From Patescibacteria group bacterium (GTDB lineage Bacteria > Patescibacteriota > Minisyncoccia > Minisyncoccales > JAHCRE01): a stretch of DNA of 57,773 bases. The position numbers and the translations under genes were made by a program. This document shows, one piece after another, positions 1 to 57,773 of the stretch. How positions within the stretch are numbered: position 1 is the stretch's first letter; every line of letters starts with the position of its first letter. The notes under the pieces are model-generated. The model was not told where the DNA came from. It saw nothing but the letters and a program-made list of their open reading frames with translations, and searched no databases. The stretch lies in contig JAHCRH010000003.1 in NCBI GenBank assembly GCA_020148025.1, positions 1-57,773 of the forward strand, written 5' to 3'.

Positions 1-2
1 GA

Positions 3-563
3 GTTTTTAAAAGAGGTTTTGACATTTTATTTTCCCTTTTTGGACTTTTAATTACTGCAATTTTGTTTCCTTTCATTGCTTTAGCAATCAAAATTGATTC
101 TCCAAGCCCTATGTTTTATTCCCAAAAAAGAGTAGGGAAGGATGGAAAAATCTTCACTATTTATAAATTCCGGACTATGAAAGCTGGTGCAGAAAAGGAA
201 GGTCCTCGGTGGGCTTCATCTGATGATCCTCGAATTACTCGAGTAGGAAAAGTTCTTAGAGCAATTTATATTGATGAATTCCCTCAATTTTATAACATTT
301 TAAAAGGAGACATCTCTTTTGTTGGGCCAAGGCCAGAAAGACCAGAATTTGTGAAGCAATTAAAAAAGAAAATTCCTTATTACGGTGTTCGCCATTTGGT
401 TAAACCTGGCTTTACCGGTTGGGCGCAAATTAACTATCATTACGGTGCCTCGGTAGAAGAGGCCAGAGAAAAACTTCAATACGATCTTTACTATATTAAA
501 AATCGTTCTTTCTTTTTGGATTTAGGAATTATTTTAAAAACCATTAAGATTATTTTTAAATAG
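3..563 (+). CDS. Undecaprenyl-phosphate sugar transferase (5' truncated by window edge)
   Basis: Frame is open from base 3 (VFKRGFDILFSL); motifs YKFRTM, DEFPQFYNILKGDISFVGPRPERP, VKPGFTGWAQIN, DLYYI. Confidence 0.92.
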   Translation, partial: VFKRGFDILFSLFGLLITAILFPFIALAIKIDSPSPMFYSQKRVGKDGKIFTIYKFRTMKAGAEKEGPRWASSDDPRITRVGKVLRAIYIDEFPQFYNILKGDISFVGPRPERPEFVKQLKKKIPYYGVRHLVKPGFTGWAQINYHYGASVEEAREKLQYDLYYIKNRSFFLDLGIILKTIKIIFK

Positions 564-607
564 GGTATTTCCCAGTGCTAAATTATTTGCTATAATAATA
601 AAAATAT

Positions 608-1351
608 ATGAATCAAGACTACAACCCACCCACCACCCTCCCGCCAGAGCGGGCCCCGGAAAAAATTCAACCAGAATATGAGGAAATAGATTTAATGGAT
701 TACGTGAAGGTGATACTTAAGAGAAAGCGATCAATTTGGGCTGTGTTTTTGGCAGCAGTGATAGCGGCTGGAGTTTTCAGTTGTGTTACGCCAAAATTTT
801 ATAAAATTGATACTTCTTTAGAAATAGGAAGGATAACAGGACAGGTGACAGAAGCTCCTTTTGAGGTAGTAGAACCACCTCAACAGTTGGTGGAGAAAAT
901 TAATAATGGTATTTATGGCTGGTTCCCAGGAATAAAAGTTAGCAATCCAACCAATACAAATTTGATAACAATTGAAGCAATTTCAAAAGAACCTCAAAAA
1001 ACTAAAAAGATTTTAGAGGAGATAAATGAATTAATTTTAGCTGAACATAACAACAAAATTAACTCTCAAAAGAATCTTTTAGAAAAAGAAATTGAGGAAT
1101 TGCAAGAAAAGATTGATTTTTTGATTTCCAAGGGTCAAGAAACAGCAATTCTTCAGCTGGAAATAAATAATCTTCAAAGACAAAAGGAAGCGCTTCAGCC
1201 CACCCAAGTAATAAGAGAACCCACCATTTCAGAAAAGCCGGTCAAACCAAAACCTGTCCTGAATATAGTTATAGCTGCTGTGTTGGGAATTTTTATTGGA
1301 ATATTTTTGGCTTTTTTCCAGGAGTGGTGGGAAAAAGCAAAAAAATCTTGA
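608..1351 (+). CDS. wzz: Wzz-family polysaccharide chain-length determinant
   Basis: EEIDLMDY at N-terminus, two TM segments, coiled coil, Pro-rich PVKPKP before the C-terminal TM. Confidence 0.8.
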   Translation: MNQDYNPPTTLPPERAPEKIQPEYEEIDLMDYVKVILKRKRSIWAVFLAAVIAAGVFSCVTPKFYKIDTSLEIGRITGQVTEAPFEVVEPPQQLVEKINNGIYGWFPGIKVSNPTNTNLITIEAISKEPQKTKKILEEINELILAEHNNKINSQKNLLEKEIEELQEKIDFLISKGQETAILQLEINNLQRQKEALQPTQVIREPTISEKPVKPKPVLNIVIAAVLGIFIGIFLAFFQEWWEKAKKS

Positions 1352-1376
1352 CAAGGTTTTTAGAATTTGCTAATAT
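1348..1376 (+). promoter_or_regulatory. Sigma70-like promoter
   Basis: TTGACA-17 bp-TAATAT. Confidence 0.6.
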
Positions 1377-1382
1377 TAAATA

Positions 1383-1454
1383 GTGAGTGTGGCCCGAAAG
1401 GGCTCCATTCTAAAGTCGGTAAAAGATCTCACTCGAGCGAGATCTTTTACTTTT
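1383..1454 (+). ncRNA. Candidate small RNA or attenuated leader
   Basis: Follows a promoter; GCCC-GAAA-GGGC hairpin, then a 12-bp stem GTAAAAGATCTC/GAGATCTTTTAC and a T run. Confidence 0.4.
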
Positions 1455-1460
1455 GGGAAT

Positions 1461-1522
1461 AAAAAAGGCCGGGAGAGTTTACTCCTATTCTAAGTCTTTA
1501 GTGAGTGCTATCCTCCCGGCCC
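1461..1522 (-). ncRNA. Candidate convergent small hairpin RNA or terminator
   Basis: GGCCGGGAG/CTCCCGGCC stem followed by T6 on the minus strand, with TGTTAAAAT extended -10-like site upstream. Confidence 0.3.
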
Positions 1523-1559
1523 AATTACATTTTAACATAGTTTTTGCTAAAATAAAATA

Positions 1560-2438
1560 ATGGACTTAAAAAAATTACTCTCTGGAGTCAAAAGAAACGT
1601 TTTGTTGAAGAACTACACAACTTTTAAGATTGGTGGTAAGGCTAGATATTTTTTTGTGGCAAAAACAAAAAAAGAAATAATCTCGGCAGTTTCAGCAGCC
1701 AAAAAATATAGTTTGCCATTTTTTATTTTGGGGAAAGGGAGTAATATTTTGGTTTCCGATGAAGAATACAAAGGATTAGTTATTAGGTTACAGGTTACAG
1801 GTTACAGGTTACAGGGGAATATGATTTATACAGAGGCTGGAACATTGTCAAGTCAGTTAGTTAATGTTGCTTTAAAAAATAATTTGACAGGTTTGGAATG
1901 GGCAATAGGAATTCCAGGAACGATTGGAGGGGCGATATGTGGAAACTCAGGGGCTTTTAGAAATTCAATGAAGGACGTTGTTAAAGGAGTGGAAGTTTAT
2001 GATGTAAAAAAAGAGAAAGTCAAAATTTTAAAAAACAAAGATTGTAGATTTAGCTATCGAGATAGTGTCTTCAAAAAAAAGAAAAATTTAATCATTCTGT
2101 CCGCAGAACTGAAATTTAAAAAAAGAAAAAAAACAGAAATCCAGAAAAAGATGAAAAAATATTTAGAACATCGGAAAAAAAATCAGCCTAATTTGCCTTC
2201 GGTAGGAAGTATTTTTAAAAATCCTCAAGGTTCTTCAGCTGGAGAATTAATCGAAAAATGTAATTTGAAAGGAAAAAAGATTGGCAAAGCTCAGATTTCA
2301 AAAAAACATGCAAATTTTATTTTAAATTTAGGTGGAGCTTCAGCCAACGATGTTAAAAAATTAATAAAATTAATAAAACAAAAAGTAAAAAGTAGTTTTG
2401 GAATAAAATTGGAAGAGGAAATACAGTATTTACCATAA
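1560..2438 (+). CDS. murB: UDP-N-acetylenolpyruvoylglucosamine reductase
   Basis: TTFKIGG, LGKGSNILV, GIPGTIGGA, SVGSIFKNP, KHANFILN. Confidence 0.96.
   Translation: MDLKKLLSGVKRNVLLKNYTTFKIGGKARYFFVAKTKKEIISAVSAAKKYSLPFFILGKGSNILVSDEEYKGLVIRLQVTGYRLQGNMIYTEAGTLSSQLVNVALKNNLTGLEWAIGIPGTIGGAICGNSGAFRNSMKDVVKGVEVYDVKKEKVKILKNKDCRFSYRDSVFKKKKNLIILSAELKFKKRKKTEIQKKMKKYLEHRKKNQPNLPSVGSIFKNPQGSSAGELIEKCNLKGKKIGKAQISKKHANFILNLGGASANDVKKLIKLIKQKVKSSFGIKLEEEIQYLP
1785..1815 (+). repeat. (AGGTTAC)x4 heptamer tandem repeat inside murB
   Basis: Read directly; encodes RLQVTGYRLQ. Confidence 0.95.
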
Positions 2439-2440
2439 AA

Positions 2441-2468
2441 TTTCTAATTTCTAATTTCTAATTTCTAA
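2441..2468 (+). repeat. (TTTCTAA)x4 intergenic heptamer repeat
   Basis: Read directly just after the murB stop. Confidence 0.95.
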
Positions 2469-2597
2469 AAATTACTTATTCACACTTGACAAACTTTCTT
2501 AAAGTGAAAAAATAAAGTAATAAAAAAGTTTTTTAAAATTTTTGCAAATAGCGGTCGACTGTTTGCTCAAAATTTTTTAAATAATTTGCTCAAGTAA

Positions 2598-2657
2598 ATG
2601 GCAAAGAAAAAAACAAAAAAGAAAAAAGCAAAAAAGAGAAGAAGTTGCTGCAGATAA
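2598..2657 (+). CDS. Small basic peptide MAKKKTKKKKAKKRRSCCR (19 aa)
   Basis: Manual translation ATG..TAA; below the ORF-track cutoff. Confidence 0.5.
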   Translation: MAKKKTKKKKAKKRRSCCR

Positions 2658-2686
2658 CCAATTTTATTATTTGAGCACCAATTTAA

Positions 2687-2788
2687 ATGGTTAAAAGAAG
2701 AAAAGCAAAGAAGAAAAAGAAAGCAAAGAAGAAAAAGAAGGCAAAGAAGAGAAAGAAGAGAAAGAAGAGAAAGAAGAGAAAGAGATAA
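2687..2788 (+). CDS. Small Lys/Arg-rich protamine- or H1-like peptide (33 aa)
   Basis: Manual translation MVKRRKAKKKKKAKKKKKAKKRKKRKKRKKRKR, ATG..TAA. Confidence 0.6.
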   Translation: MVKRRKAKKKKKAKKKKKAKKRKKRKKRKKRKR

Positions 2789-2797
2789 AGCTTTCTT

Positions 2798-2907
2798 ACC
2801 CCGCCTCTTAAGCTCGTGGGAAAACTTGTAAAATTTCTAAAACAAGAAATAGTTTAGTTCAAATTAAATATTTCAATGAGCACAGGAGGCGGGGTCTTGT
2901 TTTTTTT
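2798..2907 (+). terminator. Long stem-loop closed by ACCCCGCCTC/GAGGCGGGGT, followed by a T tract
   Basis: 10-bp GC-rich closing stem, inner GCTCGT/ATGAGC pairing, T run downstream. Confidence 0.55.
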
Positions 2908-2973
2908 AAATAACTTTGTTAATATTTAGAGATATTAACATTTTTTTTATGAAAATTATTATAAAAACTAAAA

Positions 2974-3086
2974 GTCGCGGCACGCGACGGTCGCTTCCGC
3001 GACCGCGCTAACACCGCTCCTTAAAACCCCTCGGTTTTAATCTTTCCGCCACGGGAAAACACTCAGTTTTCCCGACCCCTTTCTAA
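2974..3086 (+). mobile_element. ~113 nt multi-hairpin repeat (MITE-like), copy 1
   Basis: Close copy at 18784-18897; four hairpins; hpf start region duplicated upstream. Confidence 0.75.
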
Positions 3087-3097
3087 TTTTTATTTTT

Positions 3098-3544
3098 ATG
3101 AAAATCGTCATAAAAACTAAAAACGTAGAATTAACCCAAGCTCTTAAAAAATATATTCAAGAAAAATTCAATTCACTTGAAAAATTTTTGCAAATTTTTC
3201 AAGAAGAAAAATATTTTAATCATTTCTTTGGAAAGGGAAAACCAAGAGTTGAGCTCTGGGTAGAGATCGGGAAGGAAACTTTACATCATCAAAAAGGACC
3301 ATTCTTTTGGGCAGAATGCCAGATGAGATTTCCTGGCAAAAGTCTGAGGGCAACTGCTCGTTTAAAGGATTTAAAGTTAGCAATAGTTGAAGTCAAAGAC
3401 GAATTACAGCGACAACTAAAAAAATACAAAGAAAAAATAACAACTAAAGATAAAAGAAAACAAAGAGTTTTTAAAAAGACATTGAAGATTTCTCCCTCAG
3501 CCAGGTTTTATAGAAAAGGGAGGATAAGAGAAGAAGGGGTTTAA
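3098..3544 (+). CDS. hpf: Ribosome hibernation factor HPF/RaiA
   Basis: MKIVIKTKNVELTQALKKYIQEK N-terminus, AIVEVKDELQRQLKKYK. Confidence 0.88.
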   Translation: MKIVIKTKNVELTQALKKYIQEKFNSLEKFLQIFQEEKYFNHFFGKGKPRVELWVEIGKETLHHQKGPFFWAECQMRFPGKSLRATARLKDLKLAIVEVKDELQRQLKKYKEKITTKDKRKQRVFKKTLKISPSARFYRKGRIREEGV

Positions 3545-3549
3545 ATAAA

Positions 3550-3921
3550 ATGAAAAAAGTCAAAAATAAAAGAACTTATGGGAAAGAATTGATTATGGAT
3601 TTGTTTGATTGCGACCCCAAAATTATTCGTTCTAAGAAAAAAATTTTGGAATACTCAAATCGGCTTTGTGATTTGATAAAAGTTAAGAAGTATGGTAAGC
3701 CAATTATAGAAAGATTTGGTTTTGGAAAAGATTTTACTGCTGGTTTCTCTTTAGTTCAACTGATAGAGTCAAGCTCTGTTACCTGCCATTTTTCTGAACT
3801 CTGGAATAGAGCTTTCATTAATATTTTTTCTTGTAAACTATTTAACGACAAAAAGGCGACAGACTTTACAAAAAAATTTTTTAATGCTAAAAGGATAAAA
3901 AATAGAGTAATTATTAGATAA
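3550..3921 (+). CDS. S-adenosylmethionine decarboxylase family protein (divergent paralog)
   Basis: YGKELIMDL, GFSLVQLIESSSVTCHF, FINIFSC. Confidence 0.85.
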   Translation: MKKVKNKRTYGKELIMDLFDCDPKIIRSKKKILEYSNRLCDLIKVKKYGKPIIERFGFGKDFTAGFSLVQLIESSSVTCHFSELWNRAFINIFSCKLFNDKKATDFTKKFFNAKRIKNRVIIR

Positions 3922-3926
3922 TCGCA

Positions 3927-4081
3927 GCAATCGCTTTTTTCTCTCTTTGTTTTTTCTTGATGGAGTTAATAAAAACTTTATCAAGATCGTTTTAAAAGCC
4001 TGAAGCTTTTAAAGCAGTTCCGTTTCTATCTAAATTAAGGAGAGCGGAACGCTCCACAAAGCTGTGGGGTAAAGCGATTGT
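3927..4081 (+). promoter_or_regulatory. Candidate structured cis-regulatory RNA upstream of speD
   Basis: Closing stem GCAATCGCTTT/AAAGCGATTGT encloses four hairpins and ends next to the AGGGAG RBS. Confidence 0.55.
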
Positions 4082-4089
4082 AGGGAGAT

Positions 4090-4488
4090 ATGGTCCAGAA
4101 AACAAAGAGATCCAGAAAATGGATCCTGACCAAAGAAACAAATTTAAATTACGCTGGCATTCACTTGATTGCCGAATTTTGGAATGGAAAAATTATTGAA
4201 AATCCAAAAGAGATTGAGAATATTTTAGTTGAGGCGGTAAAGAAATCCAAGAATACTCCTTTACAAGTGGCAATTCAAAAATTTTCACCTCAGGGAATAA
4301 CTGGGGTTGTTTTATTGGCCGAATCCCATATTGCCTTACACGCCTGGCCGGAAATAAATTATCTAGCGATCGATATTTTTACCTGCGGAGACAAAGCCAT
4401 GCCCCACAAAGCCCTCGAATATTTAAAAAAGAAATTCCAACCCAAAAAAATTAAAGTTCAGGAAATAAAAAGAGGACTGGCGTCATGA
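4090..4488 (+). CDS. speD: S-adenosylmethionine decarboxylase proenzyme
   Basis: GIHLIAEF, FSPQGITGVVLLAESHIALHAWPE, IDIFTCG. Confidence 0.95.
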   Translation: MVQKTKRSRKWILTKETNLNYAGIHLIAEFWNGKIIENPKEIENILVEAVKKSKNTPLQVAIQKFSPQGITGVVLLAESHIALHAWPEINYLAIDIFTCGDKAMPHKALEYLKKKFQPKKIKVQEIKRGLAS

Positions 4489-5441
4489 ACCCCGTTAAAA
4501 ATCGAAAAAAACAAAAAAGAGAAAGCTTAAATCCGCGTATTTCTAACGGGGTGAAGAAAAATTTCTGGATTTTTAAAAAAAATCAATGGTTTTTTGAAGA
4601 AGAAGTACCTTTTGATGAATCTGAGATTGTGATTGGGATAAAAGTAAAGAGAAGATTATATTCTGTTAAATCTCCTTATCAAAAAATTGAGTTTTTTGAT
4701 ACTTCTGGTTTTGGTAGGATTTTAGTTTTGGATGGAATTTTGCAGACCTCTGAAAAAGACGAATTTATCTATCATGAAATGCTCTGTCAAGTTCCAATGT
4801 TTTACCATCCTAATCCTCAAAAAGTTTTAATTATTGGAGGAGGAGACGGAGGGGCATTGGAAGAGGTCTTGAAACATCCGGTAGAAAAAGTCTGGGTGGT
4901 GGAAATTGATGAAAAAGTAATTCGATATTGTAAAAAATATCTTTCCTCGATTTCTAAAAAAGCTTTTGAAGATAAAAGGGCAGAGATTATTATTGGGGAT
5001 GGTAAAAAGTTCATAAAAAAATACAAAAATTTTTTTGATATAATAATCCTTGATCTTTCAGATCCCTTAGGTCCAGCTAAAGATCTTATCAGTTTGAAGT
5101 TTTATAAAGATGTTAAGAGATCTCTGAAAGAAAGAGGAGTGGTTTCTATTCAAAGCGGGTCTTTAACTTGTCAGCCAAAGCTAGTGGCAATTATTTACAA
5201 AAGAATGAAAAATATTTTCCCTTATGTTAAAATTCATCGAGCTGTTATTCCTTCTTATCAAGCTGGAGAGTATAGTTTTACAGTAGCATCCAAGCTTAAT
5301 TTAAATTACAGTTTAGCTGCCAAAAAAAAGTTAGAAAAAAGATTTAAAAAACTAAAATTTAGTCTTCGATACTGGTCTCCTGAAATTCATTTTTCTTCAG
5401 CAATTTTACCAAAAAATTTACAGAAAAAGATTGAAAAGTAA
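4485..5441 (+). CDS. speE: Polyamine aminopropyltransferase (spermidine synthase)
   Basis: LDGILQ, DEFIYHEML, VLIIGGGDGG, VEID, DLSDP. Confidence 0.96.
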   Translation: MNPVKNRKKQKRESLNPRISNGVKKNFWIFKKNQWFFEEEVPFDESEIVIGIKVKRRLYSVKSPYQKIEFFDTSGFGRILVLDGILQTSEKDEFIYHEMLCQVPMFYHPNPQKVLIIGGGDGGALEEVLKHPVEKVWVVEIDEKVIRYCKKYLSSISKKAFEDKRAEIIIGDGKKFIKKYKNFFDIIILDLSDPLGPAKDLISLKFYKDVKRSLKERGVVSIQSGSLTCQPKLVAIIYKRMKNIFPYVKIHRAVIPSYQAGEYSFTVASKLNLNYSLAAKKKLEKRFKKLKFSLRYWSPEIHFSSAILPKNLQKKIEK

Positions 5442-5559
5442 TTATTCCTTATTCTAATTTTTAAAAACAGCCAAAGTGGCCGTTTTTTCTTTTAAAAAAG
5501 CTAAATTTTCTGTATAATTTAAGCAAAGCAAAAATTATAAAGCATAATTAAGATTTAAT

Positions 5560-8034
5560 ATGTCGATTTTGAATAAAATTTTCGGCGATGCTAATAAAAA
5601 ATATTTGAAGAAAATTCGGCCTTTGGTTGATAAAATAAATGACCTCGAAAAAGATTTCGAGAATTTTTCTAACGAAAAGATAAAAGAAAGAACCCTTGAA
5701 TTTAAAGAAAGGTTAAAAAGGGGCGAAACTCTCGAGGATTTATTACCCGAGGCCTTTGCCTTAGTTAGGGAGGCAGCTAAAAGAACACTTGGTCAAAGAC
5801 ATTATGATTGCCAGTTAATGGGAGGAATAGTTTTGCACCAGGGAAAAATTGCCCAGATGCTAACCGGGGAAGGAAAAACCTTAGCTGCTACCCTGCCCTT
5901 ATATTTAAATGCTCTAACCGGAAAAGGCTGCCACTTAGTAACTGTTAATGACTATTTAGCCAGACGTGATACTGTCTGGATGGGACAGATTTATCATCTA
6001 TTGGGTTTGTCGGTTGGATGCCTGAATCATGAGCAATCCTTTTTATATGACCCGGATTATAAAAAACCGCCGGAGGAAGAGGATAGAATCCGAGATGAAT
6101 TAGGTTCATTTTATGTAGTTGAGGATTTTTTGCGGCCCTGCCAAAGATTAGAGGCCTATCTGGCTGATATTACCTATGGAACAAATAATGAGTTTGGTTT
6201 TGATTATTTAAGAGATAACATGGTCTATGGTTTAAAAGACCGAGTTCAACGGGAATTCAATTATGCCATTATAGACGAAATAGATTTTCTCTTAATTGAT
6301 GAGGCCAGAACTCCTTTGATTATTTCAGCTCCAGATAGAGAGAGCTCAAAATGGTATGGAGAGTTCGCCAGAATAATTCCCAAATTAGATTCTAAATCAG
6401 ATTACGAAATTGATGAAAAAATGAGAGTTGTTACCTTAACTGAAGGAGGGATTTCAAAAATAGAAAAAACTTTAGGGATGAAAAATATCTATACCGAGCG
6501 GGGGATAAGATATTTGCATCATTTGGAGCAGGCCCTGAGAGCTCAAACTCTATTTAAAAAAGATAAAGATTACATAGTGAAAGATGGAAAAGTTATCATT
6601 GTCGACGAATTTACGGGAAGATTAATGCCGGGAAGAAGATGGTCAGGAGGTTTACATCAGGCAGTTGAGGCCAAAGAGAGAGTTCAGATTCAACCTGAGT
6701 CAATGACTTTAGCTACCGTCACTTTTCAAAATTTCTTCCGTCTTTACAAAAAATTGGCTGGAATGACAGGTACGGCCGTTGCTTCGGCTGAGGAGTTTGA
6801 TAAGGTTTATAAGTTAGAAGTAATTTGCATTCCAACTAATGAGCCAATGATAAGAAAGGCTCTGCCCGATCGATTCTATAAAACCGAAAAAGGGAAATTT
6901 AAGGCAGTAGTTAGAGAAATTAAGGAAAGGTATCAAAAAAGCCAGCCAGTTTTAGTTGGCACAAGGTCAGTTGAAAAAAACGAATATCTGGGAAAATTAT
7001 TAGAAAGAGAAGGGATTCCCCATCAAATTTTAAATGCCAAGCATCATGAAAGGGAAGGACAAATTATTGCCCAGGCAGGAAAATTGGAAGCAGTAACCAT
7101 TGCCACAAATATGGCTGGTAGGGGAGTAGATATAATTTTGGGAGGAAATCCTCAAAATCCTGCAGAAGCTGAAAAAGTGATTGACTTGGATGGCCTCCAT
7201 GTTATTGGAACTGAAAGGCACGAGGCCAGAAGGATTGATAATCAATTACGGGGAAGATCAGGAAGGCAGGGAGATCCAGGATCTAGCCAATTTTTTGTTT
7301 CTTTAGAAGATGATTTATTAAGGATTTTTGGCGGTGATAGAATAAAATCTTTGATGGAAATTTTAAAAATTCCCGAAGATCAGCCAATTGAAACAAAGCT
7401 CATTTCAGGGGCAATTGAATCTGCCCAGGCCAGAATTGAGGGTTTTCATTTTGATGCCAGGTCGCACCTTTTAGAATATGATGATGTGATGAATAAGCAC
7501 CGAGAAATTTTTTATAAAAAAAGGAGAGAATTTCTTAAGGCATCTTTGTCAGAATTGAAAGAAAAAGTTTTGGGAATTGTAAAAAAGACAGGTTATTCAG
7601 GAGAGGATTTTGAGAAAAAAGAAAAGGAGATTGGATCTGAGAAATTTTTAAAGGCTATTCGATTTCTCTGTCTTCGAATTTTAAATTTTTATTGGATTAA
7701 TCATTTAGCTGAGATGGAATCTTTAAGAGATAAAGTGAGGCTGAGGGCTTATGGTAGACTTGATCCTTTAGTGGAATATAAAAATGAGGGATATAAGATG
7801 TTTCAAAGATTACTAACAGCTGTTGAGTCGGCAATAGCCCAAACAGTCTTTAGAATTAAAACAGTAAGAGAGCCAGCAAAAGTCGTTCCGTCAACATCCA
7901 CCAATATGACCCAAGTTCAACGGCCGTCGAAATCGCACTATAGGAAGGATAAAGCGAAGGTTGGCCGAAACGACCCTTGCCCTTGTGGTTCTGGTAAAAA
8001 ATACAAAAAATGTTGTTGGCCCAAATACGGATAA
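5560..8034 (+). CDS. secA: Preprotein translocase ATPase SecA
   Basis: TGEGKT, VTVNDYLA, GTERHEARRIDNQLRGRSGRQGDPG, C-terminal SEC-C motif. Confidence 0.99.
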   Translation: MSILNKIFGDANKKYLKKIRPLVDKINDLEKDFENFSNEKIKERTLEFKERLKRGETLEDLLPEAFALVREAAKRTLGQRHYDCQLMGGIVLHQGKIAQMLTGEGKTLAATLPLYLNALTGKGCHLVTVNDYLARRDTVWMGQIYHLLGLSVGCLNHEQSFLYDPDYKKPPEEEDRIRDELGSFYVVEDFLRPCQRLEAYLADITYGTNNEFGFDYLRDNMVYGLKDRVQREFNYAIIDEIDFLLIDEARTPLIISAPDRESSKWYGEFARIIPKLDSKSDYEIDEKMRVVTLTEGGISKIEKTLGMKNIYTERGIRYLHHLEQALRAQTLFKKDKDYIVKDGKVIIVDEFTGRLMPGRRWSGGLHQAVEAKERVQIQPESMTLATVTFQNFFRLYKKLAGMTGTAVASAEEFDKVYKLEVICIPTNEPMIRKALPDRFYKTEKGKFKAVVREIKERYQKSQPVLVGTRSVEKNEYLGKLLEREGIPHQILNAKHHEREGQIIAQAGKLEAVTIATNMAGRGVDIILGGNPQNPAEAEKVIDLDGLHVIGTERHEARRIDNQLRGRSGRQGDPGSSQFFVSLEDDLLRIFGGDRIKSLMEILKIPEDQPIETKLISGAIESAQARIEGFHFDARSHLLEYDDVMNKHREIFYKKRREFLKASLSELKEKVLGIVKKTGYSGEDFEKKEKEIGSEKFLKAIRFLCLRILNFYWINHLAEMESLRDKVRLRAYGRLDPLVEYKNEGYKMFQRLLTAVESAIAQTVFRIKTVREPAKVVPSTSTNMTQVQRPSKSHYRKDKAKVGRNDPCPCGSGKKYKKCCWPKYG

Positions 8035-8115
8035 GAACAAAACGCATTTGCTTGACAGATTGAATTTTTGGTATTATAATCAATTATAATAGTTCTTTGA
8101 CAAAGGTGATAAGAG

Positions 8116-8778
8116 ATGAGAGGCAGAAAAAGTTTGATAAAGATTTGGAGGAGGTTTTTCCCTAAAAAAGAAGAAGTGAGGCCAGAAAAAACGGTTATTC
8201 TTATCGATGGAGAGAATCTTCATAAGTCTCTGAAAATCGATCTTGGAGGACTGGAAATAAACGATTTTGAAGAATTCAAAAAGCGCTTGCTGACAGAAAG
8301 AGAAGAATTAACTGGACCGCCAGTTTACTACACCAGTGTGACTAGTGCGGATAAGGAAAAGCCTAGGAAAATTTTAAGACTCTTTGCTCGTTTAGCTGAC
8401 GCAGGATATGAAGTTAAATCTAAGCCACTTCCAAAAGGGAAGGAGCCCAAAAGCGAGATTGACCCCTGGGTTAGCGATGGCATTTATCGCTGCGCCGTAG
8501 ATAAAAATACTTCAACCATTATCCTTGTATCTGGTGATCATCATTTTGTACCGGCGGTAGAGTTTGCTAAAGAAAGAGGAAAGAAAGTAAAGGTGGTGAG
8601 TACGGCAGCTTCGCTTTCTGCTGAGCTTAAAAACGCGAGTGATGAATGGATAGATCTCGAGCAGGTAGTAACTGGAATAACTCAGAAATCGAGAATAGAA
8701 GAGAAGCGAGAACAAGCCCTTGAAAAACTTAATAGAGGGAAAAGAATAACCTTGTCTACTTTTGAAGAAAGTCCATAG
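8116..8778 (+). CDS. NYN-domain (LabA/DUF88, PIN-like) protein
   Basis: ILIDGENL, ILVSGDHHF, SAELKNASDEWIDL; own TTGACA..TATAAT promoter and AAGGTG RBS. Confidence 0.85.
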   Translation: MRGRKSLIKIWRRFFPKKEEVRPEKTVILIDGENLHKSLKIDLGGLEINDFEEFKKRLLTEREELTGPPVYYTSVTSADKEKPRKILRLFARLADAGYEVKSKPLPKGKEPKSEIDPWVSDGIYRCAVDKNTSTIILVSGDHHFVPAVEFAKERGKKVKVVSTAASLSAELKNASDEWIDLEQVVTGITQKSRIEEKREQALEKLNRGKRITLSTFEESP

Positions 8779-8891
8779 GAGATGAAAAAATTTCATCTCT
8801 TTTTATTTAAAATATTGACTAGTTTTTAAAAATATGGTAAGAAAAAATTAGGAGGTTTGTTCTACAGCTCTTTAGAAAAAGGTGATAGTTG

Positions 8892-9014
8892 ATGAGTTTC
8901 TTGAAAATTCTTGATTTTTTAATCCACTTGATTCCATATCTACCGAAAAAATTCCAGGGGACACGGTTGGACGGACTATGGCATAAGATCTACAAACAAC
9001 CAAAGAAGCGATAG
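8892..9014 (+). CDS. Small hypothetical protein, 40 aa (MSFLKILDFLIHLIPYLPKK...)
   Basis: AAAGGTGA RBS, upstream TTGACT promoter-like site, terminator downstream. Confidence 0.5.
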   Translation: MSFLKILDFLIHLIPYLPKKFQGTRLDGLWHKIYKQPKKR

Positions 9015-9051
9015 AAACTCTTTGAATTTAAAAAGTCAACAAAAACCCATA

Positions 9052-9076
9052 ACCCACTATTTTGTGGGTTTTTTTA
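9052..9076 (+). terminator. Intrinsic terminator
   Basis: ACCCAC-loop-GTGGGT plus T run; near-identical hairpin at about 10887-10907. Confidence 0.75.
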
Positions 9077-9150
9077 TTTGACAATTTTTTTTTAAAATAG
9101 TAAAAAAGAAACAGGAGGTTTGCTCCTTAAAAATTTAGGAGGATTGAGAG

Positions 9151-10113
9151 ATGAAAACATTTGTAGATAAGTTAATGGATGCGATCCAAGAAAAACAGAG
9201 CATTCTCTGTGTAGGACTTGACCCGCAAGTAAGATATATTCCAGAGCATATCTTAGAACAGGGATACGAGATGACAAAAGATCCGTTGAGCCTCTTTGAA
9301 CCAGCTGCCCGAGCATTCGTTATTTTCTTTGAAGATATTATTAAAGCTACTGCTCCATTTGCAGCAATTGCAAAACCTCAAATGGCTTTCTATGAGGCCT
9401 ATAAGCATTGGGGCGTGTGGGCTTTCGAAGAGATAGTAAAGCTTTGCAGGAGACACGACCTTTTAGTATTAGAGGACGCAAAACGTAGTGATGGTGGCGA
9501 CACAGCAAAAGCTTATGCAGCAGGACATCTAGGAAAAGTGGATGTATGGGATCCGGTCAAATCTGAAATAGTCAAAAGACCGTCTTTCGATGTTGATGCA
9601 ATGACTGTGATGCCAGGGATTGGCACATCTTGTCTATCTCCGTTCGTAGAGGTAGTAAAAGAATTTGGTAAAGGAATTTTTGTTGTCGACAAGACATCCT
9701 TTAGACCAAATTCTGAAGTGGAACAATTGGTAACGAAAACCGGACGCAAGGTCTGGGAAGAGACAGCGCTATTAGTGAAGCAATGGAGCGAAGGGTGCGA
9801 AGGAGAAAGTGGCATAAATAACATTGGTGTTGTGATGGGTGCTACATATCCTGAGGAAGCGGTAACAATGAGAGAACTTCTTCCTAACTGTTTCTTTTTG
9901 GTTCCGGGATACGGAGCTCAAGGTGGAGGTGCTGATGGAGCAGTAAAAGGTGGCAGAGTGATAGTAAATTCTTCACGAGGTATTGACTATGCTTTCTTAA
10001 GAAAATTCAAATGCGATCCCAAAGATTTCGCTCAAGCAGCAGAAAAATCAGCCAAATTCGCAAGAGACGATTTGAATCAGGCCCTAAAGCGAGCTGGAAA
10101 AATTCCTTGGTAA
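9151..10113 (+). CDS. pyrF: Orotidine-5'-phosphate decarboxylase
   Basis: LCVGLDP, KPQMAFYE, DAKRSD, VMGAT, LVPGYGAQGG, VNSSRGI. Confidence 0.95.
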   Translation: MKTFVDKLMDAIQEKQSILCVGLDPQVRYIPEHILEQGYEMTKDPLSLFEPAARAFVIFFEDIIKATAPFAAIAKPQMAFYEAYKHWGVWAFEEIVKLCRRHDLLVLEDAKRSDGGDTAKAYAAGHLGKVDVWDPVKSEIVKRPSFDVDAMTVMPGIGTSCLSPFVEVVKEFGKGIFVVDKTSFRPNSEVEQLVTKTGRKVWEETALLVKQWSEGCEGESGINNIGVVMGATYPEEAVTMRELLPNCFFLVPGYGAQGGGADGAVKGGRVIVNSSRGIDYAFLRKFKCDPKDFAQAAEKSAKFARDDLNQALKRAGKIPW

Positions 10114-10133
10114 TTAGATAGGAGGAGAAGGTA

Positions 10134-10847
10134 ATGAACATAGAAACAGCAAGAAAAACATTAGGTTTAGAGGTAAAACTCATCGCCTTCGAAGACGTAT
10201 TTGCTTGGTGCGATGCCATCTGGATCTATCGGGGATTTGAGGGCGAACCTCACGCCCTTTTAGCTTCCGGGAAACACAGCGATGGCTATATCAATTTGAA
10301 TGCAGTTCTTCAGTTTCCGAATCTCTGTGCAGTTTTAGCCAAAGATTTGATCAAAAGGTTAGAGAAACATGGAATAACTACAGGAAATGTGGATGCAGTA
10401 GTCTCATCGAGTTTTGCCGCTCTTACCTTGGGGCAAGAGGTAGCTAGACGAATGGAAGCAATGTTTGTCTTCACAGAAAAAGAAGAAAAAAAGCAAAAAT
10501 GGACCGGAAGATTTGAACTCCCTAAAGGTACAAGAATCTTGCAAGTTGAAGAACTCATTACAACCTTAGGAACTACTAGAAAAGTCAGAGAAGCAGTTTT
10601 GAATAGCAATCCCCAAGTAGAATTCATTAAACTCGACGGAAAGATAGTTGTAGCTACCGTTTTCTACCGACCCGACAATCTGGCAAGACCTGAACCCGAT
10701 TATCAGATAATCCCGTTGATTCAAAAAGAGATTCATAATTGGTCTCCAGAAGAATGCCCACTTTGCAAGAAAGGATCTTCGGCTCTCAAGCCAAAACCAA
10801 ACTGGCAAAGATTTCTTGAGTATCAAAGAAGATTTCATGGCCCCTGA
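10134..10847 (+). CDS. pyrE: Orotate phosphoribosyltransferase-like protein (divergent)
   Basis: HALLASGKHSDGY, PRPP loop variant VEELITTLGT, WSPEECPLCK; directly after pyrF. Confidence 0.82.
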   Translation: MNIETARKTLGLEVKLIAFEDVFAWCDAIWIYRGFEGEPHALLASGKHSDGYINLNAVLQFPNLCAVLAKDLIKRLEKHGITTGNVDAVVSSSFAALTLGQEVARRMEAMFVFTEKEEKKQKWTGRFELPKGTRILQVEELITTLGTTRKVREAVLNSNPQVEFIKLDGKIVVATVFYRPDNLARPEPDYQIIPLIQKEIHNWSPEECPLCKKGSSALKPKPNWQRFLEYQRRFHGP

Positions 10848-10886
10848 AGAGACTGTTTAACAGAAAATCAAAATAGTTCCTTCCAT

Positions 10887-10952
10887 ACCCACTTTTGTGG
10901 GTTTTTTATTTAAATAAAAAAATCCCGCCCTTCATTCAATTAGTTAGGCGGG
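10887..10952. terminator. Back-to-back terminators for pyrE (+) and the RT gene (-)
   Basis: ACCCAC/GTGGGT plus T run on +; CCCGCC/GGCGGG plus T run on -. Confidence 0.7.
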
Positions 10953-11840
10953 TTGGTTTTTGAAAGCCAAATATGGCTTTTTGATTTGAGGTGGTAATTC
11001 GTTTCCGTAAATCGGTTTTAGAGAGGCAATGAAGCCTTCGATTTTTCGTGTTAGATATTCTCTGGCAAAAGAATTAGTTTCAAGAGCAGTTCTATGGATT
11101 ATTCCTCGCCATTTTCTTATGGTCTTTTTGGGCAAAGATATTCTTCCTTTACCATCTACTCGGATTCCAGTAATTAATGGTGCACCATTTCGACAATCGA
11201 ATTGTCTGATTTTCTTTGGATTTACTTTGAACCCGAATTCTTCAAGACATTGAAAAATCTTTTCTTGTATTTCAGATTTCAAAGGTCCAGGGCCTGAAAT
11301 GACAAAGTTATCAACGTAACAAGTAATATTATAACCTCGAGGACAAATAATCCAGAGTTTTCTGAATAACCCACTTTCAGTTATCGCTAGATAAAACAGA
11401 AATGGTGATGTCGGTGCTCCTTGAGGTAAAACTTGCCTGAAAGTCACTAGCTTTATTATTAAATCTAGGAGAGTTAAAGGCTCTTCTTTGAAGTAATCGG
11501 TGATTTTGGTTTGGTCAGAGATCTTTTTCCTTAGGATGTTTTTTAATTTAGAGATATTCACTGAGGGAAAGGCATTTTCGAGATCGAAGACAAAAATGAA
11601 ACGAGAACCAGAATGAGATTTCGCATGACGAACATAGGAACCGGAGCGCAGGCCGTGAATACTTCCATAATGTGTTCTCCAGATCTTTTTAAAAAACCGA
11701 AGGATTTTTCTTTGAATTTTCTCTAATTCGGGCGAGGGAATGAATAGAGTTCGAAAACCACCTCTTTTTTTGCGAATTCTAGTTTCAGTGTATTCATTAG
11801 CTAAGGGTAAGGCTTTAATCAATTCTTTCTTATCTAACAT
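10944..11840 (-). CDS. Retron-like reverse transcriptase
   Basis: KKRGGFRTL..P, HAKSH (NAxxH-like), FDLENAFPSV, LPQGAPTSP, YVDN (YxDD variant), GFKVNPKK, ITG (VTG-like). Confidence 0.9.
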   Translation of the reverse strand: MLDKKELIKALPLANEYTETRIRKKRGGFRTLFIPSPELEKIQRKILRFFKKIWRTHYGSIHGLRSGSYVRHAKSHSGSRFIFVFDLENAFPSVNISKLKNILRKKISDQTKITDYFKEEPLTLLDLIIKLVTFRQVLPQGAPTSPFLFYLAITESGLFRKLWIICPRGYNITCYVDNFVISGPGPLKSEIQEKIFQCLEEFGFKVNPKKIRQFDCRNGAPLITGIRVDGKGRISLPKKTIRKWRGIIHRTALETNSFAREYLTRKIEGFIASLKPIYGNELPPQIKKPYLAFKNQPA

Positions 11841-11865
11841 TTAATCCACCTAATTTTGAAAGGAC

Positions 11866-12018
11866 AATTGGTGGGACCTGTGGGCTACTCGAATGGTCAA
11901 ACGACAAGGACCGGATTTCCTACCAGCTGGCAGCTTCTGCCAACCGCCCACCTAGGGTTGGAACTACCTGCGACTAGTCAGCGACGGGTGGGTCTCTCTA
12001 GCCCGGTTGCCCCCAATT
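11866..12018 (-). ncRNA. RT-associated structured RNA (msr-msd-like)
   Basis: GC-rich segment between promoter and RT start; ends pair (AATTGG..GGGCTA / TAGCCC..CCAATT); internal hairpins. Confidence 0.75.
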
Positions 12019-12019
12019 T

Positions 12020-12078
12020 ATTATAGGATAATGATTTGCAATGTCAACCCTTGACAGAATTCCAGAAATTATTAAACT
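12020..12078. promoter_or_regulatory. Divergent sigma70-like promoters
   Basis: Minus strand TTGACA-16 bp-TATAAT (12047 to 12020); plus strand TTGACA at 12051 with TAAACT -10. Confidence 0.7.
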
Positions 12079-12097
12079 AAAATGGAGATGGTTAAAA

Positions 12098-12346
12098 ATG
12101 GCAGAATCGGAAAAGACTGCAAAGAAATTATTGAAAATGTTAGAAAGAGCTCAAAAGGGTTCTCAGATAGTTATGAAATTCATCAACGAAGGCAAGCTTG
12201 TGCCATCTATAGCTTCTCTCGACGGTACTGCCGAGGATACTAGGATTTATCTCGATATTCCTTGTGAAATTGGGATGATAGCCGAAGGAATCCAAGCAAT
12301 AAAGTTCAGTCCGCACACTTCTGAATTAATCATTAAGTTCGAATAA
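12098..12346 (+). CDS. Hypothetical protein, ~82 aa
   Basis: ORF track 12041-12346; start moved to ATG 12098, downstream of the promoter and GGAG; terminator at about 12390-12421. Confidence 0.65.
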   Translation: MAESEKTAKKLLKMLERAQKGSQIVMKFINEGKLVPSIASLDGTAEDTRIYLDIPCEIGMIAEGIQAIKFSPHTSELIIKFE

Positions 12347-12458
12347 GCCTAATTTTCCCGTTCCTCTCAGCTCTTTTCAAAACCCTTTGTGCCTAGTTCC
12401 CCAAAGACTAGGCATTTTTTTATTGCTAAAAGAGAGAAAATAAGTTAAAATAGAATAT

Positions 12459-13559
12459 ATGGTTAAGATAATTTCTCTTAAAAAAGAGGCTCAAAAAGAA
12501 ATAAAAAAAGCCAAAGATCTAAAAGAATTAGATCAAATTTTTAAGAAGTATTTAGGCAAAAGAGGAAAAATTACTCAAATTTTACGTTCTTTAAAGAAGC
12601 TAAAAAAAGAAACAAGAATTAAGATTGGCAAAGAAGCAAATTTGTTAAAAAAAATTGTTGAGGAGAACATAAGAGAAAAAGCCGAAAAATTAAAAGAAAA
12701 AGCCAGAGCCGAAATTTTGAAAAAAGAGCAGATTGATGTTACCGTCCCTGGCAAAAAAGTTATCCTTGGCCACTTACATCCTTTAACTCAAATTCAAAGA
12801 AAAGTTGAGGAAGTCTTTCAGTCAATGGGATTTTCAGTTGTGGAAGGGCCAGAAATTGAAACTGAGTGGTACAATTTCGATGCTTTGAATATTCCAAAAG
12901 ACCATCCAGCTAGAGATTTTTGGAACACTTTATGGCTAAAAAAAGCGACAGGCGACAGGCGACAAGAGACAAGATTACTTTTGCGAACTCATACTTCGCC
13001 AGTTCAGGTACGTTTCATGGGAAAAAATCCTCCTCCGCTACGTATTATTGTCCCGGGTCGAGTTTTCCGTCACGAAGCCACTGATGCTTCCCATGAAGTG
13101 AATTTTTATCAAATTGAAGGATTGATGGTTGATAAAAATATTTCAGTAGCAAATTTTAAGGCAATAATTCAGAAATTTTTCAAAAAATTTTTTGGAAAAC
13201 CCGCCAGAGGCCCGCTTCGCCCGCGAAGCGAGGCGAGCGAGGCTCGCCAGGGGCGGCCGATTAAAATCAGACTGAGACCAAGTTATTTCCCATTTACTGA
13301 ACCTTCTTTTGAAGTTGATATGACCTGTCTGACTTGTAGAGGAAAAGGCTGCTCAGCTTGTCAAAGAACCGGCTGGATGGAGATGATGGGAGCAGGAATG
13401 GTTCACCCAAATGTTTTTAAGGCAGTTGGTTTAAATCCAAAAGATTGGCAGGGATTCGCCTTTGGAATGGGATTAGACAGACTGGCAATGATGAAGTATA
13501 AAATAAACGATATTAGATTATTTTATTCTGGAGACTTGAGATTTTTAAATCAGTTTTAA
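12459..13559 (+). CDS. pheS: Phenylalanine-tRNA ligase alpha subunit
   Basis: HPARD, LRTHTSPVQ, YFPFTEPS, GFAFGMGLDR. Confidence 0.98.
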   Translation: MVKIISLKKEAQKEIKKAKDLKELDQIFKKYLGKRGKITQILRSLKKLKKETRIKIGKEANLLKKIVEENIREKAEKLKEKARAEILKKEQIDVTVPGKKVILGHLHPLTQIQRKVEEVFQSMGFSVVEGPEIETEWYNFDALNIPKDHPARDFWNTLWLKKATGDRRQETRLLLRTHTSPVQVRFMGKNPPPLRIIVPGRVFRHEATDASHEVNFYQIEGLMVDKNISVANFKAIIQKFFKKFFGKPARGPLRPRSEASEARQGRPIKIRLRPSYFPFTEPSFEVDMTCLTCRGKGCSACQRTGWMEMMGAGMVHPNVFKAVGLNPKDWQGFAFGMGLDRLAMMKYKINDIRLFYSGDLRFLNQF

Positions 13560-13561
13560 AA

Positions 13562-14335
13562 ATGAGGGAACAAAAATCTTTTACCCTAATTGAATTAATG
13601 GTAGTTATTGCCATTTTGGGTCTTTTAGCAAGTATTATTTTAGTAAGTTTAAGTGGAGTAAAAGAAAGAGCTAGAATTGCCAAGATCTTGGTATTTAGTC
13701 AAAGCGTTCATCATCTTCTCGGTGCCGATGTGGTAGGTATGTGGAGTTTTGAGACCATAGAACCAGGAAATAAAGTTCTTGACGCTTCAGGTTATGAGAA
13801 TCACGGAACTGTTGTTGGTGCCACTCTAACCAAAGGCGTCATTGGAAACGCTCTAAGTTTCAACCACGGAGATTATGTGAAAGTTCCAAAAGGAAATCTA
13901 GCGATTACCGGGGATGTAACAGTTTCATTTTGGTGGTTCCCAACTTATTGTCCCGAAACTTATATGGGAATATTAATTTCAATGGGTAATCATCCAAAAG
14001 AAGCGTATATTTTTTATGTAATGGGGCAGGGAATACCCCCTTATACTTGTTGGCTTTATTGGGGATTTTATGATAATAGTGGTTCTGAACGAAATGTTGT
14101 ATTTTATGTTCCATTCTCGAATATTTCGAATAGGTGGAATCATATACTCGGCGTAAGGAAAAATGGAGTTCTTACTCTTTATTTAAATGGAGATCGGGTA
14201 GCCGGCCCTACGGATTATAGTACTTATCCAGTTGTAACCCCAGTCGATGATTTAGGCATCTCAGCATTTAGCAATGGGGCTAATACAGTGAAGGGTCTCT
14301 TCGACGAGATCCGCATTTACGAACAAAGTTTTTGA
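13562..14335 (+). CDS. Prepilin-type N-terminal domain plus LamG-like domain protein
   Basis: SFTLIELMVVIAI, DASGYENHG, WNHILGV, DEIRIY. Confidence 0.88.
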   Translation: MREQKSFTLIELMVVIAILGLLASIILVSLSGVKERARIAKILVFSQSVHHLLGADVVGMWSFETIEPGNKVLDASGYENHGTVVGATLTKGVIGNALSFNHGDYVKVPKGNLAITGDVTVSFWWFPTYCPETYMGILISMGNHPKEAYIFYVMGQGIPPYTCWLYWGFYDNSGSERNVVFYVPFSNISNRWNHILGVRKNGVLTLYLNGDRVAGPTDYSTYPVVTPVDDLGISAFSNGANTVKGLFDEIRIYEQSF

Positions 14336-14353
14336 CGCCTTACATTTTTCACC

Positions 14354-16480
14354 ATGATATTTTCTTATAATTGGTTACAATCTTTTTTTGAGAAAAAATT
14401 ACTAAAACCAAAAAAATTGGCTGAGCTTTTAACCATGCATTCTTTTGAAGTTTCAGAAGTTAAAAGAGTTGGAAAAGATTTTACTTTAGATATTGATATT
14501 TTGCCAAATAGGGGACCGGATTGTTTTTCCCATATTGGAATAGCTCGTGAGTGCGCGACACTGTTAAATTTTAAATTCCAAATCTCAAATGAGGAACTAA
14601 AAGAAGATAAAAATATAAAAGCTAAAGATTTTATTAAAGTAGAGGTTAAGGGCCGGAAAGCTTGTCCTAGATATACTGCTAGAGTAGTCAGTGGTGTCAA
14701 AGTGGCTCCTTCTCCAAAATGGTTAAAGGAAAGATTAGGAATTTGTGGGATTAAACCAATCAACAATGTTGTAGATATTGCTAATTTTGTGATGTTAGAA
14801 ACTGGTCAGCCTCTTCACGCTTTTGATTTAGAGAAACTTGAAGGCCCCAAAGGAAAGCCCTCAGCTTCCTACGGGGCAGGTAAAAAAATTATTGTCAGGT
14901 TTGCAAAAAAAAGAGAAAGAATTGTCACCTTGGATGAAGAAAGATACGATTTAAATCCAGATATTTTAGTAATCGCAGATGCTAAGAAGCCAGTAGCCAT
15001 TGCTGGAATTAAGGGAGGAATAATCCCAGAAATCGATAAAAAAACAAAGATGGTAATGCTTGAATCAGCCAATTTTAATCCCAAAATTATCCGTCGGAGT
15101 TCAAAAAAATTAGGCCTGAAAACCGATGCTTCTTGGCGTTTCGAACATGGGATTGATCCTAATCTCACGGGATTTGCAATAAATAGAGCCGCTTTCCTGA
15201 TTCAAAAAATTACAGGTGGGAAGATAGCCCAGGGTTTAATTGATTTTTATCCCAAAAAAGTTTTCCCAAAAAAAATTAAATTGGATCTAGATTATGTCGA
15301 TAGATTATTGGGCATAAAAATATCAAAGTCAGAAATAAAAAATATCTTAAGGAAGTTAAGTTTCAAATTGACAGAGACCCGGTCTCTGTCATCTCGGACA
15401 GTGGTGGTTGAGGTCCCCACTTTTAGATTAGATGTTTCTCTCCCTGAGGATTTAATCGAAGAGATTGGCAGAATTTCGGGCTTTCAGAAAATTCCGGCCA
15501 TTCTTCCTTTAGTTTCTTTGATTCCTCCCAAAAGAAATATTGATCGTTTTTGGGAAAATTTCTCCAAAGATACTTTAAAAGAGACTGGCTTTTCTGAAGT
15601 TTATAATTACTCTTTCATTAGCCAAAATTCAGCGAAAATTTTTGGATATCAATTAAAAGATTTAATTGAGATAGAGAATCCGATGAGTATTGAGCAAAAA
15701 TATTTGCGTCCAAGCTTAATTCCGAATTTATTAAAGAATGTTAAAGAAAATATGAGAAATCTTGGAGAGATTAAGATTTTCGAATTGGGTAAAATTTTCA
15801 GAAAATATTCTCCTAAAAAAAATTTTGAGAAAAGATCACTAACCGGTTTGATTTTTAAAAAAGAAAAAAAAGCTGAGAATTTTTATGAACTAAAAGGGGT
15901 CTGCGATTTAATTTTGGAAAAAATGGGAATTTCAAATTTTTGGTACGATACTTACAAACCTACCCCCGCCGCCGAAGGCGAGCCTCGCCAGGGGCGGGAG
16001 GAATCAAAAATTTCCATTTGGCACCCTAAAAAATGTGCAGAGATAAAAATCGATCATCAAGAAATTGGATTTTTAGGAGAAATTTCTCCTAAGATTTTAG
16101 ACGAACTTAAAGTTGGGAATGTTGTGATTTTCGATTTTGATTTTGAAAAATTACAGAAATTAGCAACTGAGGAGCATGAGTTTAGGCTAATTTCCAAATA
16201 TCCAGCAGCAATTAGAGACTTAGCTATTTTGATTCCCTTGGAAGTTAGAATTGAAGAGGTTTTAAACAAAATTGAAATTGCCGGCGGCTCCCTGGTAAGA
16301 GATATCGATTTATTTGATATATACACAGGAGAGGAAATTCCTGAGGGGAAAAAGAATTTGGCTTTCCATGTAATTTACCAGTCAGAAGTTAAAACTTTAA
16401 ATTCAAGAGAAATTGATGAGATCCACCAAAAAATAATTAAAGCTCTAGAAAAAGAAAAGGAATGGGAAATTCGCAAATAA
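14354..16480 (+). CDS. pheT: Phenylalanine-tRNA ligase beta subunit (short form)
   Basis: INNVVDIANFVMLETGQPLHAFD, RFEHGID, DLIEEIGR, C-terminal FDX-ACB domain. Confidence 0.97.
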   Translation: MIFSYNWLQSFFEKKLLKPKKLAELLTMHSFEVSEVKRVGKDFTLDIDILPNRGPDCFSHIGIARECATLLNFKFQISNEELKEDKNIKAKDFIKVEVKGRKACPRYTARVVSGVKVAPSPKWLKERLGICGIKPINNVVDIANFVMLETGQPLHAFDLEKLEGPKGKPSASYGAGKKIIVRFAKKRERIVTLDEERYDLNPDILVIADAKKPVAIAGIKGGIIPEIDKKTKMVMLESANFNPKIIRRSSKKLGLKTDASWRFEHGIDPNLTGFAINRAAFLIQKITGGKIAQGLIDFYPKKVFPKKIKLDLDYVDRLLGIKISKSEIKNILRKLSFKLTETRSLSSRTVVVEVPTFRLDVSLPEDLIEEIGRISGFQKIPAILPLVSLIPPKRNIDRFWENFSKDTLKETGFSEVYNYSFISQNSAKIFGYQLKDLIEIENPMSIEQKYLRPSLIPNLLKNVKENMRNLGEIKIFELGKIFRKYSPKKNFEKRSLTGLIFKKEKKAENFYELKGVCDLILEKMGISNFWYDTYKPTPAAEGEPRQGREESKISIWHPKKCAEIKIDHQEIGFLGEISPKILDELKVGNVVIFDFDFEKLQKLATEEHEFRLISKYPAAIRDLAILIPLEVRIEEVLNKIEIAGGSLVRDIDLFDIYTGEEIPEGKKNLAFHVIYQSEVKTLNSREIDEIHQKIIKALEKEKEWEIRK

Positions 16481-16490
16481 TTACAAAAAT

Positions 16491-18467
16491 ATGACTCGCC
16501 AAAAAATTAAAACTAAAAAGAAAAGAAAAAAGAGGATAGTTCAAAAAAAGAAAAAAACAGAAACAACTTATCGGGCTAAGGATATTTATGTATTGAAAGG
16601 ATTGGAGCCAATCCGAAAAAGACCAGCCATGTATATTGGAACAACTGGATTAGAAGGATTGCACCATTTGGTTTGTGAGGCAGTCGGAAATGCAATCGAT
16701 GAGGCGATAATGGGTTATTGCTCAGAGATTAAAGTATCTTTGCTTCCTAGAAATGGGATTAAGGTGACTGATAATGGTCGGGGAATCCCGGTAGAGAAGC
16801 ATCCCCAAACAAAAAAGTCGGCTTTGGAAACAGTGATGACTACTCTGCATGCTGGAGCAAAATTTGGTGGAAAGGTTTATGCCTCGACCGGTGGACTTCA
16901 CGGAGTGGGAATTTCAGCGGTCTGCGCCCTCTCCAGTTTCTTAAGAACTGAAGTTTGTCGGTCAGGTTTTAAATATTATCAAGAATATTCTCGGGGAAAG
17001 GCAAAAACCAAGGTTAAAAAATTTGGCAAATCTAAGCAAACAGGAACTACCGTTATTTTTGAACCAGACCCTGAGATTTTTAAGGAAATAAAATTTGATT
17101 ATAAGAAAATCTTGAATTATTTACGTCGACAGGCCTATTTGACCAAGGGAGTAAAGATAACCTTTTCTGATCTTAGGGCTGAGGATAAAAAAACTTTCAC
17201 TTTTTATTTTGAAGGAGGTCTTGTTTCTTATGTTAAACATTTAACTCGAGGAGTCACTCCTCGCCACCCAAATATTTTTTATGGCTCAGGTGAGCGAAAT
17301 GGAATAATTACAGAAGCTGCCCTTCGATATACGAGTGAGTATGAATCTTTAGAGGAGAGCTTTGCTAATAATATTCTTACTTCAGAAGGCGGTAGCCATC
17401 TTACCGGTTTCAGGACTGCTCTAACCAGAACCTTAAATGATTACGCTAGGAAAAATAACCTTCTCAGAAAAGACGATGGTAATTTAACTGGTGAAGATGT
17501 TAAGGAGGGTTTAACTGGAGTAATCTCAATTAAAATAAGAGAACCTCAGTTTGAAGGTCAGACAAAGAAGAAATTGGGTAATACTGAGGCTAAGGCTGCG
17601 GTTGAAGCAATTGTTTCCGAGACTTTGTTTGATTTTTTAGAGAGAAATCCCCGGGATGCCAAAGTAATTATTGAAAATTGTATGTTAGCTCAAAAAGCCA
17701 GGAAGGCAGCCAGAGCAGCTAAAGAAACAGTGCTGAGAAAAGGGATTTTACAAGGATTAGCCTTGCCGGGAAAGTTAGCTGATTGCACTTCAAGAAAGCC
17801 CGAGGAAAGTGAATTATATATAGTAGAAGGCGAGTCAGCCGGAGGTTCGAGTCGTCGGGCAAGGGACCGTCATTTTCAGGCCATCTTACCTTTAAAAGGT
17901 AAGATTCTAAACGTGGAAAGAGCTCGGCTCGACAAGATTTTGACCTCAAAAGAAATTAAGTCATTAATTATTGCCCTGGGCACAGCGATTGCTGAAGATT
18001 TTAAATTAGAGAAGATAAGATATCACCGGATAATAGTCATGTGCGACGCAGATTCTGATGGAAATCACATCAAAACTTTACTTTTAACACTTTTTTATCG
18101 CTATTTCAAGCCAATAATTAAAGCCGGTTTCTTATATATTGCTCAGCCTCCTCTTTATAAAATTCAAACCGGCAAGCAAGTTGAATATGCTTATACTGAG
18201 GGTGATAAAGTGGAGATTTTAAGTTCGATGAAAGAAAAAAAAGCAGTAACTCCTTCTCTCCAACGTTATAAGGGTTTAGGTGAAATGAATCCGGAAGAAT
18301 TATGGGAGACAACTATGAGTCCTGAAAATCGGGTTTTATTAAAGGTAGAAATTGAAGATGCGAAGGAAGCCGACCGAATTTTTGACACTTTAATGGGAGA
18401 AGAAGTATTGCCCCGGAAGAGATTTATCCAGACTCATGCTAAAAAGGTAAAGAATTTAGACATTTAA
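16491..18467 (+). CDS. gyrB: DNA gyrase subunit B
   Basis: IRKRPAMYIG, DNGRGIP, GGLHGVG, VEGESAGG, QRYKGLGEMN. Confidence 0.96.
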   Translation: MTRQKIKTKKKRKKRIVQKKKKTETTYRAKDIYVLKGLEPIRKRPAMYIGTTGLEGLHHLVCEAVGNAIDEAIMGYCSEIKVSLLPRNGIKVTDNGRGIPVEKHPQTKKSALETVMTTLHAGAKFGGKVYASTGGLHGVGISAVCALSSFLRTEVCRSGFKYYQEYSRGKAKTKVKKFGKSKQTGTTVIFEPDPEIFKEIKFDYKKILNYLRRQAYLTKGVKITFSDLRAEDKKTFTFYFEGGLVSYVKHLTRGVTPRHPNIFYGSGERNGIITEAALRYTSEYESLEESFANNILTSEGGSHLTGFRTALTRTLNDYARKNNLLRKDDGNLTGEDVKEGLTGVISIKIREPQFEGQTKKKLGNTEAKAAVEAIVSETLFDFLERNPRDAKVIIENCMLAQKARKAARAAKETVLRKGILQGLALPGKLADCTSRKPEESELYIVEGESAGGSSRRARDRHFQAILPLKGKILNVERARLDKILTSKEIKSLIIALGTAIAEDFKLEKIRYHRIIVMCDADSDGNHIKTLLLTLFYRYFKPIIKAGFLYIAQPPLYKIQTGKQVEYAYTEGDKVEILSSMKEKKAVTPSLQRYKGLGEMNPEELWETTMSPENRVLLKVEIEDAKEADRIFDTLMGEEVLPRKRFIQTHAKKVKNLDI

Positions 18468-18558
18468 AAAAGCTTGACAGTAAAGGGCTCTTTAGCTAAG
18501 ATATAAAAAGAGCCCTGAGGGGCTTTTTAAAAAACAAATTAAAATTAGCAACAAATTT

Positions 18559-18759
18559 GTGCGAATCAGCAAATTCCCCAAAAAAATCATCGCTTTCTTA
18601 AAAGAAGTGAGATTGGAAATAAAAAAAGTTAACTGGCCTTCCAGAAAGGAGCTTTTTAAGAATACTCTAATTGTTATTGGTGTTTCCCTGGCATTAGCCA
18701 TATTCTTAGGCGGCCTAGATTTTCTATTCACCACCATATTAAATCAATTAGTCCTATAA
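18559..18759 (+). CDS. secE: Preprotein translocase SecE
   Basis: EIKKVNWPS plus one TM helix; upstream of nusG; start codon uncertain. Confidence 0.92.
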   Translation: MRISKFPKKIIAFLKEVRLEIKKVNWPSRKELFKNTLIVIGVSLALAIFLGGLDFLFTTILNQLVL

Positions 18760-18783
18760 TTTCCAACCGTTTTATGGCAAAAC

Positions 18784-18897
18784 GTCGCGGCACGCGACAC
18801 TCGCCTTCGGCGAGTGTGCTAACACCGCTCCTTAAAACCTTGCGGTTTTAATCTTTCCACCACGGGGAAACACCCAGTTTTCCCGATCCCTTTCTAA
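18784..18897 (+). mobile_element. ~114 nt multi-hairpin repeat (MITE-like), copy 2
   Basis: Matches 2974-3086 with compensatory stem changes; ATGGCAAAAC before it resembles the nusG start ATGCCAAAAC. Confidence 0.75.
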
Positions 18898-18913
18898 GTT
18901 TTGTCATATAAAT

Positions 18914-19459
18914 ATGCCAAAACAACAATTACCTCAAGAAAGAAATTGGTACGTTATTCACACCTATTCTGGATATGAAGATGCAGTAGCTAAAAATCTT
19001 AGACAAAGGATTGAGGCTTTAAGTATGGAAGATAAAATTTTTAATGTGATAGTTCCAAAAGAAAAAAAGATTAAAATAAAAGATGGTAAAAGAAAGATAG
19101 TTGAGGAAAAAATCTATCCAGGTTATGTTTTGGTTGAAATGATTGTCACCGATGATTCCTGGTATGTAGTTAGAAACACTCCTAACGTTACTGGTTTTGT
19201 TGGAGCAGGAACTATTCCTGTTCCAATTTCATCCAAAGAAGTTGAAGTTTTAAAAAAGAGAATGGGAGTTGAAGAGCCCCAATACAAAATTGAATTTCAA
19301 GTTGGAGATTCGGTAAAAATCATCGACGGGCTCTTTAAAGACTTTGATGGAAAAGTTTCAGAAATTGATGAAGAGCGAGGAAAGGTTAAAGTTTTAGTTA
19401 ATATGTTTGGCCGGGACACCCCTGTTGAGTTAGACTCGCTACAAATTAAGAAACTATGA
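18914..19459 (+). CDS. nusG: Transcription factor NusG
   Basis: [33 protein letters not shown] domain, [10 protein letters not shown]. Confidence 0.98.
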
Positions 19460-19875
19460 AAAAAATCAAGGCAAAAATAAAATTACGGATTCCTGCTGGT
19501 CAAGCCACTCCTGCTCCTCCGGTTGGCCCGGCTTTAGCCCCCCACGGTTTAAATATTGCTGAGTTTTGCCAGAAGTTTAACGAAAAGACCAAAGATCAGA
19601 AAGGCTTTACAATACCTGTTGAAATTACTATTTTTGGAGATAAATCTTATGAGTTTAGATTAAAGACTTCGCCTGCTTCTGAGCTCTTAAAAAAGGCGGC
19701 CGGTCTTGAGAAAGGCTCGGGGACACCAAATAAAATTAAAGTTGGAAAGGTTAGTCGAGTGCAGCTTCGGGAAATTGCCAAAAAGAAAATGGAAGATTTA
19801 AATACTCAAGATTTAGAAAAAGCGATGAAAATAATCGAGGGCACAGCAAAGAATATGGGGATAGAGATAGAATAG
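19456..19875 (+). CDS. rplK: 50S ribosomal protein L11
   Basis: [25 protein letters not shown]. Confidence 0.98.
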
Positions 19876-19950
19876 GATGTTTTTAGAACTTTGATTTAAC
19901 GGACCTTTTAGATATTATTATTAAGTGATGTATAATGTTATAATATCTTT

Positions 19951-20538
19951 ATGATTCTTTCTGACCGCGACATAAAAAAATACATTAAAGAAGGCAAGAT
20001 TAAAATCACGCCAAAACCAGATTTCAAAGAGCAATTGGGGCCGTGTTCTTTGGATTTACATCTGGGAAATATTTTTAAAACCTTTAAGCCCTCCCAATAT
20101 CCTTATTTGGATCCAAGAAGAAAAATTGATTTTGAAGAAATTATGGAAGAAATAGAGATTGAAGATAATGCTCCTTTTATTTTGCAACCAAAAGGCTTTG
20201 TTTTAACTACGACAAAGGAAGAATTTTCTTTAAGTGATGACTTAATGGCAAGGCTTGATGGGAGATCTACTTTGGCAAGGCTTGGACTAGTGGTTCATTT
20301 AACAGCAGCTCGATTTGATCCTGGCTGGAAAGGAAAAGCGGTGATGGAGCTCGGCAACATGGGAACCATGCCAGTTATTTTATATGCGGCAGTGACCAGA
20401 ATTTGCGCTTTAACTTTTGAGACCTTATCCAGCCCAGCTGAAATTCCTTATTTAAAACAAAAGGATCACAAGTATGCTAAACCTAAGTCTCCCCAAGCGA
20501 GTAAAATAAATCAAGAGATTGGGAAGAAAACAAGATGA
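19951..20538 (+). CDS. dcd: dCTP deaminase
   Basis: MILSDRDI, SLDLHLG, GRSTLARLGL, DPGWKG. Confidence 0.93.
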   Translation: MILSDRDIKKYIKEGKIKITPKPDFKEQLGPCSLDLHLGNIFKTFKPSQYPYLDPRRKIDFEEIMEEIEIEDNAPFILQPKGFVLTTTKEEFSLSDDLMARLDGRSTLARLGLVVHLTAARFDPGWKGKAVMELGNMGTMPVILYAAVTRICALTFETLSSPAEIPYLKQKDHKYAKPKSPQASKINQEIGKKTR

Positions 20539-22145
20539 AGCCCCGTTTAATCTCAGACTTAAATGTAAAAATTTTAGGAATAATTCCTGTTTTAAAAGAT
20601 AAAACAGGAATTTTAAATCCCCAGCAAATTGTTTCACTTTCTGGTCTTTTAACATATAAAGGTAAATCAATAAAGGCTATTTTCGAGGGGATTAAAAAGA
20701 AAAATAAAAATTTAAATAAAATAGTCAAGGATGTCTTACAGAAATCTTCCCTGATCGGTCATGCTTCAATTGCCACTACTCCTTCTTTTTGCTTGAACTA
20801 TGAGGGAAGTAAGTTTTTAGATTCAGCTTTGACTGGGATATACTTTTCTTCTTCTTTGGTTTCTTCTGGGAGGAGAACAGAAACCGGCGAAGAAGATATT
20901 GTTTTTCCAAATCAAATATTTTCTAACAAAAAAGCAAAAGAAATTTATCAAAATATTTCAAGAAAAATTATTAATTTTTTTAATTTCCTTTTGTCTCAAG
21001 GTATTCCAAAAGATGAGGCAAGTAAGATTTTACAATACGGAATTTACGGCACTGGTGTAATTCAATTGCCAATCGAATCAATAGTGCTGGTGAAGAGAGA
21101 ATATGAGAACGAAAAGGAATGGATGCCAGAAGAAATTGGAATTTTGCTTAAAGAAATTGAAAAAAAATTAAGGAATTTAGGAATAGATTTGATTTATGCC
21201 TCTAGAGAATCAGCACCAAGAAACCTCTATCCTTACCCGAACATCTTTAAAGATCCGGAGAAATCAAACCTGACCAGAGAGCTTCGAAAAAAAATAAAGT
21301 TGGAAAAGGGGACAAAGTTGATTTCAATGGATATCTTGCCAACTTCGGGCTTGAGGAAAAGATTGAAAAAGTTACAGCAGCTTACTGAAAAAACATTTCG
21401 TTCATTAAAACAGATTAAAAAGGATTGGCAGAGACTTCTCATTTTTCGTCAGGAAATTTTTAGGGATTATAATGAAGCTGTGAGATTTAAAGTTTTGTCT
21501 TCGGTTCCCTGGCGAGTTTGGGGAGAAAAAAAGAGGCACCGGACTTGCCCTCAGATTATAGAGTCAATATACTTTTGCATTGAAAGAGCGGCTAAAAGAT
21601 TTGACAAATTTAAAAATCAAATTAAAAGAAAAGAAATCAATAAAAAATTGGTGAAGGAAATAGAAGAAATTTTCTCCGTTCCTCCCTCTGTCAAGCGAAA
21701 CCCAGAATTTTTATTAAGATATCTTTCTGTTGCCCAAGAGGCATTTAAGGGATATCAAAACCTGATTAAATTAAAAATTAAGCCAAGAAATGCGATTTTT
21801 TTAATTCCAAGGGCAGTAAAGATCGATATTCTGCAAGAATATGATTTATACAATCTTCTAACTGGATATTACCCTTTACGGCTTTGCCCAACTGCAGAAG
21901 AAGAGATGAAAAGAAAAACCGTAAAAGAGGTTTTCCAAATTAAAAGAGCTCTAACTAAAAGGGGATACGGCTGGTTAAATAAATTTATTGGGCCAAAATG
22001 CGAAACTATTGGATTTTGCCCTGAAGAAAAAAGCTGCTTCCATATTAAAAAATTGGTTAAAAAATATAACAAAAACTTTCATCAGAAGATGAAGGTTGAG
22101 CTGAAAAAGAAATTTGAGAAAAAATTAAAGAATTTGAGAAAATGA
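20535..22145 (+). CDS. Long FAD-dependent thymidylate synthase (ThyX-like, probably tandem domain)
   Basis: GHASI, RHR-x7-S (RHRTCPQIIES), LRLCPTAEEEM, GPKC..GFCPE; lies in a dcd-glyA-tmk cluster. Confidence 0.7.
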   Translation: MKPRLISDLNVKILGIIPVLKDKTGILNPQQIVSLSGLLTYKGKSIKAIFEGIKKKNKNLNKIVKDVLQKSSLIGHASIATTPSFCLNYEGSKFLDSALTGIYFSSSLVSSGRRTETGEEDIVFPNQIFSNKKAKEIYQNISRKIINFFNFLLSQGIPKDEASKILQYGIYGTGVIQLPIESIVLVKREYENEKEWMPEEIGILLKEIEKKLRNLGIDLIYASRESAPRNLYPYPNIFKDPEKSNLTRELRKKIKLEKGTKLISMDILPTSGLRKRLKKLQQLTEKTFRSLKQIKKDWQRLLIFRQEIFRDYNEAVRFKVLSSVPWRVWGEKKRHRTCPQIIESIYFCIERAAKRFDKFKNQIKRKEINKKLVKEIEEIFSVPPSVKRNPEFLLRYLSVAQEAFKGYQNLIKLKIKPRNAIFLIPRAVKIDILQEYDLYNLLTGYYPLRLCPTAEEEMKRKTVKEVFQIKRALTKRGYGWLNKFIGPKCETIGFCPEEKSCFHIKKLVKKYNKNFHQKMKVELKKKFEKKLKNLRK

Positions 22146-22681
22146 TTTTGGGAGTAAAAAAAATTTTAAAATTGGTTAAGGAAAAAAAAATGGTGGAGAA
22201 TTTATCTAAGAGGGAATTGAAGAATCCTGAAGGAGCTGGTTTGGATTTTAGGATAGGGGAGATTTATGAGGTTTCTGGAAAAGGCTTTTTAGGGGTTGAA
22301 GAAAGGGAAACTCCAAAAATTAAATTACTGGCAAAGTATAACCCGAAGAAAAAGAAAACTTTTGCTTTTAAACCAGAAAAATATTATTTAATGAAAACCA
22401 TAGAGCGGGTGAATACTCCAGAAAATATTTTAATTTTATTTCGGCCCAGGTCGACTTTATATAGATCAGGAATGATGATTTTCAGTGGGAACGTATCGCC
22501 AGGTTACAAAGGAGAATTAACTTTTGGAATTGCCAATCTTGGTCAATGCGAGGTTAAGATTGAATTGGGGGCAAGGGTCGTTCACGCCATGTTTTTTGAA
22601 ATTAAAGGAAAAACAAACTTGTATCGAGGCCAGTGGCAAGGGGGGAGAGTTTCTACTATAAAAAAAGAAAAACAAATTTAA
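22142..22681 (+). CDS. Trimeric dUTPase / dCTP deaminase family protein
   Basis: PRSTLYRSG, PGYKGEL, YRGQWQG. Confidence 0.85.
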   Translation: MILGVKKILKLVKEKKMVENLSKRELKNPEGAGLDFRIGEIYEVSGKGFLGVEERETPKIKLLAKYNPKKKKTFAFKPEKYYLMKTIERVNTPENILILFRPRSTLYRSGMMIFSGNVSPGYKGELTFGIANLGQCEVKIELGARVVHAMFFEIKGKTNLYRGQWQGGRVSTIKKEKQI

Positions 22682-22682
22682 A

Positions 22683-23921
22683 ATGAAAAAATTATTAAGT
22701 TTACTCAAAAAACATCAGGAATGGCGGGGAAATTGTATAAACTTAATTGCTTCAGAGAATGCAATGTCACCAATAGCTGAGAGAGTTTATCTTTCTGATT
22801 TAATGCACAGATATGCAGAAGGTCTTCCATTCAAAAGATATTATCAAGGATTAAAATATTTTGATGAAATCGAAAATAAAGTAATCGAAGAATTTAAAAA
22901 GCATTTTAAAGCAAATTTTGTTGATGTTCGTCCAATTTCTGGAACCTCGGCAAATTTGGCTACTTTTTCTACTCTAGCGAGAAAAGGAGATAAAATTTTA
23001 ACTTTGGGAATTCAAGGGGGTTCTCATGTTTCTCATGAGCCACCTGGGGCAGCAGGGATTTTAGGGCTCAAAGTTTTTCATTTTGATTTCAATAAGAAAA
23101 TTTTAAACATTGATTTAGAGCAGGCAAGAAAGAAAATTTTGAAAATAAAGCCAAAATTTATTATCCTCGGGGGTTCAGTAATTTTATTTCCTCAACCAGT
23201 AAAAGAATTAAAAAGAATCTGTCAAAAAACTAAAACAAAAATAATTTATGATGCTGCCCATGTTTTTGGCTTAATTTGCGCTGGTTTCTTTCAAAACCCT
23301 TTAAAAGAGGGAGCAGATATTATAACCTCTTCCACTCATAAAACTTTTCCCGGGCCTCAGGGAGGAATAATTTTGGGAAATATTGATAACGACCTCCAAA
23401 AGAAAATTCAAAAAAAGGTTTTTCCAGGAGTTTTATCTAACCATCACCTCCACAGAATTCCAGCTCTTTATTTAACTTTACTGGAAATGAAGAAATTCGG
23501 GAAAAGTTATGCGAGACAAATTATTAAAAATGCAAAAACTTTAGCTAAAGAACTTTACAATTTTGGTTTTGACGTTTTAGGAAAAGAAAAAGGATTTACT
23601 CAAAGTCATCAGGTGGTAGTTGATGTTAGAGAAAATGGAGGAGGAGATTTCGTAGCTAAGCGATTGGAAAGAGCCAATATTATTTTAAATAAAAATGTTC
23701 TCCCCGGTGAGGAAAAAGTAGATGTAATACATCCAGGGGGTCTTAGGATTGGAGTTCAAGAAATGACCAGATTCGGAATGAAGGAAAAAGAAGTGAAACA
23801 AATTGCTAAATTTATGAAAGAAGTAGTTTTAGACAAAAAAAGTCCGGAAAAAATAAAAAGAAAGGTAATTAAATTCAGAAGAAATTTCAAAAAAGTAAAA
23901 TATCGTTTTAAAATCTCATAA
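22683..23921 (+). CDS. glyA: Serine hydroxymethyltransferase (archaeal-like motifs)
   Basis: NLIASEN, RYAEG..RYYQG, YDAAH, SSTHKTFPGPQGG, SNHHLH. Confidence 0.95.
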   Translation: MKKLLSLLKKHQEWRGNCINLIASENAMSPIAERVYLSDLMHRYAEGLPFKRYYQGLKYFDEIENKVIEEFKKHFKANFVDVRPISGTSANLATFSTLARKGDKILTLGIQGGSHVSHEPPGAAGILGLKVFHFDFNKKILNIDLEQARKKILKIKPKFIILGGSVILFPQPVKELKRICQKTKTKIIYDAAHVFGLICAGFFQNPLKEGADIITSSTHKTFPGPQGGIILGNIDNDLQKKIQKKVFPGVLSNHHLHRIPALYLTLLEMKKFGKSYARQIIKNAKTLAKELYNFGFDVLGKEKGFTQSHQVVVDVRENGGGDFVAKRLERANIILNKNVLPGEEKVDVIHPGGLRIGVQEMTRFGMKEKEVKQIAKFMKEVVLDKKSPEKIKRKVIKFRRNFKKVKYRFKIS

Positions 23922-23976
23922 TCCCTGTCAACTTGACAGGGATTTTTCTTTTTGAAAAATCCGATATAATTAAGAT

Positions 23977-24615
23977 ATGAGGAAGAATCCTTACGCTGGT
24001 CAGTTTATTGTTTTTGAGGGGATTGAAGGAGCAGGAGGTGAAACTCAAAGCAAATTGTTATTTGACTTCTTTAAAGAACAAGGAAAGCAGGTCAAAAGAT
24101 TATCTTATCCTGATAACAAAGGACCAATCGGAGAATTGATTCATCGATTTCTTCATCGAGAATATGAGTTCTCACCCCGAGTTCAATTTTTACTCTATTT
24201 TTTGGATTTCTTAAAAGATAAACAAAAAATTGAAAAATGGCAAAGAGAAAAAATGGTTATTATTTCGGATAGATATTTTACTTCAACCTTGGCTTATCAA
24301 TGTGCTCAAAGCTTTCCCTTACAAGATGCTCTCAATATTGCTCAAATTTTTGAACTCCCCAAGCCAGATTTAGTAATTTATCTTAAGATTTCACCCAAAA
24401 CAGGAATTCAGAGAAAACTGAAAGAGAAAAATAATTTAGATAGACATGAGTCGAGTAAACAATTTATTGAAAGCGTGGCAGATTTTTATGAAAAATTGAT
24501 TAAAAATCAAATTTACAGTAAATGGGTGGTGGTAAGTGGGGAGAGAAGTATTAAGGAAGTATTTGAAGAAATTAAATTACAACTGAATTTTTTATATGAA
24601 AAACGTCGAGATTGA
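23977..24615 (+). CDS. tmk: Thymidylate kinase
   Basis: FIVFEGIEGAGGETQ (divergent P-loop), SDRYFTSTLAYQ, PKPDLVIYL. Confidence 0.88.
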   Translation: MRKNPYAGQFIVFEGIEGAGGETQSKLLFDFFKEQGKQVKRLSYPDNKGPIGELIHRFLHREYEFSPRVQFLLYFLDFLKDKQKIEKWQREKMVIISDRYFTSTLAYQCAQSFPLQDALNIAQIFELPKPDLVIYLKISPKTGIQRKLKEKNNLDRHESSKQFIESVADFYEKLIKNQIYSKWVVVSGERSIKEVFEEIKLQLNFLYEKRRD

Positions 24616-25144
24616 AGTCCGGAGTTTTATTACCAAAGAAGAATACAAAAGACTGCTTAAAAAATTTAATAAAAAAGCTAAATTTGTTAATTCAATAAAA
24701 GAAGAAACTGTTTACTTTAGTCTCAATGATAAAAAAGATCTCCGTCTTCGGTGCAATGAAAAAGAAGCCTTTCTTATTTTAAAGAAAGGAAAAATTCACG
24801 ACAATATTCGCCAAGAATTAAAGATAAGATTTGCCAGAGAAGACTTCGCAAAGCTCGAGGAGTTATTAAAAGCAATAGGTTTTAGGGCAAGAGTGAAATG
24901 GTTTCGTAAACGTCGAGTCTACTTATGGGACAAAATAAAAGTATTTCTTGACGACACAAAAAGTTATGGTTTTATCATTGAGTTGGAGAAAATTGGGAGA
25001 GCGGGGGAGGCAAAAAAGATTTATAAAAATTTAAAAAATAAGTTAAAATCTTTGGGGATAAAAATTACTCCCAAAAAGGTCTTTGATGAAAAATTTAAAT
25101 ACTATAAAGATAATTGGGAAAAAATTCTAAATTATATTAAATAA
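24596..25144 (+). CDS. CYTH-domain protein
   Basis: N-terminal EIEVR, LRLR, KRRVY, IELEK. Confidence 0.85.
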   Translation: MKNVEIEVRSFITKEEYKRLLKKFNKKAKFVNSIKEETVYFSLNDKKDLRLRCNEKEAFLILKKGKIHDNIRQELKIRFAREDFAKLEELLKAIGFRARVKWFRKRRVYLWDKIKVFLDDTKSYGFIIELEKIGRAGEAKKIYKNLKNKLKSLGIKITPKKVFDEKFKYYKDNWEKILNYIK

Positions 25145-25196
25145 ATCAATAGGTGACTGTCACCATGAAGAAAGTTGTTGGTAAATTTTCAAAATC

Positions 25197-25859
25197 GTGC
25201 CAAATATGAATATTGCTAAGATCATTGATCACACTAACATAAAAGCCGACGCTACGGCGGAAAAAATAAAAAAGACTTGTCAGGAAGCCAAAAAATATAA
25301 CTTTCGAGGGGTTTGTATTAATCCAAATTGGGTAAAATTAGCAAAAAAAGAATTAAAAGATACTAACATTAAAGTTGTGGTTTTAGTTGATCCACCAATG
25401 GGAATTTCCCCTCATTCAAAAAGAATGAAAATCTGCCGGCGAGCTAAAAGAGATGGAGCTGATGAGTTGGATGTGGTGATGAATATCGTTGAGTTAAAAT
25501 ATCAAAGACATAAAAAGGTCTTGAAAGATTTAAAAGAAATTTCAAAAATTTTACCAACAAAAGTAATTATTGGCTCTGGTTTCTTAACCGATACTGAAAT
25601 CGAAAAGGCCTCTCAAATCGTTAAAAAATCTGGAGCTTTCTGTGTAAAAACCGCTACCGAAAGAGATCCCTTAGATAGATTTGAATTAAAAGAGAAAACC
25701 AAACATTTAAAAATTATGAGAAAATCAGCTCCCGGTCTTCTAATTAAAGCAGCAGGCTCTATCAGGACTTTGAAGGATTTAAAAATGATGTTAAAAGCCG
25801 GCGCAGACGTCATTGGAACAAGCTCAGGCGTGGAGATTATAAAAGAAGCTCAGAAATAA
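25197..25859 (+). CDS. deoC: Deoxyribose-phosphate aldolase (divergent)
   Basis: IDHTNI, GADELDVVMN, VKTAT, IKAAGSIRT, IGTSSG. Confidence 0.88.
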   Translation: MPNMNIAKIIDHTNIKADATAEKIKKTCQEAKKYNFRGVCINPNWVKLAKKELKDTNIKVVVLVDPPMGISPHSKRMKICRRAKRDGADELDVVMNIVELKYQRHKKVLKDLKEISKILPTKVIIGSGFLTDTEIEKASQIVKKSGAFCVKTATERDPLDRFELKEKTKHLKIMRKSAPGLLIKAAGSIRTLKDLKMMLKAGADVIGTSSGVEIIKEAQK

Positions 25860-25865
25860 TTCCTT

Positions 25866-26752
25866 GGGGTCTGACCCTGTGGAAATTTCATATGAAAAAA
25901 CAAAGAGCCTTCACCCTAATTGAGCTTTTAGTAGTCATTGCTATTATCGGTCTTATAGCCAGCATCGTTTTGGTGAGTTTGAAAGGAGCGAGACAAAGAG
26001 CTAGAATTGCCGCCGCCTTACAGTTTTCAGATTCTCTAAGAGCCTCTTTATCTGATGCTCTTGTGAGCTGGTGGAATTTCAATGAAGGAGCAGGAGGTGC
26101 AGTTGGAGATACTTGGGGAGGAAATAATGGGACAATATTTGGTGCCACCTGGACAAAAGGAGTAGCAGGAGATGCTTTGAGTTTTGATGGAGATGATTAT
26201 GTTTCCATTCCCAATGTTCCAGATTTTAATTTGTATGACTTTACTCTTGAGGCCTGGGTTAAAACAAGTTATGCTGGCACAATAATATCAAGGGGTCAGT
26301 TCATGACTTTTTATAATTTATATATTAATGAAGGAGGAAGTCACCATGGAAAAGCATCATTTGCTCTATTTGGTGGTGATCTCATTAATCTACATGGTTC
26401 TTTGGTAAACGATGGAACCTGGCACCATCTAGTAGGGACTTTTGAGCAGGCAACACATACAGTAAGGTTGTATGTTGATGCAGAACTGGTTGATTCTGAT
26501 ACTAATATGAATGTGACAAATCCAAATGGAGCATCCAACCTTTTTATAGAAAAGGAAGCTGCTTGGTGGGCTTTGGGAGAATGGATGGTGGGAGAGATCG
26601 ACGAGCCTCGCATTTACAACCGTTCCCTCACTGCCTTAGAAATTCAAAAAAGATATGTTGAAGGATTAAAGAAATTTAAGTTAGTTAAAGAATAAATCGC
26701 CACGGGGTCTTGACCCCGCGGGATCAAAAAATGTCCGGGGTCAGACCCCGGA
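25866..26752. repeat. GGGGTC-n-GACCC(C) REP-like palindromes flanking the pilin-LamG gene
   Basis: Copies at 25866-25877, 26700-26721 and 26734-26752. Confidence 0.7.
25892..26695 (+). CDS. Prepilin-type N-terminal domain plus LamG-like domain protein
   Basis: AFTLIELLVVIAI, FTLEAWVK, WHHLVGT, IDEPRIYNRSL. Confidence 0.9.
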   Translation: MKKQRAFTLIELLVVIAIIGLIASIVLVSLKGARQRARIAAALQFSDSLRASLSDALVSWWNFNEGAGGAVGDTWGGNNGTIFGATWTKGVAGDALSFDGDDYVSIPNVPDFNLYDFTLEAWVKTSYAGTIISRGQFMTFYNLYINEGGSHHGKASFALFGGDLINLHGSLVNDGTWHHLVGTFEQATHTVRLYVDAELVDSDTNMNVTNPNGASNLFIEKEAAWWALGEWMVGEIDEPRIYNRSLTALEIQKRYVEGLKKFKLVKE

Positions 26753-26768
26753 AAATTAGTAATTTAAT

Positions 26769-28235
26769 ATGGTTAAATATCAGCCAGTAATTGGCCTGGA
26801 AATTCATGTTGAATTGAATACAAAATCAAAGATGTTTTGTAGTTGTCCTAATGATCCTGATGAGCGTCATCCGAATGTTAATATATGTCCAATATGCCTT
26901 GGACACCCGGGGGTACTTCCAGTGATAAATGAAGAAGCAGTTAAAAAGGTAATAAAGACTGGTCTAGCCTTAAATTGCAAAATTCCTGAATATTCCAAAT
27001 TTGATCGAAAAAATTATTTTTATCCTGATTTGCCAAAGGGATACCAGATTTCTCAATATGATACGCCACTTTGTGAAGATGGATTTTTGATGATAAATGG
27101 AAGGAAAATTAGAGTCAAAAGAGTCCATTTAGAAGAAGATACAGGCAGATTAATTCACGAAAAAGATTATTCTTTGGTTGATTTTAACCGAGCTGGAATT
27201 CCTTTAATGGAATTGGTAACTGAACCAGATTTGAGATCAGTAAAAGAGGCTAGGAAATTTGCCGAAGAATTCCAGTTGATTTTAAGATATTTAGGTGTTT
27301 CCAATGCCGATATGGAGAAAGGACAACTTCGTGTTGAAGCGAATGTATCGCTTCAAGCGACAAGCGACAAGCGACAAGTGACAAGGGAACTGGGAACAAA
27401 AGTGGAAATTAAAAATCTAAATTCTTTTCGAGCTTTAGTAAGAGCATTAAATTATGAAATTGAAAGACAGGAAAAAATTTTAAAGGCAGGCAAAAAGGTT
27501 ATTCAGGAAACTAGGGGCTGGAATGAAATCAGAGGAGCGACTTTATCTCAGAGAGAAAAAGAGGAGGCTCATGATTATCGCTATTTTCCTGAACCAGATT
27601 TACCGCCCCTTCGTTTTACAAAAGAAGAGATTGAGAAAATTAGAGCTGAAATTCCCGAGCTTCCTCAGCAGAGAAGAAAAAGACTTAAAAAAGAATACAA
27701 ACTCAAAAATTTAGAAACCGAGTTTTTTGTTCAAAATAAAGATTTAGGAGAATATTTTGAAAAAGTGGTCAGTGAGTTTGAACCAGGACTTTCTCATGAG
27801 AAACTTTTGAAATTGATAAAATTAGCTTCAAATTATCTGATTACTGATTTACAGGGATTATTGAAAGGGGCTTCGGTTTCTGGTGAAGATTTCTTAATAA
27901 CTCCTGAAAATTTTTCTGAGTTTGTTATTTTGATTGCTGAGGAAAAAATTTCAAGTAAAATCGCCAAAATCACACTTGAGGGAATGTTTAAAACAGGAGC
28001 CGATCCCTCCCATATTATCGAAGAAAAAGAACTATCATTAATGATAGATGAAGTTGAAATTGAGAAGATTGTCAAGGAAGTCATTTCAAAAAACCAAAAA
28101 GCAGTTTTAGATTTTAAAAAAGGAAAGGAAAACGCTTTGCAATTTTTAATCGGGCAGGTGATGACAGCTACCAGAGGAAGAGCCAATCCTAAAATCGTCA
28201 GCAAGATATTGCACAAAGTCTTGAGAAAGTTATAA
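26769..28235 (+). CDS. gatB: Asp/Glu-tRNA amidotransferase subunit B
   Basis: IGLEIHVEL, FDRKNYFYPDLPKGYQISQ, HLEEDTG, DYRYFPEPDL. Confidence 0.98.
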   Translation: MVKYQPVIGLEIHVELNTKSKMFCSCPNDPDERHPNVNICPICLGHPGVLPVINEEAVKKVIKTGLALNCKIPEYSKFDRKNYFYPDLPKGYQISQYDTPLCEDGFLMINGRKIRVKRVHLEEDTGRLIHEKDYSLVDFNRAGIPLMELVTEPDLRSVKEARKFAEEFQLILRYLGVSNADMEKGQLRVEANVSLQATSDKRQVTRELGTKVEIKNLNSFRALVRALNYEIERQEKILKAGKKVIQETRGWNEIRGATLSQREKEEAHDYRYFPEPDLPPLRFTKEEIEKIRAEIPELPQQRRKRLKKEYKLKNLETEFFVQNKDLGEYFEKVVSEFEPGLSHEKLLKLIKLASNYLITDLQGLLKGASVSGEDFLITPENFSEFVILIAEEKISSKIAKITLEGMFKTGADPSHIIEEKELSLMIDEVEIEKIVKEVISKNQKAVLDFKKGKENALQFLIGQVMTATRGRANPKIVSKILHKVLRKL

Positions 28236-28272
28236 TGAAGATGGTTCCTTAAATCTTAGGGGGTGATAAGGC

Positions 28273-28686
28273 TTGAAATTGGAACCGAGAGATTTAGAGG
28301 AGGTGATGAGAGAAGTAGAGTTAATGGAAATCAGGAAAAAAAGAAGGATAGATCCTAAAATTAGGGATCTGGTAATAGGTCTTCGTCGGTGGGGTATAAA
28401 TACTGGGATGTCCTGTCAGGGTGATTATGAGAGATTTCCATTTCCCTGGATAGATATTTCTTCCAAAGATACACGGAAACTACTTGCGATATGCGGCTGG
28501 TATAACGTCCAGAAAAGACCATTTCTAGAGACAATCAAATGGGTGATACTACCAATGACCTGGCCCTCAGGAAAGATATCTATTCGATTGGTGCCAAGAG
28601 GAGAAGAGTCCTTGGAAAAACTTCAGGAAAGTGCTATTGAGTTCGGTAAGTTCTTGCAAAAACTTCCTGAACTTCCCCTTTTTTAA
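28273..28686 (+). CDS. Hypothetical protein
   Basis: 137 aa ORF with GGGGTG RBS, IDPKIRDLV..GINTGMSCQG motif and terminator; start uncertain. Confidence 0.7.
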   Translation: MKLEPRDLEEVMREVELMEIRKKRRIDPKIRDLVIGLRRWGINTGMSCQGDYERFPFPWIDISSKDTRKLLAICGWYNVQKRPFLETIKWVILPMTWPSGKISIRLVPRGEESLEKLQESAIEFGKFLQKLPELPLF

Positions 28687-28803
28687 AAAAAGAGCCAGTT
28701 TTCAAACTGCTCTCTTTTTATTGCGGAATTTGGATATTCCTCTTGACAAACTAAATGCAGTTGCTATAATAGGAACACGAATAAAAAGGAGGTGAATGAC
28801 TAT

Positions 28804-28950
28804 ATGAGTAGCGATTGGTGGATACCTTTGGTGCAACTTGCTGTCGGCGTGTGGACGATGGTTGTCGCTCCGATACTTGCTTTCCAATGGATGAAGGGAT
28901 ACAACGACAGTAAGAGAATAAAGGCAAAAAACGACAACGACAAGAGCTAA
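28804..28950 (+). CDS. Small single-TM protein, 48 aa (MSSDWWIPLVQLAVGVWTMVVAPILAFQWMKG...)
   Basis: TTGACA..TATAAT promoter at 28743-28770, AAAGGAGGTGA RBS, manual translation. Confidence 0.7.
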   Translation: MSSDWWIPLVQLAVGVWTMVVAPILAFQWMKGYNDSKRIKAKNDNDKS

Positions 28951-29089
28951 GCAGCAAACTACGGAAATAAGAAGAAAATGGGACGAAGAGAGAAAGGAGA
29001 AGTCTCTTTTCGCTTTAGAGAGATACGTTAAAGTATCTGTTTTCACCTCCGATAATAGTTCTTTAAGGAAGGAACGCTTTACCTTCCTT

Positions 29090-30037
29090 TTAATTTTGAA
29101 GAAATTTCCTTGCTAATTTTTCTGCTCTTTGATAATTTCTTACCCAATGAATTCTTTTGCCTCTTTTAAACCAGGTTATTTGTCTTTTGGCAAGTTGTAA
29201 TGTGTGAAGTATGATTTTTTCTCTTAATTCTTTTTCATTAATTTTTTTGTTGAAATATTCCTGCCATTCCTGATATCCAATTGTTTGCATTGAGGAGATA
29301 TTCCAACCATATTTTTCAACTAAATCTTTCACCTCTTTTTCCAGACCTAATTTAAACATTCTTTTTACTCTTTTCTCAATTCTCTTTTTTAATTCAGTTT
29401 TTGGCAGTTTTATTCCAATCTGCAAAATATCAAAAAAAGGTTCCCCCTTTTTTCTTTGTTGCCAGAATGGTTTTTTTGTAGCTTTACAAACCTCAATTGC
29501 TCTAATTAACCTCCTCTTATTTTCTTTATCAATAAATTTAGCACCAAGAGAATCTAATTTTTTATAAATTTTGAATAACTCTTCATTACTTTTTTTCTCC
29601 AATTTTTCTCTTAACTCCTTTTTAGCAGGAACTCTCGGGAAATCAATATTATCAACAATTGCTTGAATATAAAGACCGGTTCCTCCAACCAAAAATGGCA
29701 ATTTCCCTCGCTCTTGAATATTTTTAATAGCTTTTATTGCCAATTTTTTATAAATCGCCACATTAAACTCTTCATCAGGATTAACGATGTCTATCATGTA
29801 GTGGGGGACACCTTTAGCTATATATCCTTGTCTCTTGTCTCTTGTCTCTTGTTGCCTTGGTGGCTTCGCCGTTCCGATGTCCATTTCTCTATAAACTTGT
29901 CTTGAATCAGCCGAAAGAATCTCACCATTGAATTTTTTGGCCAATTTAATTGCCAATTCTGTTTTTCCAATAGCGGTGGGACCCAAAACGACAATTAATT
30001 TAGTTAATTTTTGAGAAATCAACTTAAAATTTGACAT
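29090..30037 (-). CDS. miaA: tRNA dimethylallyltransferase
   Basis: GPTAIGKT, DSRQVY, IGTAKP, VGGTGLY, AKRQITWF. Confidence 0.97.
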   Translation of the reverse strand: MSNFKLISQKLTKLIVVLGPTAIGKTELAIKLAKKFNGEILSADSRQVYREMDIGTAKPPRQQETRDKRQGYIAKGVPHYMIDIVNPDEEFNVAIYKKLAIKAIKNIQERGKLPFLVGGTGLYIQAIVDNIDFPRVPAKKELREKLEKKSNEELFKIYKKLDSLGAKFIDKENKRRLIRAIEVCKATKKPFWQQRKKGEPFFDILQIGIKLPKTELKKRIEKRVKRMFKLGLEKEVKDLVEKYGWNISSMQTIGYQEWQEYFNKKINEKELREKIILHTLQLAKRQITWFKRGKRIHWVRNYQRAEKLARKFLQN

Positions 30038-30095
30038 GGTATCTGTTTTAAGCTATTATAACATGGCTATTTAAGTTAAAAGGAGGGAAAGTAAA

Positions 30096-30311
30096 TTGGG
30101 AGTCCTTAATAGATTTAAGGAGAAAAAGAAGAAAGGAGAGGTGAAGCAAGAAAACGTAAAGGAAGAAGAGAAAACAGAAGTTCTTATGAGCCAAGGAAAG
30201 AAAGAGAAATGTAAGAAATGTGGGAAGAGGGATGCTACAGAAGAAGATGGCCTATGTGATCCTTGCAGATTTTTGGCAGTTTTAAACACGATGACAGAGA
30301 AAAAAGGGTAA
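30096..30311 (+). CDS. Small putative Zn-binding protein
   Basis: AGGAGG RBS before TTG; CKKC..CDPC; hairpin terminator at about 30338-30368. Confidence 0.6.
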   Translation: MGVLNRFKEKKKKGEVKQENVKEEEKTEVLMSQGKKEKCKKCGKRDATEEDGLCDPCRFLAVLNTMTEKKG

Positions 30312-30371
30312 TGATTGATGCAATAGCGATAAACTAGAGCCTTAGCTTGCAAAACTAAGGCTTCTTTTTAT

Positions 30372-31718
30372 TTATATTAAGATTCCTCTTAATCCCCAAG
30401 GGAGAGCATCGATGATTTTCACTTTGGCAAATTGACCTGGTTTGATTGTTAATTGCCGATTGTTAATTGTTGATTGAACTTTAACTGTCTTATAGGTCCG
30501 TGTTTTACCTAAAAATATTCGTGATTCATTATTCATGATTCGTGATTCATTCACTAGAACTTCAACTTCTTTTCCAATATATTTTTTATTTTTTTCTAGA
30601 GTAGCTTCTTTTAAAATTTCGGTTAAAGTTTTCCACCTTCTCTTTTTTTCTTGAGGCGGGACATCATCTTTAAACTTTGCTGCGGTAGTGCCAGCTCGAG
30701 GAGAATATCTGGCAATATAAGCCATATCAAACCTTATTTCTTTAAAAAGTTTTGCTGTATTTTGAAATTGTTTTTCAGTTTCTCCTGGAAAACCAACAAT
30801 AACATCAGTAGATAAAGAAATTTCAGGAATTTTTTTTCTAATTTTTTTGACTATGTTTTTATATTGCTCAATTATATAAGGCCTGTTCATTCTTTTTAAA
30901 ATCTCATTATCGCCTGATTGGACAGGTAGATTTAAATACTCAGTCACTTTTTCACATTTAGCCATTACATTAATTAATTCATCAGAGAAATCCCTTGGAT
31001 GAGAAGAGGTAAAACGAATCCAAAAATTGCCTTCAATATCATCTACCATCTTTAGAAGCTTTGGGAAATTAACTTCCTTGTCGCTTGTCGCTTGTTGCTT
31101 GTCGCTGAGATAGCTATTAACGTTTTGGCCAAGAAGCCAAATTTCTTTAAAACCTCTCTTTATTAGATTTTTTATTTCAGATAAGATCTCTTCAGCAGGT
31201 CTTGAAATTTCTGGCCCCCTTACATAAGGAACAACACAAAATGAGCAAAAATTGTTACATCCGGTCATAATTGGAACATAAGCTGAAAAATTATTTGAGT
31301 ATTTTTGTTTTTCTTTTAAATAATAGGCATTGAATTTCTCATTAAATTTTTCTTCTCTTGGATTCGGATAGTAAAAATATTGCGCTTTTTTCAAAAATTT
31401 CGGCCAATAAAAAAGGACTTTGATCGGTAAAATAAAATCAAATTTGTTTTTGAATTTTTTAAGATCGGATTTTAAAATACATCCTGTTAAAATAGTTTGT
31501 AGTTTGTAGTTTGTAGTTTGTAGTTTTTTGAATTTTGGTAAAAGTCCATAGACTCTATCAACTGCTGATTGTCTGACAGAGCACATATTGACCAAAATTA
31601 AATCTGCCTCATTAATTTTTAAAGCTTTTTCATAATTCATTTTCTCTAAAACTGCAGCAATTCTTTCAGAATCGCTTCTATTCATTTGACATCCGTAAGT
31701 TATAATAAAATAATTCAT
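30372..31718 (-). CDS. miaB: tRNA-2-methylthio-N6-dimethylallyladenosine synthase
   Basis: TYGCQMN, radical SAM motif CNNFCSFC, DVIVGFPGET, TRAM domain. Confidence 0.95.
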   Translation of the reverse strand: MNYFIITYGCQMNRSDSERIAAVLEKMNYEKALKINEADLILVNMCSVRQSAVDRVYGLLPKFKKLQTTNYKLQTILTGCILKSDLKKFKNKFDFILPIKVLFYWPKFLKKAQYFYYPNPREEKFNEKFNAYYLKEKQKYSNNFSAYVPIMTGCNNFCSFCVVPYVRGPEISRPAEEILSEIKNLIKRGFKEIWLLGQNVNSYLSDKQQATSDKEVNFPKLLKMVDDIEGNFWIRFTSSHPRDFSDELINVMAKCEKVTEYLNLPVQSGDNEILKRMNRPYIIEQYKNIVKKIRKKIPEISLSTDVIVGFPGETEKQFQNTAKLFKEIRFDMAYIARYSPRAGTTAAKFKDDVPPQEKKRRWKTLTEILKEATLEKNKKYIGKEVEVLVNESRIMNNESRIFLGKTRTYKTVKVQSTINNRQLTIKPGQFAKVKIIDALPWGLRGILI

Positions 31719-31807
31719 ACCCCTTATTTCAGTTTTTTTATCTATTTCAATTCAAAGCCCCACCGAAGCGGGGCTTTCAGGTCAAATCTTCAGAGAATCA
31801 ATCAAAT

Positions 31808-33163
31808 TTAAGGTGCCGCTTGAATTTGACACTTTCCCCCTATACACTTAGCTTTCACGTTGATACATCTAGCACTTATAGTGCCTGCCGGACCACATCT
31901 CGGTTGGGGACAGTCGGCATCAGTTGTACATTCCGCTTCTTTACATTTTCCTTTATAAGCAATTTCTGCACCGGCTAATTTAGCAAAGCAGGCATTGGAA
32001 TAGGTTTTCCCGTCTTTACTGCAAACTGGATCCCATAAAGTGATACAAACCGCTGGTTCTTCTGGTTTGGGAGAAATTTCGATGTCAGCTGGAATTACGC
32101 ACTCAAAAGAAACTATACAACCTCTGTCATCTCTTTTGATTATAATTCTTCCTTCTTCACAAAAATCAGGAGCTGGTTTTTCTATTTCTGGGCAATTTAA
32201 TTTTCTAACTCTTTCTTCAGCTTTTTCTATAATTCTTTCCCTGACTTCTGTCACTATTCTTTCTCTGATTTCAGGTTGTCCCTTTAATTCTGATTTGAGA
32301 TTTTCCATGATTTCCAGATGTTTTTCTTCTTCACCCGAGATTTTATCTAAATACTCCTTAAATCTTTCTTGGTCTTCTGAAGACATCTGTTCCAAATCTC
32401 CTTTTAATCTTTTTAAAGAATTTTCCTGAGCTTTTCTTATTGCTTCTTTGGCTTCCTCTGGAACTTTTTCTTCTAATTCCAATAAGATTTCTAAATTCTT
32501 GAAATTTTTGTATTTTGAGCCCTTTTGATTCTCTAGAGTTTCATCTAATTTTTCAGTGATTTTTTCTTTTCTACCCTCCAATTTAAGCATGACATCTTGA
32601 AATCTCTCCAAATGTCTCTCCCTAACTTGTTTTATTTGCCCAAAGTTTTCGGTTCGAACCTGATTTTCTAATCGAGCGAGGAGTTTTTGGTGTAGAGTCT
32701 GTTGATGCAAGAATTTATCTAAGAATTTCTCCACCTCTGGATTTTCCCTTGCTTTTTCTTGGATTCTATCGGCTCGGTTTTTAATTCTTTCTATTTCTTC
32801 TTGGTAATTTTCTATTCCCTCTTCAACAATCTCTGGATTTTTCTTTAGTGCAATTAATTTTTTTACCTCCATTAATTTTTCATTGGAAAATTTTAATCTG
32901 AGTTCAGCTTTAGTAACCGGACGGAAAGCAAAAAATAATCTAATGGATCTTGCCCAATTTTTCAGGAAATATAAAGGATGACCCGGTAAGAATGTAGGTT
33001 CGCCAACTTCAAGATCTTCGGGTTGGACATCTTCATCGAGCTCTATTGCTTCAATTACCTCGGGTGATATTTCTCCAGCAGGTTCGGTTTCCTGAGCTAA
33101 TGCAAACATTCCAAACCCAAAGAGAACCAATATTATCAGAGAAATTTTTATTGATTTTGACAT
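31808..33163 (-). CDS. Secreted protein with DUF5667-like helical domain and Kazal-type domain
   Basis: Signal peptide, LPGHPLYFLK, CITLWDPVCSKDGKTYSNAC. Confidence 0.75.
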   Translation of the reverse strand: MSKSIKISLIILVLFGFGMFALAQETEPAGEISPEVIEAIELDEDVQPEDLEVGEPTFLPGHPLYFLKNWARSIRLFFAFRPVTKAELRLKFSNEKLMEVKKLIALKKNPEIVEEGIENYQEEIERIKNRADRIQEKARENPEVEKFLDKFLHQQTLHQKLLARLENQVRTENFGQIKQVRERHLERFQDVMLKLEGRKEKITEKLDETLENQKGSKYKNFKNLEILLELEEKVPEEAKEAIRKAQENSLKRLKGDLEQMSSEDQERFKEYLDKISGEEEKHLEIMENLKSELKGQPEIRERIVTEVRERIIEKAEERVRKLNCPEIEKPAPDFCEEGRIIIKRDDRGCIVSFECVIPADIEISPKPEEPAVCITLWDPVCSKDGKTYSNACFAKLAGAEIAYKGKCKEAECTTDADCPQPRCGPAGTISARCINVKAKCIGGKCQIQAAP

Positions 33164-33201
33164 AATTTTATTTTAATTTTTGAGATTTTTTATTTCGATC
33201 T

Positions 33202-34953
33202 TTATTTTTTCTTTTTAACTTCATTTTTTATTTTCTCCAAAAACTTGTCAAGTTTTATTGGACCTATATCTCCTTTTTTCCTTTCTCTAACCCTGACTGA
33301 TTTTGTTTTCATTTCTTTGTCGCCAACAACTAAAAGATAAGGTATTTTTTGCAGCTCGCCCTCTCGAATCTTTTTTGAAACAGTTTCGGCTTTATCTTTT
33401 ACCTCAACTCGAAATCCCTTGTCCGAGAACAGTTCTCGGACAGATTGGGCATATTTTCGATGTCTTGATCCTACCGGAATAATCCAGATTTGTTCTGACG
33501 ATAACCAAAGAGGTAAAGCTCCAGCATAATTTTCTAAAAGGCATCCAAAAAATCTTTCCAATGAACCTAAAACTGTTCGATGAACCATAATTACCCTTTG
33601 TTTTTTACCTTTTTTGTTAATATAGTTTAAATCAAATTTCTCTGGGAAATTGAAATCAACTTGAATTGTTGGTCCTTGCCAAGTTCTTCCTAAACTATCA
33701 ATTAGATGAATATCAATTTTGGGCCCGTAGAAAACAGCTTCACCAATAGCTTTTTTGTATTTCAATTTAGATTCTTTAAGGGCATAAATTAAGGCATTTT
33801 CAGCTTTTCTCCAAATTTTACCTGTTCCTAAATATTTTTCTTTTTCTGTTGGGTCTCTCAAAGATAGATCAATTTTATATTCTTTGAAGCCAAAGGCCCT
33901 TAGCATAAAGATTGAAAGATCTAGAACTCCCTTTATTTCTTCCACTAACTTCTCTGGTTGACAAAAAATATGAGCATCGTCTTGAGTTAAACCCCTGACC
34001 CTCATCAATCCATGGAGAACACCCCCTTTTTCGTAGCGATAGACAGTTCCAAGCTCCCATAGTCTTAAAGGTAAATCTCTATAAGATCTAATTTTTGATT
34101 TGTAAATTTGGCAATGGAAAGGACAGTTCATTGGTTTCAAAAGATATTTTTCTCCCTTCATTTCAATGGGGGAGTACATATTCTCTCTATAAAATTCCCA
34201 ATGACCTGATTTTTTCCATAAATCTAATTTTCCGATGTGGGGAGTAGAAACTAATTGATAGCCTCTTTTTCTGTGCTCTTCTTTCCAGAAATTTTCAATA
34301 ATTTCTCTGACGATAGAACCTTTTGGCTGCCATAAAATTAAACCCGGTCCTATTTCCTCACTTTGACTAAAAAGTTCTAAATCCCGTCCCAATTTCCGAT
34401 GGTCTCTTTTTTCTGCCTCTTCCAAAAAGAAAAGATGTCTTTCCAATTCCTTTTTAGTTTTAAAGGCCACTCCGTAAATTCGCTGTAACATTGGATTTTT
34501 CTCATCACCTCGCCAATAGGCGCCGGCAATCCTAGTTAATTTGAAAGCATCTATAACTTCTTTTGCTTGCCCTGAACGGAGTTGAAGGGTTGAGCGAACA
34601 TGAGGACCCTTACAAAAGTCAACAAAATCGCCTACCTGATAAACTGACAGAGGCCCGTCCTCTGGCAATTCTGCGATAAGTTCTAATTTATAGGGTTGAT
34701 TTTTGAAGATTTTTTTGGCTTCTTCTTTGGAAATTATTTTTTTCTTAAACTTAATCTCTTTTTTAATTAATTCTTTCATTTTTTTTTCGATTTTGGGTAA
34801 ATCTAAAGGAGCTAAGCTCCTTTTTAGATCGAAGTCGTAGTAGAATCCCTTTTCAATTGCCGGTCCAATACCAAATTTAGTTCCAGGGAAAAGTTCCTGA
34901 ACAGCATAAGCCATAATATGAGCTAAAGAATGACGAATGGTTTCAATTTTCAT
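33202..34953 (-). CDS. thrS: Threonine-tRNA ligase
   Basis: RHSLAH, CKGPHV, RDHRKLG, KPMNCPFH, FYGPKID. Confidence 0.98.
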   Translation of the reverse strand: MKIETIRHSLAHIMAYAVQELFPGTKFGIGPAIEKGFYYDFDLKRSLAPLDLPKIEKKMKELIKKEIKFKKKIISKEEAKKIFKNQPYKLELIAELPEDGPLSVYQVGDFVDFCKGPHVRSTLQLRSGQAKEVIDAFKLTRIAGAYWRGDEKNPMLQRIYGVAFKTKKELERHLFFLEEAEKRDHRKLGRDLELFSQSEEIGPGLILWQPKGSIVREIIENFWKEEHRKRGYQLVSTPHIGKLDLWKKSGHWEFYRENMYSPIEMKGEKYLLKPMNCPFHCQIYKSKIRSYRDLPLRLWELGTVYRYEKGGVLHGLMRVRGLTQDDAHIFCQPEKLVEEIKGVLDLSIFMLRAFGFKEYKIDLSLRDPTEKEKYLGTGKIWRKAENALIYALKESKLKYKKAIGEAVFYGPKIDIHLIDSLGRTWQGPTIQVDFNFPEKFDLNYINKKGKKQRVIMVHRTVLGSLERFFGCLLENYAGALPLWLSSEQIWIIPVGSRHRKYAQSVRELFSDKGFRVEVKDKAETVSKKIREGELQKIPYLLVVGDKEMKTKSVRVRERKKGDIGPIKLDKFLEKIKNEVKKKK

Positions 34954-34997
34954 AAAATTCTAAATCCTTATTTTGTTTAGAGCTTAGGATTTCGTGC

Positions 34998-37900
34998 TTA
35001 GGATTTCTCTAGGATTTCTTCGATATCATCTGCAATCATTTTTGGTACTCCGTCTCGATTATTAATCCGACCTTCGACAAAAACAATTTTATTTTCCTGA
35101 AAAACAGAGGGATTTCTCTCAATCACTCCCGGAAAAACAACAATTTCTATTTTGTCAGTTAAATCTTCCAAGTTCATAAAAAGCATTGGTTTGCCGTTTC
35201 TGGTAATAATTCTTTTAATTTTTGAAATAATTCCTCCGATCCTAATTTGATGATTGGTAAAAGTAGAACCCAGCTCAGAAATTTTCATTGCTTTTTTTTC
35301 TAAAATTTTCCTAAAATCTTCTAAAGGATGAGAACTAATGAAAAGACCCAAAAGTTCTTTTTCCCAAGCTAATTTTTCACTTTTACTAACAGGCTTAGTC
35401 TTCTGAAGACGAATTGTATTCTTGAATTTCATTCCATCAAAAAGCCCTTTTTGACCTGCTATTTTTATTCTGTGATTTTCTCGATTCAATTCTAAAAGTC
35501 TTTCCAAATTGAATAAAAGTTGATTTCTTTCAGTAAATTTATCAAAAACCCCAGATTTAATTAAACTTTCCAAAGATTTTTTATTTAAAGTTTTGGAATC
35601 AATTCTGGAGAGAAAACCATCAAGTGATTTATAAGGACCCTTTGCTTTTCTTTCCGAAATAATTGATTCAACAACATTCTGTCCTACATTTTTAATTGCT
35701 AATAATCCAAAACGAATCTTTCTCGCCTTTGGTATCACTGAAAAGTTCCTGAAACTCTCATTTATATCTGGGGGCAAAACTTCAATTCCCATTTTTTTGC
35801 ACTCTTTAATCAAAAAGCCAATTCTTTCAGTATCTGCTTTTTCAGAAGTTAAAAGTGCGGCCATAAATTCTATCGGGAAATGGGCTTTCAAGTATGCTGT
35901 TTGATAAGCAATAGTGGCATAAGAACAACTGTGAGCTCTGTTAAATCCATAACGAGCAAAAGGTAAAATCCAATTCCAGATCTTAAGAGCCACCTCTTTA
36001 TTTGCCCCCTGATTAATCATTCCTTTAATAAATTTTTCTTTTTGCGAGAGCAACAAACTTTTTATCTTTTTACCAATCGCTTTTCTTAAAACATCGGCTT
36101 CAGATAGCGAAAATCCTGCTAATTTTTGGGCAATCTGCATTAACTGCTCCTGATAAATACAAACTCCGTAGGTCGTTTCTAAAATTGGTTTTAGTTCAGG
36201 ATGTAAATATTCAATTTTTTTCTTTTTCTGTTTTCCTGCTATATAATCAGGAATAAATTGGATTGGCCCTGGTCGATAAAGGGCTACCATGGCAATAATA
36301 TCTTCAAGTTCTGTTGGCTTTAATTGTTTTAAATATCTTCGCATCCCTTCTGATTCCAGTTGAAAAACGCCGATTGTTTCTGCTTTTTGGAAAAGCTTGA
36401 AAGCCTCCTTATCATCTAAAGGAATATTTTCAATATCAATTTTTTTATTTTGAACCTTATAAATTCGAACCAGGGTGTCTTCGATAATAGTTAAATTCTT
36501 CAATCCCAGAAGGTCTATTTTTAGAAGTCCCAAATCTTCGATAGAATGCATTTCATATTGGGTGACAACAGCCTCATCGTCTTGGGTGGGGTGTTGTAGA
36601 GGTACAATATTATCCAGAGGTGTGGTTGAAATTACTATTCCACAAGCATGAGTGGAGGCATGACGAGCAACTCCTTCCAGTTTTTTGGCAAAATCAATTA
36701 GTTTTCTCGCCTTCTCATCAGTTTCATAAATTTGACGAAATTCACTGATTGTTTCTAAAGTTTTATCTAAGGTAAAACCAAAGGGAATCGTCTTGGCAAT
36801 TTTGTCACAGTAACTATAACTATATCCTTGAGCCCTTCCTACATCTCTTATTACTGCCCTGGAAGCCATTGTCCCAAAAGTAATAATCTGGGCTACTTTA
36901 TCTTGGCCATATTTTTGAATAATATAATTTATTACCTCCTCTCTTCTTCTATCTGTAAAGTCAAGGTCAATATCTGGAGGAGAAACTCGGGAGCTGGTTA
37001 GAAACCTTTCAAACAAGAGGTTATATTTTAGAGGGTCAACATTGGTAATTCCTAATGAATAGGCAACAAGGGAACCGGCTACGCTCCCTCGACCTGGACC
37101 CACAACAATCCGATTTTTCTTTGCCCAATTAACAAAGTCTTGGACAATCAAAAAATAGGAGGCGAAACCAGTTTCTTTAATCACTGAGAGTTCGTATTTC
37201 AGTCTCTCTAAAATCTCTTTTTTTGGGGGTGAACTATATCTCTCTTCCAATCTTTTTAAACAGAGTTCTTTTAAAAATTCATCGGGACTTTTTTGAGAAA
37301 GGACAGGAAATTCTGGAAGTTTAATTTCGTCTAATTTGAATCGAAAATTACACAAATTGGCGATTTTTTGAGTGTTTGTAGTAGCTTCAGGTAAATCTTT
37401 GAAATCACTCTCCATTTCCTGAGGACTTCTCATTGAAAAATCATCAGCCTTTAAAGTGAGTCTTTCGGGATCATTTGGGTCAGCTCCAGTATTAATCAAC
37501 ATTAAAATATCCTGAGCTTCAGCATCCTCTGGTCTTAGATAATGGATGTCATTGGTAGCAACTAAAGGTATACCCAATTTCTTTGAAATTGAAATTGAAA
37601 CCTGATTAACAATTTTTTGCTCTTTAATATTGGGGTGATGTTGAACTTCCAAATAAAAACTATCTTTTCCAAAAATTTCTTGATATTTTAAAGCCAGTTT
37701 TTTAGCCTCTTCAATTTTTTTAGCCAAAATTAATTTCGGAATTTTTCCCTGCAGACACCCTGAAAGACAGATTAAACCTGAACTGCACTCTGCCAGTAAT
37801 TTCTCATCAATTCTCGGTTTATAATAGAACCCCCCCAAGTGAGCTTTAGTTATTAATTTGACCAAATTTTTGTAGCCTTGTTCATTTTTTACTAAGAGGA

Positions 37901-38168
37901 CTAAATGATATCTTTTATCATCAATATTCGGTCTCTTTTGAGCCATTTTCTCATAGGCCATGTATATTTCTGACCCAATGATTGGTTTGATTTTGCGCTT
38001 CATTGCTTTCTTATAAAATTCAACTGCTCCATAAAGCACTCCATGGTCAGTTAAAGCCAAAGAATCCATCCCCAATTCCTTGGCATAATCTAAAAGCTCG
38101 TCAATTTTAGGGAGACCATCCAGCAAGGAGTAGTGGGAATGGACGTGAAGGTGAGTAAACTTTGGCAT
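34998..38168 (-). CDS. dnaE: DNA polymerase III alpha subunit
   Basis: HLHVHSHYSLLDG, GPGRGS, PDIDLDF, YGFNRAH. Confidence 0.99.
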   Translation of the reverse strand: MPKFTHLHVHSHYSLLDGLPKIDELLDYAKELGMDSLALTDHGVLYGAVEFYKKAMKRKIKPIIGSEIYMAYEKMAQKRPNIDDKRYHLVLLVKNEQGYKNLVKLITKAHLGGFYYKPRIDEKLLAECSSGLICLSGCLQGKIPKLILAKKIEEAKKLALKYQEIFGKDSFYLEVQHHPNIKEQKIVNQVSISISKKLGIPLVATNDIHYLRPEDAEAQDILMLINTGADPNDPERLTLKADDFSMRSPQEMESDFKDLPEATTNTQKIANLCNFRFKLDEIKLPEFPVLSQKSPDEFLKELCLKRLEERYSSPPKKEILERLKYELSVIKETGFASYFLIVQDFVNWAKKNRIVVGPGRGSVAGSLVAYSLGITNVDPLKYNLLFERFLTSSRVSPPDIDLDFTDRRREEVINYIIQKYGQDKVAQIITFGTMASRAVIRDVGRAQGYSYSYCDKIAKTIPFGFTLDKTLETISEFRQIYETDEKARKLIDFAKKLEGVARHASTHACGIVISTTPLDNIVPLQHPTQDDEAVVTQYEMHSIEDLGLLKIDLLGLKNLTIIEDTLVRIYKVQNKKIDIENIPLDDKEAFKLFQKAETIGVFQLESEGMRRYLKQLKPTELEDIIAMVALYRPGPIQFIPDYIAGKQKKKKIEYLHPELKPILETTYGVCIYQEQLMQIAQKLAGFSLSEADVLRKAIGKKIKSLLLSQKEKFIKGMINQGANKEVALKIWNWILPFARYGFNRAHSCSYATIAYQTAYLKAHFPIEFMAALLTSEKADTERIGFLIKECKKMGIEVLPPDINESFRNFSVIPKARKIRFGLLAIKNVGQNVVESIISERKAKGPYKSLDGFLSRIDSKTLNKKSLESLIKSGVFDKFTERNQLLFNLERLLELNRENHRIKIAGQKGLFDGMKFKNTIRLQKTKPVSKSEKLAWEKELLGLFISSHPLEDFRKILEKKAMKISELGSTFTNHQIRIGGIISKIKRIITRNGKPMLFMNLEDLTDKIEIVVFPGVIERNPSVFQENKIVFVEGRINNRDGVPKMIADDIEEILEKS

Positions 38169-38276
38169 AATAATTAAATCTATTATCTAATTTTAGTTTT
38201 TTAAAAAAGATAAGTCAATCCTTTGGCAGGCTACGGATTGGATAAAAAAAGAGCTGAGAATTTCATTCCCAGCTTT

Positions 38277-39272
38277 TCAAATTTTAGGGGCGATGGATAT
38301 TTCCATTTCTTCACCTCCCTCTTCAGAGAGATTTCTTTCAATCTCTTCTAACTCTTGGATTTCACCTTGCATCTTTCTAAAGGCTTCCTGTTTGCTTTCT
38401 AGTTTCTTTCTAATTTCTGTTCTTAGTCCCTGTTTCTCCAAACATTGGATTTCGTTATGTATCTCTTGGAGGGTTCTCTTTCTTCTTTCGAGCTCTTCTG
38501 GTATTAGGGGTTCTAGTTTCTCCTTTGCTTTTGTTCTTATCCCTGGAGAGTCGGTGGAGTCCCAAATATCATACAATTGCCAGACAGATAATTTTTCAAT
38601 CATACCTTTTTCTTTACCTGTTTCCCAGACACTATCAAGCAGTGATTTTACAGCTCCTGCAAGCCAGACGAAGTCCTCTAGGCTCATTCCTATTTCCCAG
38701 TGTTTTTCTAAAGCCTCGATCTGTAATGGAGATCCCTCTGGAAATTCTTCTAGATCTTCTAATTCCTCTTCAATAACAAGAAAGTCATCAGTACTTGGAT
38801 TTTGGTCCAAAACTCTTCTTGCCAGTGTTTTTTTTAATGAAAACAATTCGATTCGGCGGATCATCCTTCTCAAGATGCCATTTGGAATATCTTCATTTTC
38901 TCCAAGATATTTTCTTATTACACTTTCTAAGATTTCCTGAGAACCTATTTCCCTAAGGATAGTCAATAAGCTACCCTTGTCTAAGAACCCTCTTCTTTCT
39001 ATTCTTTTTGCTGCCCTTTCTTTTATTTTTGTTGCCCTTTTTGCTCCAATTCCAACACTTTTGACATATTGAAGAATAGTCAGCAGATAAATTTTAGGAA
39101 GAGTTAATCCTTTTCTTGAAAGGAGCTCTTCCGCTATCTCAATACTTGGTTCACCGCCTTTTTCAGTAATTCTAAGTAACTCCCTGTTTAGTTCATCGTC
39201 CTTTTCGATAAGGTCAAGCAGCTTATCATTGGTCGATTCCTTTATTTCTTCTATCAACTTTTTTGTGAACAA
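38277..39272 (-). CDS. Hypothetical helical / coiled-coil protein
   Basis: 331 aa Glu/Leu-rich ORF with its own TTGACA promoter-like site and terminator. Confidence 0.75.
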   Translation of the reverse strand: MFTKKLIEEIKESTNDKLLDLIEKDDELNRELLRITEKGGEPSIEIAEELLSRKGLTLPKIYLLTILQYVKSVGIGAKRATKIKERAAKRIERRGFLDKGSLLTILREIGSQEILESVIRKYLGENEDIPNGILRRMIRRIELFSLKKTLARRVLDQNPSTDDFLVIEEELEDLEEFPEGSPLQIEALEKHWEIGMSLEDFVWLAGAVKSLLDSVWETGKEKGMIEKLSVWQLYDIWDSTDSPGIRTKAKEKLEPLIPEELERRKRTLQEIHNEIQCLEKQGLRTEIRKKLESKQEAFRKMQGEIQELEEIERNLSEEGGEEMEISIAPKI

Positions 39273-39420
39273 CTTGACTACTTCCTTTCCAATGTACTAT
39301 TAAATTATCCTAAATTTATTTTACTCTGTCAATAGCAGGATTTTCGATTTTTCATTTCTGAATATAAAAATAATTTCTTTCTGATATAATTGATATAATA
39401 AAAGTTTGTTGAAAAACACT

Positions 39421-40089
39421 ATGTTCCCAAATTTTCGAGAAGAGAAAAGATTATGGAGAAAAGGACACAAAAAAATCGCTGGTTTAGATGAGGCAGGAAG
39501 AGGAGCATTAGCTGGACCGGTAGTTGCTGCGGCCGTGATGATAAGACCGATTCGTGAAATTCGTGGTAGATTCGTGAAAATTCGAGAGATTAAAGATTCT
39601 AAAAAACTCACTCCTAGAAAAAGAGAAAAACTTTATAGAATACTAATAAATCATCCTCAAATAGAATGGGGGATAGGTCGAGTTTCAGAAAAAGTAATTG
39701 ATAAGATTAATATTTTGGAGGCGACGAAATTGGCAATGGAAAAGGCGGTTAGAAAGTTAAAAAAGAGACCTGATTTTTTAATTTTAGATGGGAATTTGAA
39801 AATCAATCTAAAAATTCCTCAAAAGTCAATTAAGAGAGCCGATGAAAAAGTTTTTTCCTGTTCCTGCAGTTCTATTATCGCCAAGGTTTATCGTGACAGA
39901 ATAATGAGAAGACTTCACAAAAAATACCCTCAATACGGTTTTGATAAACACAAAGGTTATCCAACTAAATATCATTTTAAAACGCTGAAAAAATATGGGC
40001 CCTGCAAAATTCATCGAAAATCATTTAAACCAGTAATTAAAGCTAAAAAACGCAAGACCAAAAACGTAAAGTCGCAATTAAGAACTTGA
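39421..40089 (+). CDS. rnhB: Ribonuclease HII
   Basis: GLDEAGRGALAGPV, DSKKL, HKGYPT; ATG at 39421. Confidence 0.96.
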   Translation: MFPNFREEKRLWRKGHKKIAGLDEAGRGALAGPVVAAAVMIRPIREIRGRFVKIREIKDSKKLTPRKREKLYRILINHPQIEWGIGRVSEKVIDKINILEATKLAMEKAVRKLKKRPDFLILDGNLKINLKIPQKSIKRADEKVFSCSCSSIIAKVYRDRIMRRLHKKYPQYGFDKHKGYPTKYHFKTLKKYGPCKIHRKSFKPVIKAKKRKTKNVKSQLRT

Positions 40090-40168
40090 GACTATTGAAA
40101 AATTTTGATTATTCTGTTAATATTGAAGATAATTTTAACTTTCTAGATTTGAATTTCGAGTTTTTATT

Positions 40169-40465
40169 ATGGGGGTACCAACTCAAAGACATACAAAATC
40201 AAGAAGAAATAAACGGAGGATGCATATTTTCCTTAAGCAGCCTGTTTTAACTCGTTGTCCAAAATGTGGGAAACCAGTTTTACCCCATACTATTTGTCCA
40301 AATTGTGGGTATTATAAAGGCAGAGGAATTATTGATGTTTTGGCAAAACTTGAAAAGAAAGAAAGAAAGAAAAGGGAAAAAGAAATAAAGACAAAAGAAA
40401 GAGAAGAAAAAAAAGAACTCAAAAAACAAAAATCATTGAGTTGGAAAGAAATGTCAAGAAAATAG
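40169..40465 (+). CDS. rpmF: 50S ribosomal protein L32 with charged C-terminal extension
   Basis: MGVPTQRHTKSRRNKRR, CPKC..HTICPNCGYY. Confidence 0.95.
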   Translation: MGVPTQRHTKSRRNKRRMHIFLKQPVLTRCPKCGKPVLPHTICPNCGYYKGRGIIDVLAKLEKKERKKREKEIKTKEREEKKELKKQKSLSWKEMSRK

Positions 40466-40538
40466 CTTCAAGATGCTAGCCTCTAGGTCTTTAGTTAACG
40501 TTAACTAGAAGCTCTAAGCTGTAAGCTAAAAATCTAAT

Positions 40539-40970
40539 ATGTCATCTCGTCATTTATCAAGAAGTATTATAATGCAATCTCTCTACGAGTGGGATTTTTT
40601 TGGAAAGAAATCTAAAGATTTAAAAAAGATTGTTAAAAAAAATATTAAAGAATTTGGGCCGGGGCTTGAAGATGTAAGTCTTATCTGGCAATTGGTCGAT
40701 GGAATCTCTGCTAATCTTTCTCAAATTGATAAAATTATTGAGAAGGCAGCCCCAGAATGGCCAATTGAACAAATAGGTATTATCGACCGAAATGTTTTGA
40801 GAATTGGACTTTTTGAATTATTATATGGAAAAAAGGATGAGGTTCCACCAAAGGTGGCAATTAATGAAGCAATTGAATTAGCCAAGAATTTCGGCGGCGA
40901 GTCTTCCGGAAAATTTGTCAACGGCGTATTAGGGACAGTTTATAGAGAAATTGAGAAAAAAGAACAATGA
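40539..40970 (+). CDS. nusB: Antitermination factor NusB
   Basis: [25 protein letters not shown]. Confidence 0.97.
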
Positions 40971-41656
40971 AGGATTTTTCACCTTTTGAAAAAAAATTGA
41001 ATCTCGAATTTAAAAACAAAGATTTTTTAATTCAGTCTTTTGTTCACAGGTCTTACTTAAATGAAAATCCTGATTTTTATTTAGCTCATAACGAAAGATT
41101 AGAATTTTTGGGAGATGCTGTTTTAGAATTAGTTGTTACCGAATGTCTTTATCAAAATTATCCAAAAAAATCAGAGGGTGAACTTACCAATTGGCGGGCA
41201 GCTCTGGTTAATGCCAAGATGCTGGCAAAAATTGCTCGAGATTTAGATTTTAATAAATTTTTATTACTTTCCCGGGGTGAAGAAAAAGAGACGGGAAAGG
41301 CTCGCCAATATATTTTAGCCGATACTTTCGAAGCCCTGATAGGAGCAATCTATTTAGATCAGGGATATAAAGCTTGTCAGGATTTTATCCAAAAATATTT
41401 AATAAAAAAATTGCCAGAAATTATTGAAAAGGGTCTTTATAAAGATGCTAAATCATGCTTTCAGGAAGAGGCCCAGGAAAGGGTAAAAATTACTCCCATT
41501 TATAAAGTTTTAGAAGAATGGGGACCAGATCATGCAAAGCACTTTATAATCGGGGTTTTCTTGGGAGAGAAATTAGTTGCCAAAGGAGAAGGTTCGTCAA
41601 AACAAGAGGCTGAAGAAGAATCGGCTAAAAAGGCTTTGGGGGTAAAAAATTGGTAG
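40967..41656 (+). CDS. rnc: Ribonuclease III
   Basis: [12 protein letters not shown] and dsRBD. Confidence 0.98.
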
Positions 41657-41664
41657 AGCGTTCA

Positions 41665-41797
41665 GGTAGATTACTTCCAAAGCACGCAGTCAGTTAGCCC
41701 ACCGAGCTAACCGCTGCTCGTCTCTCGGCCTCGCTCTCTGCCTTCGGCAGAACCATGGCCGCCCGGCCTCCGAGGCGTCTTTGTCAGCAACTACCTT
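41665..41797. other. GC-rich multi-hairpin element (MITE-like or ncRNA)
   Basis: AGGTAG/CTACCT closing stem; hairpins GTTAGC/GCTAAC, CTGCC-TTC-GGCAG, GCCTC/GAGGC. Confidence 0.55.
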
Positions 41798-41818
41798 CAC
41801 TTAAGAGAGAGAAAAAAG

Positions 41819-42325
41819 ATGTTAGTTATAAGATTTTTACGAGTCGGTAAAAAAAATCAACCCTCTTTCAAGATTGTTGTAACTGATAAAAGAAAGCCAC
41901 CAAGAAGTGGTCGTTTTGTGGAAGAGGTTGGTTTTTATAACCCCTTAACTAAAGAAAAAGTGTTAAAGAAAGAGCGAATTAAATATTGGATGTCAGTTGG
42001 GGCCAAACCTTCAAATATTGTTTATAATTTATTAGTCAAAGAAAAAATTTTAGAAGGTGAGAAAATTCCTGTTCATAAAAAACCTAAAGAAAAAGCAAAG
42101 AAGAAACCAGAGGAAGGAAAGGTGAAAGAGGTAAAGAAAGAGGAGAAACCAGCCAAAGAGGCAAAAGCTGAAGAGAAACCGCCTGAAAAAGCAGAAATTC
42201 CTGAGGAAACTAAACGTCCAAAAGAAGAAAAACCCTCCTCCGCTTCCGTCTCCGCTAAGCTTTCGGCGGACAAGAAAGCTATGGAGGACAAGCCTTCAGA
42301 AAAAATTGAAGAGAAAAAGGCATAA
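41819..42325 (+). CDS. rpsP: 30S ribosomal protein S16 with low-complexity tail
   Basis: MLVIRFLRVGKKNQPSFKIVV, EEVGFYNP. Confidence 0.96.
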   Translation: MLVIRFLRVGKKNQPSFKIVVTDKRKPPRSGRFVEEVGFYNPLTKEKVLKKERIKYWMSVGAKPSNIVYNLLVKEKILEGEKIPVHKKPKEKAKKKPEEGKVKEVKKEEKPAKEAKAEEKPPEKAEIPEETKRPKEEKPSSASVSAKLSADKKAMEDKPSEKIEEKKA

Positions 42326-42531
42326 AATTACGTTTTTTCTTCTTACCGCCGAGAACTATTCTCGTTAATTTTATTCTTGACAAGGATTTTAGAAAGAGTA
42401 TAATAGATAATAGTAGCTTTTCAGATTCTCCCGAATTGTTGGAGGAGAGAATCGCTTGAAAGGTCGGGAGCTACTTGTAAGATTTTTATCAGTTTTGATC
42501 TCTAGATCGTTAATAGCGATTTAGAGAAGAG

Positions 42532-42858
42532 ATGATTATGCCAAAAGAAACCGCTGATAAAGAATTCCTTGAGTATTTAATAAAAGCTTTAGTTGATCAC
42601 CCTGAAGATGTGAAGATTGACAGAAAGGTTGACGAGATGGGAGTTTTACTTTCTCTGAAAGTTAACCCTGAGGATATGGGTCAGATTATTGGGAAGGCTG
42701 GTTCCACTGCTCGAGCGATTAGATCTTTAGTCCGAATTGTTGGTCTGAAGAACCATGCTCGAGTGAATCTAAAGATTGAGGAACCAGAGGGTGCTCGTCC
42801 TGCTCGAGGAAAGAAAGCTCCGGCTGTCGGAGAAGAACTCGAAGAGTTGAAGTTGTAA
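42532..42858 (+). CDS. KH-domain RNA-binding protein (KhpA-like)
   Basis: DMGQIIGKAGSTARAIR; between rpsP and trmD. Confidence 0.92.
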   Translation: MIMPKETADKEFLEYLIKALVDHPEDVKIDRKVDEMGVLLSLKVNPEDMGQIIGKAGSTARAIRSLVRIVGLKNHARVNLKIEEPEGARPARGKKAPAVGEELEELKL

Positions 42859-42943
42859 ACCGGAGCACATAATTGACGTGCTCAGTTTACAGGAACTAGA
42901 AAACCGTGCTATCATACCAGGTAGGACGGTTTTCGTTTGTTAT

Positions 42944-43669
42944 ATGAGATTTGATGTTATTACAATTTTTCCGGAGATATTTGATTCTTATTTAAAAACC
43001 TCCATAATTTCGCGGGCCATTAAAAAGGGCTTAATTAAGATTAATATTCACAATTTAAGAGATTGGACCACTAATCGGCATAAAACTGTTGATGACCGAC
43101 CTTATGGAGGTGGAATTGGAATGGTGATGAAGGTGGAGCCGATCTTCAAAGCAGTAACTGCTTTGAAGAAACGAAAAACGAAAAACGAAAAACGAAAAAC
43201 GAAAGTAATTTTATTTACACCGCGAGGGAAAAAATTTAATCAAAAAATTGCCTATTCTTTTTTAAAATTGGATCGATTAATTTTAATCTGTGGGAGATAT
43301 GAGGGAGTTGATGAGAGAGTAGCAAAATATATTGCTGACGAGACTATATCGATAGGAAATTTCGTTTTAATGGGAGGAGAATTACCAGCCATGATCACGA
43401 TTGAGACAGTGGCTAGATTGATTCCTAGAGTTTTGGGTAAACCACAATTATTAAAAGAAAGAATTACCAAGAAAAGAGGATTTATTGAATATCCCCAATA
43501 CACAAGGCCGGAAATGTTCGATTTAAGCAAGTATATAAAGAATTGGAGGGCCTGCCCGCCTAAATTTCGCAAAGCGAAAATTTGGCGGGTTCCTAAAGTT
43601 CTACTCTCAGGAAATCACAAAAAAATCGCCCAGTGGCGAAAAAAACACTCAAAAATTATTGAAAAATAA
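42944..43669 (+). CDS. trmD: tRNA (guanine-N1)-methyltransferase
   Basis: Start moved to MRFDVITIFP; VDDRPYGGG, CGRYEGVDER, EYPQYTRP. Confidence 0.97.
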   Translation: MRFDVITIFPEIFDSYLKTSIISRAIKKGLIKINIHNLRDWTTNRHKTVDDRPYGGGIGMVMKVEPIFKAVTALKKRKTKNEKRKTKVILFTPRGKKFNQKIAYSFLKLDRLILICGRYEGVDERVAKYIADETISIGNFVLMGGELPAMITIETVARLIPRVLGKPQLLKERITKKRGFIEYPQYTRPEMFDLSKYIKNWRACPPKFRKAKIWRVPKVLLSGNHKKIAQWRKKHSKIIEK

Positions 43670-43694
43670 CTGTTTTTTGATAAAATGATTAAAA

Positions 43695-43776
43695 GGGTGC
43701 GTGGGAGAGTAGCTAATCCATCAGTCTGTAAAACTGACGCCCTCGGGCTTCGCAGGTGCAAGTCCTGCCGCACCCA
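43695..43776 (+). tRNA. tRNA-Tyr (GTA)
   Basis: GGGTGCG/CGCACCC acceptor, TCAGT-CTGTAAA-ACTGA anticodon arm, long variable arm. Confidence 0.93.
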
Positions 43777-43778
43777 CT

Positions 43779-43809
43779 GCCAGGATAGTTCAGTGGTTAG
43801 AACATCCTT
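43779..43809 (+). pseudogene. 5' tRNA fragment (acceptor strand and D arm only)
   Basis: GCCAGGATAGTTCAGTGGTTAGAACA, then a pyrimidine run. Confidence 0.65.
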
Positions 43810-43817
43810 CCTTTTTT

Positions 43818-43891
43818 GCCTGGGTAGCTCAGTCAGTTAGAGCACGTCTTTGGTAAAGACGAGGTCGGCGGTGCAAGTCCGCCCTCAGGCT
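43818..43891 (+). tRNA. tRNA-Thr (GGT)
   Basis: GCCTGGG/CTCAGGC acceptor, CGTCT-TTGGTAA-AGACG anticodon arm. Confidence 0.93.
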
Positions 43892-43898
43892 CAATAAT

Positions 43899-44060
43899 AT
43901 GGCTACAAAAAAACCTTTTATTAAACTTAAATGTCAGGAATGTAAAAGAATAAATTATTTTGTCCACAAATCAAAAGGAATGACTGGTAAAAAATTAGAA
44001 TTGAAAAAGTTTTGTAAGTGGTGCAGGAAGCATACTTTACATAAAGAAGTTAAAAAGTAA
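43899..44060 (+). CDS. rpmG: 50S ribosomal protein L33
   Basis: Manual translation [42 protein letters not shown]. Confidence 0.96.
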
Positions 44061-44061
44061 G

Positions 44062-44133
44062 GGGGATGTGGTGAAATGGCTATCATAGGAATCTCCAAAA
44101 TTCTCGTTCCAGGTTCGAATCCTGGCATCCCCG
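44062..44133 (+). tRNA. tRNA-Trp (CCA)
   Basis: GGGGATG/CATCCCC acceptor, CTCCAAA loop, GGTTCGAATCC. Confidence 0.93.
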
Positions 44134-44210
44134 CATAATCTGAGCGAAGCGAGGATTCGACCGGGCGAGTCCTGCCGTCCCCGCCCAGAATTTTTATAAC
44201 TTATTAAAAA

Positions 44211-44555
44211 ATGAAAAAAATTAAAATTAATCGAAAAATCCTTCTGGGAATTCCCTTGGCTATAATATCTTTTGAGATTTATTTAGGAATAGTTTTTGGA
44301 TATTTTTTAGGAAAGTTTCTCTCTGGCAAAAGAACTGGTCAATCAGGAACAATAAAGTCAATTGTTCTTAATATCGGTAATCATAAATTGCACATGCATC
44401 ACTGGTTATTATCTTTGGGAATTTTGATTTTTAATTTTCTATCTAGTTTTTCTCTTCCTTTTCCCCAATTCTCTTTGAGTTTTTTTGGAGGTTTGATGAT
44501 TCAAGGTATTTTTTGTTATTCTGATTGGCACAAAATCTTTATTGGGGAAATTTAG
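44211..44555 (+). CDS. Hypothetical membrane protein
   Basis: Hydrophobic segments, LHMHHW motif. Confidence 0.75.
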   Translation: MKKIKINRKILLGIPLAIISFEIYLGIVFGYFLGKFLSGKRTGQSGTIKSIVLNIGNHKLHMHHWLLSLGILIFNFLSSFSLPFPQFSLSFFGGLMIQGIFCYSDWHKIFIGEI

Positions 44556-44666
44556 AGAAAAATTTATTCAATAACTCAAAATACGTGTTTTCAACACGCA
44601 TTTTTTAAAATTATAACTCGCCTCACTTACCTGTGGGCCTTTATTATTTTTCCTATCTTTAATAAA

Positions 44667-44987
44667 TTATTTTTTTAAGCCGTCTGGCACCGGTATTCCT
44701 AATTTCGATAAGTTTCTAAAAATCGAGGCCAAAAGAACAATAACTATCAAAACAAAGGCTGCCATAACAGTGAAATCCAAAGAAGGTAGAGCTTTCCCTG
44801 CTATTTCAACAATGGCAAAACCAAGAACATAAGCCAGAACTGCTCCCTTCATAAACTTAGCCAATTTGCCAAAAACAAATTCTTTCTTAATCCAAGCAGC
44901 AATAATTCCCAGCACAACATCAATGGCTATCAAAGTTACGATAACTTGCATCTGCCAGGTGCCAAAAAAAGCAATTATATCAGCCAT
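44667..44987 (-). CDS. Small 3-TM membrane protein, holin-like
   Basis: IDVVLGIIAA..KLAKF and SIFRNLSKLGIPVP pattern. Confidence 0.6.
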   Translation of the reverse strand: MADIIAFFGTWQMQVIVTLIAIDVVLGIIAAWIKKEFVFGKLAKFMKGAVLAYVLGFAIVEIAGKALPSLDFTVMAAFVLIVIVLLASIFRNLSKLGIPVPDGLKK

Positions 44988-45194
44988 TTTTATCTAATTT
45001 CTTTTATTTTTTTCCCTTCGACTAAGGGGGAAAATATTTTTAAATTATATAACATCTTTTGAAACCCTTCTATATTAAACTGTGGAAAACTCAATATTGG
45101 CTAAATTTTTACTCCTGGTTTTTTAGATAAGCCTTGTTTTTTTATAAAGATGAGATAAAATTAAAAGAAGGGTTTAAAATTAAGGAATAAAAAT

Positions 45195-46739
45195 ATGATA
45201 AGGAAAAAAATAATTTTAATAGCAATCATTGCTATTCTCGTAATAATTTTTGGAGTTTACCAAGGTTTCATTAAAGAGGAGAAACCAAGTTTTGCTTTGG
45301 CTGAAGTCTCTCGAGGAGATATTTTCCAAGAGGTTTCAGAGACAGGCACAGTTAAGAGGGGAGAAGAGATAAACCTTAGTTTTAAGAATGCTGGTCGAAT
45401 TGAAAAAATATATGTTAAGGTTGGAGATTTAGTGAAATCTGGCCAGGAATTGGCAAAACTTGGAACAACCCAGCTCTATCTTCAACTTGACGAGGCTAAA
45501 GCCAACGCTGAAGCTCAAAAAGCAAAGTTAATAGAATTACAAAAAGGTACTAGACCCGAAGAAATCCAAATTAGCCAAACCCTCTTGGATAAGGCAAAAA
45601 CTGATTTAGATAATTTGTATCGCGATGTATCAGTTATTTTAAATCAAGCTTATAATTTAGCTGATAATGGAATTAGACAACGGATTGCAGCATTATTTCT
45701 ATATAGAGCAGAGGCAACAACACCATATTATGACCTGACTTATAAATATTGCAACGACCAAGCAGCTAACGATTCTACTTATCTGAGAAAAATTGTCGAA
45801 GACGAATTAAATATCTGGCGAACTGAACTTCAGAATTTGAATGATAACCCAAAAATACTTGATGAGGCTATTACTAAAACGGAAGAGTATTTGACGGTGT
45901 TGCAAAACTTTCTCAACAGGTTAAACGATACATTGACTAGCGATTGCAAGCTTAGCTCTGAAGATCTAAATAAAATTAATACCTATAAATCAGCGGTCAA
46001 TTTAGCTTTAACAGATGTAAATACAGCTTTTACTTCTGTTTACAGCCAGAGAAAGGTTATCGAAGCACAAAAATTAATTATTCAAAACCATCAGGAGCAA
46101 CTTAATCTTAAATTAGCCGGTAGCACGTCTGAGCAAATTACTTATCAAGAGGCTTTACTAAAACAGGCAGAAGCAAAAGTGGCTCTTTTGCAAAATCAGA
46201 TTCAAGAAACTACGATCATCAACCCCACCGAAGGACAGATTACAAAGGTAAGCAAAGAATTAGGGGAGATGGTTCAAGTGGCTGAGGCAGTTATTTCTTT
46301 GATTCCTACTAGTCCCTTTCAAATAAAAGTAGATATTTATGAAGAAGACATTGTTGAAATAGATGTTGGTAATTCGGTAGATATTACTCTTACTGCTTTT
46401 CCCGGCCAGATTATAAAGGGCAAAGTGGTCTCTATAGATCCAGCCGAAAAACTAATCGAAGGGGTAGTTTATTATGAGATAACTATTGATTTTGAAGGAA
46501 TCAAGGAGGGAATAAAACCAGGAATGACTGCCGATGTTGTTATTAGAACTGCTTTTAAAGAAAATGTCTTAATTATCTCTGAAGATGCCATTCAGAAAAA
46601 GGACGGTAAAATTGTAGTTCAGGTTTCTAAAAATGGCCAAATAGAAGAGCGAGAAATAAAAATTGGTCTTTTGGGCAGTAACGATATGGCTGAGGTCATT
46701 TCTGGCCTAAAGGAAGGGGAGGTGGTAGTTTTAAGATGA
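45195..46739 (+). CDS. Efflux membrane-fusion (periplasmic adaptor) protein
   Basis: N-terminal TM, lipoyl halves VKVGDLVKSGQ, long coiled coil, IKPGMTADV. Confidence 0.9.
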   Translation: MIRKKIILIAIIAILVIIFGVYQGFIKEEKPSFALAEVSRGDIFQEVSETGTVKRGEEINLSFKNAGRIEKIYVKVGDLVKSGQELAKLGTTQLYLQLDEAKANAEAQKAKLIELQKGTRPEEIQISQTLLDKAKTDLDNLYRDVSVILNQAYNLADNGIRQRIAALFLYRAEATTPYYDLTYKYCNDQAANDSTYLRKIVEDELNIWRTELQNLNDNPKILDEAITKTEEYLTVLQNFLNRLNDTLTSDCKLSSEDLNKINTYKSAVNLALTDVNTAFTSVYSQRKVIEAQKLIIQNHQEQLNLKLAGSTSEQITYQEALLKQAEAKVALLQNQIQETTIINPTEGQITKVSKELGEMVQVAEAVISLIPTSPFQIKVDIYEEDIVEIDVGNSVDITLTAFPGQIIKGKVVSIDPAEKLIEGVVYYEITIDFEGIKEGIKPGMTADVVIRTAFKENVLIISEDAIQKKDGKIVVQVSKNGQIEEREIKIGLLGSNDMAEVISGLKEGEVVVLR

Positions 46740-47467
46740 AACCTATGAGCGAGGACCCGATAATAAAACTGGAAAATGTCTGGAAGGTTTATCAATTAGG
46801 GAAAGTAGAACTTACGGTTTTAAGAGAAATAAGCCTGGAGATCGCTCCGGGTAGTTTTGTATCAATCTTGGGTCCCAGCGGTTCAGGCAAATCAACTCTT
46901 TTAAATATTATTGGACTTTTGGATACTCCCACTAAAGGGAAGGTTTTTTTAGAAAGGCAAGACACTTCTCGGTTTTCAGAAGATGAGTTAGCTCAGATTA
47001 GAGGTAAAAAAATTGGTTTCGTTTTTCAACAGTTTAATTTACTACCCAATCTTAACGCTCTTGAGAATGTAATGATACCTATGGTTTTTCAGGGCATTCC
47101 TGAAAATAAAAGAAGGGGAAAAGCTAAATTTCTTCTTTCTTCTGTTGGTCTGGGAGAAAGGGTTTTTCATCGACCTAGCGAGCTTTCGGGTGGCGAACAA
47201 CAGAGGATAGCCATTGCTAGATCTTTAGCCAATAATCCCGAGGTTGTCATTGCTGATGAACCAACCGGTAATTTAGATTCGGTAACTGGTCAGAAAATAA
47301 TGGAAGTTCTAATCAACCTTCATAAAGAAGAGGAAAAAACCATTATCGTTGTAACTCATGATCCTAATATCGCAGATTACAGCGAGAAGATAATTAACCT
47401 TAAAGATGGTCAAATAGCATCTGATCATCTGGCGGGAAAGAAAATGCTTTGGGAAAGAAAAAAATAA
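46736..47467 (+). CDS. ABC transporter ATP-binding protein (MacB/LolD-like)
   Basis: GPSGSGKST, LSGGEQQR, ADEPTGNLD, VTHD. Confidence 0.96.
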   Translation: MKPMSEDPIIKLENVWKVYQLGKVELTVLREISLEIAPGSFVSILGPSGSGKSTLLNIIGLLDTPTKGKVFLERQDTSRFSEDELAQIRGKKIGFVFQQFNLLPNLNALENVMIPMVFQGIPENKRRGKAKFLLSSVGLGERVFHRPSELSGGEQQRIAIARSLANNPEVVIADEPTGNLDSVTGQKIMEVLINLHKEEEKTIIVVTHDPNIADYSEKIINLKDGQIASDHLAGKKMLWERKK

Positions 47468-47531
47468 GAACCTTTCGCTCCGCTCAAGAACCTTGATTCG
47501 CTAATGTATAAATATATAGTCTTGAATTAAT

Positions 47532-48743
47532 ATGTTAATAGAATATTTTAAAATAGCAATTAAGAATCTTAGAACCCGACCCCTAAGAAGCTGGTTGACA
47601 ATTCTGGGTATTGTTATTGGTGTTTTTTTAATAATGTCTCTGCTTTCCTTAAGTGAAGGATTAAAGGCAACTGTTCTTAAGCAATTAAGAGCGATAGGTA
47701 AAGATATTGTTATGATTATACCCGGCAACTTATCTGATGTAATGACTACATTTCTTGGAGGCGCAGAACTGACAGAAGATGACTTAAATGCGATAAGAAA
47801 GACTAGGGGAGTGGAAATAGTTATTCCTAATGTTTATAAAGCAGAAATTATGAAATCCCAAGGCGAGAGTAAGACCGTTCTCTTGTTTGGAATTGATTTA
47901 AAAAATGCCTTAGAGATCTATGAAGAAGATTTAGGTTTTGATATGTCTGAAGGCCGTTGGCCAGAAGCTGGAAAAAGAGAACTTCTAGTTGGTAGTTTAG
48001 TGCCAGAAGAAATTTTCCCTGGTTTGAAGACAGGGACAAGAGCTACTATAAAAGGAAAGCAGTTCGAAGTTGTTGGAATATTAAAATCTTTAGGAAGCAG
48101 ACAAGATGATTCTATGATTGGTGTCGATTTGGATATTTTTCGTGGAATTACAGGCAAAAAGGATGGTGCGCCCCAGGCCATTGCTAAAATTGCATCCGGA
48201 TTTTCTCCTGAAGAAGTAGCAGAAGATATAAAGGAGAATCTTTTGGAAACAAGAAGAAGACAAAGAGGAGAAGAAGAGGGTTCTTTTTCTGTTTTAACCA
48301 ATGAGGCAATGAGTGGAATGGTTAGTAACATTATGGGTGTAATTCAACTTGCAGTTTTCGCCTTTGCCAGTATTGCAATGATTGTCGGTGGAATTGGGAT
48401 AATGAACACAATGTATACTTCTGTCCATGAGCGAACTCGAGAGATAGGAATTTTAAAAGCAGTGGGAGCGAAAAAATCGACCATAACCACTATTTTCTTG
48501 ATTGAAGCAGGTGTTATCGGTCTGGTAGGAGGGATAGGAGGAATGATATTGGGATTGGGATTAGCTAAATTAATTGAACTTGTTGGTCAGGTTCATCCAG
48601 TTTTCTATATCTCAGCTGCTATCTCCCCCGGTCTCATTATTTTTGGCTTAACATTTTCTTTTTTGATTGGATGTCTCTCCGGATTTCTTCCAGCTAGAAG
48701 TGCAGCAAAGCTTAAACCGGTCGATGCTCTTCGTTACGAATAA
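47532..48743 (+). CDS. ABC transporter permease (MacB/FtsX family)
   Basis: RSWLTILGIVIG, ERTREIGILKAVGA, PARSAAKLKPVDALRYE. Confidence 0.95.
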   Translation: MLIEYFKIAIKNLRTRPLRSWLTILGIVIGVFLIMSLLSLSEGLKATVLKQLRAIGKDIVMIIPGNLSDVMTTFLGGAELTEDDLNAIRKTRGVEIVIPNVYKAEIMKSQGESKTVLLFGIDLKNALEIYEEDLGFDMSEGRWPEAGKRELLVGSLVPEEIFPGLKTGTRATIKGKQFEVVGILKSLGSRQDDSMIGVDLDIFRGITGKKDGAPQAIAKIASGFSPEEVAEDIKENLLETRRRQRGEEEGSFSVLTNEAMSGMVSNIMGVIQLAVFAFASIAMIVGGIGIMNTMYTSVHERTREIGILKAVGAKKSTITTIFLIEAGVIGLVGGIGGMILGLGLAKLIELVGQVHPVFYISAAISPGLIIFGLTFSFLIGCLSGFLPARSAAKLKPVDALRYE

Positions 48744-48785
48744 AAGCATACTAACATTAGAATGTTAATATGTTAAAATGTTAAT

Positions 48786-49421
48786 ATGACATCAATTGAT
48801 TCTTTAATAAACGAGGACTGGTTAAGAACTCCGAGAATAATTGAGGCTTTTAAGAAAATTAAAAGAGTTGATTTTTTACCAGAGGATATAAAAAATTTGG
48901 CTGAACTAAATACAGCTTTACCAATAGGCTTTGGCCAGACAATTTCCCAACCCTTAGTAGTTGCTTTTATGATTGAACATCTCCAACCCCGACCAGGAGA
49001 TAACATTTTAGATATTGGTTCAGGATCTGGCTGGACAACAGCTTTATTAGCTGAAATTGTAGGGGGACAAGGAAAAGTTTTTGGTATGGAGATAATTCCA
49101 GAATTGAAGGAATTCGGTAAGGAAAATGTTTCAAAATATAATTTCGTCGAGAAGAAGATTGCTGAATTTATTTGTGCTGATGCTTCAAAAGGTTATCCTA
49201 ATATGGCCTCTCATCCTGAGCTTGCCGAAGGGTTCGATAAGATTTTAGCTTCAGCTTCAGCAAGAAGAATGCCTCGGGTTTGGAAAGAGCAGTTAAAGAT
49301 TGGTGGGAGAATTGTGACGCCAATAGGTACTTCAATTTGGGTCTTTATAAAGAAATCAGAGAAAAAATTCGCTGAGATTGAATTCCCAGGCTTTATTTTC
49401 GTCCCCTTAGTTGAAAAATAA
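48786..49421 (+). CDS. pcm: Protein-L-isoaspartate O-methyltransferase
   Basis: GQTISQP, LDIGSGSGWTTA, QLKIGGR, FVPLV. Confidence 0.94.
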   Translation: MTSIDSLINEDWLRTPRIIEAFKKIKRVDFLPEDIKNLAELNTALPIGFGQTISQPLVVAFMIEHLQPRPGDNILDIGSGSGWTTALLAEIVGGQGKVFGMEIIPELKEFGKENVSKYNFVEKKIAEFICADASKGYPNMASHPELAEGFDKILASASARRMPRVWKEQLKIGGRIVTPIGTSIWVFIKKSEKKFAEIEFPGFIFVPLVEK

Positions 49422-49422
49422 T

Positions 49423-50457
49423 ATGAGGCATTTTTTTATTTTTTTATTTTTAGTTTTTATCTTTTGTGTTTTTCTTTGGCAAGGGATTTATTTAGCAAAA
49501 GATTTGACCTCTTTTGAAGAAAAAATGTTTTTGGTTGAAAAAGGACAAAATATTTTTCAAATCGCTGAGAATTTAGAAAAAGAAAATTTAATTAAACATA
49601 GATTTTATTTTGAAACATACCTATTTTTGATAGGGAAACCAAAAAAACTCCAGGCAGGAGAGTATTTGCTTTTTTCTTCAATGACAATTCCCGAAATTAC
49701 AAGAAAAATTGTTTCAGGTGATGTGATAAAAGAAAAAATTACCATTATTGAAGGTTGGAATCTCAGAGATATTGGCTGGTATTTAGAGAATGGGGGATTG
49801 TTTCAGGCTGAAGAACTTTTTGAAATTGCCGGTTTTCCGTTAATTGATTATTCTAAGGTAACCGATTTACCTCCACCAATTGATTTTTCTCAAGAATTTG
49901 AATTTCTGAAAGATAAACCCAAAAATTTAGGATTGGAAGGTTATCTTTTTCCCGATACTTATGAAATATCAAGAGGGGAGAGTCTTGAGGAGATTGTCAA
50001 AAAAATTCTTAAAAATTTTGAGAAGAAACTGAAGCCGGAACTGAGAGAGGAGATTAATCGTCAAGAAAAAACAATTTTTGAGATAGTAACCATGGCCTCC
50101 CTAATTGAAAAGGAAGTGAAGACACAAGAAGACAGAGAGCGGGTCTCTGGAATCTTGTGGAAAAGATTAAACAATAATATTCCCTTACAGGTTGACGCAA
50201 CAATAACTTATATTACTGGTAAAAAAACGATTAAAATTTCAAGAGAGGAAACTCAAATTGATTCGCCTTATAATACCTACAAATACAGAGGTTTACCCTT
50301 GGGTCCAATTTGTAATCCAGGTCTTGAAAGTATTTTAGCTTCATTGTATCCTAAAGCAAGCGAGTATTGGTACTATTTATCTACTTCCGAAGGAGAAACT
50401 ATTTTTAGCAAAACCCTAGAGGAACACAACGTCGCCAAATCAAAATATTTAAAATAA
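49423..50457 (+). CDS. mltG: Endolytic transglycosylase
   Basis: EGYLFPDTY, ASLIEKE, SPYNTY..GLPLGPICNPG. Confidence 0.95.
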   Translation: MRHFFIFLFLVFIFCVFLWQGIYLAKDLTSFEEKMFLVEKGQNIFQIAENLEKENLIKHRFYFETYLFLIGKPKKLQAGEYLLFSSMTIPEITRKIVSGDVIKEKITIIEGWNLRDIGWYLENGGLFQAEELFEIAGFPLIDYSKVTDLPPPIDFSQEFEFLKDKPKNLGLEGYLFPDTYEISRGESLEEIVKKILKNFEKKLKPELREEINRQEKTIFEIVTMASLIEKEVKTQEDRERVSGILWKRLNNNIPLQVDATITYITGKKTIKISREETQIDSPYNTYKYRGLPLGPICNPGLESILASLYPKASEYWYYLSTSEGETIFSKTLEEHNVAKSKYLK

Positions 50458-50495
50458 ACTCTCTACGAGAAGTGTTCTCGTAGTATTGTAAAAAT

Positions 50496-51044
50496 ATGGC
50501 AGAAAAAATTTTAGAAAATAAAAAAATAGCAATGATTATTGCTTTTAGAAATTTCAGAGATGTCGAATATTTTATTCCCAAAGAGATTTTAGAAAAAGCG
50601 GGAGCAAAAATAACTAGTGTTAGCACGAAATTAGGAACAGCTATTGGGGCTGATGGGGGAGATGTTGACATAGATTTAACTTTGGAAGATTTGAATCCGA
50701 CTGGTTTTGATGGAATAGTTTTTATTGGAGGTCCAGGATGTCTTGAATATTTAGATAATGAAAATTCTTATAAAATCGCCAGAGAAACAGTGAAACAAAA
50801 TAAAGTTTTGGGTTCAATTTGTATATCGCCAGTAATTTTAGCCAAAGCTGGAGTATTATCTGGCAAACGGGCAACTGTCTGGTCAGGCCCATTGGATAGG
50901 GGACCAATTAAAACTTTGGAAGAAGGAGGAGCAATCTATCAAGACTCTTCGGTGATAGTTGATGGAAAGCTGATTACCGGTAATGGTCCAGCAGCTGCCA
51001 AAGAATTTGGAGAAAAATTAGTTGAGGGGTTGACAGAGGAATAA
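50496..51044 (+). CDS. DJ-1/PfpI family protein
   Basis: FRDVEY, FIGGPG, ICISP, ITGNGP. Confidence 0.92.
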   Translation: MAEKILENKKIAMIIAFRNFRDVEYFIPKEILEKAGAKITSVSTKLGTAIGADGGDVDIDLTLEDLNPTGFDGIVFIGGPGCLEYLDNENSYKIARETVKQNKVLGSICISPVILAKAGVLSGKRATVWSGPLDRGPIKTLEEGGAIYQDSSVIVDGKLITGNGPAAAKEFGEKLVEGLTEE

Positions 51045-51064
51045 AAACAAATATAATTAAAAGA

Positions 51065-51150
51065 AGCCACAGACAATAGGCATTTAAGACCTATCGAGGC
51101 AATGAATTTAGGGTTAGACTCCCTACTGTCTGCGGTAGCAGACATTTTTT
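51065..51150 (+). promoter_or_regulatory. L10 leader RNA
   Basis: AGACAATAGG-CATTTAAGA-CCTATCGAGG core upstream of rplJ resembles the known L10 leader; terminator-like hairpin follows. Confidence 0.75.
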
Positions 51151-51177
51151 GTTTATTGTTAATTGTTTATTGACATT

Positions 51178-51696
51178 ATGGCTTTAACTCGCGAACAAAA
51201 AGAAAAAATTATTGAAGATTTAAAGGAAAAGGTTGAAAAGCAGAAAATAACAATTTTTGTTAATTTTAGTGGTTTAAAAGTAAAAGATTTTTTTGAATTG
51301 AAGAAAAAATTGAAGTCGGCTAATTCTCAATTAAAAGTGGCAAAAAAAACTTTACTCAATCTTGTTCTTAAGGATTATGATTCTGCTTTTTTCCAAGAAG
51401 CAGCAAAATTGAGGGGGGAAATAGCAGTTATTTTTGGGTTTGAAGAAGAAATTTTACCAGCTAAAATTGTTCACCAGTTTTCTTTAGAAAATCCCAAATT
51501 GAAAATCCTGGGAGGCTATTTTGAAGGAAAATTTAGAGAACCAGACGAGATAATCACTTTAGCCGAACTTCCCAGTCTGAATGAACTTTTAGCGCGATTG
51601 GTGAAAAACATATCAGCTCCAATTTCAAATTTTGTTAATATTTTAGGGGGAAATATAAAAAATTTGGTTTACCTATTAAGCACAATTAAAAAGTAA
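51178..51696 (+). CDS. rplJ: 50S ribosomal protein L10
   Basis: MALTREQK, VAKKTL, LAELPS. Confidence 0.93.
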   Translation: MALTREQKEKIIEDLKEKVEKQKITIFVNFSGLKVKDFFELKKKLKSANSQLKVAKKTLLNLVLKDYDSAFFQEAAKLRGEIAVIFGFEEEILPAKIVHQFSLENPKLKILGGYFEGKFREPDEIITLAELPSLNELLARLVKNISAPISNFVNILGGNIKNLVYLLSTIKK

Positions 51697-51778
51697 GTAT
51701 TTAGGTGCTTAGCTTCTAGGTAATTAGTCATATTCGAGATCTGGGAACCTAGAACCTAAAACCTAGAACCTAAACTTT

Positions 51779-52240
51779 ATGGTCGAAAAAAAAGAAAAAG
51801 AACCCAAAAAAATTGACCCCGAAAAATCAGCTAAAGCAGATAACGGGGTAAAGGTTCCAGAAAAATTTAAAAAATTGGTTGGAGAAATTGAAAAAATGTC
51901 GATTTTAGATCTGGCTGAGTTGGTAAAGGTTTTAGAGAAAAGATTTGGTGTTTCAGCCGTCCAACCTGTAGTCGCAGCTCCTGCCCCAGCTACTCCGGCA
52001 GTTGCCGAGGTTGAAGAAAAAACTATTTTTAGTATTTTCTTGAAAGAGATAGGAGATAAAAAGATTGAAGTAATTAAGGCGGTTCGTGATATTACAGGCC
52101 GTGGTTTAAAAGATTCAAAAGATTTAGTTGATGCCACAGCTTCTGGTCCCCAGCTGATTAAAGAAAATGTTAAGAAAGAGGAGGCTGAAGAGATGAAGAA
52201 AAGGTTGGAAACAGCTGGAGCAAAAATTGAATTAAAATAA
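51779..52240 (+). CDS. rplL: 50S ribosomal protein L7/L12
   Basis: [31 protein letters not shown]. Confidence 0.96.
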
Positions 52241-52257
52241 AACTTCAGTTTTTAATT

Positions 52258-52812
52258 ATGGATTGGATTTTTATTCTCCAGTGCCTTTATTTTTTTCTTC
52301 CCGCCTATTCTGCTAATATGACCCCAACTTTTGCCAAGAAAGGTAAGGTTTTTAAATTCTTGGCAAAACCGGTTGATTTTGGAAAGAAATATCAGGGTTT
52401 TCCAGTTTTTGGTCATCATAAAACCTGGCGGGGAATAATTCTGGGAGTTTTAATTGGTATTTTAGTAGCTTTACTTCAAAGATTTCTCTGGCAATTTCCT
52501 TTTTTTGAAAAATTAAGCTTCCTTAATTATCAGGAAATTAATGTCTTTTTTCTTGGTTTTTTGCTTTCTTTCGGAGCTTTATCGGGAGATTTAATTTCCA
52601 GTTTTTTCAAAAGAAGACAGAAAATTGAGTCGGGAAAATCCTGGATTCCTTTTGACCAAATAAGCTTTGTCATCGGCTCTTTTTTACTAGTCAGTCCTTT
52701 TTTTGAAGTTCAAATTTCAGCCTGGTTAATCATTCTTTTTCTTAGTTTTCTTTTACACATAATTGTTAATCGAATTGGTTTTTGGTTGAAAATTAGTGAT
52801 AGTAAAATGTAA
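52258..52812 (+). CDS. CDP-archaeol synthase (CarS/DUF46) family membrane CTP-transferase
   Basis: LPAYSANM, PVDFG, GHHKTWRG, GDLISSFFKRR, PFDQISF. Confidence 0.85.
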   Translation: MDWIFILQCLYFFLPAYSANMTPTFAKKGKVFKFLAKPVDFGKKYQGFPVFGHHKTWRGIILGVLIGILVALLQRFLWQFPFFEKLSFLNYQEINVFFLGFLLSFGALSGDLISSFFKRRQKIESGKSWIPFDQISFVIGSFLLVSPFFEVQISAWLIILFLSFLLHIIVNRIGFWLKISDSKM

Positions 52813-52854
52813 AAATATTGCCTATTTTTTAAAAAAGAGGTATATTTAAATAAT

Positions 52855-53514
52855 ATGTTCAATTCTTTTATTTTTCCAGCAATTAGCCGGGGTTTTTTAC
52901 TCCAGATTTTAGGAGCGTTTCTGGTTTTTATAGTAGGTTTGGTCATCTCCTGGATCATCAGTAAAATAGTGAGGGACTTTTTAAATAAAATCCGTCTTAA
53001 TCGAGTAATAAAAGGGTTGGGTTGGAAGGAAGCTTTTGCTCGGGCAGAAATTAAACTTGATATGGCCAAATTTTTTGGAGAAATTGCTAAATGGTTGATT
53101 TTAATTATTTTTTTAATGGCGGCCTGTGAGATTGTTGAGCTTTCCCAATTTAGCCAACTTTTAGGAAGGATTGTCGATTATTTTCCCAATATCCTTGTTG
53201 CTTCTCTAATTTTCATTGTTACTGTTTTTTTAGTTGATTTTACTTATCGGATTTTTCTTGCCACCACCAAAAAAACTGACAAAAGAACTGAGCTTACTTA
53301 TTCGAGATTTCTTGGGGTGGGAGCTCGCCGGGCAATCTGGGTTTTGGCAACTTTAGCTATTTTATATCAACTCCAAATAGTGCCTGATTTGATTTTAAGC
53401 CTTTTTATTGCCATTTTGGGATTACTCGTTTTGGCTTGCGGAATTGCCTTTGGTTTAGGAGGTAAAGAGATTGCCAAAAAAATCTTAGAAGAGTGGAAAG
53501 AAAAACTTCCTTAA
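52855..53514 (+). CDS. Membrane protein with conserved TM-helix repeats (MscS-associated / CmpX-like)
   Basis: YFPNILVASLI, GIAFGLGGKE. Confidence 0.8.
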   Translation: MFNSFIFPAISRGFLLQILGAFLVFIVGLVISWIISKIVRDFLNKIRLNRVIKGLGWKEAFARAEIKLDMAKFFGEIAKWLILIIFLMAACEIVELSQFSQLLGRIVDYFPNILVASLIFIVTVFLVDFTYRIFLATTKKTDKRTELTYSRFLGVGARRAIWVLATLAILYQLQIVPDLILSLFIAILGLLVLACGIAFGLGGKEIAKKILEEWKEKLP

Positions 53515-53521
53515 ATGTTTT

Positions 53522-54190
53522 ATGAAAGCTGATTTGCACATGCATACTAATTTTTCCTATGATGGTCTTCCTTCTCCAAGAGAAGTTGTCGATGCTGCTA
53601 TCTTAAAAAAAATCGATTGCATCTGCATTACCGATCATGGAGAAATAAGGGGGGCAATTGAAGCCCTCCGTTTTGCTGAAGGAAAACCCATTTTGGTTAT
53701 TCCAGGGATTGAAAGCAGAGCTAAAGAAGGTGAGATTTTAGGTTTGGGTATTCAGAAAAAAATCCCTGATGGTCTGTCAGTCAAAGAAACGATAAACGCA
53801 ATAATTAAACAGGGTGGAATGGCAGCAATTGCTCATCCTTTTGATTATTTTCTGTACTTTAAAGATATTGAAAAATATCAAGATTTATTTCGGGAAAAAG
53901 GAGTAGCCATTGAAGTCTTCAATGCTTCTCTGTTTTTTAATTTTTGTAATATAGAAGCTCTGGAATTTGCTGAAAAATTTAATCTTCCTTTTGTTGCTGG
54001 TTCCGATGCCCACTCAGTAGATTTTATTGGTAAGGCCTTCTTGGAAATTCCAAAGGAAGATTTATCTGCCAGTGAAGTTTTGGAGGAAATAAGAAAAAGA
54101 AATGTTAAGGTTGGTTCCGACACAATTTCCTTTTGGGAAAAATTTGGAGACCACTTGAAAAGAAACATTGCCAAATTCAAAAATCTATAG
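53522..54190 (+). CDS. PHP-domain phosphoesterase
   Basis: DLHMHT, ITDH, AHP, GSDAH. Confidence 0.92.
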   Translation: MKADLHMHTNFSYDGLPSPREVVDAAILKKIDCICITDHGEIRGAIEALRFAEGKPILVIPGIESRAKEGEILGLGIQKKIPDGLSVKETINAIIKQGGMAAIAHPFDYFLYFKDIEKYQDLFREKGVAIEVFNASLFFNFCNIEALEFAEKFNLPFVAGSDAHSVDFIGKAFLEIPKEDLSASEVLEEIRKRNVKVGSDTISFWEKFGDHLKRNIAKFKNL

Positions 54191-54195
54191 AAAAA

Positions 54196-54795
54196 ATGTT
54201 AGAAGAAAGGCGAGAAAAACTTAAATTTATTTCTGAGAAGATGGGTTTGTGTTTTTCTAAATCTAAAATTCATCCAAATTTTTTTACTTTAATTTCTCTT
54301 TTATTTAGTTTTTTTTGTTTTCTCTCTTTAGTCAAAAATAATTTAATTCTGGCAATTATCTTTTTTCTTTTGGCTTCTTTTTCTGATTTTATTGATGGGG
54401 CAGTGGCCAGAGCTTCCCAAAAAGCAACAAAATTGGGAGCTTATTTAGATACAATTTGTGATCGTTATGTAGAAGGAGTGGTTTTTTTAGGTTTTTTGTT
54501 TTTGCCTCTTCCTGATTTTCTTTTCCCGGCCTCAATTTGGGTTTTTCTTTGTCTTTTTGGATCTCTAATGACTACTTACTCAAAGGCAGCTGCTAAAGAA
54601 AAAGAGGTCATAAAAAAAGAATTAAAAAAAGGTCTTTTTGGAAGACCGGAAAGAATGATTTTAATCTTCTTTTCAATGATTTTGGGTATTTTTAATCTCT
54701 CCTGGTTAGTTTATCCTTTAGTAATCTTTGCTATCCTTTCTAATTTTACTGTTTTGCAAAGAATATTTTTTAGCCTAAAGTCAAGTCAAACTTGA
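54196..54795 (+). CDS. CDP-alcohol phosphatidyltransferase
   Basis: HPNFFT, DFIDGAVAR..GAYLDTICDR, GRPER. Confidence 0.92.
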   Translation: MLEERREKLKFISEKMGLCFSKSKIHPNFFTLISLLFSFFCFLSLVKNNLILAIIFFLLASFSDFIDGAVARASQKATKLGAYLDTICDRYVEGVVFLGFLFLPLPDFLFPASIWVFLCLFGSLMTTYSKAAAKEKEVIKKELKKGLFGRPERMILIFFSMILGIFNLSWLVYPLVIFAILSNFTVLQRIFFSLKSSQT

Positions 54796-55464
54796 TCGAT
54801 CTTGACCTGCCAAAGAAGTGATTTCCTCCATTACCTTATCGGTAATTTTTTTTAAAATTTCCTGATATGCTTCCGTTCCTTCTTGTATTTCTCCTGTCTC
54901 AAGGGCCTTTTTTTCTTTTTCAAAAAAGAGAGGTTTTCCGATGTTGATTTTAACTTCTCTTTTTATTTTCGGGAGACTTTTACCAGGGGGCATAAGTTCA
55001 AAAGTTCCCTTAATTCCAACCGGTAAAATTTGAACTCCAGTTTTTAAAAAAATTTTTGCTGTTCCGCATTTTCCCTCTTTAATTTCTCCTGTTCTAGTTC
55101 TTGTCCCTTCAGGATAAATCACCAAACAATCACCTTTTTTCAAGTGCTCAATGGCTTCTTCTTTTGCTTTTTTTCTGGATTCAGATATTTTCCTGTTCAC
55201 CCTAATTACTCCGGCAATAAAATATAAAACATTTAAAAGTAATCTATCAAAACCTGCGTAGCGATCGGTTTGGCCAATATAAATAAATCTTCTCGGTACA
55301 CAAACATAACCTGTTACTATCTGATCTAGATGGCTTTGGTGGTTTGCCGCCAAAATAAAATTTCTTTTGGGAATGTTATCTTTACCCCTTACCTCTTTTA
55401 TTAGAAATAGATCAACTGGTAGCTTCAAAAAGATTTTACAAAACCAAGAAAGTATTCTATTCAT
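54781..55464 (-). CDS. plsC: 1-acyl-sn-glycerol-3-phosphate acyltransferase family, paralog 2
   Basis: NHQSHLD, YPEGTR. Confidence 0.9.
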   Translation of the reverse strand: MNRILSWFCKIFLKLPVDLFLIKEVRGKDNIPKRNFILAANHQSHLDQIVTGYVCVPRRFIYIGQTDRYAGFDRLLLNVLYFIAGVIRVNRKISESRKKAKEEAIEHLKKGDCLVIYPEGTRTRTGEIKEGKCGTAKIFLKTGVQILPVGIKGTFELMPPGKSLPKIKREVKINIGKPLFFEKEKKALETGEIQEGTEAYQEILKKITDKVMEEITSLAGQDRSSLT

Positions 55465-56126
55465 AAAATGGCTGTTAGATTACTAATTTCTTTCATTACT
55501 TTGTCTGTTATTTTTTGAAGAATCTGACAATATTCTCTAGTATTCTCATCTAAATTTTTTGCTTTTTTAAATTCTTCTTTAAAAAATAAGGGTTTTCCGA
55601 TATTTACCTTAATTATTTTTTTTATTCTAAGTTTCCCCTTTGGTGGAAAAAGCTCAAATGAACCTTTAATTCCCGCAGGTATAATGGGAACTCCTGTTTT
55701 TAGAAAAATTTTAGATATTCCAAATCTTCCTTTCTGAATTTTTCCGTTAATCGACCTTGTCCCCTCAGGATAAATTACTAAAATATCTCCTTTTTTTAAA
55801 ACTTTGATTGTTTTTCTTATAACCTTTCTTTTAGATTCTTTGTCTTTACGATCTAAAGGAATAACCCCGCATAAAAGATATAATCCTCTTATAAAAAGTC
55901 TTGGTATTCCTCGCCATCCATCGATTTGGCCAATAAAATGAAAATTTCTTGGCACGCAAAGGCAACCGTCTACTAATGTGTCAAGATGGCTTTGGTGATT
56001 TGAGGCTAAAATAAAATTCCTTTTAAGGTTTACAATATTTTCTTCTCCTATAATCTTTTCAATAAAGACCCCCTTAATTAAAGGAACAAGAGAGACCTTA
56101 CATAACCAGGAAAGTATCCTGTTCAT
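55461..56126 (-). CDS. plsC: 1-acyl-sn-glycerol-3-phosphate acyltransferase family, paralog 1
   Basis: NHQSHLD, YPEGTRS. Confidence 0.9.
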   Translation of the reverse strand: MNRILSWLCKVSLVPLIKGVFIEKIIGEENIVNLKRNFILASNHQSHLDTLVDGCLCVPRNFHFIGQIDGWRGIPRLFIRGLYLLCGVIPLDRKDKESKRKVIRKTIKVLKKGDILVIYPEGTRSINGKIQKGRFGISKIFLKTGVPIIPAGIKGSFELFPPKGKLRIKKIIKVNIGKPLFFKEEFKKAKNLDENTREYCQILQKITDKVMKEISNLTAIL

Positions 56127-56130
56127 AAGA

Positions 56131-57060
56131 TTAAACTTCTTTTTTTATTTTCTCAATCTTTCCAGCAATTTCTTCAATTATTTCTTTACAGCTTTTAATT
56201 TCGGAAATTCCACCAGCTGAAAATCCAGCCAAAAGGGGTATTTTTTCAATATCGCCTGAGGTTATTCTTCCACTAACTATTTTTTCTGCTTTTATTTCTT
56301 CAGGAAAGGCTCCTTTTTCTTCCAATTTCTGCCACTCTTCAAAGAGCTGGTTTTCGATTACTCTTAGGGGATGGCCGGTAAAGCGGAGAACAACTTTTAT
56401 TTCGTCAGTCGTTGCTTCCAAAATTTTCTTTTTGTAATTCTCATGAATCTGACACTCTTTGCTTGCTAAAAATCTGGTTCCCATTTGGATAGCGTCAGCT
56501 CCCAACAAAAAAGCAGCCATTGCTGTTTTTCCATCATAAATTCCCCCAGCTGCAATTAAAGGGATTTTTTTTAATAGATTTTTTGTTTGGGGAATTAAAG
56601 TAAAAGTGGTACATTCTCCAATATGACCTCCTGACTCCGATCCTTCAACAACCACCGCATCCGCATCGCTATCTTCCATTTTCTTTGCCAATCTAGGAGA
56701 GGGAACTACTGGAATAATTTTTATTCCCGCTTTCTTGAAATAAGGAAATAGGGGCAGGGGATTGCCCCCACCAGTAAAAACGACTGGAACTTTTTCTTCA
56801 ATTATTATTTTTATCAAATTTTCCAGCCTGGGATTTTGGATAAAAAGATTAACAGCAAAAGGGTTTTTAGTTTTCTTCTTTGTTTTTTTAATTTCCTCTC
56901 TTAACCAAGTATCTGGCATAAGTCCCGCTCCAATTGTTCCTAAGCCTCCGGCATTAGAAACTGCCGAAACTAAGTTGGCTTCAGAGATACCAGCCATTCC
57001 TCCCTGAATAACTGGATATTGAGTTCCCAAAAGTTTTGTTAATTTATTTTTTTCAAACAT
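56131..57060 (-). CDS. fabK: Enoyl-ACP reductase FabK / nitronate monooxygenase family
   Basis: YPVIQGGMA, AVSNAGGLG, EGSESGGHIG, AAGGI, QMGTRF; ATG overlaps the fabZ stop. Confidence 0.85.
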   Translation of the reverse strand: MFEKNKLTKLLGTQYPVIQGGMAGISEANLVSAVSNAGGLGTIGAGLMPDTWLREEIKKTKKKTKNPFAVNLFIQNPRLENLIKIIIEEKVPVVFTGGGNPLPLFPYFKKAGIKIIPVVPSPRLAKKMEDSDADAVVVEGSESGGHIGECTTFTLIPQTKNLLKKIPLIAAGGIYDGKTAMAAFLLGADAIQMGTRFLASKECQIHENYKKKILEATTDEIKVVLRFTGHPLRVIENQLFEEWQKLEEKGAFPEEIKAEKIVSGRITSGDIEKIPLLAGFSAGGISEIKSCKEIIEEIAGKIEKIKKEV

Positions 57061-57520
57061 CTTTATTTTTGTATTTTTCTTCAAACTCCTTTTTATTAAT
57101 AATAGTGCAAAGAAATCTTGCCTCACACTTTAAATCATTATTAACGAAAGCTGAACCTAAAATCCTAGCAATTTTTTCATCAATAATATTTAATAACTTT
57201 GCCTTTAAAATAATTTTATCCCCCGGGAAAATTGGTTTGTAAAAAGAGGCGTTTTTGACCTGATAAGCTAAGATATGTTTCTTTTGGTGCTCTCTGCCAA
57301 TTTTTTGACGCAATAAAATACTCGAAAGCTGGGCAATTGCTTCAACAACTAAAACCCCTGGCATTATTGGAAAATCAACAAAATGGCCCTTAAAAAAATA
57401 ATCTTCAGGATTTGTTTGTTTGTGACCTATGATGAAATCTTCACCGATTTCTTCTACTCCATCCACAAATAAAAAAGGATCATCATAAGGAATAATCTTT
57501 TTGATTTCTTCTTTATTCAT
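57053..57520 (-). CDS. fabZ: 3-hydroxyacyl-ACP dehydratase
   Basis: PFLFVD, FKGHF..PIMPGVLVVEAIAQ. Confidence 0.92.
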   Translation of the reverse strand: MNKEEIKKIIPYDDPFLFVDGVEEIGEDFIIGHKQTNPEDYFFKGHFVDFPIMPGVLVVEAIAQLSSILLRQKIGREHQKKHILAYQVKNASFYKPIFPGDKIILKAKLLNIIDEKIARILGSAFVNNDLKCEARFLCTIINKKEFEEKYKNKDV

Positions 57521-57522
57521 TT

Positions 57523-57773
57523 TTAAATTGCCAGTCCTCCATCAAGATTCAAAACGGCGCCGGTAATAAAGCTGGCTTCATCTGAGGCTAAAAATATTAC
57601 AGCATTAGCAACCTCAGTTGGTTTTCCAAACCGACCAAGAGAAGTTAGTTGTTTAATTATAGCTTTCATCTTATCGGGAACTCCTTCAGCCATTTTTGTT
57701 TCAATGAAACCGGGTGCGATGGCGTTGACTCTCACTCCAAATCTTCCCACTTCTTTGCTCAAGGCTTTAGTAA
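57523..57773 (-). CDS. fabG: 3-oxoacyl-ACP reductase, C-terminal part (truncated by window edge)
   Basis: VNAIAPGFIETKM, ASFITG..DGG; directly upstream of fabZ. Confidence 0.82.
   Translation of the reverse strand, partial: TKALSKEVGRFGVRVNAIAPGFIETKMAEGVPDKMKAIIKQLTSLGRFGKPTEVANAVIFLASDEASFITGAVLNLDGGLAI

Follow-up and report, generated by a model that had tools for sequence, protein, structure and literature searches.

Among described systems, the GC clusters of yeast mitochondria (for example GC42) are palindromic, GC-rich, non-coding units with direct repeats in a very AT-rich genome; the parts of PMC4478555 that deal with them describe their 'merger and shuffling' into modular elements, their interspecies transfer by homologous recombination at conserved flanks and duplications of 2-3 nt (AG or ACT), and leave the mechanism unresolved. 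These clusters are the closest working analogue of the repeat family reported here, which likewise has GC-rich modules that vary and nest, is flanked by direct repeats and resides in an AT-rich genome. It differs, however, in that the duplicated stretch (hereafter X) measures 9-89 nt and is anchored at gene ends, in an inverted copy of the target, in a fixed polarity, and in its location on a bacterial chromosome.

Another comparison is offered by the Rickettsia palindromic elements (RPEs): in that reduced genome, small palindromic repeats persist within genes or beside them, and they are described as inserting in frame and being translated within proteins. Unlike RPEs, the family studied here leaves the gene element-free through duplication of its end: the upstream open reading frames (ORFs) at hpf and nusG terminate within the element, and the true genes begin only beyond it. 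Integrative elements that target tRNA genes double the gene end as direct repeats and keep the gene intact, with similarity stopping at the gene edge, whereas the inserts described here are 0.1-0.25 kb long, have no integrase, occupy dozens of target genes and are accompanied by an inverted target copy. Loop inversion, inverted copying of flanks and deletion between direct repeats are features of quasi-palindrome template switching and of the hairpin-assisted precise excision of Tn5 and Tn10. These are mutational processes at fixed loci, unlike the present propagating family, and we know of no case in which they carry a sequence family to new loci. Likeness to MITEs and REP/REPIN sequences lies in being short, structured, non-autonomous, multi-copy and built of G-C-rich stem-loops, and the 5' hairpin (GTCGCG-GCA-CGCGAC) resembles a REP unit. 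In contrast to MITEs, the element has only a 6-pair complementarity and no long terminal inverted repeats, no related insertion sequence was found, and its target duplications range from 9 to 89 nt instead of having a fixed short length.

The window, by which we mean the whole stretch of DNA analysed (57,773 nt), belongs to a patescibacterial genome of 615 kb in 25 contigs with 35% GC and 91% completeness (G000). The original prediction described two copies of a repeat of about 113 nt, one upstream of hpf and one upstream of nusG, and both were recovered: positions 2974-3090 and 18784-18901 align at 87% identity over 117-118 nt (blastn), and a 22-nt core has exactly two occurrences in the window (0 expected from 100 shuffles). 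The unit is GC-rich and forms four hairpins. The first copy comprises a 5' domain made of a GCGG/CCGC closing stem with a variable apical hairpin, an AT-rich 8-bp hairpin (TTAAAACC-CCTC-GGTTTTAA), a 9-bp hairpin (CGGGAAAAC-ACTCA-GTTTTCCCG) and a 3' tail (CCCCTTTCTA). Both copies fold more stably than shuffled sequences (Table 1), and their minus strands also beat shuffles (z = -5.5 and -2.9). The proposed compensatory change, CGGTCGC/GCGACCG versus CACTCGC/GCGAGTG, is real, lies in the apical hairpin and generalises across the family as set out below. The reported lack of terminal inverted repeats was nearly right, except for an invariant 6-pair complementarity (GTCGCGG/CCCGAC) between the 5' tip and a site roughly 12 nt short of the 3' end. 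As had been stated, the element contains no transposase ORF.

The duplicated start described at hpf is well supported, with an ungapped score of 23 over 33 nt against a 99th percentile of 14 for mismatched flanks. Its left copy consists of 8 nt of a T-run plus the first 25 nt of the ORF and abuts the 5' end of the element; the first 25 coding nucleotides of the right copy are identical to the single copy in the same-genus genome G001. The duplication claimed at nusG is 10-11 nt long (ATGGCAAAAC versus ATGCCAAAAC) and its score of 8, taken alone, does not exceed chance (95th percentile 9); the empty site in G001 and the filled orthologous site in the same-family genome G002 validate it. Here an inverted copy of the end of the duplicated target (hereafter x2') is complementary to the left ATGGCAAAAC if one G-T wobble is allowed, and to the right ATGCCAAAAC apart from one mismatch. 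Short upstream ORFs had been noted at both loci, and both do stop inside the element; the one at hpf is a by-product of insertion.

Table 1. Features of the hpf and nusG loci and of the reverse transcriptase gene in the window (G000), and further long-duplication insertions in other genomes.
Feature	Genome	Position or site	Strand	Remarks
Left pseudo-copy X, hpf start	G000	2941..2973	+	33-nt repeat, score 23
Upstream ORF, 20 codons	G000	2949..3011	+	From old hpf ATG (2949) to TAA inside element
Element copy 1	G000	2974..3086	+	Fold z = -6.9; covariance model 113.7 bits
Right functional copy X, hpf	G000	3090..3122	+	Contiguous with hpf, ATG at 3098
hpf, ribosome hibernation factor, intact	G000	3098..3544	+	PF02482
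Left pseudo-copy, nusG start TATGGCAAAAC	G000	18773..18783	+	Identical to single native start of G001
Upstream ORF, 25 codons	G000	18774..18851	+	Old nusG ATG running into element, stop inside
Element copy 2	G000	18784..18897	+	Fold z = -5.3; covariance model 108.6 bits
x2', inverted copy of duplicated target end, GTTTTGTCAT	G000	18898..18907	+	Inverted score 8
Spacer ATAAAT	G000	18908..18913	+	Same spacer at filled nusG site of G002
nusG, intact	G000	18914..19459	+	PF02357 and KOW; first 10 nt are right copy X
Reverse transcriptase, retron-type	G000	10944-11840		Consensus promoter and ~160-nt non-coding stretch upstream
L231	G126	Between two genes		X 89 nt, perfect
L178	G002	rpsO start		X 41 nt, perfect
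L232	G144	End of EF-Tu-like gene		X ~62 nt
L179	G002	End of GAPDH-like gene		X ~60 nt
L186, L242	G002, G108	rpsJ stop		X 27 nt
L225, L228	G078	tRNA 3' ends		X 20 and 60 nt

Within G000, blastn returned 13 matches (E up to 0.001) and a covariance model (R1) 15, giving a total of about 15-20 copies, or some 19-21 when curated by eye with degenerate and nested ones included. R1 was built on a hand-set structure, RNAalifold on a plain MAFFT alignment having given an uninformative consensus. It matched 39 of 151 genomes sampled from the order, with 1-25 copies each, and 10 of 151 sampled from the phylum, 7 of these 10 being outside the class. When 90 copies were aligned to R1, 90.8% of cells paired and 17 of 24 pairs showed changes on both sides, values that none of 500 shuffles reached, although the alignment was itself fitted to the structure, which favours these pairing figures. 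The elements have a GC content of 44-66% compared with 35% for the genome and are modular, with two kinds of 5' domain and optional extra GC hairpins; in some of them the loop of the last hairpin harbours a second GC-rich repeat that is unrelated to the first. No ORF enclosed by a pair of end motifs, as expected of a long autonomous copy, was found in G000. At Rfam gathering thresholds only three tRNAs passed in the whole window, and in E-value mode positions 2900-3150 gave chance-level matches, the best on the element reaching 20.3 bits against a threshold of 106, unlike a catalogued structured RNA. A pattern scan of a species-genome collection with the 14-nt 5' motif returned, among the matches listed, unrelated high-GC genomes. 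Literature searches yielded no description of such an element in these bacteria; as far as the searched literature goes, the family represents a previously undescribed variant among small, mobile, GC-rich repeats, and the scar that its insertions leave is unusual.

The anatomy of this scar was examined in 82 copies, drawn from G000 and from 19 further genomes. All well-preserved insertions share one arrangement: native flank, X, element, x2', spacer, X and gene remainder. X is 9-89 nt long, x2' repeats the final 7-20 nt of X in inverted form, and the spacer measures 0-68 nt. In 21 of the 82 copies the flanks carry a direct repeat that scores higher than the 99th percentile of controls with mismatched flanks; X measures 20-89 nt in these, and in nearly all of them the left X is followed immediately by the (G)TCGC tip of the element; repeats of 9-12 nt, such as that at nusG, fall below this threshold. 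For the inverted copy, 17 of 37 members of the hpf/nusG-type subfamily lie above the 95th control percentile, compared with only 3 of 25 in a sister subfamily, which shows no duplications. A conserved 19-nt piece beside this sister subfamily (AGTGGTAATAC-N-AAGTTAG) was considered as a general promoter and rejected, as it was not found in G000 and hence belongs to the subfamily. X usually starts 0-3 nt from an ATG, a stop codon or a tRNA end, with exceptions at hpf (5-8 nt), at L028 (13 nt) and at L215 (30 nt upstream of the ATG).

Insertions are also polar. Of the 21 insertions with long duplications, 19 have the intact gene 3' of the element (15 judged by open-frame length, two short ribosomal-protein genes and two tRNAs), while the other two are ambiguous, with open frames on both sides. 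This fixed 3' polarity argues against symmetric staggered cuts, which are expected to rescue genes on either side. Relative to transcription, the element is sense at gene starts and antisense at stop codons and tRNA 3' ends, and it also occurs between tRNA genes; the stop-codon sites include rpsJ, a GAPDH-like gene, an EF-Tu-like gene and others, and in all of these settings, tRNA sites included, the 3' end of the element faces the gene. Such varying orientation argues against a leader, an intron or another RNA-level role. It also runs counter to the original prediction that translation starts are targeted, and the association with gene ends is better explained by the survivorship of restoring back-duplications than by start targeting. 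A role as an intrinsic terminator was likewise rejected: only the 5' hairpin on the minus strand together with the target A-run scores as one, at the hpf copy, and this function is not general because many targets are not A-rich.

Empty sites were located in relatives, and these orthologous sites hold exactly one copy of the duplicated stretch. At hpf, both G001 and G002 have no element and a single copy, with the native flank running directly into ATGAAAATCGTC. The nusG site is empty in G001, G003, G009 and G004, and is filled in G002 at the identical position with the same spacer as in G000. The single nusG start of G001, ATGGCAAAAC (ATGGC), matches the G000 pseudo-copy, while the start reads ATGCC in G002, G003, G009 and G004 and in the functional copy of G000. 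The G001 site is most simply read as one from which an old insertion may have been lost by recombination or slippage between the two repeats. The rplN site is filled in G000 only; G001 carries the sequence of the left copy exactly, and this left copy and 80 nt of its flank are identical between the two genomes against a background of 85-93%. In profiles of G000 versus G001, such an identity block (about 115 nt left of the element) appears at rplN only. A recombination breakpoint at the element was therefore rejected as a general pattern, with identity at hpf and nusG being 85-93% on both sides.

In the reverse direction, five sites filled in G001 or G002 (rpsO, rnhA, rpmG and two unnamed genes) are empty in G000, and the test covered all five G001/G002 filled sites whose gene was found in G000. 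Presence and absence are thus reciprocal between relatives, as for a mobile or often-lost insertion, and together with the many copies this bears out the view of a non-autonomous mobile repeat that leaves long duplications. The suggested co-option as a leader is not supported, since close relatives express hpf, nusG and rplN at the same sites without the element. Filled sites also recur in distant genera: the nusG start in G000 and G002, the rpsJ stop in G002 and G108, and the end of an EF-Tu-like gene in G144 and G108.

We propose, with a probability of roughly 0.55, that this mobile element spreads as DNA by template switching during replication or repair with no dedicated transposase, and that its link to gene ends reflects survivorship, the proposed path being deduced from the end products of insertion; selfish DNA, as opposed to a gene-control device, is the best reading. 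A nascent strand would quit its template at a point b, often after an A-run, and would copy an existing element beginning at its 5' end. The new hairpin cluster would then fold, and short snap-back copying of the strand's own upstream bases would produce x2', after which the 3' end would re-anneal to the original template slightly upstream, at a point a, and X would be copied anew. In a mostly coding genome b would usually be intragenic, and survival would need a back-jump past the near end of the gene; with short jumps being commonest, surviving duplications would be barely long enough to restore the start or stop. Such survivorship would account for the anchoring of X at start and stop codons, the fixed polarity and the false appearance of start targeting. 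Afterwards, the direct repeats would permit precise loss, and recombination could keep the pseudo-copy coding-like.

Several features of the sequences may be signs of template switching, namely loop flips, nested repeats and A-rich entry points. The nusG copy has the hairpin CTCGCC-TTCG-GGCGAG, for which G000 copy C5 has the exact reverse complement (TTCG versus GAAG), and GCCTCG-TCTTCGC-CGAGGC in copy C20 stands in the same relation to the version in copy C4 (TCTTCGC versus GCGAAGA). These flipped modules sit in elements that otherwise share an orientation. At L228 the loop of a terminator hairpin inside X is flipped between the two X copies. In 15 of 37 copies the four nucleotides ahead of the element are A-rich, compared with a background of 14% (p = 7e-5). 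Other observations fit the template-switch model less well. In the older insertions L226, L237, L241, L242 and L225, x2' matches the right X better than the left X, which counts against the snap-back step because snap-back predicts a match to the left copy at birth. By itself, the model gives no reason for a single copying orientation, and some X copies reach far past the gene end, as does that of L215 upstream of the ATG, which counts against duplications that are just long enough. Carry-over of donor flank was considered as the origin of the spacer and was unsupported by the searches made: four spacers compared with G000 by blastn gave short AT-rich chance matches only, and the 3' part of the L178 element with its spacer, which is 16 nt long even beside the perfect 41-nt X, found no second locus sharing the spacer in G002.

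The two copies of X have diverged in a manner that bears on how they are maintained. In 10 long X pairs, 37 nucleotide differences fall in synonymous codons and 18 in amino-acid-changing ones (expected 20% synonymous; binomial p = 8e-14). Amino acids are replaced conservatively (R/K, E/D, I/V, Y/F), and pseudo-copies at gene ends retain the stop codon in register. This ortholog-like divergence is not what a freely decaying pseudo-copy would give. Our preferred reading is that homologous recombination with the alleles of other lineages may keep overwriting one X copy, whether those alleles come from empty sites or from filled ones with crossovers inside X. In favour of this reading are the identity of the left rplN copy and its flank with G001, the recurrence of filled sites in highly conserved genes of distant genera, and the transfer at conserved flanks that PMC4478555 reports for yeast GC clusters. 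The synonymous bias therefore needs an added assumption in the template-switch model, and it fits equally an element that carries its own gene end.

Candidate partner enzymes were surveyed with nine Pfam families in genomes of 91-100% completeness, the copy-rich set consisting of five genomes. Y1_Tnp (PF01797) was not found in G001 or in G002, the latter being the genome with the most copies and the perfect 41-nt duplication, and only an 85-aa fragment was found in G000; the family is present in 23 of 41 relatives without tracking the element, unlike a REP/REPIN-RAYT system. Similarly, RVT_1 was not found in G001 or G002 and is present in 9 of 41 relatives, and the reverse transcriptase of G000 is retron-type, which sets the family apart from retroelements and disfavours this enzyme as a partner. 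TnpB zinc-ribbon, rve, DDE_Tnp_1, IS110 and IS256 were not found in G000, G002, G144 or G108, while G126 has one rve match and one IS110 match. Long duplications, variable preceding 4-mers and the detection of PF07282 in 0 of the 5 genomes distinguish the family from IS200/IS605-derived elements. Tyrosine recombinases (Xer-like, two per genome) are the only candidates common to all five genomes, and in four of the five only Xer-type recombinases were found among the nine families, plus the retron-type reverse transcriptase and the Y1 fragment in G000.

These observations can be set against other explanations. A classical MITE-like non-autonomous transposon, mobilised in trans by an unrecognised transposase or nuclease that makes widely staggered cuts which are then filled in, could account for the conserved termini with their 6-pair complementarity, the A-rich target preference, the flanking direct repeats and the patchy distribution in the phylum, and the gene for such an enzyme could lie at another place in the genome or belong to a phage or plasmid. 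We nevertheless consider it unlikely, as the duplications vary from 9 to 89 nt, the inverted target copy is on one side only, the rescued gene is on the same side in 19 of 21 cases, and seven transposase families had no match in G002, G144 or G108. Less credible still is a tiny integrative cassette that, in the manner of tRNA-targeting genomic islands, carries its own gene end and moves between related genomes by recombination within this shared end, displacing the resident end as a pseudo-copy. It would explain the ortholog-like differences between X copies, their conservative replacements and in-register stops, the end of similarity at the edge of constrained sequence, identical sites filled in distant genera, and the shared rplN left copy and flank, and it has a parallel in the yeast mitochondrial GC clusters, which the treatment in PMC4478555 describes as exchanged between species at conserved flanks. 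However, a cassette covers spread to the same gene elsewhere and not origin at dozens of genes each with its own X; the perfect duplications of 41-89 nt (L178, L231) look made in place, and the copy-rich genomes share no recombinases beyond the two Xer-like ones. Repeats of 9-11 nt are, moreover, too short for RecA-type recombination.

RNA-based explanations fare worse than the template-switch model. A SINE-like retroelement, whose RNA would be reverse-transcribed at a nick in an A-rich target, suits the variable duplication length, the A-rich target and the reverse transcriptase gene in the window, but that enzyme has its own promoter and non-coding RNA as retrons do, its family was not found in G001 or the copy-richest G002, the element has no 3' A-tail, and the polarity of the rescued gene is not predicted. 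The RNA intermediate envisaged in the original prediction is further disfavoured by the unfixed orientation of the element, by loops in both orientations and by wobble pairs without strand bias (54 GT/TG versus 40 AC/CA), and we regard such a retroelement as very improbable. Hardly any weight is given to a cis-regulatory leader RNA in which X, x2' and X would pair in alternative ways and thereby mask or expose the true start codon. The position of the element between the old and true starts of hpf, nusG, rplN, rpsO and rnhA, its strong fold with covarying stems, and the ability of x2' to pair with either X, with the true nusG ATG within that stem, are in keeping with a leader; yet the element is absent from the same genes in close relatives, occurs antisense after stop codons and tRNA genes, matches no Rfam family and has loops that flip, and the genes it would serve are functionally unrelated.

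Under the template-switch model, it is possible, and we suggest it only tentatively, that the family is a transposase-free element whose hairpin cluster hijacks replication template switching, leaving a direct-inverted-direct scar in which the gene end is re-created. If true, this would be a self-propagating sequence with its own fold as its only machinery, and one that generally gives rise to duplicated gene ends and new leaders in ultra-small genomes. A transposase-free mechanism, if it holds, would also link bacterial repeats with the long-unexplained mitochondrial GC clusters and make that question testable. New contributions of this work are the empty sites identified for hpf and nusG, the inverted copy of the target, the polarity and the loop flips, together with the survey of enzymes and the combined survivorship and template-switch model.

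For genomes with almost no intergenic space, the family illustrates how selfish DNA may persist where only insertions that rebuild a gene end survive. The insertions can serve as sensitive markers of strain divergence and of recombination between lineages. They also constitute an annotation hazard, in that false starts, upstream ORFs and duplicated stops arise beside core genes of translation, namely hpf, nusG, rplN, rpsO, rpsJ, the EF-Tu-like gene and tRNAs, by which gene callers and predictions of N-termini in uncultured ultra-small bacteria are misled. Only one case of in-frame read-through was observed, the upstream ORF at rplN, which extends over 70 codons.

Members of a sister subfamily of the studied element, a mobile GC-rich repeat of about 113 nt with four hairpins, share the 3′ end CCCGACCCC(T)TTCCG|ATGTGGG, and no flank duplication was seen in these copies. 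In its place they carry a conserved piece of 19-20 nt, AGTGGTAATAC-N-AAGTTAG, which adjoins the antisense start codon (CAT) of a neighbouring gene, fusA being one such gene. Read on the opposite strand, this piece constitutes the entire stretch directly upstream of the neighbouring genes' ATGs, and the TGnTATTAC box that it contains in this orientation resembles an extended -10. A search of the genome to which the window belongs (G000) did not find the piece there.

One copy of the studied element itself occupies the spacer between two tRNA-Met genes. Its 5′ end abuts the 5′ end of one gene with zero gap, and 14 nt separate its 3′ end from that of the second gene. At the nusG locus of G002, a genome of the same family (L050 / L040), there are two insertions; the studied element is located after codon 3, and the other insertion lies upstream of the old ATG, the start codon in the left pseudo-copy of the duplicated gene start, as a remnant followed by TTTGTAATACCACT-ATG. 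This remnant resembles the reverse-complemented 3′ end of another element copy. GC-rich repeats of a second family (GGGGCCCGC-loop-GCGGGAGGGTGGTGGGTGGGTTG...), which is unrelated to the element and has many copies in G000, are recurrently found nested in the loop of the element's last hairpin.

Coordinates of the features described (G001, same genus as G000)
Feature	Location	Notes
Sister-subfamily members	G002 L177, L181-L183, L185; also L206-L209, L213, L214, L216, L221 and others	
L011	G000 C4:10148-10302	element copy between tRNA-Met genes
Second GC-rich repeat	G000 C7:12955-13010; also e.g. C2:3069-3169, C7:3303-3364, C20:13925-13991, many more places	
Nested second repeat	G000 C20:7300-7360; G002 L040, L045, L184; G001 L029	
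CCCGAGAGTTTTTCTCGGGG hairpin	G000 e.g. C20:21424-25028, C22:833-3371	
rpsQ-rplN spacer	G000 C7:57160-57250; G001 L193	
Lysine/glutamate-codon-rich stretch	window 2700-2790	
Retron-like unit	window 10944-12040	minus strand; RT gene, upstream promoter, non-coding stretch

The retron-like unit in the window encodes a reverse transcriptase of 298 aa, for which the best PADLOC match is RT_VI and the NCBIfam match is the retron St85 family, with a score under the family cut-off. Upstream of the gene are a consensus promoter (TTGACA-17-TATAAT) and a GC-richer non-coding stretch of ~160 nt.

Another hairpin, CCCGAGAGTTTTTCTCGGGG, recurs in G000 (C2, C20 and C22) with conserved flanks. Tandem GAATAAT/GAATTAT heptamers make up a repeat in the rpsQ-rplN spacer. 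The spacers of G000 and G001 match at 100% identity, whereas the surrounding genes share only 85-93% identity. Directly upstream of the hpf promoter region is a low-complexity stretch rich in lysine and glutamate codons (GAAAAAGAAAGCAAAGAAG...), for which the ORF listing, with its minimum of 40 aa, has no entry; the stretch is conserved in both G001 and G002.

Follow-up and report, generated by a model that had tools for sequence, protein, structure and literature searches.

A divergent retron-type reverse transcriptase lineage with an altered YxDD box and a conserved upstream RNA

A reverse transcriptase (RT) gene and the structured RNA encoded directly upstream of it make up, by sequence, a divergent retron lineage that lies outside the PADLOC retron types. 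The two form a self-contained minus-strand unit in an ultra-small-genome bacterium, found in a stretch of 57,773 nucleotides from a Patescibacteria group bacterium (contig JAHCRH010000003.1; hereafter, the window) and composed of a promoter, a 148-nt GC-rich RNA, a Shine-Dalgarno site, a 298-aa RT and a terminator (Table 1). An earlier note, made from the letters of the window alone, had described a TTGACA/TATAAT promoter followed by these same parts, and every one of them was found at the place given; its description of the unit as a new system was overstated for what is a divergent branch of retrons.

Table 1. Features of the RNA-RT operon, with positions in the window.
Feature	Positions	Strand	Remarks
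sigma-70-type promoter of the RNA-RT operon	12020..12047	(-)	TTGACA-16-TATAAT, 12/12 matches
promoter boxes	-35 = 12047..12042; -10 = 12025..12020	(-)	
structured ncRNA, msr/msd-like	11870..12017	(-)	148 nt; covariance model R1 94.4 bits, E 1.6e-17
P1a (outer end-pairing stem)	5' strand 12009..12014, 3' strand 11873..11878	(-)	6 bp
P1b (a1/a2-like arms)	5' strand 11999..12006, 3' strand 11881..11887	(-)	8 bp
G directly after a1-like arm, candidate 2'-OH priming (branching) G	11998	(-)	conserved
P4 hairpin, 9 bp, 3-nt loop, conserved flanks GGC..GGUAG	11925..11945	(-)	most conserved element
variable stretch between P4 and opposing G, candidate msd-like template	11889..11924	(-)	sequence not alignable
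opposing G, inner end of a2-like arm, facing candidate priming G	11888	(-)	G in 26/26 copies
U-rich conserved tract (UUGUYCUUUnAAAA-like)	11853..11866	(-)	between RNA and Shine-Dalgarno site
Shine-Dalgarno site AGGTGG	11850..11845	(-)	
RT ORF	10944..11840	(-)	retron-type, 298 aa, motif C YVDN, region X HAKSH, region Y ITG
intrinsic terminator of operon	10916..10952	(-)	7-bp G+C stem, then U7; overlaps last RT codons

The expression signals of the operon recur among its relatives. In 27 of the 28 unique related loci, a comparable promoter that matches at 9 or more of the 12 positions lies at the same distance, and the U-rich tract, which corresponds to conserved columns in alignment A2, was seen in all 28 unique loci inspected. 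Moreover, the GC content over positions 11850-11999 amounts to 0.53-0.59, with surroundings at about 0.32-0.40, and the terminator stem has a folding energy of -12.7 kcal/mol (z -2.45).

Several independent searches agree on the retron-type character of the RT, which had been proposed on account of its HAKSH and ITG variants of regions X and Y. The ORF matches Pfam RVT_1 (E 2.3e-18) and carries no extra domain; its top PADLOC matches are all retron RT models (RT_VI 115 bits, RT_III-A 108, RT_X 101), and its best NCBIfam match is retron_St85_RT (1.6e-28, below the cutoff of that family). A profile built from 58 members retrieved, among solved structures (PDB), the Ec86 RT at 5.5e-33, followed by Ec67, Ec83, Ec78 and Kva2, group II RTs appearing at about 1e-14 only, and at the level of the family the same 58 members matched the PADLOC models III-A (1.9e-42), VI (3.7e-41) and II-A (8.1e-41). 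Typed RTs reach 328-612 bits on their own type model in the same PADLOC search, whereas the window RT has 115 bits as its best, and it reaches member level on none of the retron types I-XIII (PADLOC/Mestre RT models). Membership of the DRT or UG/Abi RTs was considered and rejected (Drt3b 15.6 bits against a cutoff of 350; DRT1 chain 4.2e-6 against 1e-33 for retrons), as was that of a group II intron RT/maturase (TIGR04416 39.5 bits against a cutoff of 300; no Rfam intron match).

The region X H and the region Y G are the most conserved residues of retron RTs (PMC7736814). Region X takes the form HAxxH in the lineage, with A73 present in at least 90% and H76 invariant among 58 members, and 108 of 115 clade members begin it with H, as opposed to the N with which 79 of 104 RTs outside the clade begin it. 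Region Y, ITG in the window, varies across the family as I/V-T/C/V-G, again with an invariant glycine (G225, 58 members).

Motif C of the window RT reads YVDN in place of the YxDD of retrons. YxDD is treated as the defining catalytic box of reverse transcriptases, and its mutation is the standard way to kill retron RTs; one recent work, for instance, reports the change of YADD to YAAA for this purpose (10.1101/2025.10.22.683967). Among 115 representative RTs of the clade, the fourth residue of the motif is N in 63, G in 42, D in 7, S in 2 and E in 1, the second Asp being absent in 108 of them. Other positions are kept: D86 (motif A), Y175 and D177 (motif C) and K210 (motif D) are invariant in 58 members, the PQGxPTSP box is invariant or nearly so in the same set, and dN/dS lies between 0.09 and 0.37 in seven RT pairs. 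The clade node has a support of 0.674 and its parent node of 0.991. On this comparison, YVDN is a lineage trait, neither a sequencing error nor a product of decay; the earlier note had wished to see whether YxDN is conserved in homologs, and the replacement of the second Asp runs through nearly all of the clade, the situation in which close homologs all have YxDD with a standard effector being absent.

Among the papers searched, none had YVDN, YVDG, YIDN, YxDN or YxDG in an RT context, except an unrelated nematode ERV preprint, and none combined YXDD, second aspartate and reverse transcriptase. Retrons together with Patescibacteria or the candidate phyla radiation gave incidental mentions only, and the supplements of PMC7736814 and PMC13712802 may list clade members.

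An nhmmer profile of the RNA found matches in 42 of 161 sources, always on the strand of the RT and just upstream of it, and a covariance model, searched in the same way, in 38 of 100. Every N/G-type RT locus having upstream sequence carries the RNA, the five loci without a match being those where the RT lies at a contig end. The family also occurs at six loci with YADD or YVDD RTs; moreover, of 16 loci with YADD sister RTs, 8 have P4 alone upstream of the RT (E 0.007-0.72), and two further matches cover the whole model. The RNA matches no Rfam family at the gathering threshold and at E<=10, and no ATG-started ORF is present within its 148 nt.

Pairing and covariation were counted on a structure-blind MAFFT alignment of 26 unique RNA copies. 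P1 and P4 taken together are paired in 93.7% of cells, compared to 27.7-47.7% when the partner is slid; double (compensatory) changes occur in 15 of 23 pairs, and the covariation score was reached by none of 500 shuffles. Unconstrained MFE folds of the 26 copies contain P1a in 25, P1b in 22 and P4 in all 26, and RNAalifold on the MAFFT alignment returned only P1a, P4 and a 3-bp invariant pairing, the last of which is not trusted. The single-sequence fold of the window RNA is not informative, because its z is -0.49, with 65 of 200 shuffles folding equally well. By these measures, the RNA upstream of the RT is a genuine conserved element, its support being comparative rather than thermodynamic. 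The end-paired RNA that the earlier note assigned to the RT is thereby upheld, and the G after its 5' arm proves to be conserved; the structure is kept in relatives, and the concern that it might not be falls away.

The ends of the RNA pair in an interrupted, a1/a2-like stem of 14 bp, made of P1a (87.2% of cells paired, both-side changes in 4 of 6 pairs) and P1b (91.2% of cells paired, both-side changes in 6 of 8 pairs). The RNA agrees with the ncRNA criteria quoted in PMC10849725, which ask for an inverted repeat longer than 8 bp, for a priming G close to the start and for several hairpins adjoining a retron RT; the 8 bp of P1b and the 6 bp of P1a together supply the a1/a2 inverted repeat. 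The candidate priming residue, G11998, is G in 24 of 26 aligned copies, and in the other two the model-based alignment places the G in the adjacent column. The retron msr/msd consensus features two opposing G residues (PMC7736814, Fig. 2 legend), and a priming G opposite a second G is present here at the sequence level only. In addition, conservation extends to an alternative hairpin in which the candidate priming G is paired, with 80.7% of cells paired against 18-49% when slid.

Hairpin P4, which corresponds to the CGGTTGGCAG/CTGCCAGCTG stem of the earlier note, is paired in 100% of cells and covaries strongly, with both-side changes in 5 of 9 pairs; it is likely the RT recognition site. The variable stretch that separates P4 from the opposing G is 29-46 nt long (median 34, 26 copies) and holds short stems only. 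Two further stems had been proposed and stand in part. GGTC/GACC does form in the MFE fold of the window (11912..11909 with 11898..11895), but its region is variable and not alignable; CCCACC/GGTGGG is the best pairing in the window, but in the window only, as relatives pair with another 5' partner. For a third hairpin, P3, which would abut P4, a stem of 4 bp or more can be drawn in 24 of 26 copies, compared to 8-17 of 26 at offset controls; it is not established, because its 5' partner varies among subgroups. A GGUAG-like word flanks the P3-P4 region on both sides in many copies and is missing from the L004/L005 subgroup. Retron msd stems span 10-50 bp (PMC7736814), and no hairpin with such a stem is present in the RNA, P4 having 9 bp and the variable stretch short stems; the absence of a long msd hairpin, as first described, therefore holds.

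About 75% of retrons are tripartite, with an accessory effector gene or a fused domain (PMC8632793), and the RT-RNA unit has neither. A conserved neighbouring protein of at least 60 aa was sought in 23 sources, where only the RT clusters across more than three loci, and inspection by eye of the ORFs downstream in 32 loci gave no recurring family, the next gene being mostly convergent; the absence of a co-transcribed effector noted at the outset is thus borne out across relatives. One of these downstream ORFs, at locus L103, looks XRE-like by eye. Two candidate effectors were tried and rejected, namely a type VI-like small protein embedded in the RNA, of which there is none, and the small divergent ORF 12098..12346, which has homologues at two loci only (L082 and L081) and for which an Atlas search gave no usable match. 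Among 28 loci, 7 have the RT next to pheS, at protein identities of 46-71%, and ORF 12098..12346 seems to accompany pheS, because a same-genus genome lacking the RT has a similarly placed ORF. The latter, of 80 aa and upstream of pheS, resembles the ORF of locus L089, by eye only, and its homology to ORF 12098..12346 was borne out by no tool.

The RT lineage is rare and patchy, with mostly Patescibacteria records. The genome holds a single copy; among other genomes, the RT is present in 3 of 60 sampled mostly from the order and in 0 of 400 sampled from the phylum (E<=1e-40), and it was not found in a same-genus genome. A housekeeping role was rejected on the order-level and phylum-level counts, and a mobile or phage origin was rejected as well, viral contigs having relatives at no more than 31% identity and meaningful flanking repeats being absent. 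Overall, so patchy an occurrence is more in keeping with an accessory, defence-like function than with housekeeping.

Altogether, the findings are best explained by a two-part retron-like operon of RT and RNA that would make a short branched cDNA primed from G11998 and have no effector, a reading in which we place somewhat better than even confidence. The RT would bind the conserved P4 region of the RNA, prime from the 2'-OH of G11998 and copy the variable stretch, perhaps P4 too, into a branched cDNA of roughly 30-60 nt; its active site would keep the motif A Asp and the first Asp of motif C, with Asn or Gly replacing the second. Several canonical retron clades yield almost no RT-DNA in E. 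coli (PMC10849725), so that retron ancestry is no guarantee of msDNA.

We also advance, tentatively and with a good deal less confidence, the possibility of a two-carboxylate, effector-less retron lineage in which the RT, the 148-nt RNA and a very short branched cDNA are themselves the functional unit. If true, no smaller self-sufficient retron would be known, and the lineage would serve as a natural experiment showing that RNA-templated, 2'-OH-primed DNA synthesis can do without the second Asp of YxDD. A clade of 115 representative RTs under purifying selection with Asn/Gly poses the question of whether an RT can prime and polymerise on two carboxylates, and with which metal. Retrons are now regarded as tripartite toxin-antitoxin defences, and a conserved lineage without an effector asks what an RT-RNA pair does alone. 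If active, the pair might also attract attention as a scaffold for retron editing, given its small size of 298 aa and 148 nt.

Among the alternatives, the one that survives best, though we consider it unlikely, is that the RT no longer polymerises and is kept as an RNA-binding protein, with the RNA either as its partner or as a leader through which the RT gene regulates itself. The second Asp is lost in 108 of 115 members, and in 42 its place is taken by Gly, a residue lacking a side chain; a candidate template of 29-46 nt is very short; the RNA sits within the 5' leader of the RT mRNA, followed by the U-rich tract and the Shine-Dalgarno site; and the conserved alternative hairpin overlaps the 5' arm, as RNA switches do. 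Against such a protein speak a motif A Asp, a motif C Tyr and first Asp, a motif D Lys and a PQGxPTSP box that are invariant or nearly so, dN/dS of 0.09-0.37, and YADD sister RTs served by the same RNA hairpin. The evidence leans towards a working polymerase over the altered chemistry or non-polymerising RNP role that had been suggested for the lineage.

The PRTase-like gene at 10134..10847, convergent to the RT and with its own terminator, brings up an ordinary tripartite retron with this gene as its effector, as in type III retrons, whose effectors are PRTase-like (PMC7736814, Table 1). We regard this as quite improbable, even though RT_III-A is the second-best PADLOC model and 5 of 28 unique loci have a homologue of the gene close to the RT, arranged in one of two ways. 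The gene is present in 3 of 4 RT-bearing genomes and in 7 of 57 without the RT, a comparison that is not a valid statistical test because the genomes are kin. Besides its orientation and terminator, several observations speak against an effector function: the product matches orotate PRTase families (pyrE_Therm 91 bits), the gene comes after a pyrF that scores above its own cutoff (210 bits against 110.6), no PADLOC model matched it at E<=0.1, it is absent from 23 of 28 loci and carried by seven genomes that lack the RT, and in two genomes (G024 and G032) RT and PRTase lie on different contigs.

Slightly less probable still is a decaying retron remnant that lost its effector and is drifting. 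Intact ORFs with dN/dS of 0.09-0.37, a clade of 115 representative RTs, compensatory RNA changes in 15 of 23 pairs, a promoter and terminator that are kept and a pheS-adjacent position held in 7 of 28 loci at 46-71% protein identity speak against such drift, even if the missing effector, the altered catalytic box, the patchy distribution and the loss within the same genus are in agreement with it. Least probable of all is a different RNA-templated product of the kind made by DRT2, which works by template jumping and yields repeated cDNA instead of branched msDNA: in its favour are an RT with an upstream ncRNA and no effector gene, and the GGUAG-like word that brackets the P3-P4 region in many copies, but the RT resembles retrons and not DRT/UG RTs (DRT1 4.2e-6, Drt3b 0.005), an a1/a2-like stem with opposing G residues is typical of retrons, and the L004/L005 subgroup does not have the flanking word.

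[quoted passage not shown] The non-canonical type XI-like retron lineages of the SPIRE survey (PMC13712802) likewise have divergent RTs in MAGs and a de novo predicted msr/msd-like RNA upstream, but they carry the accessory modules WYL and DnaB_C that the window lineage lacks; the main text of the survey has no mention of Patescibacteria, and its passages on these lineages mention no altered YxDD. Type VI (Retron-Vpa2) supplies the best single PADLOC model for the window RT (RT_VI), although not the best family-wide. As described in 10.1101/2025.10.22.683967, type VI comprises a Cro/C1 HTH protein and, within a hybrid RNA of roughly 470 nt, the coding sequence of a small toxic protein, whereas the window RNA has 148 nt and no ATG-started ORF, and no HTH gene is conserved; like type VI, the window lineage would be a non-canonical retron in which msDNA is not the constitutive antitoxin. 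Finally, canonical retrons (Retron-Eco1/Ec86, type II-A3) have YADD and a region X of NAxxH where the window lineage has YxD[N/G] and HAxxH, and they differ from it by their effector gene and long msd hairpin. Nevertheless, the two share a common RT sequence clade with regions X and Y present, and likewise an ncRNA directly upstream on the same strand, with an a1/a2-like closing stem, a G after its 5' arm and an opposing G.

The RT encoded in the window was compared with model collections and with solved structures. In PADLOC, its top matches are all retron RT models (RT_VI, 115 bits; RT_III-A, 108; RT_X, 101), and the best NCBIfam match is retron_St85_RT (99.8 bits, cutoff 235), with group II maturase at 39.5 bits and Drt3b at 15.6 bits. 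Relatives were collected by a word-index search, which returned 127, and by an exhaustive search, which returned 60 representatives at E<=1e-30; 58 of the 127, spread over the identity range of the related RT proteins P0001-P0096 and free of near-duplicates and fragments, were aligned. The profile of this 58-member family retrieved Ec86 first among solved structures (5.5e-33), then Ec67, Ec83, Ec78 and Kva2, with group II RTs near 1e-14 and DRT1 at 4e-6. As stated in a passage of PMC7736814, retron RTs are defined by region X, NAxxH, in which H is most conserved, and region Y, VTG, in which G is most conserved. In the profile alignment, NNATPH, YADD and VTG of Ec86 correspond to HAxxH, YxDx and ITG of the family, and H76 (region X) and G225 (region Y) are invariant in all 58 members. 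The earlier note's description of a retron-like RT is thus borne out by three kinds of search, and the enzyme descends from retron RTs. Over the 58 members, the best type-model E-values were 1.9e-42 (III-A), 3.7e-41 (VI) and 8.1e-41 (II-A); typed RTs from the same list of relatives score 328-612 bits on their own types (XII, 503; XIII, 612; III-A, 339 and 328). Moreover, no type model matched 7 of 10 proteins placed nearer the window clade on the tree at 1e-45. Judged by these scores, the window RT is of retron type, yet untyped: it fits none of the 13 retron types.

Concerning motif C, which reads YVDN in the window, the 58 aligned RTs all share Y175, D177, D86 (motif A) and K210, and differ at residue 178. 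In a FastTree tree of 219 of 242 proteins (the 23 with under 80% coverage of the profile columns were left out, and the reference retron set is not part of the tree), the window RT falls in a clade of 115 with modest node support (0.674; parent node, 0.991). Motif C has N as its fourth residue in 63 clade members, G in 42, D in 7, S in 2 and E in 1, and region X begins with H in 108; among the 104 proteins outside the clade, the fourth residue is D in 86, E in 11, N in 6 and G in 1, and region X begins with N in 79. YADD-type boxes are found among the members listed of the sister group (n = 30). YVDN, noticed earlier in a single protein, is therefore a lineage trait, 108 of the 115 clade RTs lacking the second Asp. 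In addition, dN/dS was 0.09-0.37 in seven pairs of clade RT genes, indicating purifying selection. The second Asp of YxDD was therefore replaced a single time, early on, in a gene that has remained constrained. A two-carboxylate active site has precedent, as negative-strand RNA virus polymerases carry a GDN motif and a Ty1 RT mutated at the second Asp reportedly retains polymerase activity in vitro. Apart from this clade, 11 retron-like RTs, each about 300 aa long and neighbours in tree leaf order, bear Y-V/T-D-E for YxDD (P0158, P0160, P0168, P0170, P0171, P0191, P0192, P0198, P0200, P0211 and P0226), with HAxxH in 9 of the 11; P0198, the one scanned, matched no PADLOC type at 1e-45.

The RNA preceding the RT was then followed across relatives. 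An iterated nhmmer profile seeded with the window RNA matched 42 of 161 sources, always just upstream of the RT and on its strand; six matches are the same contig in two collections, which leaves 36 unique copies. Twenty-six of these were aligned with MAFFT, which is blind to structure, leaving out three with a cut 5' end (related loci L098, L106 and L087) and seven with a poor 5' profile match (L083, L006, L103, L014, L010, L113 and L116). The end-pairing stems P1a and P1b and the central hairpin P4 were paired in 93.7% of 583 cells, versus 27.7-47.7% when the 3' partner was slid by 1-3 columns (n = 26); both-side changes occur in 15 of 23 pairs, and the covariation score of the three helices was equalled by none of 500 shuffles. 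When the 26 copies were folded without constraint, the MFE structures contained P1a in 25, P1b in 22 and P4 in all. A covariance model on these helices gave 38 matches in 100 sources (61 others, mostly distant, were left out), again all upstream of the RT and on its strand, including loci outside the seed (L098, L103/L104, L006/L094, L106 and L087; partially L083/L084 and L010). The RT's own end-paired RNA, proposed from one sequence, is in this way recovered as a family, with covarying P1 stems. At position 11998, after the 5' arm, 24 of 26 copies have G and two have it one column off in the model-based alignment, and 11888, which faces this position, is G in all 26; the retron consensus a1/a2 stem bears "two opposing G residues" (PMC7736814, Fig. 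2 legend). In 27 of 28 unique loci, a promoter matching at no fewer than 9 of 12 positions stops 2-7 nt short of where the model begins, which places the predicted transcript start at P1a. Between P4 and the opposing G lie 29-46 nt (median, 34) of variable sequence, the only candidate template.

Two further elements were observed around this RNA. In an alternative hairpin (11972-11978 with 11997-12003; columns 18-24 and 51-57 of A3, the alignment of RNA copies), the candidate priming G is base-paired and some of the a1-like arm is taken up. Its pairing reaches 80.7%, versus 18-49% when slid, and in 10 of 24 copies one pair reads U-A in place of A-U; only one of the 26 MFE folds shows it. This hairpin might represent a second conformer, e.g., once the a2 arm is lost. 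Between the RNA 3' arm and the Shine-Dalgarno site lies a family-conserved UUGUYCUUUnAAAA-like tract (11853-11866, minus strand), found at the same place in L001-L017 and L081-L116, which may be a leaky terminator fixing the RNA 3' end; the distant loci L016 and L017 have a G+C hairpin and a U-run ahead of a CUUUAACAA word.

Across the 152 loci that have an RT ORF, in counts that include duplicated contigs, the RNA profile matched 21 with N, 12 with G, 1 with E and 6 with D as the fourth residue of motif C. The D-type loci are L083/L084, inside the clade and YVDD, and L014/L117, L113 and L116, with NAxxH and YADD or YVDD. In all five N- or G-type loci without a match, the RT is at a contig end. 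Of 16 sister-RT loci scanned upstream with the covariance model, filters off, eight gave a match limited to the P4 hairpin (E 0.007-0.72); two more matches extend over the full model (E 0.047 and 0.29). RNA and RT occur together, the RNA predates the loss of the second Asp, and the finding of one RNA element with both YADD and YxD[N/G] enzymes argues for a shared use of it by the two.

The organisation of the locus is summarised in the table. GC is 0.53-0.59 in the RNA stretch versus about 0.32-0.40 in its surroundings.

Features of the RNA-RT unit and its divergent neighbour
Feature	Coordinates	Strand	Remarks
Promoter TTGACA-16-TATAAT	12047..12020	minus	12/12 consensus matches; precedes G+C-rich stretch
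Helix P1a	12014..12009 with 11878..11873	minus	pairing tested on MAFFT alignment
Helix P1b	12006..11999 with 11887..11881	minus	pairing tested on MAFFT alignment
Helix P4	11945..11937 with 11933..11925	minus	pairing tested on MAFFT alignment
U-rich tract, then AGGTGG Shine-Dalgarno (SD) site	SD 11850..11845	minus	between G+C-rich stretch and RT ORF
RT ORF, 298 aa	11840..10944	minus	Pfam RVT_1, 2.3e-18
Terminator	10952..10916	minus	7-bp stem then U7; -12.7 kcal/mol, z -2.45
Divergent small-ORF promoter	12051..12078	plus	10/12 matches
Small divergent ORF, 82 aa	12098-12346	plus	sole homologues in L082 and L081, whose RTs are the closest

On the divergent side, the 82-aa ORF is followed by pheS, a pilin-like gene and pheT. 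In the palindrome TGTCAA-ggg-TTGACA (12042-12056), the -35 box of the RNA-RT promoter faces that of the small-ORF promoter, which suggests that divergent transcription is coupled or competing. We also observed, at 13200-13260 (plus strand) in pheS, an insert of about 60 nt that keeps the frame, is partly palindromic and is rich in G+C (local GC 0.62), i.e., about 20 residues absent from the same-genus pheS (366 aa versus 344 aa), and a Pro/Arg/Gly/Glu-rich patch resembling it in pheT. Elsewhere, two copies of a 98-nt G+C-richer element (2994-3091 and 18805-18902; 88% identical, about 15.8 kb apart) had no Rfam match at the gathering threshold.

When ORFs of at least 60 aa from the window and 22 loci were clustered, no protein other than the RT occurred in more than three loci. 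Downstream of the RT, the next gene is mostly convergent in the 32 loci examined, and no recurrent ORF family was seen there by eye (22 of the 32 have at least 500 nt on that side); the proposed absence of a co-transcribed effector was thereby upheld. The 82-aa ORF had no match in Pfam, PADLOC, NCBIfam or Atlas. Similarly placed ORFs of 72-93 aa lie upstream of pheS in several loci, and because the RT-less same-genus genome G001 has an 80-aa ORF placed likewise, the 82-aa ORF was assigned to the pheS side and rejected as an RT partner; the G001 ORF's likeness is to that of L089, by eye only, its homology to the window's ORF being unconfirmed by tools. In L103 alone, an 84-aa ORF (3028-3282, plus strand), co-oriented with the RT and about 220 nt downstream of it, looks by eye like an XRE/Cro-type HTH, recalling the type VI retron partner.

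The host genome (about 615 kb, 91% complete) holds one RT copy. At E<=1e-20, three of 60 other genomes, drawn mostly from the order, have the RT; it was not found in the same-genus genome (91% complete), and at E<=1e-40 none of 400 other genomes sampled across the phylum has it. Titles of related records name mostly Patescibacteria or Paceibacterota, with other labels on a few bins; viral contigs gave no RT relative closer than 31% identity. The upstream divergent neighbour is pheS in 7 of 28 unique loci, and a pyrE-like gene is nearby in 5 of 28; the locus has thus stayed in place across deep divergence in part of the lineage. In G001 the order is secA-NYN-(1.1 kb)-pheS-pheT, without pyrF, pyrE or RT. 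The pyrF-pyrE pair convergent to the RT (9151-10847, plus strand) is variable by comparison with G001 and G002: it was not found at this locus in the same-genus genome, and a same-family genome has a different pyrE/pyrF-like pair and winged-helix genes in its place; the NYN-to-pheS stretch looks like a variable spot.

Altogether, the locus comprises a stand-alone transcription unit, an end-paired RNA in which opposing Gs and a central hairpin are conserved, and an RT of the retron clade whose polymerase core is intact except for one Asp. We propose, with moderate confidence, that the RT would recognise P4 and its flanks, that the 2'-OH of G11998 would serve as its primer, and that the variable stretch would be copied into a short branched cDNA. 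The main rival, a non-polymerising RNP or leader, we consider unlikely. Considerably less probable is that the convergent PRTase, pyrE of the pair, acts as an effector in trans: it scores 91 bits on pyrE_Therm, under cutoff, next to a pyrF at 210 bits on TIGR02127, over cutoff. A decaying remnant, which the altered motif C could evoke, is slightly less credible still, given the purifying selection on the clade. A DRT2-like product seems the least plausible for an RT that resembles those of retrons and not DRT or UG groups.

The working proposed here, priming from G11998 and copying into branched cDNA, would be retron-like. We found no description in the literature of a retron lineage from Patescibacteria/CPR, nor of an RT bearing YxDN or YxDG. 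A retron without an effector is not new in itself, since an extra component is present in about 75% of retrons, not all, by a statement in PMC8632793. Compared with canonical retrons, the window system is set apart by its lack of YxDD, of a long msd hairpin and of an effector.
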